Assembly: GCA_039545335.1 (NCBI GenBank)
Contig: BCIN01000003.1
Coordinates: 2,055,060-2,119,059, forward strand
Length of the DNA stretch: 64,000 bases
Source of the DNA: Kondoa subrosea
Taxonomy: Eukaryota
Direction: 5' to 3'
Shown here: one piece after another, positions 1 to 64,000 of the stretch
Position numbering within the stretch: the first letter of the stretch is position 1
Layout: each line of letters starts with the position of its first letter
The notes under the pieces: generated by a model
What the model was told of the DNA's origin: nothing
What the model saw: only the letters and a program-made list of their open reading frames with translations
Databases searched by the model: none
Position numbers and translations under genes: made by a program

Positions 1-715
1 CCGCATTGGTCATCGTTACCGTCGTCACTTCTTTCTGTGCTGATTATCGTAAGGAATCATTTGTTCGACATGCTTTGTGACGGAACTTGGTGTTGATGCT
101 TGACTCGCAGTGGTCGATTCAATTGATGAATTCGCTGATGATTACGGAATTCCAAAACCTTTTATTGGATTGATTCTGATCCCTATCGTTGGTAACGCTG
201 GTGAGTTCTGCGCAGTTTCTTGTTTCACGGGGGATGCTGATGTGGCAATAGCTGAGCACTTGACTTCCGGTGAGTTGACTTTGGTTTGTGTCGGCTGAAG
301 ACTTAGCACCATGATCTCTCACAGTCTGGATGGCCGCCAAAGGAAAGATGGAAATTGTCATTGGCGTTTCTATCGGCTCTTCTATTCAGATTGCAGTCGG
401 TGTCATCCCAATCTTGGTATTGTGTGTTTCTTTTGCCTCTACCGATATTGGAACAGATTGTCTGATTCATCGTCACAGAGTTGGCTGGGCTATGGGCAGG
501 GAGTTGACACTCTACTTTGAAAACTTCGAGACCATTTGCCTGTTCATCGCTGTTACTTTGGTCAACTCCTTGGTACAAGGTTTGCGAATTCTTATATATT
601 TGGAAATCTTGGCTGACGGTAGTGTTCGTATACAGATGGCAAATCTACGTATATGGAAGGACTCATGCTTATAGCCCTCTATGTGGTTATCGGACTCGCT
701 TTCTGGGTCTCGTAA
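1..715 (+). CDS. VCX1: Ca2+/H+ exchanger (CAX/VCX1 family), 3' part, multi-exon
   Basis: Exon peptides FIGLILIPIVGNA(A)EH, GVSIGSSIQIA, LTLYFENFETI match the CaCA alpha-2 repeat; TAA at 713-715; 5' end lies outside the window. Confidence 0.85.
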
Positions 716-926
716 AATATCCACCTTTTGTATCTCTAGTCATTTACATATACACGCTACAATACACTCGTAATCTGCTCCTTTTGCGCGTCTGTCAAGC
801 CTGTGCGTGTGATTTTCGAAGATGACCGAGTTCTGCACGCGTTTTCATTTCAAAACAACGATTTGTTCCTTTCAGCTTCGCATTGCGGAAGAGCCTCTGA
901 GACTCATTTTGACACGTACTTAGGCC

Positions 927-3868
927 ATGGCTAAAGCGAAAGGACCTAAATGTTAGCACAAGCTGTGTATACACCTCGAGAGAATCGAGTTCATCTTATT
1001 CGCTATACAGGGTATGCTGTTCGCAAAGGAGCTCAAGGCAGGAAGATTGTAACAACGTGGGATGAATGTTCTGCTATGGTGAGAGCTGCTTCTTGTTCAG
1101 CGCAAGCTCGTCTAATCTCTATCCTGTCAGGTCACTGGTTTTCGTTTGTCATACATTGCTTCTCTTTCCTCTACTTTTTGATCGTGAATGTAGCTGGTTC
1201 CGTGTACAAGAGTTTCCCTACTGAAAGCGAAGCGAAGAATTGGCTCGGTAAGTCATCCAGTAAAGTAGTCGAGAGGAACCTACTGAGTTGAGGGCAAATG
1301 CAGGCAATTTTGATGCACCTATCCTACTGTCATCTCCTGATCCCTCACCTGAGAAGAAGAAGCAAAAGGCGAAGGAAGTCATTGCTTTAAGCCCTTCGCC
1401 AACTGGAGCTCGATACAGTCCTTATCACCCAAAGAAAGCAGAGCCCGATAGTCCAGCACAGCAGCAAAAACGCTATGCTCTTCCACCTAAAGCGTCTTCT
1501 AGCCAGCAGAGTAATCTCACCTCAACCGTTTATGCATCGTCTAGTTCTCCTGTTGCTTCAACCTCGAAAACCAAGCTGGAAGATGATCTCAGTATTGCTG
1601 AATTACCTGACATTGGCGAAGCACCACCTCCACCTCCTGTCATCGTATTAAACGAAGAACAGTTGGATGTTTTAGCGAAAGTCAGAGCTGGAGAAAACAT
1701 CTTCTTCACTGGATCTGCAGGAACGGGCAAATCAGTCCTAACGCGTGCTATTATTCAGCAAATCAAGGATGAAGGTAGAACAGTGTACACTACAGCTGCA
1801 ACAGGTATGCCGCAATTGCTTCAGACTTGTATCGCTTGGATCTGAATCCTTGTCAGGCATCGCTGCTGTCAACATTGGCGGGAGTACTCTCCACTCGTTC
1901 GCTGTATGTCCTCTTATCCTTCTTGTTTTCGCACGTGAAAATTCGTTGGACAGGGTCTAGGACTGGCTAAAGAACCAAAAGAGAAATGTCTCGGAAAGCT
2001 GCTCGGTACTTTTGGCTCCAACGCTCGTAAGAGATGGAACAATTGTCAAGCTCTGATCATCGACGAAATCTCTATGGTAAGCCCTGTTCTCTTCATGCAA
2101 CTTCTGCTTACTTGCCGCAGATTGATGGAGAATTCTTTGACAAGCTCGAATTTGTTGCGCGAAACATCAGAGGCAAATTGACTCAACCATTTGGTGGTAG
2201 TAAGCATTTAGTATAGGTTCATGAGATGCAGATGCTCAGGTATCTCTTTCCAGTCCAACTGATCATTACCGGTGACATGTTCCAGCTACCGCCAGTTGGA
2301 CAGAAAGGTCAAGCTCCTCCATTATTTGCCTTCCAGGCAAAATCTTGGTCCGCTTGCTTTCCTAAATCCAACATGGTCAACTTGCGACAAGTCTTTCGAC
2401 AAAAGGATCAAACCTTTGTGGATATGTTGAACGAAATGCGTACTGGCCAGCTATCCAACTCTACTATCAAAGCTTTCTCGCAGCTCAGACGAGACGTCAC
2501 TTACAGCGATGGAGTAAATTCTTCAGCACAGGTCGAGACCAATTTCGCTGATTGAAAATATACAGGCCGCTGCGGTGCAACTTTTCCCTGTAAACTACAA
2601 GTAAGGCTTATGCTTACTTTTATGGTGTATTCCTGCTTAGCATGATCCACAGGGTTCAAGGAGCCAACGAAACCCAGCTCAAGAAGTTACCTGGTGAAGC
2701 TAGACGTTTCCAAAGCAGAGATTACCGTGGAGTTTATCTTGAACACGACAACACGACGAGCAAAGCCCAAAAGGATATGAAGACGACCGAAAAATTGGAC
2801 AAAGACACTATGGCTGCCAACAATTTGCTTTTGAAAGAAGGTGCTCAAGTCATGTTGATCAAAGTGAGTCTATCCTTGCATCGCTGATTGTAATTAAGCT
2901 AATTATCATATCGATAAGAACTTGGCAGAAGGTAATCTGGTCAACGGTTCGATCGGAAGAGTCGTTGCCTTTAAGTCTGCCGCTCAAGCGAACGGAGAAG
3001 ATACAAAAGACTTTGATGGCGATATTGAGATCGCTCATGCTCAAGACAAAAGAGGCAAAGACGAGAATGAATGGCATGGTGCTGCTGCTCGTGGTCGACC
3101 AGGCAAGAAGGGTGAACCTGCACCAATTCCTGCTGGAGAATGGCCTGTCGTGCAGTTCGAAAATGGATCAACCATGCTGCTGCCGCCTATGGAGTTCCAA
3201 GTAGAGAGTCAGTAATGCAACTCCCTCGCATTCTCAGGTGCTGATTGTTGAATACAGATGCTGATGGCAAGCTCGAGTGTCAAAGGAGTCAAGGTAGGTT
3301 GCCTCAGTATGATGATCTTGCCACGAGACTAAAGTACAATAGTGCCTCTAATTCTCGCTTGGGCGTTGTCCAGTAGGTCTCAACCTTCAAATTTTGGTTG
3401 TCGAGTCGCTAATGAAGCTTTGCACAGTTCACAAATCTCAGGTAGGTCTACATGTAGCTTGATAAGCTGTGCTGACATGTTATCGAACAGGGACAAACCA
3501 TCGAGCGTGTGTTCATTGTGAGCCTTATCTCTAAGCTCTCAATCTGTAATTGACGAGTCGCAGGATCTTACCGGTACATTCGAAAAGGTCAGCAATACTA
3601 TTGAAATCATCCGGGAACTTCGCTGACGCGTGATGACAGGGACAAGCCTACGTCAGCCCTGTAGTGATCTCACCGAATCCCCTAGCTGATAGTTGAGCAG
3701 GTTGCACTGTCTCGTGCTACTTCTATGGATACCTTGCAGGTCAAGGGCTTCTCAGCAGCGGTTGTGCAAGCTCACCCAATCGTCAGTGAGTACTCTTTTC
3801 GTAAAGCGATACAATGCAAGTGCTAATGTACAACAGCCAAATGGTATCAGTCAACATTTGGCGTATGA
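927..3868 (+). CDS. PIF1: Pif1-family 5'-3' DNA helicase with N-terminal RNase H1 hybrid-binding (Cauli_VI) domain; ~20 exons
   Basis: Motifs FFTGSAGTGKS, GGSTLHSFAG, LIIDEISM, GDMFQLPPV, VFRQKD, QVMLIKNL..LVNGSIG, PLILAWALS(I)HKSQGQT, GQAYVALSR; N-terminal spliced peptide WYAVRKG..TTWDECSAMVTGFPGSVYKSFPTESEAKNWL. Confidence 0.93.
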
Positions 3869-4573
3869 TCAACCTGTGAACAGCATTGGATCCTTGCCAA
3901 CAAAGTGTCCTTCCAAGCCTTCTTTGATCCACCATTTGACTATGCCTTCTCTTTCTAAGTAATACCCACAATTTTCTTCTCCTACATACCCTGCCTGGAC
4001 TTGCTTTCCGCTCTCTCCATTCGTCAGAAACGGCACTCTTCCCATACTGATTGCTAACCCTTCTGACTGGAATTTATGTACCACGCTTCCCACTTTCACA
4101 ATGTCTGCATATGCCCCGCTTGCTGCTGTTCTTATTCCTAGTACTACTAGCGTCCAAAAGTAGGAAGTCTTGTCTAGGTCAGACGGAATTGAAGGAGTTC
4201 CAAGGACGACCGCGCGAATGAATGTCTGACTGTGATACTTTCTGATGAGCTCGAAGATTAGAGCATATCCATCAGCGATTGGAGTACGAGGAGCCCAAGG
4301 TATAGCAATGAGATGAGTGCCGATCGATGTGTTTGGTCCTAAGGTACTGAGCAAGATTTGCACTCCTTCCAATGCTGTCAGAAGTTTTTCTTTGTCATCC
4401 AATCCACCTTCAATGATCTTCACTCTCGAATCGATCTTGAAATCTGGCGGAAGTTTGCTCGCATTACGTAGGTAGATAGTGAGGTCGTGCTCATTTTCCA
4501 GGAGTCGTCGAACGATCAATTGACCAGATTGACCGGATGAGCCGAGTAGGACTATGAAGGCGGTGAGCAGCAT
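3869..4573 (-). CDS. NAD(P)H-binding Rossmann-fold protein (flavin reductase/BLVRB-like atypical SDR)
   Basis: Intronless 234-aa ORF, N-terminal LLGSSGQSG dinucleotide-binding loop, RNASKL, IIEGGLDD. Confidence 0.8.
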   Translation of the reverse strand: MLLTAFIVLLGSSGQSGQLIVRRLLENEHDLTIYLRNASKLPPDFKIDSRVKIIEGGLDDKEKLLTALEGVQILLSTLGPNTSIGTHLIAIPWAPRTPIADGYALIFELIRKYHSQTFIRAVVLGTPSIPSDLDKTSYFWTLVVLGIRTAASGAYADIVKVGSVVHKFQSEGLAISMGRVPFLTNGESGKQVQAGYVGEENCGYYLEREGIVKWWIKEGLEGHFVGKDPMLFTG

Positions 4574-4798
4574 ATACGTAGTAGAGTCTGAGCCTACAGA
4601 AACGCATGCAATTCGCTGATCAGCTCCAACTTGGCTTCAACCCAAACTGCCGTGTCGCTCGCGTACCTGGTGCAGCAGAGACTACACTCTGTAGAGGTTC
4701 TCCTAGTGGATCAAGAGACAGGTGTACAACGTCAATCCGTCTTGATATCGCTCGACTCGATCCATTGCCTCGCCCTCGCTTCATCACATCATCAAAAG

Positions 4799-6434
4799 AT
4801 GCTTGCACTACCTGTGGAAACGCTTTGCCAGATATTTGCCGAGGAAGGCATGTCTCAGAGGGACCTTATAGCTGTCAACGCAACAAACCGTTCGCTGGTT
4901 TCTTTCTCGTAGATGAGCATCTCTCATGCTCAAAGCAGGTCACTTCTACTCTCTTACCAAGACTCTGATCTTTCGTAGCCTGGAAGCTGGCAATCTGGAA
5001 AATATGCGACTGCACGAAAGATTTAGTGAAGATGCAACTTTGGCTTTGGCAGCGAAGAGCTGTGTCTGGACTTTACATTTCGAAGAGCCTGAACCTCGTT
5101 CACCTCCACCTATCGAGTCTGCGTCCCGAATAGCTTTTAATCGGAGCAATGTTCGAAAGACGCGCAAGATCGCTGAACGACAAAATGCCATAGAAGACGA
5201 AGAGCTGGAAGCGGCGGCAAATAGACAAAGAGAAGAGAGATTGGCCTTTGAGCAAGAGCTGGCAGCCAACTTTCCGCAAGTCTTGTTAGATCATCGCCGC
5301 CGAATCGATGCAGCTGCACAGCTTATGGAGACGTTCACCAATATGCAGAGATTGGAGATCATTGTGAAAGACCCCACATACGCAATTCCTCGCCAAATCA
5401 GCGCTTTAGTCAAATCGAGCCATCTAAGCCCGAGACTCCCACGAAGTTTGAGCAATCAAATCAGGTTAATCGATCTTGTATTTACCGGGAAGAGCAGTTT
5501 TCGCCCATACTACAAGCATATCCATACTTGGATCAACTCTCTGCGATCCGTTCATTCGATGAGCGTGCATACCGCAAGTACAAATAATGGACATACTGAA
5601 ATGCTACCTACCTTGGCAACAAACGCTCTTCGCTCGCTGGATATCTATCTTTATCCGCAATACGATCCTGAATCACCAAGACCCTCGACCAAAACTTTGC
5701 GTGATCTTCTAGCGACTCCAAACCATTTGACCAGTTTAAATCTTGATTTCCGTTTGGAAAACCTCCTTTGGTCGACCCTCTTCACACCCGGCGTTACTCT
5801 ACATCACTTACAACACCTTTCTGTTGGTTACTTCAAAGAGCCCATAACAGCTGAAGAATGGTCACTACTTACTACCGCTACCCCCAATCTCATTCGACTG
5901 AGCATTCTCATATACATTGAAGCATGGAAAACCACGGATATGAGTCCTTTCCCAGATCAAGTACAAGGTCTTGCTCGACATGTCATTCTTCCAAGGCTCC
6001 GTCAGCTTCATGTTTATGAACATGGATTGAGGTCTTACAGCACGATCGCTGAAGCTCATCTTTACCGTTTATCATTCTTAACTCAATTTCTCCGGGATCC
6101 GGCCTGGCAGCAAGTCTCAGATATGACTTTCCCTTTCGTGATGGGTTCTAGAATCCAGATGCGCAAACTCCTGGGCGATCATCATGTCATCCCCATTGTG
6201 CAGGAGACTCAGCAACCGAAAAAGGGCAAACAGCGTATTCCAAAACCTCGAACACTCGAACAACGCGACCTTGATGTAATTATGCCATGTATAGTACAAG
6301 ATTTCCACCAATTAGCTCTGCATCATTCGGCAGGTAGAAGACTGGAAGTGCAAATGGTAGGGAACAGATGTAATGGGTTGCGGAGTCTACTTATGGACAG
6401 GGATGGCTCAATCACTGAAAATTGGGCTGCTTAA
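4799..6434 (+). CDS. F-box-like N-terminus plus leucine-rich-repeat-like protein
   Basis: MLALPVETLCQIF F-box-like start, short intron, then 502-aa ORF with repeated LxxLxL (LRSLDI, LTSLNL, LQHLSV, LIRLSI, LRQLHV). Confidence 0.55.
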
Positions 6435-6773
6435 TTTCTGATCGCCTCAATGCCTTTTTATATTACTCGGTACAAGCGCTATGATGTTACATTTTCCAAA
6501 GAAGAATTCGGACTACTGATCTTCTTTGGTATCACTCTAGCGTTTCCTTCCTGGCTAGAAATCTGATTGAGTCGGAACTTTCAATCTGCCTGTTTCGTCC
6601 GTCAGTATTACGCACGAGGCGTAAGGTTCTGCTGACACGCTGCTTGTACACAAGAGGGGTTTCGCACTTGAGCTTCGTGTATTCTTCCTACTCTTCGCTT
6701 GCAAGCTTCGTTCCAGAAGGTGTACGAGGATGACACATGGTTATAGGGCTGGGAACAACGTGCTCGCAAATCT

Positions 6774-8020
6774 TCAGTCCATTTTCTGAGCTTTAGCTGG
6801 TCTCTCTTCAGCTTTAGCAGCTCTAGCTTCCAAAAGTTTCCTCTTTTTCTCAGCCAACAGATTCTTTCTATCCTCCTTTTCTTGCTCAGCAGCTGTCTTC
6901 TTCTTCTCTTGCACCACAATCTCTCTTTCCGCTTCTGCCCTTCCTTGCTTGATAGCTTCCATTTGAGCTTGCCTTTCTTTCTCATCTTTCGAGAATTGGA
7001 AATGCGAAGCGCCTTTGGTTCGAACTTCTTGACTTGCGTCATAATGTTGGAATAACGGTTCATCCAGGCCTAGAGCCTTCTGTCTTGCTTGAAGTTCTTC
7101 AGGTGTTGGTTCATAGACTGGGAATTCCATTTGTTCTCCATAATAGACATTGTTTCTGAGAGTCATGAGGAGATTAGCTTGCAACGCCAGCGGTGCAATG
7201 GGGAAACTCACTCGTCTACCTCTAGGGCTGCCGATGCGAAAGATTCCGGGGGAGGAGGTGTAGGAGCTTTAGCCATCTTTGGCGCTTGACTTCTAGGAAC
7301 CATTCTAGCTCTACCAAAATCATCTACGATCTCAACCAGATCCTCTCCCTGTATCAAGAGAAATCAGATATTCCATTCTTGCGTCAGCCAGAAATTGTCG
7401 AGACGTACATTTTTCGCAGGTTGTGGACCTTCTTCCTCACTGTCAGAATATTCTTCGCCCTCATCGCTTTCCTCGTCCGGTCTCTTAGGTACAGTCAAAC
7501 TCTCATCCCAATCGGACGAATTCTTAGCTTCGAAATCCACATTTAGTGTAGCTCTTTGTCCAGGTGTTAGACCAGCCATATCTCCCTTTCTCAACTTCTC
7601 GTATAGCTTAGCTTTCTGAATCAAGATGGATTGTCGAGCATTAGCTGAAGCAGGGGAAGTGAAATCTTCTTGTGCTGTCGCTGCTTCATCGGCTGCCATT
7701 CGTTTAATGATCCCTTTATTGGTTTGCCATTTCTTTTGCTGTATTCATGACATGAGTGTGATGACAAATAATAAGAGAAGGATATCAGCTTACAGTACCA
7801 GCTCGTTTTGGTGCTTGTGAATAGCTTGAGGTTGATGAACTCGGGGCAGCATCTTTCGATACTTCGTTCTTCCGTTTACTATACACCAATCTATCAGTCC
7901 ATGTGATCATACACATCACAGAGAGAGTCTGACGTACTTGATTTCAGCGAGAAGTGATAGCTTCGAAGACGACTTGATAGCATAAGGATTCGCAGAAGTA
8001 GAAGCGATAGGCTTTGACAT
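6774..8020 (-). CDS. CCDC174-like coiled-coil protein (DUF4078)
   Basis: KAKLYEKLRKG and HYDASQEVRTKGASHFQFSKDEKERQAQM motifs; ATG at 8020. Confidence 0.75.
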
Positions 8021-8158
8021 CGCTGCGTTGTGATCTCCACTACTAGAACGTAGGCTGATACAGAGTACAGGGATTATTGACAGTGGTATCTGGCAGCTAG
8101 GATATAAGTCGCTGTCTGGGTCCAGGAATCAACATTTAATGTTTTTCGAGTGCAAGCA

Positions 8159-9206
8159 ATGACGGAAGAACTGAACGCTAGTAAATTAGGTAGAGCGTCT
8201 CATTGAATTGATTGTACGAAGACTAATCAGTTCTGTGCTTTGCCAAAGGTTCTAAATCGCATTGGGATGAAGTGTACGAGTTCGTAACTCTGCTGTTTTC
8301 GCCTTCTAGCACAGCTCATATAATGACATTCAGTCGGGAGATCAAAACCTTTGACGAAATAGGCGACGAGGTAAAGTTCTTCACTTTCGAAAAACATCTT
8401 TGTAAGCTGATAGTATTCCAAGGGAGAAGTCCGTTTGCAAAGTCGGGCCGCGATATATTCTGATGCTTCATAGTAGGTCTGGTTCGGCACAGAAGCAGCA
8501 GAAACTATGATCGATTGGGTTAGCGAGAACTTACCGTCTGAGGATCACCCAGGCATGAAAGTCCTGGATGGTAAGTCCAACTATCCCAAAGCTTTCTGTC
8601 TGAATTTAACGCTTTCATTCAGTCGGATGTGGGAATGGTCATCTGCTTTTCGGTTTAGCTGAAGCTGGGTATCCAACCGAAACGCTGACCGGACTGGATT
8701 ACAGCGAAGCTTCAATAAAGCTTTGTCAATCGATAGCCAAGACGAAAGAAGTAACTGGCATCCAATGGAAAGTTGCTGATTTACTCTTACAAGATTCTGT
8801 GAAGATGCTCGGCGAATTCGATCTCATATTGGACAAAGGCGTAAGTCGGTTGTAGTCTTGCAGAGCAACCAACTTATGGATCTTCTAGACCTACGACGCT
8901 ATATGTCTCTCAGCACCTCAGGGCGAAGGCGAAGAATTACCCTCAGCTCAATATGTGAAAAGCATCGTTTCACTTCTCGCGCCGAATGCGATCTTTCTCA
9001 TCACAAGTTGTAATTGGACTGTCGACGAACTGAGGACACGGATGGATGTGCCTAGTAAGCTTCCTCTAAACAGATCCTTGCTACCAAATTTTGGCTGATT
9101 CCGCTCATGAGGTCTGTCGTATCATTCACATATCCCCAAACCTACTTTCACTTTCGGTGGAGTCTCAGGAGCAACAACAGCAACAGTGGCATTCCAAAAG
9201 CAATAA
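8159..9206 (+). CDS. EFM4: Protein-lysine N-methyltransferase EFM4/SEE1 (eEF1A)
   Basis: MTEELNASKLG..WDEVY..EIGDE..VWFG, VLDVGCGNGH SAM motif I, LDKG, LITSCNWT, FTFGG. Confidence 0.85.
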
Positions 9207-9282
9207 CCTCTATCTCTCGCATCGAATAGCAATAGCATAAAGTAATGTAGAATAGTTCGCACATCCATGATACCACTGCAAA

Positions 9283-12200
9283 TCAATATACATCGCTGTG
9301 TGCTATACCTGCACCTAATCTAAGTGTATCCAGCGCAATCTCGGCTAACTCAGATACTTTATCATCCTTTGATGCTTCTTCGCCAAATTCACTCTCAAGT
9401 ACGAATCGCAGCCCGCGAGATAACGAGTCAAATGGTGCTGCCTTGAGGAAAAGTTGCTCGACTGCTTCTTTATTCACTCGGTGAAGCTTGTTACTCAGCA
9501 TAGGCGAAGAAGTTTGGGTTGACAGAAAGAGTGTAGTAAGAAGATGTTTTAGGAAAGCTCGAGATTGTGGTTGAAGTGATGTGAAAGGCAGTGGCTGTAT
9601 ATTCGGTGTTAGCTCCGCACCAAAAGCACAGAAACCAACGTACTTTGAGGATAGTCAAGCTCAAATTCCCTTTGCCCAGCCACCAACCATAAGCCCGAGC
9701 TACATTTTGTGCCCGACGAGGATCAACTGTGCCCTCGGAGTCTTCTGCTTCTTCAGAAGCTGCTAGCCGCTCTTGACCTCCGACTTGAGATTCTCCCATC
9801 TCCCTAAAGAAATCCCACAAAGCGTATTGAAGCGTGATACCGAACGAATGAGACATGTTTGATGACTGATTGAGTAGGCGCTGTACTACAAGAGAGTAGA
9901 AAGGATTGTAGGTGCCTTCCTGTGTGGATAAGACTGGCACCTGAGCTATGAGCAAGCAAGACGACAATTATACACACGTTTCCACAGCAATGAAGGATCA
10001 CTTTCACAACTTCACGCTGCTGTTTCTCTGTCAATCCAATTTGAAGCACTCGGTCACATGCATCGACATAATCCTGTTTAATCCGGATTAGGTCATTGAT
10101 GCAAGTGAGGCAAAGCTGACTCACTTCGCTGCCCATCAATGCGACAAAGATAGCTTTTCGAACGTCTGTATTCATGCCTTGTTTCCTCGCCAATTTAGCC
10201 CATTTCGCATCAGAAGGTGTTTTCGGTGTGAGCGATAAAGTGCCAGCTGCTGCCGCTTCAGCTAAAGGATCTCCAGACCACGCTGCGCCAATCTGCCACC
10301 ATTTGCCTTTGGTCGCGCTGGATCGCAGTTCCTCTAAAGTAAATCGAAGTGGTTCACGTAACGATTCTGTTGAAGGCGATTCAGCTCGACTGATTTATTG
10401 AGGTTTAGCATGAATTATACCTCCTCGTTTCTTAGCTATACCGCTGAGGAACTTGCGCATGCCCTCTTCGGTCGATAAAGCTGATCCAGGACCCGTCGAA
10501 CCTGGTTCTGCTTTGATTCGATTGTTCTTTAGGTTGTTGAGAGTTTCAATCATGAACTTCGTCCGTGAGCTGTTAATCGGATCGTCAATTCCAACTGCAT
10601 GCAACGCAACATCATGACATCCGACTGACCTTAGGGAAGAGCTATTAAAAGCTTTCTGCTTCTGTTCTACTAGCTGCACGATCTGCTTCAGAGCAGAAGG
10701 ATCATCCGATCTCAATTTCTGACCGGAAGCTGAGGATCTATCATATCAGCAAATTCATGCATATCTCGGGCTGCGATACACTCACTTTTCATTACAATTA
10801 ACAAGGCCTCAACATCTTCTTCTGCCAATTGTTGACCTTCCATTTGACCTTCGATCAATTCTCTGATGACGCCATAAATCATTTGACAACCCAAAACATC
10901 CAGATTGTACAGCCGACACCAAAGTCTAACCACATTGTTTCTTTCTTTGCCTTTATCTTGACCTCTCTGATCCCATCGTTTCAGACATTGGGTGATGACT
11001 GATTCTCTTAATCCAATTCCTTTGCCATAGAAAGAAGATACAAGCGCAGCGAAAGTAAGAACATTGATTTCTCCCAAAACATCAGAAGAACCAGCTACTC
11101 TTTCTACGATAAGTGAGGTAAGAGCAGCAGTGAGTGTTGCTCGAGGATGTTGAGTATAAAGCTGTTCTATCTGAGCCAAGATTACAGCGATATTTGTAGG
11201 CGATAGTTTGTTCAGATGACCGGAAAGTAATCGAGCAAGACGAGGATCTATTTCCGGTGAGGCATTTGTAGATGAAGGCATAGCTTGGACACGCAGATGA
11301 GGCGGGACGTATTTACTACTTGATGCTTCAACCGCAGGTTTGGCAGGAGAGGAATCGGGCAAAGCGAATCGAACAGATCGAGTCTCTGTGGGTGCCGAAT
11401 CTAGTGAATCTGCTGTGGTTACTTGCGTTTCTTCTTGGATGCCTCCCCATTCATCTGAGTCTTCCCCCTCCAATTCGCCTTCTTCATCAAAAGTAGCTTG
11501 CATATCTAGATCAGAGTATTCCTCTTCGGTTGTTTCATCGTCTGGTGGTTCATCTAAGCCAAAATCATCTTCTGCTTCTGAAATCTCGCTATCTGACTGT
11601 TCGCATGCATTAGGCGCTGATATGGACGATCGAAAACAGCTTACAGCACTCTCTGATGACTCGTCCTCGTCTAGTAAGCCGTCATCTGCTCCATCTTGTT
11701 CATCATCTGATGCTGCTACAGCTCCAAGACTCGACTCCAAGCGGTCAATGTCGGCGAACAGGTCTGGCGTAGCCCATAGAGACTGAAATCAGGAACAATC
11801 ATAGCTCAATGAATCCTACTGACCATCCAAACCATCTTCTTGCATCTCAGAGACAAGTTTCCCTCCCTTCTTCTTGCCTAGTCCAAGAGAGTATTCCAAC
11901 CAAGCGATTTCTTGATCTTCCTGCTCTTCAACAGCGGATCTTGGTCCAGATGTCTTGAGCTTTTTAGATACAGCTGAAGTAGAGGCCCCTTCTTGTTTGG
12001 CTAGTAATCGAGATAACGGTGTTGGAGTATCTGATGTAATCTTTGCATTCCGATTTTTCGAGTCTGATCTTGCAGAATTAGCTAGAGCAGGAGCAGCACT
12101 TTTCTTTGCCTTCTTCTTGACAGGTCTCGCGACTTCCGGCTCTACTTCTTCAACAATCTCAGGCTCAGGTTCTTCTCGCTTGCGTTTGCCCTTCGCATCT

Positions 12201-12457
12201 GGTTTCGCTTTACCATCAAAGTAGGCCTGTTTCCTGAGTTTGGCTTCCTCTCGATCATTCTTGCGCTTGTCTTTCCGACCACCTCTACCTCGACTAGCAT
12301 AATTTGGCTTGAGTGCACCAGATTTGATCAATTCGTTTTCCAAAGCTGAAGGTAAAGTAGTTGACCAGTTCTTGCCTCTTGCTTCACCTCTTGTATTTGT
12401 TCCTCCTCCTCCTCCTCTGCCACGACCTCTGCCACGACTGGAACCTCTTAATGACAT
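9283..12457 (-). CDS. SGD1: Nucleolar MIF4G/MA3 protein SGD1/NOM1
   Basis: SKYVPPHLR, LNKLS, RTKFMIETLNNLKNN, GKWWQIGAAW, MNTDVRKAIFVALMGS, YNPFY. Confidence 0.9.
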
Positions 12458-12507
12458 GATTGTCTTGGAACGAGATTAGCATTTTATTTTGTTTTCTGCT
12501 ATTCGCG

Positions 12508-13530
12508 ATGTCACTGCACCCGCTTTCGCCTCCAACTCCTCGCCTGGACAAGCTGGTTCGTCTAGGATCAACATGGAGTGGCAGTGCGTCTCAAGAGAGC
12601 AGCTTCCCTCAAAGATACATCTCTGATCATGTGAATGTGCTCCAGCTGACAAGCAGTTCATGTTAATCCAATACGCTAGCAAACTCGTAGCTTTATCATT
12701 AGCTACTCCTCGCTTGCAATCACTCTTTTCTAAACCTCGTTATCAAGCTCTTGCTCTCTCTTTATCGCGTCTATCAAGCTTGACAGCGGACTATAGAGTC
12801 TTCTTGCGCTTGTTTGGTTTGCTGCCTATCTTCAAATGGTACAGCACATCACAATATCCGCAAGGCAAGACTTCAGGTGGTGAATCTTTGATTGAGCAAC
12901 TGCAGATTTTGAGCATGTTGGCTTATTATCCTGTATGCCGCTCTATCCTTTTGAGTACTTCCAGATAAATACTCATCATACGCATATGTGTGTTGGATTC
13001 ATAGCTCGAACACTTTTGGTATCTCGCAACTCATAAAATCATCACTGGTTACCCTCAACCAACTCTCGACCGAATTTCACTTCTTTCATGTCGTTGTTGG
13101 GCAGCCTACGTTTTCCTGGACTTGTTTAAAGGATATCAAGATTCTCTTTCAACTTCATATGAAATCGCAGCTATAGAATCAAGTCCTTACCCTGTTGATC
13201 GAAAAGATGAAATGAGGAAAACTCTAGAAGCGCTCAAGGAGAACCAAGATGCTATTAGGAATAACGCGATTGTGAACGTGTGCTATGCTCCGTTGACTTT
13301 ACATTGGTAAGCTTTTATATTGATTCTGCTTCTCGTGCGATAGCTGACGTGAGATTGCCAACAGGTCTTTACCGCACGGTTTGTATTCCAACGAGATATG
13401 GACTCAAGCCTTTGGCACAATGGCTGCAGTAAGTCAGCTGCTAGTTCTACTACTGCGTGAATTAATGAATATGGCAGGTTTGGCAACTGAGGCAATTGTG
13501 GTAAATCTCGTTATAACACGCGCGAAATGA
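12508..13530 (+). CDS. PEX11: Peroxin PEX11 family protein (3' end uncertain)
   Basis: Spliced WSGTDKQFMLIQY, DYRVFLRLFGLLP, LAYYPLEH, SCRCWAAY, YAPLTLHWS. Confidence 0.75.
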
Positions 13531-13597
13531 ATGCATAATTATTATAATACAATCCGTCTATCTACAAAAGCCCGTTGCACATCCCTTCATTCGAGAT

Positions 13598-13973
13598 CTA
13601 AAAACCCATTTCCCTTAAGTTTTGACTGATTCTTGCGTCCATTTCCCTTCGCTTGTCTGCCTTTTGTTTCAGTCTAGCTTCTTCCAAGACCTCGATGTTC
13701 CTTTGCACCTTGGTCCGATTGAGTTCAGTTCCATAGGGATGCCGAGCTATGTGGAGAGGAAGTTGTGAAGAATGAGTCGAAGCTTCGAAATGCAAAAATG
13801 GGGCCCTGCTAAAGTATATTGATCAGCTGGGTTTGTTGAGAGGAAGGTTTGGGGAACACTTACGAGCTTCTCAGTGCCGTCTCTGTTGCAATTCCCTCGC
13901 TAGAAATGCGTCGCTCTTGCACATGATGTTTATTGAGAGTTTTCGACAAGAAAATCTTGAACCTGCGGAACAT
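13598..13973 (-). CDS. Small hypothetical protein (~100 aa, 2 exons)
   Basis: ATG 13973, GTAAGT..AG intron, charged helical C-terminus; CT-rich leader and TATATATAA box near 14075-14083 on the minus strand. Confidence 0.45.
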
Positions 13974-16081
13974 TGTGTTTGTTTGTAGGAGAGGATGAAG
14001 GTGTTTGTAGTGAATGTGAAGCAGGAAGTGAAGGTGATGAGAGAGAGAGAGAGAGGAGGGAAAGCAAAAGGTGTATTATATATACATTGCAAGTACAAAA
14101 AGCCAATCACATGAAGCTGCCCATTGTCGACAGTTCATGCACAAAAGGCATCAAGAGGGACGGCACCAAGGGGAACGTAATAGCTTTCGGACACATAGCA
14201 GTCGATCCAGATTAAAAGGAAGCAATCAATCGACCAATCTATGCTCCACCTTGACTTGCATTTGATATAGAAGCAACAATAATGGCATAGAAGAAGGCCG
14301 TAGAGCCTGGCCTCAGCGTTCTTGTATCTTCTTAGGGCGTTTTAGCAATTCCAGAATGCAAATCGCCTGATGACGTATATGCCATAGTGTACGGCTCGAT
14401 CAACAGGTGATGACTAGCTGGCGATGGCTATGATTCATATTAAGAACATGACAGAGAGTAAAGGCTGATAAGAATAGCTCAAAGAATAAATCCGAAGCAG
14501 AAACAAATCATAAAGGGGAGCTTTTAACTTGTTGACTGATAAGACAAGAGAAGTGACGCGTAGCTTGAGATTCGCTCGATATGGTGCGATGCAGCTCCCA
14601 GTGAGAAGATGAGAGCACGGGCCAAGTTCTCGAAATCGCCAATTAACGTCATTCAGGGAAGTTCTTGAAGCGGATCGCACAGTGATGTCTCAAGTATCAT
14701 CAGCAATAGATAGTGTAGCACAGAAAAACAGAAGACGAGAACGTTATGCGGTTCCGTCAACCTCCCTCTTTCTGCAGAACGCAAGCGTAAATGCATCATT
14801 TGGTCCGCGGTGTGGCTGCCAGCTTGCACGAGATAGGAGGATATAGACTATATCAGTGACAGGAGGAAGAGGAGGGCCAGGTGAAGAGGAGGAGCAAAAT
14901 GTGAGAATCTTGCTAATGAGGATTTGTTATCGCGGTGCAATTGAACGTAGTAGCATGTATACTTCGCTTCTGTCGATATTAGTTGAGATGCGAAGACACG
15001 GATAGGCGCAGCTTGCCTTCAATATCCACACATTGCTCTTTCTGATTGGTTCTGATTCATCTTGTCGCTTGTCCGATATAGCTACCTTATCCCTTTTCCT
15101 CACATAATCCTGATCTATACTTAGCTTCTTGTCCGACTACGCCTTGATGAGCGTAGCTCTTCCGGTTAGCCGCATGAATCCAGTTTGACCATTGGGTAGT
15201 TGGGGTATTAGCAGATCACCAATATCCTCTCTGCTCAGAATCAGCGAATAGCATCGTAGAGAAGGTAAAGACTGACCGATCGTCGTGACTCGTATTGGCC
15301 TATAATTGACAGTATTCGAACCAAAGCCAAAAAGAGCAATTGCCACGAGCAAGAGCATAGAAGAGCCACCAGTCCATGATCTCGAAAGAGGGAAGAGAGT
15401 GTCATGCACTGAACAGGGAAAGACAGCGATAATAACGCTCGACGCGAACAACAGCGAAAGTGTGATGAGTCATAAGATAAATGTGAATGGTAAAGTGCCT
15501 TAGAACGTCCTAGGTGCTGCTTCTACCAGCGTTCTTGCGCCTTGTTTGGGAATTGATGCAGACTGCCTATGGATGTGGATGAATATGTCATATTACACGG
15601 TTCGAAGCATTGCAAACTTACTGCAACATTCACCAAGAGCAAGAAGAATAGAATCGGAGCGATGAGATCACAAATTTCGTCCGTGCCAGCTGCATCGGTT
15701 GCCATTGCCAAAATTAACCTAATCTAGAGATCTAGAGATATGGAGGTTTGCAAGCTCTGGTGAGCTACTGAGACTAAGGCTGCAGGAGAGTATCCAGGGC
15801 GCTGTTGTCCGTTCATATCGTTTCTCTAGGTACAATGCTCCTTCAAGTTGAAAAATCCAGGTATGTTTCAGTTTCAGAATTTCATTCGGCACGTTTGTCA
15901 GACGGCACGAGGTGTTCTATTGTTCCGGATTCGTTCAGCTACAATATGCTCTTTCTCTAGTGGTAGTGTCAAGCCAAGAAGCCTAAAGTATTCCTGCTCG
16001 CGTTCGTGAGCTCGAAAACCATTCATGCTGCCTTATGCCAATTCTTTTCGCTTTTCCCCGCTTCTTGCTGCTTCTTGTCCT

Positions 16082-16983
16082 ATGATGCTGTTCTCTACTC
16101 TCCTCCTATCGGTTTTCGCAGCAGTCTCCGCGCAATCAGGATCAGCTGGTGCAATTCTGAGCGAAGCATCAAGTGCAGTAGGAAGCACTGCGAGCGCTCA
16201 AGCTAGTTCAGCTCCAGTTGCTGGTGGATCTGATAATTGCACCTACACACAAGGATTACCTGAGAATCTCAAGTGTCAAGCTCTTGGTTTACCTCCGCCA
16301 ACACTTTCTGCTGACTTTCGAGTTTCTGCTTCACTGTATGCTCCTATTGTCATTGGATCAGTAGATGGTGGTCTAAGACGTTGGGTCAACTTTGTATGCA
16401 TTTCCTTCTCGCACTTATGCTTGACTGAAATTGGTACAGAACAACTCAAACGATGCTCCAAGTGAGGGGAACTATTTCTCTGCTACTTGGGGATCAGGCA
16501 CGCTTGTAGGAGGAGGTCAAGACAACCAACTGGTCTTACCAGTAAGTCCTATAAGTCCAGTAACAAACCTCACTGATTTGTGAAGAACAATGTTACTCAA
16601 TTGGACACTCAATACCTCTTAAAGACAAATGATACCGAACCTGCTTATATTCAAATGCATACTTTCGGTTACCGAAGCTCTGAAGATCCTTCAGTACTAG
16701 CAAGGTTGTTCAATCCAGCAACAGCTTCATCTGTCTCACCTTACGAATATCAATGTATGCTTCTTTTTACTTCAGTTTCAATTCTACATATCGCTGATTT
16801 CCTGAAAGTCCTTCTATACGTCTACATGCAAACAGGATCTGAGAAGTATGCTTTCCTGAATACGGCAATGTGGGTAGCTTCTGGCACGAGGAGGGGCTCG
16901 GCAGGTCAGTCTGAGTGCCATAATATCAGGCTCTGCTAACATACATTCTAGTCATATATGACGCGTATCGTATAAGCAGCTGA
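16082..16983 (+). CDS. DUF3237 (UPF0311) beta-barrel protein with signal peptide
   Basis: MMLFSTLLLSVFAAVSAQ signal; YLLKTNDTEPAYIQ, QTGSEKYAFLNTAMWVASG, VIYDAYRI. Confidence 0.75.
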
Positions 16984-17017
16984 TCGAGGAAAGAGGTCGT
17001 AAATGATTCGCGGGACA

Positions 17018-17059
17018 AAAAGATATCGTGTGCAAATGAAAAGATATCGTGTGTAAATA
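17018..17059. repeat. Two-copy ~21-bp tandem duplication
   Basis: aaaagatatcgtgtg(c/t)aaat repeated head to tail between two convergent 3' ends. Confidence 0.7.
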
Positions 17060-17121
17060 GTCAGTGACAGTAACAAGCGGTAAAGTCAGAGCAACGGTTA
17101 CTATTATTCAATGCATGGCAA

Positions 17122-18452
17122 TCAATCAGTCTCCATTGACCCAGGTGCAGTTTCCTCAGGTTTAACATCTCCTTCACCTCCTTCCGTTGTGGTGGCAGAA
17201 GCAGACGCAGCAGCATTAGCAGCTTCATTCCTCGATTCGCTCGTTTCTTTAGGTCCCAATTTGTCCAAATAAGATTTCAGATCGTCTCCTTCCAAGATAT
17301 GGAAATTCTTTTGCGTTCCCCATTCTGGTACTTCGGTAATCGATACTTTGGTAATAAGACCTAAAACTGAAGGATCTTCTTCTACATCTTTCGATGCTTG
17401 AGGCGGAGGTGAAATGACGCCCTGTAAACATTCGTAGCTAAACCAATTGGACAAAACAGAAAGGGATGGAAATTTACGACCGAAGTGTTATCTCCTGTTA
17501 GATCTTTATCTTGTTGTAATGTCTCACGTAAAGCTTTCAATCCATGCATGATTAGCCCTTCAGCATCACAAGCCGCAAATTCGGAAAGATGTCGTTCGAG
17601 GTAAGTTCTTGCTGATTGAGATCGAGCACCAATAGACATAGCTAGGTATTCGAGCATAGTTCCGGAGGGTGTGAATTCAATAAGATGCGGTCCTGCTTCC
17701 TGTCCATTTTAACGAACAAAATCAGCTGATTCTGATGAAAGTCCGCTCAAACGAACATCGTAACCCGCAACTAGAAAACCGACACCATAAGGCCTTCTTC
17801 CATACTGTTGAGTGTTGACTTGCGCGCCTGTAAGTCAAATACTCCTCTATAATCTCGCTATACGAGATTGAATAAAGAAATGCTTACGATCAGCAATGCT
17901 TCCAACTACTCTGTTCACAGGTATCGGTCTTGCATGCAACATTCGTTCAGTCATTGCTTGCTGCCTCATGAAATTGCTCAACACCCTCGCATCACTCGTT
18001 AAACCAGCAATAGCAATTCCAATGTGATCATCTATTCTAATGAGTTTCTTTTGATAGGAAGCTAGTTCGCCAGTTGATCTCTGTTCGACCCCAGGTCTCT
18101 GAACAAAACACTCCAGAGTGCAGTTGCAAGAGAGGAACGAACCTTCAATGCAAGTAAGACGACATGCGTGTCTGATCGTAAGCCAACAGCAGCAGAACCT
18201 TGCTTGACTGCTTCTAAAGCGTATTCTACTTGATGTAATCGACCTTGTGGACTGTACCAAGTCTTAGCTATAGGTTACTACGAGCGAGAAGAGATGCTCA
18301 CCTAAAGGTAGTTGCGCTGTACGGCCGGATTAGAAGTCAAGCCTTCAAAGGGCATTACGCTATCATCACGTACTCGCTGTCATAGGAATTTCGAAACTGT
18401 ATGGCCTTGGATTAGCGATTCGAAGACTGCTCGAACTTGACGAGCTCACCAT
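17122..18452 (-). CDS. PRE5: 20S proteasome subunit alpha-6 (PSMA1/PRE5)
   Basis: [60 protein letters not shown]. Confidence 0.95.
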
Positions 18453-18796
18453 GCTGCAACAGAATCAAGGCAAGATAATCTGAGTCCGATATCAGGATCT
18501 GTATACTGCACCATTCTGCACGAATACGCACCTAGTAAAGCCTTGCAGAATGAAAGAATGGCAACAGTTAACCCTTTACGAATCTCACCTTGGGTTGACG
18601 CGGCCCGGTGAAATGTCAATCTATCACACTCTGACCCTAATTTCAAAACCTCTTCTTTCTTACTCCTCTCAAGTCCAAGCGAAGGCGTCAGCACCTGCAA
18701 CCTAGCTGATCCAGATCTGATCTCATCAAACGCCCACTTCCAAGTCAATTCAAACCATCAGAACGTCTTCATCCTACTTTTCCTACTTTGCTCTTT

Positions 18797-19628
18797 ATGC
18801 GGCCTCTAACAGAGACAGAAACCAAGGCAAGCATTGTGTCTACTCTAGCCCGAACATCATTTCACAGTCATGAATATAGACACTCTTTGCCAAATTAGCT
18901 CTCTACCTTGGATCAAACCTCGTCCATCTGATAGACAGAACGGATGATCCACATTGTTTTCGTTTACACAGGGATAGAGTTTATTATGTTTCTGAACCTT
19001 TGATGAGGAAAGCGATTTCTGTTGCGAGACCTAATTTGATTTCTTTGGGTACTTGTTTGGGCAAATTCAGCAAAAGTGGGAAATTCAGGTTACATATTAC
19101 TGCTTTGGATTGGTTGGCCAAGTTTGCAAAATACAAGGTGCGCTCCGATTCGAGGTTTCCTTTGTTGAATCAAACTAAATTATCGGACGAATGTTTGACA
19201 GGTTTGGATCAAACCGAATGGAGAAATGCCGTATCTCTATGGAAATCATGTAGTCAAGGCGCATTTGGGAAGGATAACGGAGGATACACCGGAACATCAA
19301 GGTGTAGTGATGTTCAGTATGAATGATATACCTTTGGTGAGCACTGCCAATCAACTCAAGCCAAACTTGTGCTGATTGACGTGTGTGTTCACAGGGCTTT
19401 GGAGTGACCTCAAGATCAACATTAGACACACGGAAACTAGATCCCACGGCGATCATAGTCTTCAATCAAGCGTGAGCTTTTTCACACTTCTGTCCCGTTT
19501 CGAAATCTGAATTTCTGCTCAGTGACATTGGAGAGTATTTGCGTGACGAGGTTCGTTCTATGCACATATGCCACTTTGCATTACAAGCAAGCTAATCAAA
19601 CAATATGACGCAGGATACCCTTTTCTAA
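18797..19628 (+). CDS. NIP7: 60S ribosome biogenesis protein NIP7
   Basis: [55 protein letters not shown]. Confidence 0.95.
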
Positions 19629-19755
19629 CTTTTATTCCTTGTGCTATTAGAATTTTAGACCACTTGTAATCATAAGTTTTCTTCTTGTGAACTAGCCCAC
19701 TAAAAATCGCATCTTTATAATATTGTAACAATTCTCAATCTTGATTTCCTTTTCC

Positions 19756-22700
19756 TCATCTAGGTCGACCTGCTCCTCTTCTTACACCACCTTGATTTCC
19801 ACCACCTCTCGGATTACCAGATGAAGGTCCAGAACTTCTGTTGAACTCTGCTCTTCTTGGACCATCGTTCTCACTAGCAGACAAAGGTGGTAGTCTTCTG
19901 TCATCTTTTGGACCTGGTCGATCGAAATAAGCTGGTCGATCTCCTCTTTCCCTTTCTCTATCATAGACTGAAGGTGGTGGAGGAGGGTAAGAAGTAGGAG
20001 GGAAACCTCGACCTCCTTCGCCAGGATAGATTGGTAGACCGTCCATGTCAACATCGTAAGCTGGAGCTACTCGATCGTATTCATATCGACCATAATAAGG
20101 ATCCACATAAGCTCCTGGAGGGGGAGGATAATAGGCAGCTGCGTCTCGATCGAAAGCCGCAACAGGTGGAGGAAAGGGTGAGCGAACAGCGTCGAAAGGC
20201 GGATAAGCTGCTGCTGCAGGAGGCGGATAGGCGCGAGGATCTTCCAAGTAGCGATCGTGAGGTGCTGGAGGCCAATCTCTGGGCGGCAGAAGACCACGAG
20301 AAGAACGCAAGTCTTCTCTTGGTCCGAAGCGAGGATCATCTCGAGGATCCAGTCTTGGAAGTGGGCTTGAACAGAGTCAAATACAGGACTCTCAAGGTGA
20401 CATATGACACGACTCACGGTCTATCATATCTATCATGGTCCATATCATAGCGCGGATCTGGGAAATAGGGAGCGGGTCCACGAGCACGGAAATCGTCTTC
20501 GCGAAGAGGTGGAGATCTTGGACGAAGTGGTCCACGATCAGTAGAGCGGTCCAAGGGTCGGTCAAGCGGAGGCAAACGATCACTTGGAGGACCTCGTTCA
20601 ATTCGGCTGTTCAACGAACGGTCTAGACGATCAACGGGTGGTCTATCATACACAGGTCGGTCTCCAGCTGAATGAATATCTTGGACAGGAGCTCGACCGC
20701 GGTTGTCGCTAAGGTGTGAGCCAGAAGGTGTTCGATCTGCTCCATTTCTATTTCCGTTATAGCTAGCTCGATCATTTGCTGGCGCAGCTCTGTCTGCAGG
20801 CGTTGGGCCACGTCCGACTGATCCTTGGCTACGTCCAGATTGACCACGATAAGGAGAAGAATTGCGTTGAGCACGATTGTTATCAACAGAACGATTATCT
20901 TGCTGCAAAGCTTTACCTTGATTGTCGTTAGATCGAGCAGGTCTGTTATCTTGTTCTATTCGGCTTTGCAAAGAGCGCTCATCACCCTTCTTAGTTCTAC
21001 CAAACTCGTCCGCTTCTGAGCTGTTTGTCTGAGGTGTGTCGGCTGGAGCAATACGGGCAGAAAGAGGAGCAGAAAGGCCCAGACGAGCTGACAAAGGTAC
21101 ATCCGAAGTTCGATCAGTATCTTTGGGTGGCCAAGATTCACCCTTTTGAGCATTATCACGATTACGATCATTTGGATTGATCCAATTTCGCGCTGGCTGA
21201 CGAAGATTATCTGAAGAAGGCTCCACTCTATCCAATAAACGACGTTTAGAACCGTTTCCAGATCGATCCAACTCATCAGCCGATCTCTTTTGCTGAACGG
21301 TTGACACGATGCTCTTGCTGCCCTTTTCACTCAATCGATCACTCAGACTCAGACCAGTAGTTGGTGATAGGAAGTCCTGAGAAAGACTTGAGTTGTAAGG
21401 TGGGGTATGATCGCCAGAATTAGGTGCAAGAGGAGTAGGACGAGCAGGTTTTGTAGCATCTCTCGCTTGAGAAGAGCTTTGTACATCAGAATTGGTGGTC
21501 TGAGCCTGTTTGGCTTCTGGCTTTGTTGTCGTTGAAGAAGCCACAGATGCACGACGGAATTCTGCTTTGCCGTTGGACGACCTGGTAAACTCTGCTTTGC
21601 CACTTTCGGTCGGTGCGAAGTTTCCTTGCTTCGCATCGGATCGCACATTTGTTCTGCCAGTCATGGAGCGAACAAGCTCGCTTCTATCGCGCGATTGGGA
21701 GCCAGTATCTACCGAAGCAGGAGAAGGCGAGATGTTGCGCGGATTGCTCACTGGTTTGTCATTCTTCTTGCCGCTGTTGTGGTCTGAAAGTTTTGCACTA
21801 CTAGAGGTCGAAGCCATATCTTTTGGCACAGGTGGTCTGCTCAAAGAACGGTTGCGAGAATCGCGAAAAGGAGGAGAAGCAGAACGGCGACGAGAACGGT
21901 CGGAGCCGCCATCTTGTTGTCTTTGTTCTTGCGCAAGAGCAGCGACTTCTTCTTTAGTCTTAAATCTAGAAGCAATATCTTTTGTTGGAACAATATCAGG
22001 CTTGGATTCAGAATTCGGAGAGGCTGTGTCCCATGGGCTTTTGATTTCTTTCTTAAAGCCAGGAAGAAAGGCGGAAGAAGGTTCTCCCCAAGGAGCAAAC
22101 GAATTAGGTTCTTTAGCTGGTTGAGATCGAGTTTGAGCTGGAGCAGATTGAGGTACTACGGGTGAAACTTCTTGCTGATCTATAGATTTGGCTCGCTGTT
22201 GCAATGGAGCTGTCTTGGGACCATCAGACTGCTTCGAGCCCTGCTCAGCTACTGGTTTGGACTCCTTATGTTCGACTGAAGCCCGATCAAGACTAGCAGG
22301 TACGTTCAAAACAGAGTCTTTGAGTTGAAGTCCGGCAGAAGCAGTTTGCTGTTTTAAATAATTGAAATTGTGCGTTCTCTGGCGTTCCAATGTTTGCCTA
22401 TACTCTTTTTCTTTCCTCGCTGCTTTCGGTCCAGTGGGCACGCCATTTGTATCATAATCATCTTGCTGCTCAGTAGGCTTGAATACTTGAGGTACATCTG
22501 CTGACAGAGCAGGCTTTGGTGATTGGACAAACTGCTCTGGACCATCTAGTCGGATGGAAGAAGGAGGAGGTGCATAAAAAGCGTTTTGACCAGCAAGGAT
22601 CTCTGCTTTAAGCTTTTGTAACTTTTCCAGATCAGTAAGAGGAAGCGGAGCAGCAGAAGTCGTTGGCTGCTGATGAGAGACTCCAGCAGAACTCGGTTGT

Positions 22701-22840
22701 GGTTGCAAATACGCCGGATATTCATGACTTTGACCATAAGACCATTCAGCAGGTTGATAGCCAAAGGCATTGAAATTGCGAGGAAGAGCATCGAAAGTAG
22801 GTTTAGCTGGCAAGCCAGCAGGCGATTTCATATCTGCCAT
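19756..22840 (-). CDS. Large low-complexity S/P/R/D-rich protein with RGG-like tail
   Basis: 849-aa and 184-aa ORFs joined by a GTGAGT intron near 20418; LEKLQKLKAEILAGQN helix, repeated L.xRL motifs. Confidence 0.7.
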
Positions 22841-23264
22841 CTTTTTGGACTGCATTGCGCTGTCTGAGCCTTGCAGGACCTTGACAGACTTCCATTCACG
22901 TACAAAGTAGTGCAAGGAAGCAAGAAGAGCCAATGTACTGTGGAAATCGAAAAACTTGAACACGAGGACTGTATAAGAATGAGCTGGAAGTCGGAGCCAG
23001 ACTCTCGTGCTGGAGACTACGGTAGCCTATATGTATGCGGGTCAGTCTGTACTAGCGTAATCACGATATCACAGTGTCGAGAAAAGGGTCACAGATGAAT
23101 GCAACTAAAGTTTAAATGTTTTCGGAAAGCCTGCCCAAAGCATAGCGCAAAAGGAGACATGAAATGCTATGCAGCTAGGCGTGCAATTGCAAGAAATAGC
23201 TAAGCCCAATACAGCCGAACTACGCGCGACCGATCTCAGAGATCCCTCTCATCCAATGAATGAT

Positions 23265-23893
23265 TTAGAATCTGCACAGATGGATTAAAATGAGAGCACG
23301 AAAGTGACAGTGAGAATACTGACCTGAGTTGCTGGAAGAACCAAGCATTCTTGCCTGTCGTGTATCGCTCTACGAATAGCTTGTTGATTTGCTTCTTGGC
23401 TTCAACCTTTTGTTCCTCCTATATATAAGCCAGTGAGCATTATGTTATCCAAGCTGGTGTCGAGGTGACGAACCTCTTTGAAAGTTTCGTTTGAGACAAG
23501 ACCTTTTAGACCTTCGAGTTCAAGAGCATAACGGGTTGGCATAAGGTGGTTGTAGTTGACGGCCTGCAGAAGGGCGGGCTGAGAGTCAGAACAACGATCA
23601 CATAGGGCAATTTGCTGCCTACCTTGATGAAAGGCTTGATGTGCGAACGCTTTTGAATTTTCTTTGCTCCCATTCCTCTTGTGACCTTCCTTGGGTATCT
23701 CTCAATGCCAGCAACAATTGCGTGAGGGTAAGGCCTTTCTTTTGTTCCTTCATCAGCCTGCTTGATGACCACAACTTTCTTGCCTGCGAATCGGCCTGAA
23801 AGCACGACAGCGACCTATTGTCATAGGCTTTAGCTCTATCCCATCTATTCAGTGCTTGTGATGTACCTTTCCTGGTTTGTAGATCTTGGGCAT
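23265..23893 (-). CDS. RPL27: 60S ribosomal protein L27 (eL27)
   Basis: [52 protein letters not shown]. Confidence 0.96.
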
Positions 23894-24208
23894 TGTAGGC
23901 TAAAGACAAGCAAACGGAAATTTCAGCACAATTCTGTCGAATACAGCAATCTTTCCGGATAGAGCACGGCCCAAAGTGCATAGAGTATGTCAGAGAAGCG
24001 CGACAGCCAATTCCGGCTCGAATACGGGTCAGTCTGGCTGGTCTTGAGTGATCTGCCCATGTAGCAAGCATTTTCGTTAAACAGCGAGAGATATCGCTTG
24101 TTGCTTGGTATCTCGGAAGTGTACATCTAGAGCAGCAGACTGTGCGCTTACATTGTGATGTGCTGATTGGTGGAAGGATCAAAGTGGACTTGAGAGCGAA
24201 TTTTTTCT

Positions 24209-25574
24209 CTACCTTTGCGGAAATCGGCCATGCCCGAGAGATCCTTGCAATGAAGAGATTCTGGTGTGGAATTTCTCAATGGTTATAAGAGACGCAGCGC
24301 ATGCATTACAAATGTTACAATCATGTATTGGCAAAATTAAGGAACAATGCTTTCTTTCATCTACTTCGTGAGGCCGTTGCATTGCTTTGACGGCATGCAA
24401 GAACACGCCCAAACCTTTCATGTTAGAGATATCGGCAGCAGGTTCACCAGTAGCACAAGGATTGCGCAAATCGATGGTCGCTGCCCCTTCTGCTAGACTG
24501 GGAATATCGGAAGTGACAGATTTTTCCAATGAGTTCATATTTCGTTGGTCTCGAGCAGAATGTAGGTGCATACCGGATGTTGTAGAGTTTTCCAGCAAGC
24601 TGAAATGTCTGTCGAAGACTGGTAGCCGAAGAACTTCTGGAGAGAGGCGAATGTCGAAGGATAAAGCGCTAAACAAAGGGAAGCTTGGAAGGCGATATTC
24701 ACGCAGCTCGTTGAGCATGCAGGCAATTTCGCTTGGAGATGCTTCTTTCCAGCCGTGAGAAAGGTCGAATGGATTACCGATCCTTGCGATACATTTCCAT
24801 TGAGAGCCTTTCAGCAGTGTTAGATTGATGCAGCAGACCACTGAAGATACTTACCTGTTCGTAATGCATGACAGACTCCACCAATCAGCATCTCCTCGAC
24901 TACTTCTTCACCTTGCCCTCTACCTGACCGTCGCAGAGTCCAATGTAAATCTCGATATTGTGGGAACGTGAACTGCGAATTAGGATTGCGCTGTGGTATA
25001 ACGCATTGTCATCAGTATTAGTATATCTCGGACGTCCGTATGTATGACTCACAAAAAAACGCAATAGATGCGCGAGTTCGTGAAAACATTTCGCTAGCAT
25101 CGTGCCAAGTATCGCTACAGCGCTATCTCGCTTCACGGACACTTCCTGCTGCGTCATCGCTTGACCGTTCTGCAGAGCGGTAATGATTTCTTGATACCCA
25201 TCGTGCAGCAAGGTCGTGAAGTAAATTTTGGGCCTTAGACTTTGAGCTCTATCGCGGACAAAGGCATAGCAAACTTGGCATTGCTGGTGCGTCAGCTCGT
25301 ATCTGATCAGCTGGAGAATATCATTGAATGCTCGAGCAATTTGATAGTCGATTGTTGGTGTGTAGGGGGAATCAGGCAGTGAATAGTTGTAGTATGAGGC
25401 GAAGAAGGGCTGTCGAACGTCCGCGAAGTCTTGATGCGGGTGTGCTAGAATGCGCAGAACACGATCCAGGATTGTTGGCCAACTTGATTGAACGAGTGTG
25501 CCACCACAAAGGATAACGCGTGGAGGGCACAATGATTGCAAGTATGTCAATGCTGTTTGTGCTGGAGAAATCAT
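24209..25574 (-). CDS. Hypothetical protein with HExxH zincin-like motif
   Basis: Exon 1 ends CFHELAHLLRFF; exon 2 contains GQGEEVVEEMLIGG; 3' exon boundaries uncertain. Confidence 0.55.
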
Positions 25575-25768
25575 TTCCGGCTGTGAGTGTGCTCTTGACG
25601 CTTTTCAGAATAAACACATGGTTGCTTGGAATGCCACGATGGAGACTTGATGATTGTAAGTTATGCCCTGACAATCGGCGCCGCAATGCAACGGAACGCT
25701 CTTCCTCAAGGAATGCTATGCTATTTCTTGTTTTACTACTATTCTGTATTATCAGCTTTGATATATCA

Positions 25769-28700
25769 TCATTTCGCCAGCGTCTTGACACTACTGGGCG
25801 ACTTGACTACTCTCTCCTTCTTCTCCTCTTCTCCTCTTCTTTCTTCTTCCCCATATCCACCACCTCCAGGAGTGTCTTTGCCAGAGAATCAGTTCGATCT
25901 TAGTAAGCTGGCCTTCAAGCTTACTGATAATGAAATGATCACCGACGCCAACTGTAAATTCTGCTTTTCCGCCAACGTTGATATCTCGATAACTTCCGTC
26001 TTCCATCTTCTTCCGCCAGGTATTGAAGCCTTTCTGACCAGGCGAACCTCCTTTGATGCCGAAAGGCGCGATGCTACGATACTCGTAAGCTTCGCGCTGC
26101 GACAAACGGACGCTTGGCGAGCTTTGACTTACACGCGACGTTCAGACAGAATTGCTGCGTCTATGCTTTTCCGGAACTGCCACAATGTCAGCGATGAGCA
26201 GTACTCCCTCTTCACAACTACTCACCTCGAAATGCCTGGTTGTTCCTGATCCACCATGGAACTTCCCTTTTCCGCCAGAACCTTCTCTGACACTGAACTC
26301 ATGGATAATGACAGGGTAACGTCTCTCTATAATCTCAGCATCACCGATCGCAGTATTCGTCATATGACATTGTACACTAGTGCGCTCAATTCAGCTCAAT
26401 CGTATATACGATTGACTCTGGCTTACCCGGATTGACCATGCCAATTAGGTCCAGCTCCAGCTCCGCCTGCAATTGTTTCGTAGTAACCGAAACCTTGAGT
26501 AACTTCACCAGTCTGTTGATTTTTGCCGCCATATCCGAAGGTCAGGTTGTTGCAAGTACCTTGAGAAGCAGCAGCAGCTTCGAAGGCCTTCAAGATAACA
26601 TCTGCGATTCGCGAAGACGTTTCGACATTTCCAGCAACAGTTGCGACGTCTCCGCTAGGCGACAAGAGCGTCCCAGATGGAATCTTCAGCGTTATCGGTG
26701 CTAGGCAGCCTTGGTTCAGAGGAATGGGAGAAGAAATTAGAGAACGCAAGACATATAGAATTGCACTGTAGACGACCGCGGTTGGCGTATTTAGATTGCC
26801 ATGTACCTGGGCTGAAGTTCCGGTGAAATCGAAAACAGCCTTTCCACTTTCCTGGTCGATCTAAAGAAAGAACTTTAAGTGAGGAAAATAGAAAGAAACG
26901 ATGTACGCACTTCGATCTTGAGACAGATTTCAGACCCGTCATCCATGAAATCACAGGCTTGTAGAGCTGAACCTTTGAACTTCTTGCTGATATCCTTTAG
27001 GAGTTTGAGGACAGCTTGTTCCGCGTTGTTTTGGATAGCGAGCATATACTTCTGTACGATAGGTAGGCTGTATTCAGCGATTAAAGCACGTATGAGACTA
27101 GCACCGCGGTAATTAGCGCTGCATTGTGCTCTCAGATCTGAAAGATTGTCCGCAAGAGTTCTTGTACCGCTACATCCGGGATACTGAGCAGGGTCATCGA
27201 GAAGGGCTTTTGTCACTTCTTCTTCAGCAAAATGGCCACCTTTAACAAGCTTGAAAGTCTTAAAAATTGCTCCCTCTTGCCAAATGTATTTGCTGGTCGG
27301 TGGCATAGATCCAGCTCGTATGCCTCCAATATCGGCGTGATGCTACGAGAGTATATTAGTCACACAGCGCGTAGCATCATGTAATAGCCATACAGCTCTA
27401 GACGCTGTCCAAAAAACGATTTTACCATCGTGGAAAGCTGGAGAGATAACAGTAAAATCGGGAAGGTGAGATCCACCAGCCGTACTGTTGAGGAGAGGAG
27501 GGAGGAGGTTTTAGATCTCGTATGCACAGTCACAGAGCATATAAAATCGCATACGGATGATTCGATAGCAGCACATCACCTTCCAACAAATTGTTTTTCC
27601 AATATTCAGCTTGAAAGCTGACAGCTTTGGACATTGCGCCTAGGTGGACTGGAATCGCTGGCGCGTTAGCACAGAGACCGCCGTCCGGCGAGAATAGAGC
27701 ACAAGAGCTGAACAGAAGCTTTCAGTATCCCATCGTTCAATTTTGATTCCAGCATACAAGTCAAGTCTTTCCTTGATGTTAGTACTGATACTCGTTTGCT
27801 GAAGAGTGTCTCCCATTTGCTCGGCGATAGACATGAAGCTGTTACTGCATCAGTATGCATATCATGCAATGGGGTTGGCCTACCGATGCGAAAAGACGCC
27901 TAAAGCAATGGGATCAATCTTGTAGTCAGCTTCATTCACACTTTTAGTTGGTTCTTCGACCCGTTCGATGATAATATGCTTTGAAAGAGCTAAGGCAGAG
28001 AAGGTAGGCTCGATTAAAATAGTTTGAGTTTCATCATAGATGATAGCTGGACCAAGGAGTTCGTCGCCTGGTACCATATCTGCCAGAGCAACAAGCTTGG
28101 AGTCTTGCCAGCCGACATCCTCGAAGAAGATAGATTGACTGTTACAGTCTTTTGCGAAACGTTGACGCTTTATATTGTTCAGCTCGGCATAGGGAGTCTT
28201 GTTTTCAGATGAAGGGGAAAGACCGAGCGCTCGCACTCTCACGCTAGCAACCATCACATCACGATTCTTCAGTATGAAGCCAAAGAGATCATAGTGCTGA
28301 TCACAGAAAGACTTGACGAGATCTACCCCTGGCTCAGCTTTGACCATCAGCTGTGTGGTAGCTTTGGCGAAATGACAGCTGTAAAAGATTTGAGCTTCAA
28401 TAGATTCATCGCCGAACCCTTGTTTTTTCAGCTCTTCAATGCCTTTTTGTTTGAGAGCAGCTTGATGTTCATCTAGTTTCTTGTTGTTTGAGCTAGAAAG
28501 GACGGTGGAAACTGCTTCTTGCAAGTCGACCGCGACGTCAGACAAGGCCATACCATAGGCGCTGAGAATAGAAGAAAAGCGAGGGATGCTGTATAGCCAC
28601 GTAAGATTGATCACATACAACGGCGAGTCAAAGCCTACATAGAACGTTTGATTCCAAGAGACTTAGCAATCGCACAAGCTACTTGACCGCCGGCACCGCC

Positions 28701-30492
28701 AAAAAGTACCAAATTGTGTGAAGCGGTGGAGTAGCCCCTAGCTTCTGTCAATGTTCGCACTGGTCGGCACATAGCTTCGACTCCAACGCGTACGAAACCT
28801 AGAGCAACTTCTTCAACTGATAATTTCTCTGCTTTGCCGGAATTGATCTCATCGGCGAGAGTCTCAAAGGCTCGACGAGTTGCGTCCACATCGAGAGGTT
28901 CATTTTCTTTGGGTCCAAAGATATTAGGGCTACCGATGTTATCTGAGTAGAGCCGAGCGATAATGTTCTGAAACACTCACAAAGCCGAAACCACCAATCT
29001 TCCTAGCTGGAGATTGGCATCTGTGACAGCAAGAGAGCCTTCTTTCCGATAGGCCACGGGTCCCGGATGTGCTCCAACACTCTCGGGCCCAACAACGAAC
29101 ATTCCGTTCTTAAAAAACAGCCTTGAACCCCCTCCCGCCGCGACGGTGTTTATATTGAGCTGAGGTGCAGAGATGATGACTTGTGCAGTGACTGATTCGA
29201 AAGTACTTTGACAGAGCGTTAGGGCATGCCAATCTTTGACAGAATGACCTTACTGATCTAATTCGCCATTGAAACGACTGACATCTGTACTAGTACCTCC
29301 CATATCAACAGCGATGAGAGGTATCCGAGCTTCTTCGTCATAACAGGTTTTGGTATAACCTATCACCCCACCGGCCGGCCCGCTTCTACAGCAGTCAAGG
29401 AGCATTGAAATGAGCGAACAAGGACGTTGCTAATGAAGAATCCCATGACATACAGAATAGCGCGAAGTCCAGACTGAAGAAGGTAATTTAGTGATGGCTC
29501 ATTTCATCCAATTGAGGGAGGCTAACAAAGTTTTCCCAATTCGTTAGACCGCCGTCACTCTGCATCAACAAGCTATAGATATGATGTCAGAGACGCTCAG
29601 TACAGTACAATAGAAGAGAGATATACAGCTTTGAGCCAAAAGCACCCAGACCGCCCTCAAAGCCGCTGGCAAAGTTTTCGATATACGTCCGAGTGATAGG
29701 ACTAAGATATGCATCTGCAACTGTCGAGTTTGCTCTGGCAATGATCTTGATCAAAGGTTGAAGCTCATGGGAAACAGAGACTGAGAAGCCTTTGTCTCTT
29801 GCTAAACCAGCTACAAGCTTCTCGTGAACGTCGTATGTGTAAGAATGCAGAAGTGCAAGAGCGATCGAGCGGAATCCATCCTGCCAGAGTTCTTCCAGCT
29901 TTTTTTTGATATGTTCTTCACTTGGTCTTCTCAGAATACGCACAATCTCTCCGGTTGACCCATATAGAAGATCCTTGTCACTATCTACATCAATTTCCTC
30001 TTGCAGCGGATCTTCGGTAGAGCTTTCCAAAGTGACCCGCTCGTTCAGTTCTATAACCTTCTCATATAGTAAAGCAAGCTTCTTGATAGATAGATCAAAT
30101 ATATCCGGTCTTGCTTGCATGCCGATACGTAGGACATCTCGATAGCCAAAAGAAGTAATGAGAGCACAACGTTCACCTTTCCGTTCAAGCAAAGCATTCG
30201 TAGCAACTGTAGTTCCGACACGAACGGATTCTACTTGATCCAGGGGGATTTTCTTGCCTCGAGGAACAGCAGACCCAGTGAATTGTTCAATAACCCGACG
30301 AATGCCTTCCGTCGGTGCATCTTTGTAATTTCCAGGATCAACAGAGAGAAGCTTGAGAATGATCTCTTCTTTGCCAGGACAAGAGGCATGAACGTCTGTG
30401 AATGTGCCGCCCCGATCTATCGCAATTCGAATGCCTTTAACTGTCTTGATAGCTTCGATTTGACCATTTCGATGCGCTTCAGTTTCATGCAT
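25769..30492 (-). CDS. OXP1: 5-oxoprolinase (hydantoinase A/B fusion)
   Basis: [69 protein letters not shown]. Confidence 0.93.
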
Positions 30493-30726
30493 TGCTCAAC
30501 GGCAGCATAAGTCAGACAATGTGTGTTCTTCTGATCGCTATGTGAAATCCAAGAGTGTTGCCAGTTTCGTGAGACAATACTATGCTGATTATGTAAGACG
30601 GTTGATTGAAGTCAACAATCACAGAGGCATGTTTTTGGGAACATCGACATGCCATTTCAGTATCTTGGTATCTAAATTGCGTGATATACACCCCCGAATG
30701 TTACAATGAAAAATGGTGGACGCAAA

Positions 30727-32052
30727 TCAGTCCGACAAGGTCAGATCAATAGGTTCTGCTTTGGTTGCTTTCTTCAAGCTTTTGATGTTTGGCTTCTCTT
30801 CTTTCTTGACTCGTTTGGCCGGGGGCTGTTGCTTAGTCAGGTTAAGAAGGGTAAGCATTCTGAATCCTGGGTCCGCTCACATCATCGTCCGCATCAATAT
30901 CAATGACTGTTCTCGCCGAATTTGCTGCCGTTGAAGTAGAGGGAGAAGCTACTGGCCTCGCTACAGCTGTCGGTAGAGCTGTCGAAGCCAGTCTAAGCCG
31001 ATCATCGCAAACGATCATCGCGAGACCTTACGCGGCAGAAGATCCATCAGCTCGAGCATGCTTCGACCTCGATAGTCTACAGACGTCGAATAAACAAAAG
31101 GCATCGAATACGCTCGAGATTGCATGTAACTCACTAAAGCGGAAAGTAAGCACGGGCTCAGGATCCAAGTCGGTGGTTCGAACATGTCCTCTGATTGCAC
31201 CTCCTGGCACAGCAACCGTTGATGATCCGGCTAAGAATTGAATGGATGCTTTTTTGGACTTCTCGTCGAATCTAGAAATGGCTTCAATGAATTGTCACTT
31301 GAATACTTGACTCGCAACAAACGTCATAGAATGGGTATCCAGCTTGTTCTTTCGCCTCGAGTGGTTTGGAACTTTCGCTTCGCCGGCCAAAACGCGATGT
31401 AGACGGACGTCGATGATACCCAAGTTTTTGGTCACAGTCTCACTGGCGTTGACTTGAGTTTCATCATCTTCAGACACCGAGCGGCAGTCAGAAAGATAAT
31501 GTAGCTGCAGATACGAGGAAACTACCAGTCACCCGCATGCTAGAGAATTTGAAAGGATAGTGTGAATGGTTGGGCGCCCTGATTGCAGAATTAGTAGGTA
31601 GACTCTGTTAGAGCGAGAGATATGCTGACGAAGTGCCCTGACAAATCCCGCGTAAATTGCCCTCTCTCAGTACCAGGGTGGTAGCCTTCTGTGAGTTCAA
31701 ATAGATACGACATGACATCGCAGTCGCTCGATACATGGGCTGAGTGAGCGCGCGATCTACTGAGATCTGAGGAGCGAGAAATTAGGACTTAAAGCAGACA
31801 GTCAGGTGCCCATACACTGAAAATCTGGTCTGCATGAGATTCAATGAAGCATTCCACCAGCTTATCACTCTTGATTTCTGTCTTGTATTCTGAAACAGCA
31901 ACTCCATTGATCCTAAGTAATAAGTGGACAAAGTAAGAAACACCGGAACCTGGTCAAAACTAGCGCACAGAATACAGCAGGTCGCGCCTTGAAACGTGCT
32001 ATATGAATGCTTCAGCCAGAGGAGTAGGTCAGCAAGGCAGGACTTACGGCAT
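30727..32052 (-). CDS. DUF7918-like protein, tandem paralog 1
   Basis: MP|intron start, INGVAVSEYK..VECFIES, LGIIDVRLHRV, FDEKSKK, FRFS, ends EPIDLTLSD*. Confidence 0.7.
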
Positions 32053-32176
32053 TTCAGAAGAGCCCAATGCAGGCTGTCTCAGAAAAACAAACGTCTGCGC
32101 GTCATGAAAAATGGTCCAACTCGAGGCAGAGAATCCGATACGACTGAGCGGTAAGCAATTCATTCTCTAACCCGGA

Positions 32177-33458
32177 TTAATAATCACTCTCAGAATTATC
32201 GATACTTAAGTGAATTGGCTCATGCGCAACACAAACCGCAGAACTGCTACTTTGTACCGCACTCCGGTCGAGCTTGACCCGTTTTGCAGGACGCTGAGAT
32301 GAATGAGTCAAGCCAAAGCGCGAGTTGGTGAGACAAACCTCAACTTGCTCCTCACCTGGTAGGTCGACATTGCTATTGTCCTCTCTACCGTTTTCTCGCG
32401 AGCTGTAGTAGAAGTACATGTCAGAATACTTTCGGATAGATCGAAGAGGCGTGCATGAGACGATATCGAGCATTTCCAAAATGCCCTTAGCACGATAATC
32501 TGTTTGACCTTCAGCTAAACATTTTGACCGTGACGATGAAATTTACCCACGGAATTCGAATGATAGCCTGTCAACATCCGCGACATTTGCCGAAACATAT
32601 CTTGGATTTCTACCTGTTCGTGTTGGCGAGGAACTGCAGCCAGCAACATGCTGTAAAGATGCAGCCTTCTTCGAGTCCTCTTGGAAGCTGAGAGAGAATC
32701 AGCAAGAATAATTCTTATATATCACAACTGCTCACATCATGCTTGCTGCATCGGGTTTCGATGGCGAAACGACCGACATACCACACATTTCTTGCGATCC
32801 GACAGAAACGAGCTTCACTTTGATGGTACCTAGGTTCTTAACAACAGTTTGAGTTGCGTTGACCAGCCAAGCGTCGTCTACATCCGAGACTTAGATGTGC
32901 TGAAACATCGGAACAGTATAAGTTCAACCTGAGAGCTGTATATTGCTCCACTCGAAAAGAGCGCGAGTATCGATGCCAATTCTGTGGCGAAGCATCAGCC
33001 ATCGTTTGATGTTAGACAGCCGAATCTCACCTCCAACCCTTCTTTTCGCTCCGTAGTCTGTCGTTCTGCAGTAAGAGGCTAGTGGACCTCACACCATCAA
33101 GATAGATTCTGCATGACAAGTCTTTGTCGCGATAGTCTTCTCCAGCATGTGCTCGGTCGACTGAGATCTGTTTGTCAAAGGTCTGATCCAAGTTGCTCAA
33201 ATCTCCGAGCAACGCCAGCGTACGCTGAAATTTTCGCCTGCCGTGGATTCGATATAGCACTCGATTTGCACATCAGATTTGCGCTCTATCTTGTATTCAC
33301 GTATAACGACACCATCAATACTAAAAGAGTAGCAGTGAGAAGCAGCACAGATTTACTTTGGCACTACGCGTACAGAATCGATACAGTAGCACCACGTAGG
33401 ATACTGTACGCTATATAAGTTGCGTACACAGGCAGGTAGGAAAGTAAACACACGGCAT
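32177..33458 (-). CDS. DUF7918-like protein, tandem paralog 2
   Basis: MP start, IDGVVIREYK..IECYIESTAGENFS, LSCRIYLDG, LGTIKVKL, ends PIHLSIDNSESDY*. Confidence 0.7.
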
Positions 33459-33942
33459 TGATAGTTTTCGGACTGAAATGTTTTGGGTTTGAGTAGCAAG
33501 AGTGGTTGGAGTAGAAGAAGAAGAAAAGTTTCAGAAAAGAAGAAGAGGCCATAGCTTCATCTGAGCTGGCAGCCATTGTCAGACCTGAGGTTGAGAAATG
33601 CATCCGCCGGTTCTAAAAAGAAAAATATTGACAGCGGGACAGCAAGGAAAGCTCCATTGTAGAAGGCAGAGGATCATCACTGATGACCAGCTTTCGATCA
33701 GTGATGCTATCGCGGTTGATCAGAAATCTCACAAATAGTTTTTGTTAAGATTGAGCATTTTTAGGTACTGCAATATGTTGGACAGAGCGAGTGGCACTAC
33801 TTGCACTGTTTTATCCACAAGAACGTCAATTGCAGAAATCCTGAAGATGAAGGCCCTCGGAAAGTAGATATTTTACAGCTTACTGCAATAACGCGGTACA
33901 TATACACGGTTGTTCGACCAGCGACCACCTTATCATGTGCTA

Positions 33943-35193
33943 CTAGTCGGAATCAAGTGTAAGATCCACTTGATTAGCTTTTGTAGCAGGTTTGACGTCT
34001 TGTCTGCTGGAAGACGATCCGCCAGCCTCTTGTTTGACTTTTGGTTCCTTTTCCGTCTTCACACGCTTAGCGACGGGCTGTGCAAAGGTTCTCGACATGA
34101 GATGCGGTGCAAGTCAGGACTTACGAGACATACCTCCTCATCGGAATCGTCAATATTCAATACAACTCGAGAAGGGCCAGCCGCAGCAGCTGGTATGGGA
34201 AGTGCTGCTTGAAGAGAGCCGTCAGAGTGCAAAAAATAACTAAAAGACTAGACTAACGAGGAAGAATATCCATAATTTCCAGCATATCTCTCCCGCGATA
34301 ATCTGCCTAGAATAAGGGAGATAAGTAGACTTTTGCGAAACACTCACTAAATCGGATTGTTAGGGTAAGCTCGGTAGGCAGCTTCTCGGTACGATTGAAA
34401 TCGATACGCTTTCCGCCAGGTACAGGTTGAGAGGCACAACCAGCAACGTGTTGAATACCCTTTTTGGCCTTCTCATTGAACCTGCGAGGGAAAATGTCAG
34501 CTTAGTGAGAACACACAGAGAAAACGCACACTATGTCCGAGCTAGATTGATTGCTTATAGCATTGGACGAGCTTTCTCCCATAACTACGACACGCCAAAA
34601 CTGGATTTCCACAGAGCCGAGACCCTTGATGATCTTCTCATCAACATACCCAACATCCTCATCGTCTGTCAATGATAATTAGATGAGTCTAGGGTTTTGT
34701 GAAGTTCTGGTCACCTGTCAATTGTATTGCCGAGAATTGAAAAGGCAGGCATTGGGTAGCATTGAGACTAGACGCGAACATTCAGCGAACTTGTACCACG
34801 GTAGGTTGGACGTACACTTTTCCCTTGCGCTCAGCCCGCATCGTGCCCTCCAAAAACAGAGGTCTACTCATAACACACGAATCAAGTAGGATGTCGCTAG
34901 CCAGAGCGCAGTATCTATATTCCGGATGGGCACAATATCGATCTAGGACAATAGAACTAACCCGTTTGAATCAATTTCGTATATCATCGCAATAGACCAG
35001 GACATACAACTGTTTCCCACTCTCGCTTTCAAGGAAACATTCAACGAGCTGAGGATTCTTCTGCTCCACCTTGTACTCTGGTACAGCAAAACCGTTGATC
35101 TGGCAAGGTATGAGATTGAGCACGGACGCATAGACCGCTCTGATCAGTGATACAGACAAGAATCGAGGCTTTGATGCCGTTGATGGATGGCAT
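33943..35193 (-). CDS. DUF7918-like protein, tandem paralog 3
   Basis: MPSINGIKASIL, INGFAVPEYK..VECFLESESG, ends NQVDLTLDSD*. Confidence 0.7.
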
Positions 35194-35495
35194 CGTGACA
35201 AAGGACAGACACCAGTGCAATTCGTAAGGAGAGCGGCTATGCAAGGCAGCTTGCTGAGATGGCAGTGAAATCGCAGAAACAACAGTGCAAAGCAGCGAGA
35301 GCGCGTTGGCAAGCCTTAGAAGGCTCAATGTCCACTAATCCGATGTATACGAGCGCTATAGCAATCGAAAGAGGTTTGGCCGTTCAGTACCGAGAAGCAT
35401 TTGCAAACAACAGCATAGAAAAGTGGATTACATAATACATATTTCACACTCGACACTCGACACCCGTAACTCTTCTTCTTCCTCCTGTCCCCCTA

Positions 35496-36856
35496 CTACT
35501 CTCCATCGCTATCCAAAGTCAGATCAACCACACCATAATTGACCTTTTGCTTCTTTTGCGGCGACAACAGCTGGATCTCGTCATCGTCTTCCCTCTCCAC
35601 TTTCACTAAAGTTCGTCTGAGTTCTTCATTCTCTTGCTTGACTTTCATAAGTGCGGTCTGTAAGTCAGCCATTCTCTTTCAGCATTGGATATCCAATGCA
35701 AAAAAGAGACTGGAAAAACTTACCTGTAAATCTTCGTTTGCTGTACAGCTGACCGCACTAGCTGCTGGTGAGCCTGCTGGAACCGAAGAAGCTATAGAAG
35801 CAGATGGAGGTGGTCGATAAGCATATTGAGATCTCGGTCGAGCTGTAAACAACATTTTCAGCACCTCCTGTAGGCCAAGTTGCAGTGAAGGGGCTTACGT
35901 GGTGCTATTTCTTGTGCTTCCAATAGATCTCGCGATCGGTACTCTATAATGATGATTCAGCATAGCGAACTCAGACTGTGAGCGGAAAGGAAGAAGGCTC
36001 ACTGAATCGAAACACTTGAACAGGTTTCTCATCCAGATCTTGCGTTGAAAAGGATTTGCAAGGATTACAATCTTTGACCACACTTGAAACTCCAGCACAA
36101 TGAGCTAAAGTTGCTTTTTTGGATTTCTCATCAAAAGTCATGCTTGATGTATCGTTCAAAGGTTTCACTTCCCCAAACCCACTCTTTGGTCGGATCAAGA
36201 CACGATGAATATGTACCTCGATCGTCCCTAGCGCTTTCACGATTTGTTCGTTGTTGACTACTTGATCTTCTTCGTCTGTCAGATGAAAATGCACTAAATT
36301 GAGCTGAATGTATCGCACAACGGCACCTCCACTGACCACTAAGCTTGATCTTGCTGAACTGAAAAGGACGAAAGCCCTGTGCGCCTATACTACGCTGATA
36401 GATCAGACAGTGTCCCTTCTTTCGAAGAGGTTGTGAGCATACAGGTTTCCTTTCCTCTGCCCCTGTATTCGACCAGCTTGTAATAGTAACGAAGACATGC
36501 GTATTGAGTCGAGGTAGATCCGACAACTTAGATGACATCCTGTACGATATCTCTGGATAAGCTGCTTGAGCAAGATCAGAATCCATGCGTACCAGAGAAA
36601 GCGTTCCCTCGATTAACAGATATCTATCTATATAATCAGCCTACATTCAATTCTAAAACTTTGACGTGGGCCATACAGAGAAATCTTGGCCTGCTCTTGA
36701 TTCAATGTAGGCATCTATCCTGTCGTTGGTTTCCTCGACTTGCCATTCTTCTGTTGGTTGGTCATTGATCTTGATTCGTACATCAATATCCCGAAAGAGT
36801 CTGTGTCCTGCTTATCAGGCTTGCTTGGTGATAGAAGAGATTGCTGCATACGGCAT
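35496..36856 (-). CDS. DUF7918-like protein, tandem paralog 4
   Basis: MP|intron, KINDQPTEEWQ..DAYIESRAGQDFS, RPFQFS, LGTIEVHIHRV, FDEKSKKA, ends GVVDLTLDSDGE*. Confidence 0.75.
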
Positions 36857-37105
36857 CGCTGTGGAATCGCGAGGAGAATAGCAGGAGATCCTTGCGTCTG
36901 GATTGAGGTATTACAGCTCAGGTTTAAACTGGAATATCGGCCAAAGAATCAGGCATACGCCAAAGTGCTGGGTGCTTCCCAAGGTACTCACTAATATGAG
37001 TTTAGGAAGACAAGATGCATTTACAGGCTTGCAGGTGAATCGGATGCTAACAGACATATGCATAATAATACAGCGACATCGTTACAACCTTAATGAACAA
37101 CCCTT

Positions 37106-37779
37106 TCAACCCCGTTTCCTCTTAGATCTACCTTCATCTTCAGACTGAGCACTACTGATTCCACCCTGCGCTTTCATCTCCAGTGACTGTATAGCATATG
37201 TGTAAGTAAGTACTGCGGCGTGTAGGGATAAGAGCGACGAGAACTAACCCGCTGGAAAGACTCGGACGAGTTTGAGAATATACGGTCTTCCTGGCTAATA
37301 GAGTCGGCTTGAAAGTTTCCATACATGCTCGCTCGACCTCTTTTCCTTTCACTTGCTGAAGATTGAACTACTGAAGCTGCTTTCAGGTAACTATCGTAGC
37401 CTTTGACCACATTGCCAAAAGATGCCGAGCCAAGAACGCCTGTGCCCAATCAGCTGAATGACCAAATAGTAGACGCGTGTTAGACTGACTGTTTTCATTT
37501 GCAGGCGGAGGTGAGAGGTAAGAAGTTTCAAAGTTGAAGAGCGTATGTTCCGTTGTAGCCTGTACACTTGATCATGAAAACGCAGCTTAAAAGCAACACA
37601 TCACATGAGCGTACGAGATCTCTATCCATATCTCTCTTGCGCTGCAGAGCTGCTCTGAGATTTTGTTTAGCTTGATCCAAATATCGCTGCAAGTCTTGCT
37701 GCGAGGCATCTGCTGGAATTCCATTGGTCTTGGTCTGATCTGATGGAGCTGCAGGCTCTGCTTTGCCTGGGACAGCCAT
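37106..37779 (-). CDS. EAF6: NuA4 histone acetyltransferase subunit Eaf6
   Basis: LRAALQRKRDMDRDL, FETSYL, GNVVKGYDSYLK, EDRIFSNSS. Confidence 0.85.
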
Positions 37780-37871
37780 TGTCGACCCAGAATACAGATG
37801 TGCTCGTCCAAGAGCAACCTTGTGTTTTCGAAATCTCTTGAGGCTTGCTGCAAGACCGCCATGCTCATTAC

Positions 37872-39973
37872 ATGACCACTCAAGTAAGTTCTTCATGTCA
37901 CGTCGTAATGCCAATTGTTGACTTCTTACTAAGGATCTTCTGCCTCTGCTGCCGAATCCGCATGCCGTGGTCAAGCGATACTTGGCTATCTTTCTTCTTT
38001 CCTTCATTGCTCTATCTCTCTTCTCGCGAATCATCAATCCTACATCTCTGAACACTTCTCCGCTACCCATTGATCCTTTTCTTCCGAAAGCAGAAATCTA
38101 TGATCCGCCTAATCAAACTCAATCAACTCGAGAGACGACTTTTCGTCGATCACTCGAACCGCAAGTATCTCTTCACCCTATCCCAGAAATATTAACGTCA
38201 AACGGAATCAAAGAAACACCCGTCAGTGCCATTTTAATCCATTGGAGAAGAAGAAGATCACTTGAATTCCTACTGGAAGCACTAGCTATTCAACCTTTTA
38301 TTCGAGAAATCATAGTATGGAACAATAATTCTGGTGTACATTTAGAAAAATTAGATCTCTTACCTTCTTTCGTTGGAGTCATCAATCCACCATCACTAAG
38401 AGTTTTCAACGCTCCTTCTTTCTTAGGAGATCAAGCAATCTTTACAGCTTGTACTTTGGCTAAATATTCAACTTGTTATTACAATCATGAAAATATCTAT
38501 AATCCAAGTTTGGGTCCACTTTACCTAAAATATGTTGATACGGATATCAAGAAACGTGGTTTGGTGGAATCGGTTGATCAAGCAACCTATTGGAGAATCA
38601 AGCACTTGCAATTCGAGAACCTTAGTGCGTGTTGGTTTCTGTATGACATTCCGCGCAACTGATTCATATACGAAACAGTTGACGTGGATCTACATGCTGC
38701 TTATACGCCATTCAGATCTGCTTTCTTCCCTAAACAATGGGCAAATCGGTTCTTGGCTCAACAAGCTACCACGCAAGACTTGCTCGATAGGAAAGCTTTG
38801 GCCAATAGTAGTCTCTTCTTTGGTATTTATACAAACTCTTACCCTTCTTTCGTGAGTTAGATGATCCTCCTCAACTGAAAAACAAGCTGAAAAAATCAAC
38901 AGATGATACATGATCTGTCACCGATCAATATTGAAGGGGAGGACGAAAAAGTGTTTCCTGTTCTCACGGCATCCCAAGAAGAGATTGTTGTCAGTCTAAG
39001 CCTCTTATCTGTTGAACCCAGGTCTCATTGATACATGTAGCTTGATGCGTTGACAAAGCTTTATGACACACTTCACTTGCAAGATCCAGCATTGATACCT
39101 AATCCCTTCCCTGTCGATTTCTCTCGATCAGACAACAGTATGAGGTGAGCTATATCTGCCCCTAAGAACACTAAGAGCTGATCTTTAACCCGGAAAAGAT
39201 CTCCCTGCGTCAACAATCAATGCATCTTCCTCTCCACTCTTGTACCTTTTCCATCACCTTCAACTTTCCGTATTCGATCAAAAGAAAACAACCTTCCTCC
39301 CGCTAGATCAGGTTCTTGGTTCCGCCCAGCGAAAAATGTAGCCTTGCAAGTCTCTTCAGCTCAAGATTACACAACAGCTCAATTCGATCCACGTTTACTT
39401 GATTCTTTATCTACTTATACTACTTCAATCGATGAATTGAAATCTAGTACTGGAGTACCTATTTTCCCAACGAAAGAAGATTGGGCAGAAAGGAATAATT
39501 TCGTTCGAGCTGTAGATGGGAAAGAAGAGACTTGTATGTTGACAAGATGGTCAGCTGTCAAAGGAGACTATTTCGGAGTGGAATTTTTGGTTGAGGTGAA
39601 GGATATAAAGGATGTGATCTTGCTTGGAAGCGCGGATTTAGTCAATATGTTGAGCGAAGGCGAAGAGAATTTGCAAGGTGACAGTTGGGAGGTCTTTACT
39701 CTTAGTCGAGGAAAGACCAGATGGGTGCGTCTGATCGGATAAGAAGCGCATGCCAAACTGATTTCTTTCACACAGGATCAACGAAAACTCGTCGCTGCAC
39801 CTATCTCGACGACAGCAACACTCAATGACATGCCGAGAGTTACTAGAGTCACCTTCAGCCTGGTTCCGCTAAGGGCGAATGGGTCAATACGGAAGATCAA
39901 GGTTGTGTCAAGCGACATTAAGCAAAAGCGATTAATGTTGTGTAGCATGCAATTCGATGATATCTTGGTCTAA
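37872..39973 (+). CDS. Type II membrane GT-A glycosyltransferase-like protein (GT64/EXT-like)
   Basis: N-terminal TM (YLAIFLLSFIALSLFS), SAILIHWRR..PFIREIIVWNNN, ACTLAKYSTCYY. Confidence 0.6.
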
Positions 39974-40017
39974 ACAATATATACAGCTTTAATACATCAT
40001 ACATGTATCGAAAATAT

Positions 40018-42157
40018 TCAATGTTCCCGCTCTGCTTCAGGCCGCGTTTGGGAGTTTCCAGGCAGAGGATATTCCTACAGCCTTCGATCAGCAGCTGAGC
40101 AAAGCCAGAGAATACCAGCTCACCTTGATGGGTAATACGAGCAATATCAGCAATATCGATAACCCAAGGTTATACCCAAACACGGCTTTAAGAGCAGCCT
40201 TGTATGAAGCTACTGCGGCCATCTTGATTTCTGGCGGCAGATCTTTAACAACAGAAGCTGTGTGTCTGATTTTCTCGATGAGCTAAAAAGATGTGATCAG
40301 TGGATATTCAGGCAAAAGTTCAATGGTGCTCACTTCCGAAGCGTTGTCTCCTGTTATCCTTTTCTTCAATTGAGACGATAAAGTGGCTTGCATGACCGCA
40401 GCGGACATGGCGACTCCAGTTACTTGACCAGTATATCTGCGCGGACAACAAACACATTCAGATTACAATGGGTCCCACAGAATGAGCGCAATACCTAAAC
40501 AAATAACTCATACCAGTAGCCGCTGCCATGTCTCCACGAGAAACAGCAGAGATGAGGGCGACTGTCGAATGTTTTTCAGGTTATTACCGCCTTACAATGG
40601 CAAGAACAATCAAGAAACTGACCTAAAAGAGAAGTCGTGATGCTTCCTATGCCAATACCAGACGGAATGACTGGAAGGAATGCTTAACAGGACACGAAAG
40701 TCACTTAGTGCAACGACTTACTGTCTGCCCATTGCTGCAGCAAGATTCGTTATTCAAAGACTCAATGTAAACTGGCGACAGACTGACTGCGAACTTTGAC
40801 GAGGTCTCTTTCAGAACCAAGAAAGCGATTAAAGTCGGTAATGTGATAGCAGCAGAGAACACGGTCGCAAAGTAGAATTTGCCAGTTCGCCTAATGACCA
40901 GTCCAATACCAAGTGAACCAGCAGATAGAGCTATTGAGCTTTCTTCTACTTCAGCCTAATTCAAGTTTGAGGTTGATACCTTACTTTGGTATTAGATGAT
41001 AGCCTGCTTCTGCACTTGTTGTCAAAAGAACAGCTTCGAACCACATTGGGTAGAAGTAGAGGATAGAGTAACCAATGGCGCTTCCGAAGAAGTTTGCAAG
41101 AAGTATACCTAAATAAGGGAAGACATATGAGCTTGCGATGAGTTACGATACGAAGTAGCTGACACGGCGGCGATCGCGACTTGAGCAATCGCATGGGCAT
41201 GACTGGTTCTCTTGAAACATATGTTTCTACATAGATAAAGGCGAACAGAAAGATGACGAAGACGATAAAGGGAGCATAGACAATAGCTTCTTTCCACGAT
41301 TTCTGCTCATTCGTTTTGTATGATAGACTGATCAGCAGACCTCCGACAGAAAGAATCAGAGTAAAACTGCCGAGGTAATCTATGGGTTCAAGACATCAAT
41401 AAAGTAGTCAGCTATTGTGGGAGATATCTATCTACCTATTCGCTTGAATTTCTCCATCCTCGAGCTTCCTTGACCTGGTAGTTGATAGTTCACCAGTAGA
41501 CTGACCAAGATGAAGGATATGGCGACTGTTGGCACTTGTCCAAGAAAGCTGCCGAGGTCGGTTTAGTATCACAATAGTGTAAACTGGAATAATAGCTCAC
41601 GCAAAGCGCCAGCCGACTTTGTCTGCAATGATTCCGCCCAATGGAGCACCTATACCCGCTCCAAAACCATAAAACAAATTCGCAACGCCTTGTATAAATC
41701 CTCGATCTTGCAGACTTGTCAAATCCGTTGCTACTATCGATGAGATCGACATCATTCCACCAGCACCACATCCTGCCAAAGCTCTCATGGCAATGAATGT
41801 AGGCAGATTCTTCGCCAACCCCGATCCTAACGTTCCGGCTCCAAACAAGAATAGGGCAAGCAGATTCGCAGCTCTCCTGCCCCAGATATCCGACAGTCGG
41901 CCATAAAGAGGAGTGAAGCAAGCTAGTGTGAGGAGATACGATGTACCGACCCAGCTTGATTGATTAGAAGCAGAGAAAGAAGAAGAGATGGGTGTCATCA
42001 TAGTAGCGACGCAAGTCGAGTCTGCTGCACCCAGAAAGACACCTAGCCATAATGCCATTAGAATGACCGCTTTGCGTTTCTTGCTTAATTGCAGCGGATC
42101 GTTGGATTGTTCAGGCTTTTTCAACAGAGCATCTCGCTCAGAAGGTGAGTTGCTCAT
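40018..42157 (-). CDS. MFS transporter, DHA2/vacuolar basic amino acid (VBA)-like
   Basis: SWVGTSYLL..PLYGRLSDIWGRR, RALAGCGAGG, GIGAPLGG..GWRFAF. Confidence 0.85.
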
Positions 42158-42460
42158 CGCAGGGTATACACCTAGCCAGCGATTGCAGACAGCGTAGGAT
42201 ATAGCAGTACTGGTAACGGATTCTCTCGTTGACTCGTGGTATGCCTATCGTATGGCCGATTGCAATCATGTCGCTGAAATTAGCTGAAATTACTATCTTG
42301 TAAGTGTTACTTTCGATTCGACTGTACTCAGTGGGAAGCCATATATTGATGTTACATGTATAACAATGCAGCCTAAACAATGACTTCAAGCGTATTCCCA
42401 AAATCCCAATCTAATCTGTCTGTGATATGTATCCCATCGAAGCCCTGAATGCACTACATC

Positions 42461-44546
42461 CTAAGGAGAGTAGCGGAAAGTCGGATTCGTCTTGTCTGTC
42501 AGATCCTGCAAACCCTGAAGGACCTGAGCAGCGATCGAGTTCTGATGATGCCGTTCTTCTTCACTGAGCTCGGCAAACTTCTTGTCTCGTAGCCGATTCT
42601 CGCGCATCATCAAACTCCAGCAGGTCCAGTAGCAGAAGAATAGAACGCATTGGAAGCAAAGAATGGTGAGAATACCAGTCTGCGCCGATCGTCAGCATTA
42701 GCTTCGATCGTCGCAAGAGTGCTTTTCTAGCTTACATGGTAGACTGGGGCTTCGCGAGCCAAGAATGCTTGTGGAATAACAGTGCTAGAAACACAATACG
42801 ATGCATCTGTTCAAAGAAACGGTTGTTAGCCTTAGCACAAGAAACCGTATACCATAACGTACAGAACATCATCTGGACAGTAGACTTCTTCGTCATGCCC
42901 GCGACATTGTTACCCACGACCGCAATGAGTACAGCCTGAATAGAGGATCAGCAAATGACTGATCGATGTCCAAGATGAACTCACGAAAGAGCAGTTATTG
43001 ATTGCTACCAAATAAAGCGCGAACAACAACAGACGTCCATTTTTCCCATTCGGAGAATTTGTATACAGAATCGCGCAACCGGCAATCACGCAAAGTGCAG
43101 CCAATGAAAGAATGGGCTGCTTCATGTTCCTCAAAGGCCTGACGAAAGTTACGAGGCCAAGAACCAGAGTTGAGGTGATTGTCTGAATGGCGAATGTTGG
43201 AATCTGCAATAGAGTGGAAACGAGAGGACTGTAGCCAAATCCACGAATAACTGTGCGTGTGTCGGATTAGTTTTAGATATAGGACGATGACAGTCAAACT
43301 TACCAAGACCGAGGAAATTGGTGTTGAGCGTTCCACCAGCGGCACCCGCGAAAAGGCAGGTGATCATCAACCATACTTTGATATCCGTCAATGCCTCGAT
43401 GCATTGCTTCCACTTCCATGTCTTGCTCTTCAAGCCAGTCTGAGCGCGAGCTACTCTTTCCACAGCAATGGCCTTTTCACGGTCATTGAGCCATCTTGCG
43501 TTGATAGGTGAATCGGGAATGAAGAAGAACTTGAGAACATGGTTAGAGTAATTATCGAAGTAACTGGCTATATACGTACGACCAGAAGGCCTGTAATGCA
43601 GGTCACCAAGCCCAAAAGCAAGAAGATAGCACGCCATGGGCTGAATGAGGAGTTCGAGTGACCAATACCTATCACGCATGTGAGCAAAAGTATCCGAATA
43701 TACCCTGTAGAATAGGACTTACCGTAGTAAATAAGAAGGAAAGGAATAGGCATGAGACCATTGTTGATAGTCCACAGAGCTGTGGAAGCAAGAGTCGGAT
43801 CAAGAAGGTGGTCTGTCAATCTGGAGACGAGACAACATACCAGTTCTCCACGGCAGCTCTTTCTGCGTGTACCATCTAGTATTGATAAGTGCGAAACCAG
43901 GGTTGAGGCATGATTCAAAGAAGCCCAGGAGCTAAAATTACAAAGGTGAGCGAGATTCTGTTGGGCAGGTTTTGGACATACTACTCGTAGAACCGCTAGA
44001 CCTGCAAAGTTCTTACAGCCAACCATACCGATCATTGTTATACCCCAGCAAAAGACCATTACGCCAATAAACTTGCCAGCGTGAAACTTCTGCATGGCCC
44101 AGATGGAAGGAAAGATTCCCACAGCATAGCCGACATAAAATAAGCTGACGGCCAGAGAAAAGTCGGTACCCTTGAGGTTGAGATCTGTACGCAAGCCATA
44201 GATTGCTGCATTACCAAGAGCTGCCTTGTCCACGAATTGAATGCCAGTTGCTAGTGCCATGATGACCATTCTATATAACGCAGCAGTCAGCAAGGATCTC
44301 TCTGGCGCAACAGTGAACGCACAGCCGCCAATCAATCTTGCGCAGAACCCGCCGTTCTTCTTCAGGCGTGAAATCGATTCTCTGACCGCGAAGAGCTTTT
44401 GCATTGTCATCGATATCATCTCCTTCCAAGTCAGACTCTTTGATCATGTCCAGATCTGGTGCATGTGCCGCAGTGGCATCCTCCTTATACAGGACATCTG
44501 AATTTTCAGAATAGGTGGAAGGTTGCTTTGCCAGCTTCTCGCTCAT
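42461..44546 (-). CDS. MFS anion:cation symporter, allantoate permease (DAL5)-like
   Basis: EERRVLRKIDW, QFVDKAALGNAAIYGLRTDL, PDSPINARWL, NVAGMTKK, DLTDKTNPTFRY. Confidence 0.85.
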
Positions 44547-45392
44547 GATGCCAGAGTATAGGATCGTGATGAGGGAAAGAGCACAGGTAATTGATACGGG
44601 GAAAGATTTGCTTTCTGACTTTAAAGGCGGGGGCAGGCAGCCGGAACAATTCTCCCTGCCAAATTGCGCCAAGACTGGAGCACCGCGTCTTTTTACTACG
44701 TAGTAAGTGCGGGCAGACGAACATGTCCGCTTGGGAATTCTGGTGTCACGCCAGACCACTGGCCAGCGGTGTGTCTTATCGCAAGAGATTCGCTTTCAGC
44801 CGATGAACTCCGATGCAAAGATTATTGCGTAGCGAGCGTCATGAAGAGGTCAAGTTGCGGGAAAGATCATTGACCACCGCTGGGGTTCAGTGCGTTGAGA
44901 TTGAATGCATTTCTTGTCAAACTCTTCCTTAAAGATTTTCCGGACGAGCAATTGGATTTTCAATAGTTGCAGTCATTTCTTGCATTCGTACATTCAAGCA
45001 TTCAGTAGCGCGTAGCGACTGGTCTTGTTATCGCCGATTCATAGCTTGCAGACTTACACGAGCCAAAACATGCATCCGCGCATCTCTCGTTCCATGATCA
45101 TTCTGCGAAGCTCTGTATACCCACAGTGATCTGTCGATGTACTATCCACTGTTTCCACAGCTCAACGCAGCGGTATCGCTGGGCTGCTATTTGCAAGTCC
45201 GCTAGTTTTCGCAACTCAATTCTTCATCAATATTCCGTGTGTCCTCCCAGTGACATTGCAACATTTTCATCTTGAGTCGTCTGCAGAACGTTCTGAACAA
45301 GGGTATCTTCTGTCTAAATATGCTGTTTTTGGAGGTGCATGACAACATCGAATTTCACAAGCTCAAAACCTGTTTGATCTCAAACATCCAAC

Positions 45393-47096
45393 ATGGTTCA
45401 CCGGTCTGCACCCTGGACCCCTCAATCCAGCGAGGAGCGAGCCTATTTCACTGGTCATGGTCCAGAAGCCTCTCAGTCTGCCTTGTTTACTGCTCTTGTT
45501 GAACCCTTCTTGCAATTGTTCAGCTCCTACACATGTCCTGACACTTCCTATGGTCGTTTAGATCTACCTAGATCTCCTGCTGAAGCTGCTTTACGAAGAG
45601 ACTATGATGCTCAAGATACTCAAATCTGGTTAGATGGGTCAGAAAGCAGCTCGAGTGAGATTCGAGTTGTCCATGGCAAGGAATGGATACACTATACCGT
45701 CTTACAATCGAGGTCGAAACGGATTGACGTGGATCTGCTGCTCGTACATGGTTATTGTATGTCATGTTGCGGAAGCAATGTAGTACTGCCTCATTTCTCG
45801 TTTCAAGGTGATTATGCTATGGGTCTTGCTGCACATGCACGCTTTTTCCGTACGTATACTTGATGTCGCAATACGAGGTGAGTTAGGTTGATGCTCTCTT
45901 TCCCTGAAGTGGATCAAGGCATCAGAGTCATCATGCCGTACGTTATTATTTATCCTTCGCCGTCTGACCATCACTGACGTGGAACAGCGATTTACCGTCA
46001 CATGGACGCTCTTCAGGCCTGCACACATATATAAATTCAGCAGATGCTTTACCGGACGCAATCCATCGAGTTCTGCTCGATTTACGTAAGCGAGATCAAT
46101 CATCTGAGCAGAGAAGGAAACTGTTCATTTTTGGTCAATCCATGGGTGAGTATTAGACCTGCTACCCCTCCACCGACTGATGTTCTCAGTAAGGCGGATA
46201 TTCCGTGGTTGACTATGCTGCAAGATATCAAGACACAATCAAGATAGATGGAATGATTGCAATGTGTCCTATGCTAGAAATTGCGTTCGTAGTACTCTCA
46301 TGTCAGCTCTCGTGTTACATACTGATTTGCCAGGATAGTAAGGAGACTAGACCTGGAAAACCTGTTGAACTTATTGGAAGGCTGGTCAAGCCATGGGCTG
46401 GTCGTTTGCCTTTAGTACATGCTATTCGGTTGGCATTATCGCTTTGAGTACTTGATGCAGCTGATGTGGTTGCTGCAGCGGGAAAGTTTCAGATGAGTAA
46501 GTCACCCCCCAAGCGTATTAAAGCTCTAAAGTTGACCTTCCACAGTCCTTGGGTGGAACAGCGTTTCAATCTCGAGTAGGTTTACTCTTATAGCCTCTTG
46601 GGAACTGCATTGACGTGATGTCTTTCCAGTCCGCAAACAGTGAGTCTCGAGCAGTAAACGCTAGACATCGCTCACCCAATTTGCCTGTAGTACCACGGCA
46701 AGCTGCGGATTGGCACTGGGCTAGCCTTCCTGGAAGGGATTTTGAGCATCGGCGACAAGTTTGACAAGCTCACGGTACCAATGTTAGCGGTACATGGAGT
46801 GAGCCTATTTCTGCACTTTCCGATTCACTCAACTGAATGGCTGATTCGTGATTACTAGCTGAAAGATAGAGTGACTTCGCCTCGCAGAACAGAAGAAATG
46901 TTTAAGATTGCTCCTAGCAAAGATAAAACATTAGAACTTGTAAGCTTGTTACGTGTATCAGTGTCTCTGAGCTGAAAAGGAATAGATGGACGGGTATGAG
47001 CATGTCATGCTACGAACGGGAAGTGACGAAGAAGATGATAAACCAAGACAGAAAGTGATCAAACTTGTACTAGACTGGATATTAGAAAGACAATAG
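45393..47096 (+). CDS. Alpha/beta hydrolase, monoacylglycerol lipase/lysophospholipase-like
   Basis: LLVHG, FGQSMGG nucleophile elbow, YHGKLRIGTG, HG..DRVT, GYEHVML. Confidence 0.8.
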
Positions 47097-47187
47097 GACA
47101 CGTCATTACATCTGACATATTTCGCGACATCTTGCACATAATAGGGCCGGCTCTTATAGATTTCAATAATTCATCTTGCTTAACCCT

Positions 47188-48036
47188 TCAAACGTTTGAT
47201 ATGCCAATTTGCTTAAGAAAATCAGGGACTTCTATATGATCGCGAGGCTGATTGAAGAAGATCAGCATCCAAGTAAATAATAGCGAAGATCGACTGACTC
47301 CAACCATTCTGGACTGGCATCAGTGATCGATCTGACAGAGACATCGCAGATAAGACTCACTTATGCATGAAGGTGCACACTCCATTCTTAAAGACCAGTT
47401 CTCCTCCATTCTGAGTATGATCGCTAACGCGGAACACGCCCATTCGAAACAATGACTGTCGACAATTAGTTCGAAGGCAGTCGAAACGTATGGTGGAAGT
47501 TCAGCTCACCCACATTCCAACAAAGAACGCTTGCCAATCTGGAATTCGAGCATAACTCGCTACTATTGGGGCGGAAGTGGTTCTACTGAAGCCCAAAGTA
47601 CGGTATAAATCATATGTAGGTTGAGTATAGATTTCGAAAGGACAGTCGAGGAAGTCTTTGTACGGCTCAATTCTGCCCACGTAACTGTGCTTAGTCGCGG
47701 AAGAAATGGTTCTAGTCAGACTCACACTTTAGGATGTCCATGACCGATAATAATAAGCTTGCTTCTATTGCTTAGTAGCTGTGCTGGAGTAACAGCTTTG
47801 ACGAGCTCAGCAACATAATTTTGACACTGTTGCCTCAATCAGAATCTATTTTCTTGTTGTGAACGAGATAAGCGATTTACAGAGCAACAGTGGAATTGTC
47901 GGATGAATACCACAAGAACGGTGTCTACAATTGAAGAGGATGAGATTAGATCTCCGAAGTTGAACGGTTGTCCTTTAGAATCGAGCACTGATTGTTTGCG
48001 AATAGAAGTATCGATATCGGTTGATAATTGGGACAT
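47188..48036 (-). CDS. AhpC/TSA-2 (PRXL2/AAED1-like) thioredoxin-fold protein
   Basis: LVVFIRQFHCC..CQNY, IIIGHG, YDLYRTLG, QNGGELVF, DHIEV. Confidence 0.75.
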
Positions 48037-48337
48037 GGCAACACTAGAAATCCTCGATAGAGACGGATTGTTCAGGACGAAAAAGAGAGGTCAGACAGAG
48101 GAGCGAGAAAGAGAAGAAACCCGTGACAACAGTCTAGAAACCAGTCGGCACATGTTGTGCATCACCGTTCTTTGCTTCGCCAGAGGAGCTGAAATCTTGG
48201 CACCATGCCTAGACGCAGTATTTGTTCCCAAGCCAATCCACCAGCAAGATGGGCGAATGCGATCACAAATGGCCGGGCAGGACGACCTTGGGTCGAATAT
48301 TCTGATGCTTGTTATCTCGAACCGTTAGGCCCGACAG

Positions 48338-48864
48338 ATGACACAAAAGCTCACTTATAAGGTGTATGGCAAAGTTCAAGGTTCCTCCTTCCTGGTCTAT
48401 GATTAATCCGCCTAGAACTGAATGATTCGTTCGTAGGAGTTTGCTTCAGGGACTTCACACAGCAGAAAGCTAGATCCCTATCGCTTTCAGGCTGGGTCTC
48501 TAACGCATCTGTAAGCTCTACAAGCTCATGAGCTGTCCTTGGCTGAGATCGATCGCAGGATGGATCCGTTACGTAAGCCAAACCAACCATCAATGACAGA
48601 TCCTGATGTCGCGTCAGCGGTGAGGCTTTCGGCGAGAAGAGTGCTCTAGAGACCTTGTATGCTCTCACTGTTCAAGTTGACTCACTGGCTGAACTTCAAG
48701 TAGCAAATCCGCTCTAGGCGAAGGCCCACGAGCTGCGCGAGTTGGTACGTATGCGTTTGCCTCTGCTAATACATAGCTGAGGCGCTCGTGTGCGTACAGA
48801 TAAGGTCGAAGCTAGCTTGTCAGATGCTCAGGGCTCAAAATCAGGTTCCTTTGAAGTGCGTTAA
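48338..48864 (+). CDS. Acylphosphatase (highly fragmented, absent from the ORF track)
   Basis: Spliced MTQKLTYKVYGKVQG|VCFRDFTQQKA..LSGWVSN..DGSV..GEA..GP..FEVR*; GxVQGVxFR and GWVxN catalytic motifs. Confidence 0.85.
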
Positions 48865-48987
48865 AACAGCTCGTGAAAAGGAAAAGGCAGTTCTACTGTT
48901 GTAAATAGCCACTATGCATGGATTACTCACGGAATTAGCGACTTTCACGCGTCATTTGGGTTTGTTGCTTTTTGACATTAAACCATT

Positions 48988-51828
48988 ATGTCGCAAGAAT
49001 GGCTCAAGGATCAGGACACCGGTTCGCGCACCTCTCTCAACCTGCTACAGTGCTGACTGTACACCCACGCAGACGAGGAAGAGCTAGACGATGTTTAACC
49101 TTTGATTTCCACAAATCGACCTTGGGAGGCTGATTCCACTCAACAGGACTCGCAATACGAGAGTACAAAAGATGCTGTACTCTTCTGCATCCAATCTACA
49201 CCTAGTCTGGTAGCTACAAAAGACGATGAAGGCAATGAGAAAGTACCTTTGCTGCTTAGCATCTTCAAAGAATTGCTCGCTTTTTGCAAGAGGAAAGTCA
49301 TTATGGCTGCTAAAGACAAGGTTGGCGTACTACTGTATGATACGGTTGGTGGGACATGCTGCTATTGTGCTTCGGCTCATGCATCGGGTGCGCCTCCAAC
49401 AGGAAGAACGAGCTGATGTTGGAGGAGACGGCTGGGAACATATCTTCTTAATCCAAGACTTGGAACAAGTCAGCGTTGAATTCATTCAAAAGCTAAAAGA
49501 ATTGATCGAATGTATGTTTGGTTTTTGGTCATACTTGAGCTCAAATTAAGGCTAAGTTTGGTACCAGCTGCTGAAAAGAATCCTGTTGCTCTCGCTCATC
49601 GGTTCAGACCACACAAGGAAGAGAAGAGCTTTCTTCCGTCCGCTTTTACTGCTTGTAACACAATCTATCGCTCAAGGTGCGCCTCAAAGAACATGACTTT
49701 GATTTTCGCGCCTTAATGACACTCACTGCCATAGGGCTGCCAACTTCAGTAGTACTCGTATCTTCTTTATCACCGATAATGATGATCCAATGCCTTACGA
49801 AGGTGGCCTGAAGTTGAAAGATACTCTTAAGCAAAGAGCAGATGTCAGTCTAAGGGCAAGTCAGGTAGAAATGTACTGACAACGGATCCTTGGAACTGAC
49901 AGGATCTGTCGGAAATGAGTTATCGTGTAATTCCCTTCTTCATCTCACCTGCACTCGATCGACCGTTTGATGTGGAGAAATTCTATTCCGTAAGATACTA
50001 ATTTCTGCTATCCCATTTCCTGCTAATGACAGATATGCAGGCCGTTTTACAATCGCACATCGATTTTGATCAACCGGACCAGTTCTCCATCTGTGAACCA
50101 GGCGACAACATGTTTCAGGAACTTCAAGAGCAACTCAAGATCCGAACTACTCCTAAACGTTCTGCTTTCACTATTCCATTCATTATGGGCAAAGGTCTCG
50201 AGTTCTCTGTACAAGGATACAGTCTAATCAACGAAACGAAGAAACAACCTTCAGTACATGTGGATACTAGTAGGAAAGAAGTCACGGAGATGAAACAAGT
50301 AGCAGAATGGAACGATGCTGTACGTTCTTGAAATCTTGACGATTGGCGCGAAGGCTGATATCTGGGATGCTTCTAATGTACAGCAAGGTCGACCTCTGGA
50401 TGCAAAGTATATCAAACCGTACTTCTCAGTCGGTACCAAAGGAGGGAAAGAAGAGAAGGTCGTTTTCGCTAAAGATGATATCCAAACACTCAAAAATCTG
50501 GGAATGAAACCTTGTCAGTGCATGTCGAACATGGTTGAGTCTACGCTCATTGCTTATTCTTCATTGCTGACAGCTCTTCGATTATTGGGATTTGTGGATC
50601 CCGATCGATTCGCGTACGAGCATCAAGTCAAGCATGCTTATTTTATCTACCCTACCGAAAAGGTGAGTATAAGACAACGCACCACTACCTGACTCAAATC
50701 GATTGATAGATTTGGACTGGAAGTATCAGAACCTTCTCAGCTTTGCTTTCGACCATGCTAGAGAAAGAACGAGCAGGTCTTGGTCTTTTCTTACCTCGTC
50801 GAAACACTACTCCGCAATTCGTCCTGATCATTCCTCAAGTTAGCAAAGTCCGCTATACTCCGAATGTCATTGTGCTGAATAGGATCTGTTGATCAGGAAG
50901 AAAAGAACAATGCTAAAGGAGTGCAGACCAAACCTCCTGGCATGCATTTGATCCATCTTGGTTTTACTGATGATATCCGACCTCACAATCTTAACGGAAC
51001 GTTGTCCGTGCTATCTGCTGAAGATGACGGTCAGCCTCTTGTCTCTTGCACGCCATTCTGCGTTTCCAATGCTTTCAGGTTCACAGATGATTCGCCTGGC
51101 AGCAAAATGATCGATACCATGAAGAGCATTTTGGGCAAGCTGAAACAGAAAGGAGCATACGATCCGGATGTTTATCCTAATCCAGGCGAGTGTAGCGATA
51201 CATCTTCAGTTTGTATACTGATGGTATGGATCCACGCTGGCAGATCTCAATCATCATTACGAAACTCTTCAAGCTATTGCACTCAAAGAAGCCATTCCTG
51301 AACCAAATGATCGAACTGTGAGGATGCCTTTCCTCGATAGATCCCTAGCTGATAGATATGCAGGTTCCGTTATATCATGCTATCAAGCAGGTGCGGTCAC
51401 TCCTTCAGTGTGCCTTCATACGCTAAAGGGAGCGATAGCGCGCCGGCGACCTGATCATTAAATTCAAAGAGCAGGCTGACGACAATCCTCTCTCACAAGT
51501 CGAAGTATTGGGACCAGGAGCAAAGGTCAAACCAAAGAAAGCTACAGTCACCAAGAAACGAAAGCGGAACTCGGATTCGGAGGAGGAGAACCAAGAAGTT
51601 GACATCGTTTCTCGATTCAAGTCACGTACACAAACGTCGCTCAAAGTAGAGGAGATGAAAGATTATCTGAGGTCGGAATCATGCAAAGTGGGGGGCAAGA
51701 AGCCAGATTTGATCGAAAGAATTAGGGAGCATTGTGCGTGGCGCTTCACTGCTTTCAACTTTATGCTGATAGTTGGGACCAATGCAGTACAAGGGAAAGG
51801 CTTGCTCGAAGATGGCTTGTTTCTCTAG
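48988..51828 (+). CDS. KU70: ATP-dependent DNA helicase II 70 kDa subunit (Ku70) with C-terminal SAP domain
   Basis: KDAVLFCI, DKVGVLLYDT, RIFFITDNDDP, LRLLGF..KHAYFIYP, PPGMHLIHLGFTDDIR, YPNP, LKVEEMKDYL..GKKPDLIERI. Confidence 0.93.
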
Positions 51829-52269
51829 GACGACAGTCAGAACATTGTCCTAGAGTCCAGTAATCTGTAAGGATACCATGCATGTAACAACAGTCATCGA
51901 AGCTACACGAGTTTACAAGATCCAGATGAGCAAGTAATAACACATTCGGATTGTTCAAACATCGCGAGCAAGCTTCTTATTTGTGCTCCATTGAGGTTGA
52001 AGGCTCAAATTGGCACGAAAAGGTGTCCACACCAAGGTGGAGAGTTTGCGCATTTTCATTTGTCTTTTGCGCTAATATGCTTTGTAGTATCGGCTTACTA
52101 TTGATTATTAGACACTGAAGTGCAATCTCTCCGCTTCGTTTTGCGCTTTTGACTTTCTTCCATGCATCATGCCGCAGCAAAGAATTTGCGATATCGTGGC
52201 TTTGCGCGCGTCTATCAACCGATGGAAGTCCTTCCCTGACCTCTGTGATGCTAGTGTTTCTCCCTCGTC

Positions 52270-53483
52270 ATGACTTTGATCATGATTTCGCTCATTTTCG
52301 GCTTCGCGTCTGGCGTGATGGCTCTTGTTTTGCAACGTCTCATCAGTCGCTCAACTTTAGCAATTCCGCCAAATGACTATCGCAACCAGCTAAAAGGCAC
52401 TTCGCTACCCCAGCAACTCCAAGAAAGAGCCAAAGCGAACGGAACACTTGCTCAAGCCTTTGGTCTTAACAATCCTTTCACAAACAGCGACAAAGACTTG
52501 CACGAATCTTTTCTGCGTTCAGTAATCACACTTCTTGCTGGTCTCAACTTCTCCTCACAGTGGTCTGCTGTCAGCCTGATGGTCGAATCTTTGTTCGACA
52601 CGCAGGCGGAGACAATCAACCTTCGAGCGTGTATTCAACAAGCTACGCTCCTGGTAACAATACGTCACATACTTGGTCATCAAGATTCCATTGACAGCCC
52701 GCAGCTCTTGGCGGATTATATCAACCAGACCTGGATCAACAGCAAACAAGGCAAGAAAGCAACGCAAGCAGCACCCATCGTCCTAGGGCTTCTTACCGAT
52801 ATTTCACGGTCCCCAATATGCTCAAGATTTGCCAACGAGCATCCCTTCAATCCTTTGAATCTCATCATTCCGATTTACGAGAGCACAGCTCGTCTCATTC
52901 TGCTTCTTCTTCTTCTTTCTATCGCTCGTCTTCCCTCAGAAGAACAGCAGCACTTCGCGAATTTACTCATATCCTTCTCGTCCGAACAAACCTCTGCTAA
53001 GCTGAATACCGGCCAACCATCTCTTCACAATTACGTTTCAGAAGCTCTTCGTCTATACCCTCCCGTGAAGCGATTGCATCGATCATCTCCTTCAGGCGAC
53101 TTCTGCTTCAATATTGAGGCTCTACAGCACTCACCGGCTATTTGGGGAAGCGAAGTACTGCACTTTATGCCAGAACGGTTTCAAACTCTCACTGCAGCTC
53201 AAAAGGAAGCATATATGCCATTTTCGGTAGGCAAGATCGCGTGTCCGGCGAAAACCTTTGCGCCAATGATGAGTCTGTCATATCTTCACTACACTGCGAC
53301 TCAATTACGCTGATAAAAATTCCAGTCGCAAGTATTGTTTTAACCCTAGTGCAACATTTGGATCTCGCAAACCTTTCTGGATTCACGCTGCAAGAAGCGA
53401 GCGAGTGGAAGGCTGGCAGCCCATTAAGGAATGACCGAGAAAGCTACCAGAGCGTGGAAACACACAAGAAGGTTATGTGGTGA
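52270..53483 (+). CDS. Short, divergent cytochrome P450
   Basis: N-terminal TM, EALRLYPP (ExxR), PERF, YMPFSVGKIACPA heme-Cys loop; one intron near 3' end. Confidence 0.75.
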
Positions 53484-53885
53484 AGGTGCGACAGCTATGC
53501 TACGGACACGGACTGATCTCTATGAGTACTATGCGCGGATGATGCAGGGATGATGTAGATATATATGACATTGATAAGCCACTGTTTGCCTCGGAGTAAT
53601 CTGAGCCTATCGATCATTATAGAAGCAGGACCGGGACTTACGGATTAAAGGCTTGCAAGAGTCCATGATGATGGTTTTTCCTTTCTTTTGTCTGATATTG
53701 CATTCAACCGATGGACCTATAGCTCATTGAGTCCACGGTCGAAACGGACGTATATGGTACGCGCCATGCTCAGAACCTTAGGCGATCACAGGGTCAGAGT
53801 GTCACAGTGTCACATTCTCTGCAGTGTTGGCATCGTCCTTCAAGTATACTCTTGCTCTGGTGCGACACTAAGACTCTGACCGTGC

Positions 53886-55321
53886 TTAGAGCGACGTCGT
53901 TCTCGTTCCCAATCGAATGGTCTGCCAAACTTTTGCCAATAGTACTCGCATTCTCTCCCTCCCTCTTCTTTTGCTCAATTGCCAAACGAAAGCCACGAAG
54001 AAAGCGAATCCAAACACTTGCGCCATTGCTACCCTCAGAACAAATCTCTGTAGTAGCCCCCTGATTGAATTTGGTTTTCGATACAAAACAGTTTCGGGCG
54101 GTGTAGCTGGATCTAAGAATCGAGCTAGCGCTAATCGCATAGAGGCGAATGAACCTTGCACCACTTGATCGTCTTCATCTGAGCTGTTGTAAATCTTCAA
54201 AACTTTACGTTCTGTTGAAAGAGGCAAAGCAGATTTAGTTTGTTCCAGTGGAGGGGAATTAGTAGAGTCGGAATGATTATCGCCAGAAAGAGAGGAAGAA
54301 GATCCAGAGGGGGTGCGATTCGGATTGCTGCTTGCTTTGCCTTGACGCGAGGGCGTCGATGGTCTTGGATTTCTCTTCAGCTGCTCTACCTGACGTTGTC
54401 GTTCGATAGCTGCTTGTTGATTGCTTCTCAATTGCTGTAGCGACTGCTTGAGCATCTGCAAAATCATCTTAGCCTTATGTTCTTACAGGCTCAGGAGGTT
54501 CTTACCTGTACTTTTGCTGAAGACAAAACACCTCCTTGCTCAATCCTTTGGACATCAAGCCAGTCCTCTGATATCTTCCAATCCCCCAATTTAGGCAATA
54601 TGACCAAAGCATACGTGTCGATGATCTTCTCATACGCTTGCAACACAGTTCTGGCTTGTGGAACAGCTGAATGGGATGTGGAGGCAGAGAGACTAGCTGT
54701 AGAAGACTCCATAGACGGGACAAGGACACCACTCTCCTCCATTTCTGCAGCTGCTGCTTGACTTTCTCGTCTGAGTACTGAAATGATAGATTCAGGTAAA
54801 ATGCTAAGCCATGCTTCTGTTAATGCTTGAGGTATTGCAGTCGGACAATCGACCTTCAGACTTGCGAGGGTAAGGGACAGAAGAATAGAGGGGGGCAAGC
54901 GCTGTAAATGTGTCGCATCGCTGTGGATCGAGTAGGGCGTGACTGTAAGTGAAGCATGATTGGTGGAATAGAAGTCCAGAGCTGCATTGTAGAGCGCTGT
55001 GGTCTTCCTTTCTGGTGACTGCCCGAACAGCTTGTTCAAATTAACCAGTACAGGATGTTTAGATTCGAAAGCCAATGTTGCATTGCTGGACCAAATCGTG
55101 GCATACAGAGTGATGAGTAGCACTACAGTCCTTCTCTTCAGCTCTCTTTCCACATCTATAGCTTGCCCCAAGTCCTCTTCAAACCAGTTTGGACCATCGG
55201 TTGGCACAAGATTTAAAGCTGTATCCAATGCTTCAAGGGTCGTTGAGAATTGTCGCTGAACAAAGGCCTTGCTAGCACTACTCAGTAACTGCTTTAACTG
55301 GGTCTTTGGACCAGCAGACAT
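53886..55321 (-). CDS. PEX26/Pex15-like tail-anchored peroxin
   Basis: ASKAFVQRQF, YEKIIDTYALVILPKLGDW, C-terminal TM followed by basic tail LAKVWQTIRLG. Confidence 0.6.
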
Positions 55322-55724
55322 CGCCAACCTGGTGCAGGACAAGCGTAATCTCAAGTTTATCACATGCAAGACTCGAGAGTGACTCGAGGTACAAAGGTTC
55401 TCTCGCTCATATGGCATTTACTGGTTACAGAAGTACTCACAATCGTTCAACCGTGCATTTCCTTGCTCTTAATTGCGACCTTCGACTCGCAATATCCAAT
55501 TATGATGTAGGGTACCGATGATCATTGACCAATCATTGTGCGAAGGACCAATATAGATGCATAGTATGTGAGTGATGAGGAACATCGACGGATCTTGATG
55601 AACCCAAATTAAGAAGGAAGCGATGTAGATCAAAGGTATAAGATAGATTTCCAAAACTGACCTGGAGAAGAGATGTAAGACTTCTCAATCAAGCCTAGAA
55701 GAAATACCTACAAGAAGAGGAAGC

Positions 55725-58216
55725 TTAAGCGTTATGCCGTTCCCAATTGCCCAAAGCTTCTGTATCGCGCACACCCTTCTTTGGTTCCCAGGTAGCTTCA
55801 GATTCTGGATAAACTTGCCATACAACCAAGTATTTTTTCCTTCCACGCCCAACCTCTTTCTCTGCGATGATTCTCTCGATAAAGAACTCCTCTTCTTCAT
55901 CTAATAATACTGGCGGAGGACGTTGTTCGGGCAATCGAAGTGGAAAAGTTTTCGACATATCGTTTCGAACGGGTATAGTAGTCTGAGAGCCGCTACCGGA
56001 TGCTGTCGGTTTGCTAGGCGGCGTCAAGGAAGGAACATGTTGACTGGTCATGTTTGCTGAAATCTGCACAAATCTGACGTTTTTGGCAATCTGAGAAGGT
56101 CCCGGATGAATAGCTGGTTGCGAAGCCTTCTTGAGTGTAGGTGAAGATTTTCGTGAGATGTGTTGTCGAGCAGGAACATCTTTCTGAGAGATCCGAGGAG
56201 GCACGGGACGATGCTTCGGAATGAATAAATTTGCGCCGGAGTCAAGGTTCGGCAGAGTTCTTGGTACACCGGAAATCGTCTGAGGCGCTCGGGTGAAATG
56301 CGAACTGTTTTGCTGCGGAATTTGAGGTGTGACAGAATTCATCTGAGAAGGTCGAGCAAGAGCAGGATGACTTGATCGCGGGATCGGTGCCGAAACAGAT
56401 GCAATCCTGTGCGTCACACGCATAGAGCCCAGCTGATACTGTGAAGAGACCATAGCAAAAGCAGGAGTATTCATTTGAGGGTTTGCAGCGCTTTGTGGCC
56501 GGGTTGCAGCTGAGACAGAGACATATCGTCTTCTTGAGCGATCTTAACGCGGGTACGTTAGTGGGGCGGGCAGGATGATTTAGTAGGAATGAAGCCGGAA
56601 GACCGCTGTGAAGAGTAGACACCACGTGAGGTATTCTTCGAACAACACTGGGAGGAAGTGGAAGTGCGGTCGAAGTAGAATGATTGACGATGGTTCCAAT
56701 AGCAGTCGGAGGGACGGGTATCGGAGGAGGCAGATTGGGCTGAGATTTGGTTGATGCTTCGACAAGAGATGTGCGTCCTGCAGCAAGATTCTCCCTAGTC
56801 AATACCGCAGGCATTAGCATTCTTCCTGCTTCATCCATTTTCCAAATAGCTACTCTTTCGCCGAGCTTCGCGACTTTGACCGTCGAATTCAAAGTAGAAG
56901 TACGACCCGAGGGCAGCTTTCGCTTAATAGGATCGGGTGTCTCAAACTCCTTTACGCGCAGACTCACCCTCAACTCGATTTCCCCTTCATTTTTGTTGCA
57001 AAGCGATCGACAATGGAAAGGCATAGTTTCTGCTGGTGCAAAAAATTGAGTCGATTTGGCGATATATGGCAAATTGATGCTGAACCGGCGTAGACTCGGA
57101 ATAGCCAGGAAAGGAACAAAGCTCTCAGGAGAAGTGATCGTTGAGCCGTCTGATATGGTCAAATCGAAATCGACGAGTTTGGCAAGCGAGAGTAAAGTGC
57201 CTGCGAAAGCTGCGACTGCTAATGACCCTTGTACCAGAGTGTTATCCATCTGTAACGATTGACAGTTGGGAAAGCTCGACCATCTGGGCAGACGAGATGA
57301 ATCGAAGTTACCGGTTTTTGCTGCGGTTCAACGTACAATTGAAGCAATTCTTCTTGAGTAGTATCTTTCAAGGAGAAGTTCGACAGCTTAAGCTTGGTGA
57401 CATTCATGAAATGATGCTTTAGTGCAAGACCTTTACTCATATCATTGATTCGCCAAACAGCGGAAACGCCTTTGTCATCATGACAATAAAGTTCCAAATC
57501 GATCAAAATATTGATTGCTTGAACAATTGTCGAAACACAAGCAGTTCCAGTGCGATCTCTCTTGAGTGCTTCATCGAATTGCTTGAGGGTAAATTTGGCG
57601 GCTAGGCGATGAATGGCAGCTGGAAGAGGATGGAGTCGAAGATCGGAGGGCGTGAGATTGATAAGAGAAAGAGTTCGCAATTGCGACAAGCTATTCTGAG
57701 TTAGACCGCTGACATTGGGCATAGGATAGATTTTAAGTGGATCGGATTTGGTAATGGATAGATGGCAGATGCCTCCGAGGAAGAGAAAATCCTGAGGTAC
57801 GATGGAATGGGCAGCTAAAGCTGCTATGCCGGACAGAGGTGCTGATTTTATCTCAATATGCAAATAGTTTAAATTTGGGAACAGCTTCAAGCAGTCGATT
57901 TGCTGACGGAAGAGAGCATTATCAACAGGTTTCGCCTCTTCATCCTGACGGCCCGATGCGTTCAACGCGTTGTCTGCTAATTCGAAACACCATTGCACTT
58001 CCCTCACGATATTTGACCTTTTTGGTACCGCTCGTAAAGCATAAGCAAGCGTCTATCAGCCAAATGCTTGCTTTGAAGTCGGTTGTAAAGTAAAGGAATA
58101 GCATTCGCAAGACACGCTCGATTAACCAGACAGAAGGCATAGCAGGTAGATTGTGCCGAGTCGCCCAAAACACGACAGATGCGGTCTCCAATTTCCAGAG
58201 GAATTCGGTCAAGCAT
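55725..58216 (-). CDS. F-box-like/LRR-like protein with probable C-terminal chromodomain
   Basis: MLDRIPLEIGDRI..CLVNR..AIPLLY; final ORF ends EEEFFIERIIAE..KYLVVWQVYPESEATWEP; join of the last exon needs a weak-donor intron. Confidence 0.6.
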
Positions 58217-58672
58217 GACGGTATTGGTATTACAGTCAGCTGACAATGGTGAAAGACTGTCGCGTACCTAACATAAGCAATGCAGCATGCAACTTTTTTC
58301 TTCTCGATAATTGATAAGCACACTAAGTCCAAGCGGGCAACAAGAGACTCTAGCTGCATTTCGAACCTGCCACTAGCGTACGAGCATACAGGTTGCAGTG
58401 GGATGAAACGATTGTAAGCGTATAGCGGTTCCGATTCAACCTGTCTTTGTTTCCATTTCAAATGAAAGGTACACGGGCTACAACGGATATGATGCCAGCA
58501 TCAATGTACTTAAAAGCTCTTCTTCGTCTTCGCAAGTCCAAATATGATACTCTTCTTCCCCTTTGTTCTGGTCGAGATTTGCCTCGTCTATCAATATCGT
58601 ATTTCAAGCTTCTGCTCTCGCTCCAGAACCATACTCATTCATATATTCTTCTTCTTCCTTGTCCGTCCTACG

Positions 58673-59188
58673 TATGTTCAACCTGTCGTCCCCAGTATCA
58701 GCGCAAACAGCGAATCAGCATACTGTTTCTCAAGCTGGAGCTGCTCGGATTCCTCCAACTCGTACTCTAGCTACAGGCGATCACATCGATCTACAGCGCA
58801 AAGCTCAAAATCAAGAAGGGCGGGCAGAACCGCGAAAAGAACGCGAAGAGGAGTTGAGAGCTTCTGCTCATCTCCAATATCAGCAGAATCTTAGAAAAGG
58901 CGAGCGACCATCTAGATCCTGAGATGTAGATCGAAAAGCTGACAGATTGCCTGATCTCTAGCGGGTAGTGCATTGCCTTCTAGTACCGTCACTTTCGCCC
59001 AGAATTTGACTCGTGCAAAGGTCTACGACCGCACAATCCTTATTGAAGAGCCAGTATATCGTGCAGCTAAGAAGTCGGCCGCTACCGTTTTAGCGGTGCA
59101 ACAGAAGGAATTAGCATCGAAGCATCAGAAACAGGCAAAGAAGGCGCAGATGCGCGATGAGCGCTTGCATATGTTTCTCCAGGGATAG
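58673..59188 (+). CDS. Small hypothetical basic protein (2 exons, start uncertain)
   Basis: Two ORF segments (58563-58922, 58973-59188) joinable by a short intron; no family recognised. Confidence 0.35.
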
Positions 59189-59418
59189 CATATCTGTGAG
59201 CCAACAGTATCAATGCTTTTGAATCAATTAGATCAGCTACTTCTCATGCTTTACTACAATTTCTGTCGGTTCTACTGATACATTGCGGAATCCAAATGCT
59301 TGATTGGACCAATAGCTACAGTGGCGGTGGACGTCGGTAGTCAAGCTGTGGACAAGAGCTCAAACCAGCGTGCAAATGAGGGAGTTGCAGCCCACTGAGA
59401 GATCTCGTACATCGTCCT

Positions 59419-60090
59419 TCAATGCAACGTCGAAGGAGCTACAGGTATCAGCTGCATTGCCTTGATGTCCCAAACGCCATTCCTGGTATAGGTATCCGTT
59501 TCGATTGCCTGCCTGGCTTCTTCAATTGAAGCAGCTCGAATCCTGTAAGCTTCGCTGTAAGTCTGACCTCTCGCTCTGGTGAGAAACGTACATGAGATAG
59601 CTGCCATTCACTATTAGAGTACTGTCAGCTCTAAATTGGAAAACAGGGCAGAAACGACAAACTCTCAGAGACTGGAACAGGTGCAGGCAGATCCGCCGCG
59701 TCTTTCGTATATAAAGCTCCTCCCTATTGCATCCGGTTATTCTTCACTGTAATCTGCGATGTAGAAAAGCTCACCATCAATAATCGGCCATTCTTTGTGA
59801 ACACAAGCAGATCAGCTTCATTCGTTTGGAGAAGGGGAAAGCGCACTTTATGTCCCTCCTTTGCGTTCTTGAGATGTTCCGGTCTGATGCTAGCTCTGTC
59901 CGAGCCCTTGATATCTGACCCTCGTAAGTCAATATCGGCTACCTACTTCACTTGAGAGGCAAAGCGAACCAGGAATGATAGCCAAGTATTGATAGTTCTT
60001 CTCCGGTAACGGCTCCGCCCAGAAGTTCTTGGTTTCGGACATTATACGAGTCGTACTTGAAAGCAAGCGTCTTCCAGTGAGATGGAGCAT
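59419..60090 (-). CDS. YCII-related domain protein with possible mitochondrial presequence
   Basis: MLHLTGRRLLSST leader; RASIRPEHL, GGAL, MAGSYLMIRAASIEEAR..DTYTRNGVWD. Confidence 0.8.
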
Positions 60091-60248
60091 GTATTTCGCA
60101 AGTTTGACTAGATTTGGTTGCTTAAAGAAGGTAGAGCGTGTAGAGCAGTAGTAATAGCGTCCACGAAGGCTCAGATGACCGATCTCGCGTCAAAGCAAGA
60201 GATCAACACTTTGTTATTTTTTCGTTTCGAGGTTGATTTCAAAGGGCG

Positions 60249-62973
60249 ATGGAAGGGTGAGCTCTTCAAGGCAGCCTCGAGCTGTCAGACTCCTGCTGAT
60301 CAAAGATGATATAGAGCAGATTCTCAGCTCTCAAGTCCTTACACTTATCGCTTGGATCAATCATCTCAAAGCACTAATCATCCAATAGTCAGAACCAGCT
60401 CAACGACTGAAGACCCTCTTCCTCTAGTCTCAGGCCATACTATTCAACGAGAAAACACTTCACTGCTTTCTATTGTTTTGCCTGAAGGAACAACGGAACA
60501 GACTCCTGACAAATCAAACAGTACTGGACCGGACGATTCTCTTCTCTTACCTCGTCAAAGGATGGAAGCTAAGCAAGCTCAAGTTGAAGTGGAACAAGGA
60601 CAAGATGAGGTTATAGGAGATAGTGACAATGAGGGTAACGCACCCGCCTTGGACGCATTACAAGATGACTTTCAGGGTGAGCCAGATATTTTAAGCTACT
60701 TCTGCTCGTCTAACTGAATGCGAGAAACAGAAGTAGCAAAATCTCCAATCAAAAGCAATTCAGACATGGACACAACCGTTACTTCTTCTCTTGCACCTAC
60801 AAATCCTCCTGCTGTTCCGTCAGTCGAGGTACCTCCTGTACCTGCTGATCTTCTTCAAAAGGCTGCTAAGCCTTGGAAAGCTATACCTAGTCGTCGCAGC
60901 AGTTCGAACCATGTCTCTTCTGAAATCAACAGCGTCAACACAGCTAGTCTGAATCCTCTTATTCCACCTGCTGCTGAGTCTTCTTTGATCATCAATACTA
61001 CCAAATCTACTTCTTCACTCGAGAAATCTACAAACAAGAAAGATAAACCTACTTCTTCTTCTTCCAATGCTTCAGGCCAGAATAAGAAGAAGAGGAAGAC
61101 TATCCCTGATTCCGGCGAAGAATCAGGAGATGAATTGGCTTTACCACAACCTAGCAAGAAAAAAGCAAAGAAAGCTGTTGTTCAAGATGATGATGATTAC
61201 GGTGAAGATGAAGTCTTGAAGAAAGCTGCTGAGAAGAACGCCAAAGAATCGGAAGATGATGATGATTTCAATCCTGGTAAAGAAGCTGGCGATTCAAGAT
61301 GGAAACCTGCTGCTGGGAAAAGGAAGAGCGTCGGCAAGAATGCTGCTCCTGAAAAGAAGAAGAAAGTTCAGACCAAGAAGAATAAACCAGCGATTCAGGA
61401 TTCCCAAGATGAGAACGATTCTGATATTGAGATCATTGAGACAGCTCCTGCAACCAAGAAGAAGACAGCTTCTAAACCCAAAGCTACTTATACTAAGAAC
61501 AAAAATGGCAAAGCAAAAGAAGATCAAGCTGGAAATGAGGTGTCGAAGAGGAGCAAGAAGGCTACAACTAGCAAGGAAACTAACCCTCTCTCGAACGAAT
61601 TTGTGGATGAGGAAGATCTGGCGGATGATGTTCTCGCTCCATTGCCTTCCGCCTCAACTCAAAACGCCTCTAAATCCAGTCAAGATGCAGCTCAACCATC
61701 TTCACGACGTTCCTCCAAGACTCCAGCACCAGTCGCTGCGGAGGTTTCTTCAGCTAGATCACGTCGTGCTTCAACCCGTCGATCCTCTTCCGTAGCTCCT
61801 CTTGCGCCTGTTGCAGCACCTTCTTCACCAGCAAGTAAACGCTCCACCAGAGCTTCGAGATCAAATACCAAAGACACACAGCGCAATAATGATACCGACA
61901 AAAGTCCTCAGCCGAAAAGCAGAAAGCGCAAATCTACTACAAATGAAGAGCCGAAGAAGAAAACTAATAGTCTTTTGCATCTTGATTCTGACGAAGGAGA
62001 GGAGCTCTCGGTAGCTAAGAAAGCCAAGGTTGCTGAAGAAGTAGAAGAAGATACTGGATCCGCGAAAGAACCTGTTGAACCGACGCCAAATGTAGCTTCA
62101 GCCGGAGAAGAGATGGCGCAACCTTCCACCTCGAAATCGAAAGTGAAAGCGAAACCTGCCCCGAAAAGAGCTGCATCAGTCAAGACTAAAGCTAAACCTA
62201 AAGGCAAGAGCAAAGTGATTGCTGACAGTGATGAAGAAGAGGAATCCAACGGTACCGTAATAGCTCAACAAGAGGAAGAGAAAGAAGAACAGATGCTTCC
62301 CGAGATCAACAGTTCGGGAAAAGTCAAGGATATCATCGAGACAGAAAAGGCAGAAGATACTTTCGAACCTGATACAGAAGTAGAGCCTGAAGCTGATGAA
62401 GCCAAAAAAGGCAAACAGAAGGGGAAAACAAAGACTAAAGAGACGGTCGATATCAGGGTACCCGAACTGGAAAAAGCTGAGGAACCTGCAAAACCTGTGA
62501 GCTGTCATTCGCAACCAGCAGTAAATCATCTGCTGACGCTACACTTAGGTCGAGAAGACATCCATCTCCAAAGCTCCTTCGATCAACAAGGATAAGAAGC
62601 CTAAAAGTGAGTTGTTCTGTTTGTTTACTGCGCTCCACTGTTGATCTCCCTGACAGAGGACAGCGTTGCAGCTATTCTGGCTAAGACGTCTCTCTACGGC
62701 CACAGACGTCCTGGTCTATCGAAGCGGTGCTCGGTAGCTCCTTTGCATGCCAACATCAAAGCTGTAGTGAAGAAGCCTGCTATACCGAAATCAAAGAAGA
62801 GGGACGACAGCGATGATGACGGCGAGGTTTGGATCGATCCAGTCAAAGCAGCAAGGGAGAAGAGGCTTCGTGAAGAACTAGGATTAGATCCAGAAGACGA
62901 GCTGACATCGGAGCAAAAACGACCTTTGAATGCCGGTTTTGATGACGAAGAGCAGCAGTACAACTCAGACTAA
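60249..62973 (+). CDS. Large K/E/S-rich disordered, probably nuclear protein
   Basis: ORFs 60352-60717, 60718-62595, 62641-62973 joined by short introns; many NLS-like runs; C-terminal RRPGLSKR..APLH motif. Confidence 0.65.
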
Positions 62974-63115
62974 GAGTAGGTGATCCATCGGGAATATTCG
63001 TCTTTCTTGTATTGTGGTTTGGTTGTATTCGGGTATTACATTGAGGTCATGTAGAATGAATAAGTATTTACAATTTGAAGGGATAATTCATTACACGGCA
63101 TATCCGATTTGCTTT

Positions 63116-64000
63116 CTATGCAATAGTATCATACGCCTTGAAGGCCTGTGATCGAAATTAGCTAAACTTGAATTGACTTGAGCGATCAACACGTACAGCC
63201 TTGAAGGCAGTTGCTTCGGCTTTCTCCTCCTCATCACTCCTAGCGCACACCTTCCAATCCATTCGATCTGGTACTCCCAGCAGACTGGCTATCGTTCCTC
63301 TGCCAAATTGCAAATTGAAGTTTCTTCCAGGTTTGAGCAAATGAATCATCTTGCGACCATCAGGTAACTCGATCTTGAAGTAGTTCTCCTTGATACCTTG
63401 CGAATCTAGGATGTCGGCATCTTGTTCAAATTGATAGCCTTCCTTTACACCTTGATCCAGGAAGGCTGAAGCGGCCTTTTCCGCCTGCGCATTTGGTATC
63501 GGGCAAACCTGTGCAAATCCTGTGTAAAGTGCAAGAACTACTTAGACCACCTTGACTTACCTGAACATGAGCATGCCCTCCTTTCCCGCTGTAACGCCCT
63601 ACTTCAAAAGTGATCATGCTTGAACCATGTTCAGCATAGCATTCCTTCAGAGCAGTCTTGTATGCTTCGACTTCCGAGGTAACACTTTCAATTTGCTCGG
63701 GTGGAACGCCACGCATAGTAGGGTAATGCCCGATCTGCACTTGAGTTAGCATACGCAGTAGACGTTACAGAGCATGACTTACTGGAATGATCAATACATG
63801 ACCCCCGCCTGGTACAAGCGAAGACGAATCCTGCGTATTTGGTATTTGACCCTTGGGCAAAGTAACATAACACTCATTACCGATTGAAACAATCAAATGC
63901 TTGGTAACGCTTGGATTCGACAAGCAGAACCAGCATTCTCCGGCTATGTATGTAGATGAGCATTGAGACGTAGGAGAAGAAGCGTTACACACGAGTGATT
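63116..64000 (-). CDS. DRN1: CWF19-like 1 / Drn1 (CwfJ domains), 3' part
   Basis: CWFCLSNP..KHLIVSIGNECYVTLPKG, GGGHVLIIP, GGHAHVQ, FNLQFGR, RMDWK. Confidence 0.88.

What the first reader, a model, noticed from the sequence alone, without database searches (positions are those of the whole stretch)
927..3868. Pif1 helicase fused to an RNase H1-type RNA:DNA hybrid-binding domain (HBD/Cauli_VI)
Seen: four small exons (927-951, 1011-1078, 1131-1143, 1194-1247) splice via canonical GT-AG introns into exon 5 (from 1304). This gives MAKAKGPKWYAVRKGAQGRKIVTTWDECSAMVTGFPGSVYKSFPTESEAKNWLG, in frame with a ~110-aa S/P-rich linker and a complete Pif1 core. No RNase H catalytic domain was found in the gene. 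Known: this peptide matches the YAVxxG..W.EC...V.GF.GA.YKSF...EA..W pattern of the RNase H1 N-terminal hybrid-binding domain. Pif1 helicases unwind RNA:DNA hybrids and act at R-loops, telomerase and Okazaki fragments. Characterised yeast and human Pif1/Rrm3/Pfh1 lack this domain as far as I know. Inference: a helicase with a built-in R-loop/hybrid sensor, possibly a lineage-specific R-loop or telomerase-displacing enzyme. The domain is split across micro-exons, so automated annotation could easily miss it.
Basis: partly seen in the sequence, partly recalled or inferred. Interest (0 to 1): 0.88.

Follow-up and report, generated by a model that had tools for sequence, protein, structure and literature searches.

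The report
Pif1 helicase with RNase H1-type hybrid-binding domain
This is a real 20-exon fungal gene for a Pif1 DNA helicase that carries the small RNA:DNA-hybrid-binding domain of RNase H1 at its front end, but the same design is already present in many annotated basidiomycete proteins, so it is an unstudied family rather than a new invention.

Summary
The four micro-exons join exon 5 through GT-AG introns. The whole gene (927-3868, + strand) resolves into 20 exons and a 654-aa protein. The unspliced frame already scores Pfam Cauli_VI/PF01693 at E 2.3e-10. The spliced N-terminus scores E 4.4e-17 against a hybrid-binding-domain (HBD) profile built from orthologues. The rest is a complete Pif1 core, collinear with orthologues from residue 1.

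The architecture is not lineage-restricted or hidden. PF01693+PF05970 is recorded for 82 of the 120 best relatives, from Agaricomycetes, Tremellomycetes (Cryptococcus, Kwoniella) and Puccinia. It is a paralogue of the conventional Pif1; Mycena chlorophos has both. An unrelated metagenomic, giant-virus-like Pif1 clade carries the same fusion. A preprint cites amoebal Pif1s with an "RNase H1-like RNA binding" motif. I found no functional study.

The likely role is a flexible tether that holds the helicase on RNA:DNA hybrids. This is inferred, not shown. The human Trp43 and Lys59 equivalents are kept, and Lys60 is Ser. No RNA data exist for this organism.

Verdict: real, a new member of a known but uncharacterised kind, of moderate interest.

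The parts
927..3868 (+). Whole CDS span of the HBD-Pif1 gene: 20 exons, 19 GT-AG introns of 44-59 nt, 654 aa, from ATG 927 to TGA 3866-3868
   Evidence: Gene model built from the sequence. It aligns collinearly from residue 1 with annotated orthologues.
927..951 (+). Exon 1 (25 nt): start codon and residues 1-8
   Evidence: An in-frame TAG at 921-923 lies upstream.
1011..1078 (+). Exon 2 (68 nt): first half of the HBD, including the conserved Tyr and the Trp equivalent to human Trp43
   Evidence: Pfam stretch 22-46 of frame 950-1291 matches profile positions 3-26.
1131..1143 (+). Exon 3 (13-nt micro-exon): middle of the HBD
   Evidence: It is required for the reading frame. Its residues fit consensus columns 27-31 of 77 fusion HBDs.
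1194..1247 (+). Exon 4 (54 nt): second half of the HBD, with the Y-K-S-F motif equivalent to human F58-K59-K60-F61
   Evidence: Second Pfam stretch. Residue mapping.
1304..1804 (+). Exon 5 (501 nt): Ser/Pro/Lys-rich linker (residues 54-165, to about nt 1638), then the start of the helicase core with Walker A GSAGTGKS at 1711-1734
   Evidence: Pfam PIF1 E 1.7e-10 on frame 1264-1845. Linker composition. Sequence read.
1857..1903 (+). Exon 6 (motif Ia region)
   Evidence: alignment
1954..2076 (+). Exon 7 (ends with Walker B, IIDEISM)
2121..2199 (+). Exon 8 (Pif1 signature region, DKLE..AR..)
   Evidence: The name of the motif is recalled, not taken from a call.
2254..2513 (+). Exon 9 (motifs III and IV)
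   Evidence: Pfam PIF1 E 1.3e-7 on frame 2217-2555.
2566..2600 (+). Exon 10
2653..2863 (+). Exon 11
2919..3207 (+). Exon 12 (2B/SH3-like region and a variable insert)
   Evidence: Orthologues carry Pif1_2B_dom at this position.
3258..3293 (+). Exon 13
3343..3372 (+). Exon 14
3428..3441 (+). Exon 15 (14-nt micro-exon, motif V)
3491..3517 (+). Exon 16
3564..3587 (+). Exon 17
3640..3651 (+). Exon 18 (12-nt micro-exon)
3701..3785 (+). Exon 19 (motif VI)
3837..3868 (+). Exon 20 with stop codon TGA 3866-3868

Best explanation
Shown:
- The locus is one intron-rich gene of a basidiomycete-type fungus.
- Its 654-aa product has three parts. Residues 8-53 are an RNase H1-type hybrid-binding domain (HBD). 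Residues 54-165 are a Ser/Pro/Lys-rich linker. The rest is a complete SF1B Pif1 helicase core with Walker A, Walker B and the later motifs intact.
- It belongs to a group of HBD-bearing Pif1 proteins found across Basidiomycota. This group is separate from the conventional Pif1, which has no HBD.

Inferred mechanism:
- The HBD binds the duplex part of an RNA:DNA hybrid.
- The flexible linker then keeps the 5'-3' helicase core nearby, so it can load on adjacent single-stranded DNA and strip the RNA.
- This is the tethering logic by which the HBD makes RNase H1 processive, with a motor in place of the nuclease.
- Likely substrates are R-loops met by forks, Okazaki primers and the telomerase RNA-telomere hybrid.
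- Because the HBD starts at residue 8, leaving no room for a presequence, I infer a nuclear role.
For: Gene and domains:
- Canonical splice sites and an open 654-aa frame.
- Pfam Cauli_VI E 2.3e-10 and PIF1 E 1.7e-10 and 1.3e-7 on unspliced frames.
- The spliced N-terminus scores E 4.4e-17 against an HBD profile seeded from six Pfam-verified orthologues.

Same architecture in relatives:
- 7 of 20 hits and 82 of 120 hits carry PF01693+PF05970 in precomputed Pfam. By my profile it is 87 of 120.
- The HBD starts within the first 30 residues in 85 of the 90 hit rows.
- Six Logan-source proteins of 576-672 aa with both domains sit on contigs of only 1980-2386 nt. That leaves no room for introns, so I infer they are spliced transcripts.

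Paralogy:
- The conventional Pif1 clade holds 10 rows, none with an HBD (support 91; 99).
- Mycena chlorophos has one gene in each group.

HBD likeness to solved HBDs:
- The N-terminal 60 aa of an orthologue match the yeast RNase H1 N-domain 1qhk (E 1.5e-7) and the human HBD-hybrid complex 3bsu (E 4.9e-6).
- Human Trp43, Lys59 and Lys60 form the binding surface, and W43A abolishes hybrid binding (passages of PMC6846478).
- The Trp is kept in the window and in 67 of 77 fusion HBDs. The Lys59 position is Lys or Arg in 71 of 77.

Tether logic and Pif1 preference for hybrids:
- The HBD gives RNase H1 processivity through a linker (passages of PMC11358518).
- ScPif1 unwinds RNA:DNA preferentially, but only 15-20 bp per binding event, and this preference needs its N-terminal domain (passages of review PMC8998199).

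Recurrence: an unrelated metagenomic Pif1 clade carries the same fusion.
Against: - There is no transcript evidence for this organism, so the splice is a model.
- No binding or unwinding data exist for any HBD-Pif1.
- The Lys60 equivalent is Ser in the window and in 53 of 77 fusion HBDs (Lys in only 3). The Phe58 equivalent is mostly His, and Tyr in the window. In human RNase H1 the K59A and K60A substitutions cut hybrid affinity about 10-fold, so affinity or specificity may differ here.
- HBDs can also bind double-stranded RNA (title of a cited Cerritelli and Crouch paper) and proteins such as P32 (abstract of PMC3750045).
- A single origin of the fusion within Basidiomycota is only weakly supported: 54% bootstrap, and one clade in 48% of bootstrap trees.
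- Whether this organism also has a conventional PIF1 and an RNH1 could not be checked, because no genome is held.
Confidence: 0.6

Rival explanations
1. The gene and the fusion are real, but the N-terminal domain does not target RNA:DNA hybrids. It would instead bind double-stranded RNA or another nucleic acid, or act as a protein-interaction or regulatory module for the helicase.
For: - The Lys60 equivalent is replaced by Ser, Gly or Ala in 73 of 77 fusion HBDs, and the Phe58 equivalent is mostly His.
- K59A and K60A lower hybrid affinity about 10-fold in the human domain.
- The human HBD binds protein P32 (abstract of PMC3750045).
- The yeast non-RNase H domain binds dsRNA (title cited).
Against: - The Trp that is indispensable for hybrid binding, and the Lys59 position, are conserved.
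- The domain scores well above the Pfam cut-off.
- The same fusion arose in a separate Pif1 clade. That fits a substrate-level synergy, because Pif1 itself prefers RNA:DNA.
Confidence: 0.22
2. This is a gene-model artefact. Exons 1-4 would be a separate small gene or non-coding DNA, and the helicase would start downstream.
For: No RNA run was available to test splicing in this organism. Many database relatives are annotated without the domain (33 of the 120, by my profile).
Against: - Four consecutive GT-AG introns of the same size class as the other 15 keep one frame.
- There is no alternative in-frame start, and the ATG is preceded by a stop.
- The result is collinear from residue 1 with dozens of independently annotated orthologues.
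- Intron-free contigs in relatives encode both domains.
- The HBD-less models mostly have abnormally short N-termini.
Confidence: 0.03
3. It is the helicase of a Helitron or another mobile element that has captured a viroplasmin-like domain.
For: Helitron RepHel proteins contain a Pif1-like domain. A Pleurotus helitron carries a separate captured gene with PF01693 (passages of PMC4289320).
Against: - In that paper the domain is in a separate gene, not fused to the helicase.
- The nearest orthologue matches solved Pif1 chains at E 1.4e-99 but the Helraiser transposase only at E 6.4e-16.
- No Rep or Helitron-like domain appeared in the frames I scanned.
- Ordinary host genes flank the locus closely: a Na/Ca exchanger about 210 bp upstream, and an NmrA-like gene abutting downstream.
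- The window holds a single copy.
Confidence: 0.02

Closest known systems
Annotated basidiomycete 'ATP-dependent DNA helicase PIF1' or hypothetical proteins carrying PF01693+PF05970, for example from Phanerochaete sordida, Coprinopsis cinerea, Rhizopogon vesiculosus, Cryptococcus gattii, Kwoniella species and Puccinia striiformis (names as given by sources)
   Same: They share the order HBD, linker, Pif1 core. They are collinear with the window protein from residue 1, with a best identity of 44.7% over 689 columns. They share the H/Y-K-S-F variant of the HBD contact motif.
   Different: The window protein is more diverged than any fetched relative: its end branch is 0.9-1.2 and it is at most about 45% identical. 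Its placement among early-branching Agaricomycete lineages is unresolved. Some relatives have tandem gene copies or two HBDs.
Eukaryotic RNase H1 (HBD, flexible linker, catalytic domain)
   Same: It has the same N-terminal HBD family (Pfam PF01693; matches to 1qhk and 3bsu through an orthologue) and the same module-linker-enzyme layout. In RNase H1 that layout gives processivity.
   Different: There is no RNase H catalytic domain; a helicase motor takes its place. The Lys60 equivalent is Ser. There is no N-terminal presequence ahead of the HBD.
Characterised Pif1 helicases (S. cerevisiae Pif1 and Rrm3, S. pombe Pfh1, human PIF1)
   Same: They share the SF1B Pif1 core. An orthologue matches solved PIF1 chains at E 1.4e-99 (5o6b) and E 2.4e-85 (6hph). 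ScPif1 prefers RNA:DNA substrates.
   Different: Their N-terminal regions are described as largely disordered, of unknown function, and carrying mitochondrial signals. The conventional fungal Pif1 proteins I scanned have no PF01693. Whether the HBD group corresponds to the Rrm3 lineage was not tested, because I had no named Rrm3 sequence.
Metagenomic, giant-virus-like HBD-Pif1 clade (L029 on an IMG/VR contig, L053, P0135 and relatives) and amoebal Pif1s with an 'RNase H1-like RNA binding' motif
   Same: They have an N-terminal PF01693 followed by PF05970 in one ORF. Of the 120 best relatives, 64 carry the HBD. The amoebal case is mentioned in the introduction of bioRxiv 10.1101/163188.
   Different: The linker is short (about 17 aa) and the proteins have about 500 aa. 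The helicase core groups with viral and bacterial Pif1-like proteins, far from the fungal ones (100/100 branch), so the fusion is probably independent. I could not read the amoebal source paper.

Membership tests
Pif1 family (SF1B helicase, Pfam PF05970) | Significant match to the PIF1 profile over the N-terminal RecA-like domain | tested here: met
   PF05970 scores E 1.7e-10 (41.3 bits, cut-off 25.9) on frame 1264-1845 and E 1.3e-7 (31.9 bits) on frame 2217-2555.
Pif1 family (SF1B helicase, Pfam PF05970) | Intact ATPase and helicase motifs: Walker A, Walker B, motifs III-VI, and the Pif1 signature between motifs II and III (motif names recalled) | tested here: met
   GSAGTGKS, IIDEISM, DKLE..AR, GD.FQLPPV, VFRQ, SIHKSQG and GQAYVALSR are all present in the spliced model and aligned with orthologues.
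Pif1 family (SF1B helicase, Pfam PF05970) | Closer to Pif1 proper than to Helitron helicases | tested here: met
   Tested on the nearest orthologue, P0031, not on the window protein itself. It matches PDB PIF1 chains at E 1.4e-99 and Helraiser at E 6.4e-16.
Pif1 family (SF1B helicase, Pfam PF05970) | 5'-3' DNA unwinding activity | not testable with these tools
   This needs biochemistry.
RNase H1-type hybrid-binding domain (Pfam Cauli_VI, PF01693) | Profile match above the curated threshold | tested here: met
   41 bits against a cut-off of 21, E 2.3e-10, in two stretches on the unspliced frame. The spliced domain scores E 4.4e-17 against my own profile.
RNase H1-type hybrid-binding domain (Pfam Cauli_VI, PF01693) | Hybrid-contact residues equivalent to human Trp43, Lys59 and Lys60 | tested here: inconclusive
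   Trp and the Lys59 equivalent are present. The Lys60 equivalent is Ser, and the Phe58 equivalent is Tyr.
RNase H1-type hybrid-binding domain (Pfam Cauli_VI, PF01693) | Preferential binding of RNA:DNA duplex | not testable with these tools
   This needs EMSA or a similar assay.
RNase H1 (enzyme family) | RNase H catalytic domain C-terminal to the HBD | tested here: not met
   The model is fully covered by HBD, linker and Pif1 core. No RNase H family appeared among the Pfam hits of the window frames or of seven orthologues at E<=1e-5.
Helitron RepHel | Rep/Helitron-like N-terminal domain joined to the helicase, in multiple copies | tested here: not met
   No such Pfam hit. The upstream neighbour is a Na/Ca exchanger gene. 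The window holds a single copy. Genome-wide copy number was not testable.

The most novel reading that the evidence does not exclude
HBD-Pif1 would be a dedicated, non-nucleolytic RNA:DNA-hybrid remover, working like RNase H1 but with the nuclease exchanged for a helicase. It would be maintained across Basidiomycota beside the conventional Pif1. It would also have been assembled independently in a giant-virus-like lineage and perhaps in amoebae. That convergence would indicate that tethering Pif1 to hybrids solves a general problem, namely the enzyme's low processivity on long hybrids. It would also offer a natural system for separating Pif1's hybrid-directed roles from its G-quadruplex and mitochondrial roles.
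Probability: 0.4. Interest if true: 0.6.

Novelty: new member of a known kind. Interest (0 to 1): 0.38.

Why it matters
Pif1 helicases are implicated at R-loops, Okazaki fragments and telomerase, but how they are directed to RNA:DNA hybrids is unclear. ScPif1 unwinds only 15-20 bp of hybrid per binding event. A natural Pif1 with a built-in hybrid-binding module, conserved across a whole phylum that includes genetically tractable species, is a ready-made test of whether tethering changes processivity and target choice. For this window alone, the value is mainly a correct 20-exon gene model and a warning that micro-exons hide the domain in many automated annotations.

Tried and rejected
- RNA evidence: the look-up of sequencing runs on 800-3900 listed no RNA holder, so read laying could not be used.
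- Whole-genome checks for a second PIF1 and an RNH1: no genome is held for this window.
- Earlier scan notes: nothing was found by place or by words (one search was a word-format error).
- Searching PDB with the unspliced frame gave spurious tachylectin-2 and lectin hits that came from intron-translated residues. I repeated the search with an orthologue's N-terminus.
- The structural HBD paper (Nowotny 2008) is not held, by DOI or by PMC id. I took the contact residues from passages of PMC6846478 instead.
- The idea that the basidiomycete and giant-virus-like fusions share one origin (horizontal transfer) is not supported. The helicase cores lie on opposite sides of a 100/100 branch.
  - In one search, six locus rows (L001, L005, L011, L038, L050, L055) were wrongly chosen ORFs on very long branches and should be ignored.
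- The bacterial occurrence suggested by the Atlas (a Bacillota cluster) was not confirmed. Of 22 bacterial or archaeal loci, only L053 carries the fusion. L053 is 74% identical to the IMG/VR protein of L029, so that contig may be mis-binned.
- I did not run structure prediction.
Full report
**Observation**

I read 1-4500 and rebuilt the splice in scripts.

The introns are 59, 52, 50 and 56 nt, and all are GT..AG.
- A TAG at 921-923 closes the frame just upstream of the ATG.
- Following the frame downstream with the same rules gives 15 more GT-AG introns of 44-55 nt and a stop at 3866-3868. The gene has 20 exons, a 1965-nt CDS and a 654-aa product.
- Several exons are tiny (12, 13 and 14 nt).

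**Is it more than chance?**

- The raw frame 950-1291 happens to carry exons 2 and 4 in one frame. It scores Pfam Cauli_VI (PF01693, "Ribonuclease H1 N-terminal domain") at E 2.3e-10, 41 bits against a curated cut-off of 21, in two stretches.
- I built an HBD profile from six orthologues whose domain Pfam had verified. The spliced product hits it at residues 8-53 with E 4.4e-17.
- A six-frame scan of the whole window gives only this locus (E 7.3e-9). The next best hit is E 0.59.
- PIF1 (PF05970) is found on exon 5 (E 1.7e-10) and exon 9 (E 1.3e-7).
- The spliced model carries Walker A, Walker B and the later helicase motifs, aligned with orthologues over its whole length.
- Residues 54-165 form a linker with 19 Pro and 19 Ser among 112 residues.
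- No RNase H catalytic domain is present.

**Relatives and distribution**

A search with exon 5 against longer proteins returned 20 hits. Seven carry PF01693+PF05970: Paxillus, Cutaneotrichosporon (two), Trametes, Rhizopogon, Tulasnella and Coniferiporia. Pfam places their HBD at residues 5-52, ahead of the helicase.

A profile of three of these proteins found 2303 proteins at E<=1e-60 among 8000 scored candidates.

- Of the 120 listed, 82 carry both families in the precomputed Pfam column. By my profile it is 87.
- They come from many Agaricomycetes (Coprinopsis cinerea, Pleurotus, Mycena, Phanerochaete, Suillus and others), from Tremellomycetes (Kwoniella, Cryptococcus, Tremella), from Puccinia, and from Serendipita and Tulasnella.
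- Most are simply named "ATP-dependent DNA helicase PIF1" or "hypothetical protein".
- The window protein aligns from residue 1 with these. The best match is 44.7% identity over 689 columns, to a Phanerochaete sordida protein. The organism's own annotation is therefore not in the database, and it is a diverged lineage.
- Six Logan-source members of 576-672 aa with both domains lie on contigs of 1980-2386 nt. These are too short to hold introns, so I infer they are spliced mRNAs. This is indirect transcript support in relatives, not in this organism.

**Paralogy**

A FastTree of 126 rows was built with the HBD columns removed. Nine mis-modelled or fragmentary rows were left out: P0001, P0003, P0005, P0008, P0014, P0016, P0021, P0028 and P0117.

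- It shows a conventional Pif1 clade of 10 rows, none with an HBD. This clade holds Saccharomycodes PIF1, Mycena chlorophos P0018, Rhizoctonia and Ceratobasidium (support 91).
- The HBD-bearing groups are Puccinia (3 rows), Tremellomycetes (16 rows, support 100) and Agaricomycetes (96 rows, including the window).

A careful IQ-TREE of 33 rows adds the following.

- It keeps the two Mycena chlorophos genes apart. P0064 groups with M. sanguinolenta in the HBD group (99/96). P0018 groups with Rhizoctonia (92/88).
- It recovers all 21 basidiomycete HBD rows as one side of a branch, but weakly (54/100, and in 48% of bootstrap trees). A single origin is therefore compatible with the data but not demonstrated.
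- The window sits on a long branch in an unresolved basal polytomy.

Rows without an HBD are scattered inside the HBD groups. Of 33 such proteins, 16 have Walker A before residue 100, the minimum in HBD rows.

Tandem copies are common, by gene numbering or shared contigs (Volvariella, Tetrapyrgos, Rhodofomes, Phanerochaete). One Paxillus model fuses two copies. The window has one copy.

**Outside fungi**

- The ESM Atlas pointed to clusters named for RNase H1 N-terminal plus PIF1 in Nucleocytoviricota (53 members) and in Bacteria (78 members). These are leads only.
- I fetched 34 viral and 22 bacterial or archaeal Pif1 loci. Two of the 56 encode an HBD and Pif1 in one ORF, and Pfam confirmed both: L029 (PF01693 E 2.5e-20) and L053 (E 5.8e-18).
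- L029 and L053 are 74% identical, so the "Bacteroidetes MAG" contig behind L053 may be mis-binned.
- Their 120 best relatives are all unnamed metagenomic proteins, and 64 of them carry the HBD.
- Their helicase cores group with viral and bacterial Pif1-like proteins and are separated from the fungal ones by a 100/100 branch. I therefore read this as an independent fusion.

**Literature**

- No paper combines Pif1 with Cauli_VI, with "Ribonuclease H1 N-terminal", or with viroplasmin as a fusion.
- The only PF01693+helicase paper (PMC4289320, passages read) describes a separate captured gene in a Pleurotus helitron.
- The introduction of bioRxiv 10.1101/163188 (passages read) states that "amoeboid work" found PIF1 helicases with accessory "RNase H1-like RNA binding" motifs. 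The preprint's reference list is not held, so I could not read the source.
- Reviews on R-loops that mention both Pif1 and the HBD appeared only as search listings, and I did not read them.

**Mechanism**

What is established elsewhere:

- The HBD, through a linker, is proposed to give RNase H1 its processivity (PMC11358518 passages).
- Human Trp43, Lys59 and Lys60 form the binding surface. W43A abolishes hybrid binding, and K59A and K60A reduce it about 10-fold (PMC6846478 passages).
- ScPif1 prefers RNA:DNA, but unwinds only 15-20 bp per event and needs its N-terminal domain for that preference (PMC8998199 passages).

I mapped the contact residues through the 3bsu and 6vrd alignments of an orthologue and my own alignments.

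| Human residue | Window | 77 near-complete fusion HBDs |
|---|---|---|
| Trp43 | Trp | Trp in 67 |
| Lys59 | Lys | Lys or Arg in 71 |
| Lys60 | Ser | Ser in 53, Lys in 3 |
| Phe58 | Tyr | mostly His |

My inference is that the HBD anchors the protein on the hybrid duplex, while the 112-residue linker lets the motor load on nearby single-stranded DNA and displace the RNA. The changed contact motif leaves room for a different affinity or ligand. The HBD begins at residue 8, so I infer no mitochondrial presequence and a nuclear role. A Lys-rich stretch in the linker could be a nuclear localisation signal. That, too, is inference.

**Context**

The gene is flanked by ordinary host genes. Upstream is the 3' part of a Na/Ca-exchanger family gene ending near 715. 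Downstream is a convergent NAD(P)H-binding, NmrA-like gene. This context, together with the much weaker match to Helraiser, argues against a Helitron origin.

**Verdict**

It is wrong in supposing that the architecture is rare or hidden: it is a phylum-wide paralogue, already annotated with both domains in many records, and it recurs elsewhere. It remains functionally uncharacterised as far as I could find. I rate it a new member of a known kind, with moderate interest.

Noticed in passing
window 3866-3871 and 3872-4636 (- strand): A convergent NAD(P)H-binding, NmrA-like gene (PF13460 E 1.4e-12) ends with its stop codon at 3869-3871 on the minus strand. That directly abuts the Pif1 stop at 3866-3868 (the palindrome TGATCA), so the two 3' UTRs must overlap.
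   Followed up: partly
window 1-715 (+ strand): This is the 3' part of an intron-containing Na/Ca-exchanger family gene (PF01699 on two frames). It ends about 210 bp before the Pif1 start codon.
   Followed up: partly
window 4917-6434 (+ strand): A 505-aa open frame with no Pfam match at E<=0.001.
   Followed up: no
P0023, P0001 and gene pairs listed: One Logan-source HBD-Pif1 has two HBDs in tandem (residues 6-53 and 94-141), as yeast RNase H1 is described to have. A Paxillus model fuses two tandem HBD-Pif1 copies. Several Agaricomycetes have neighbouring paralogue pairs.
   Followed up: partly
L053 (contig RGCF01000037.1) and L035 (contig PBYE01000081.1): Two contigs filed under bacterial MAGs look foreign. 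L053's HBD-Pif1 is 74% identical to the protein of IMG/VR contig L029. L035's Pif1 groups inside the conventional fungal Pif1 clade (support 99).
   Followed up: partly
window 950-1291, unspliced frame: The intron-translated residues plus exon 4 give a spurious repeated match to tachylectin-2 and related propeller lectins (E 5e-6). This comes from translating through introns and has no biological meaning.
   Followed up: yes
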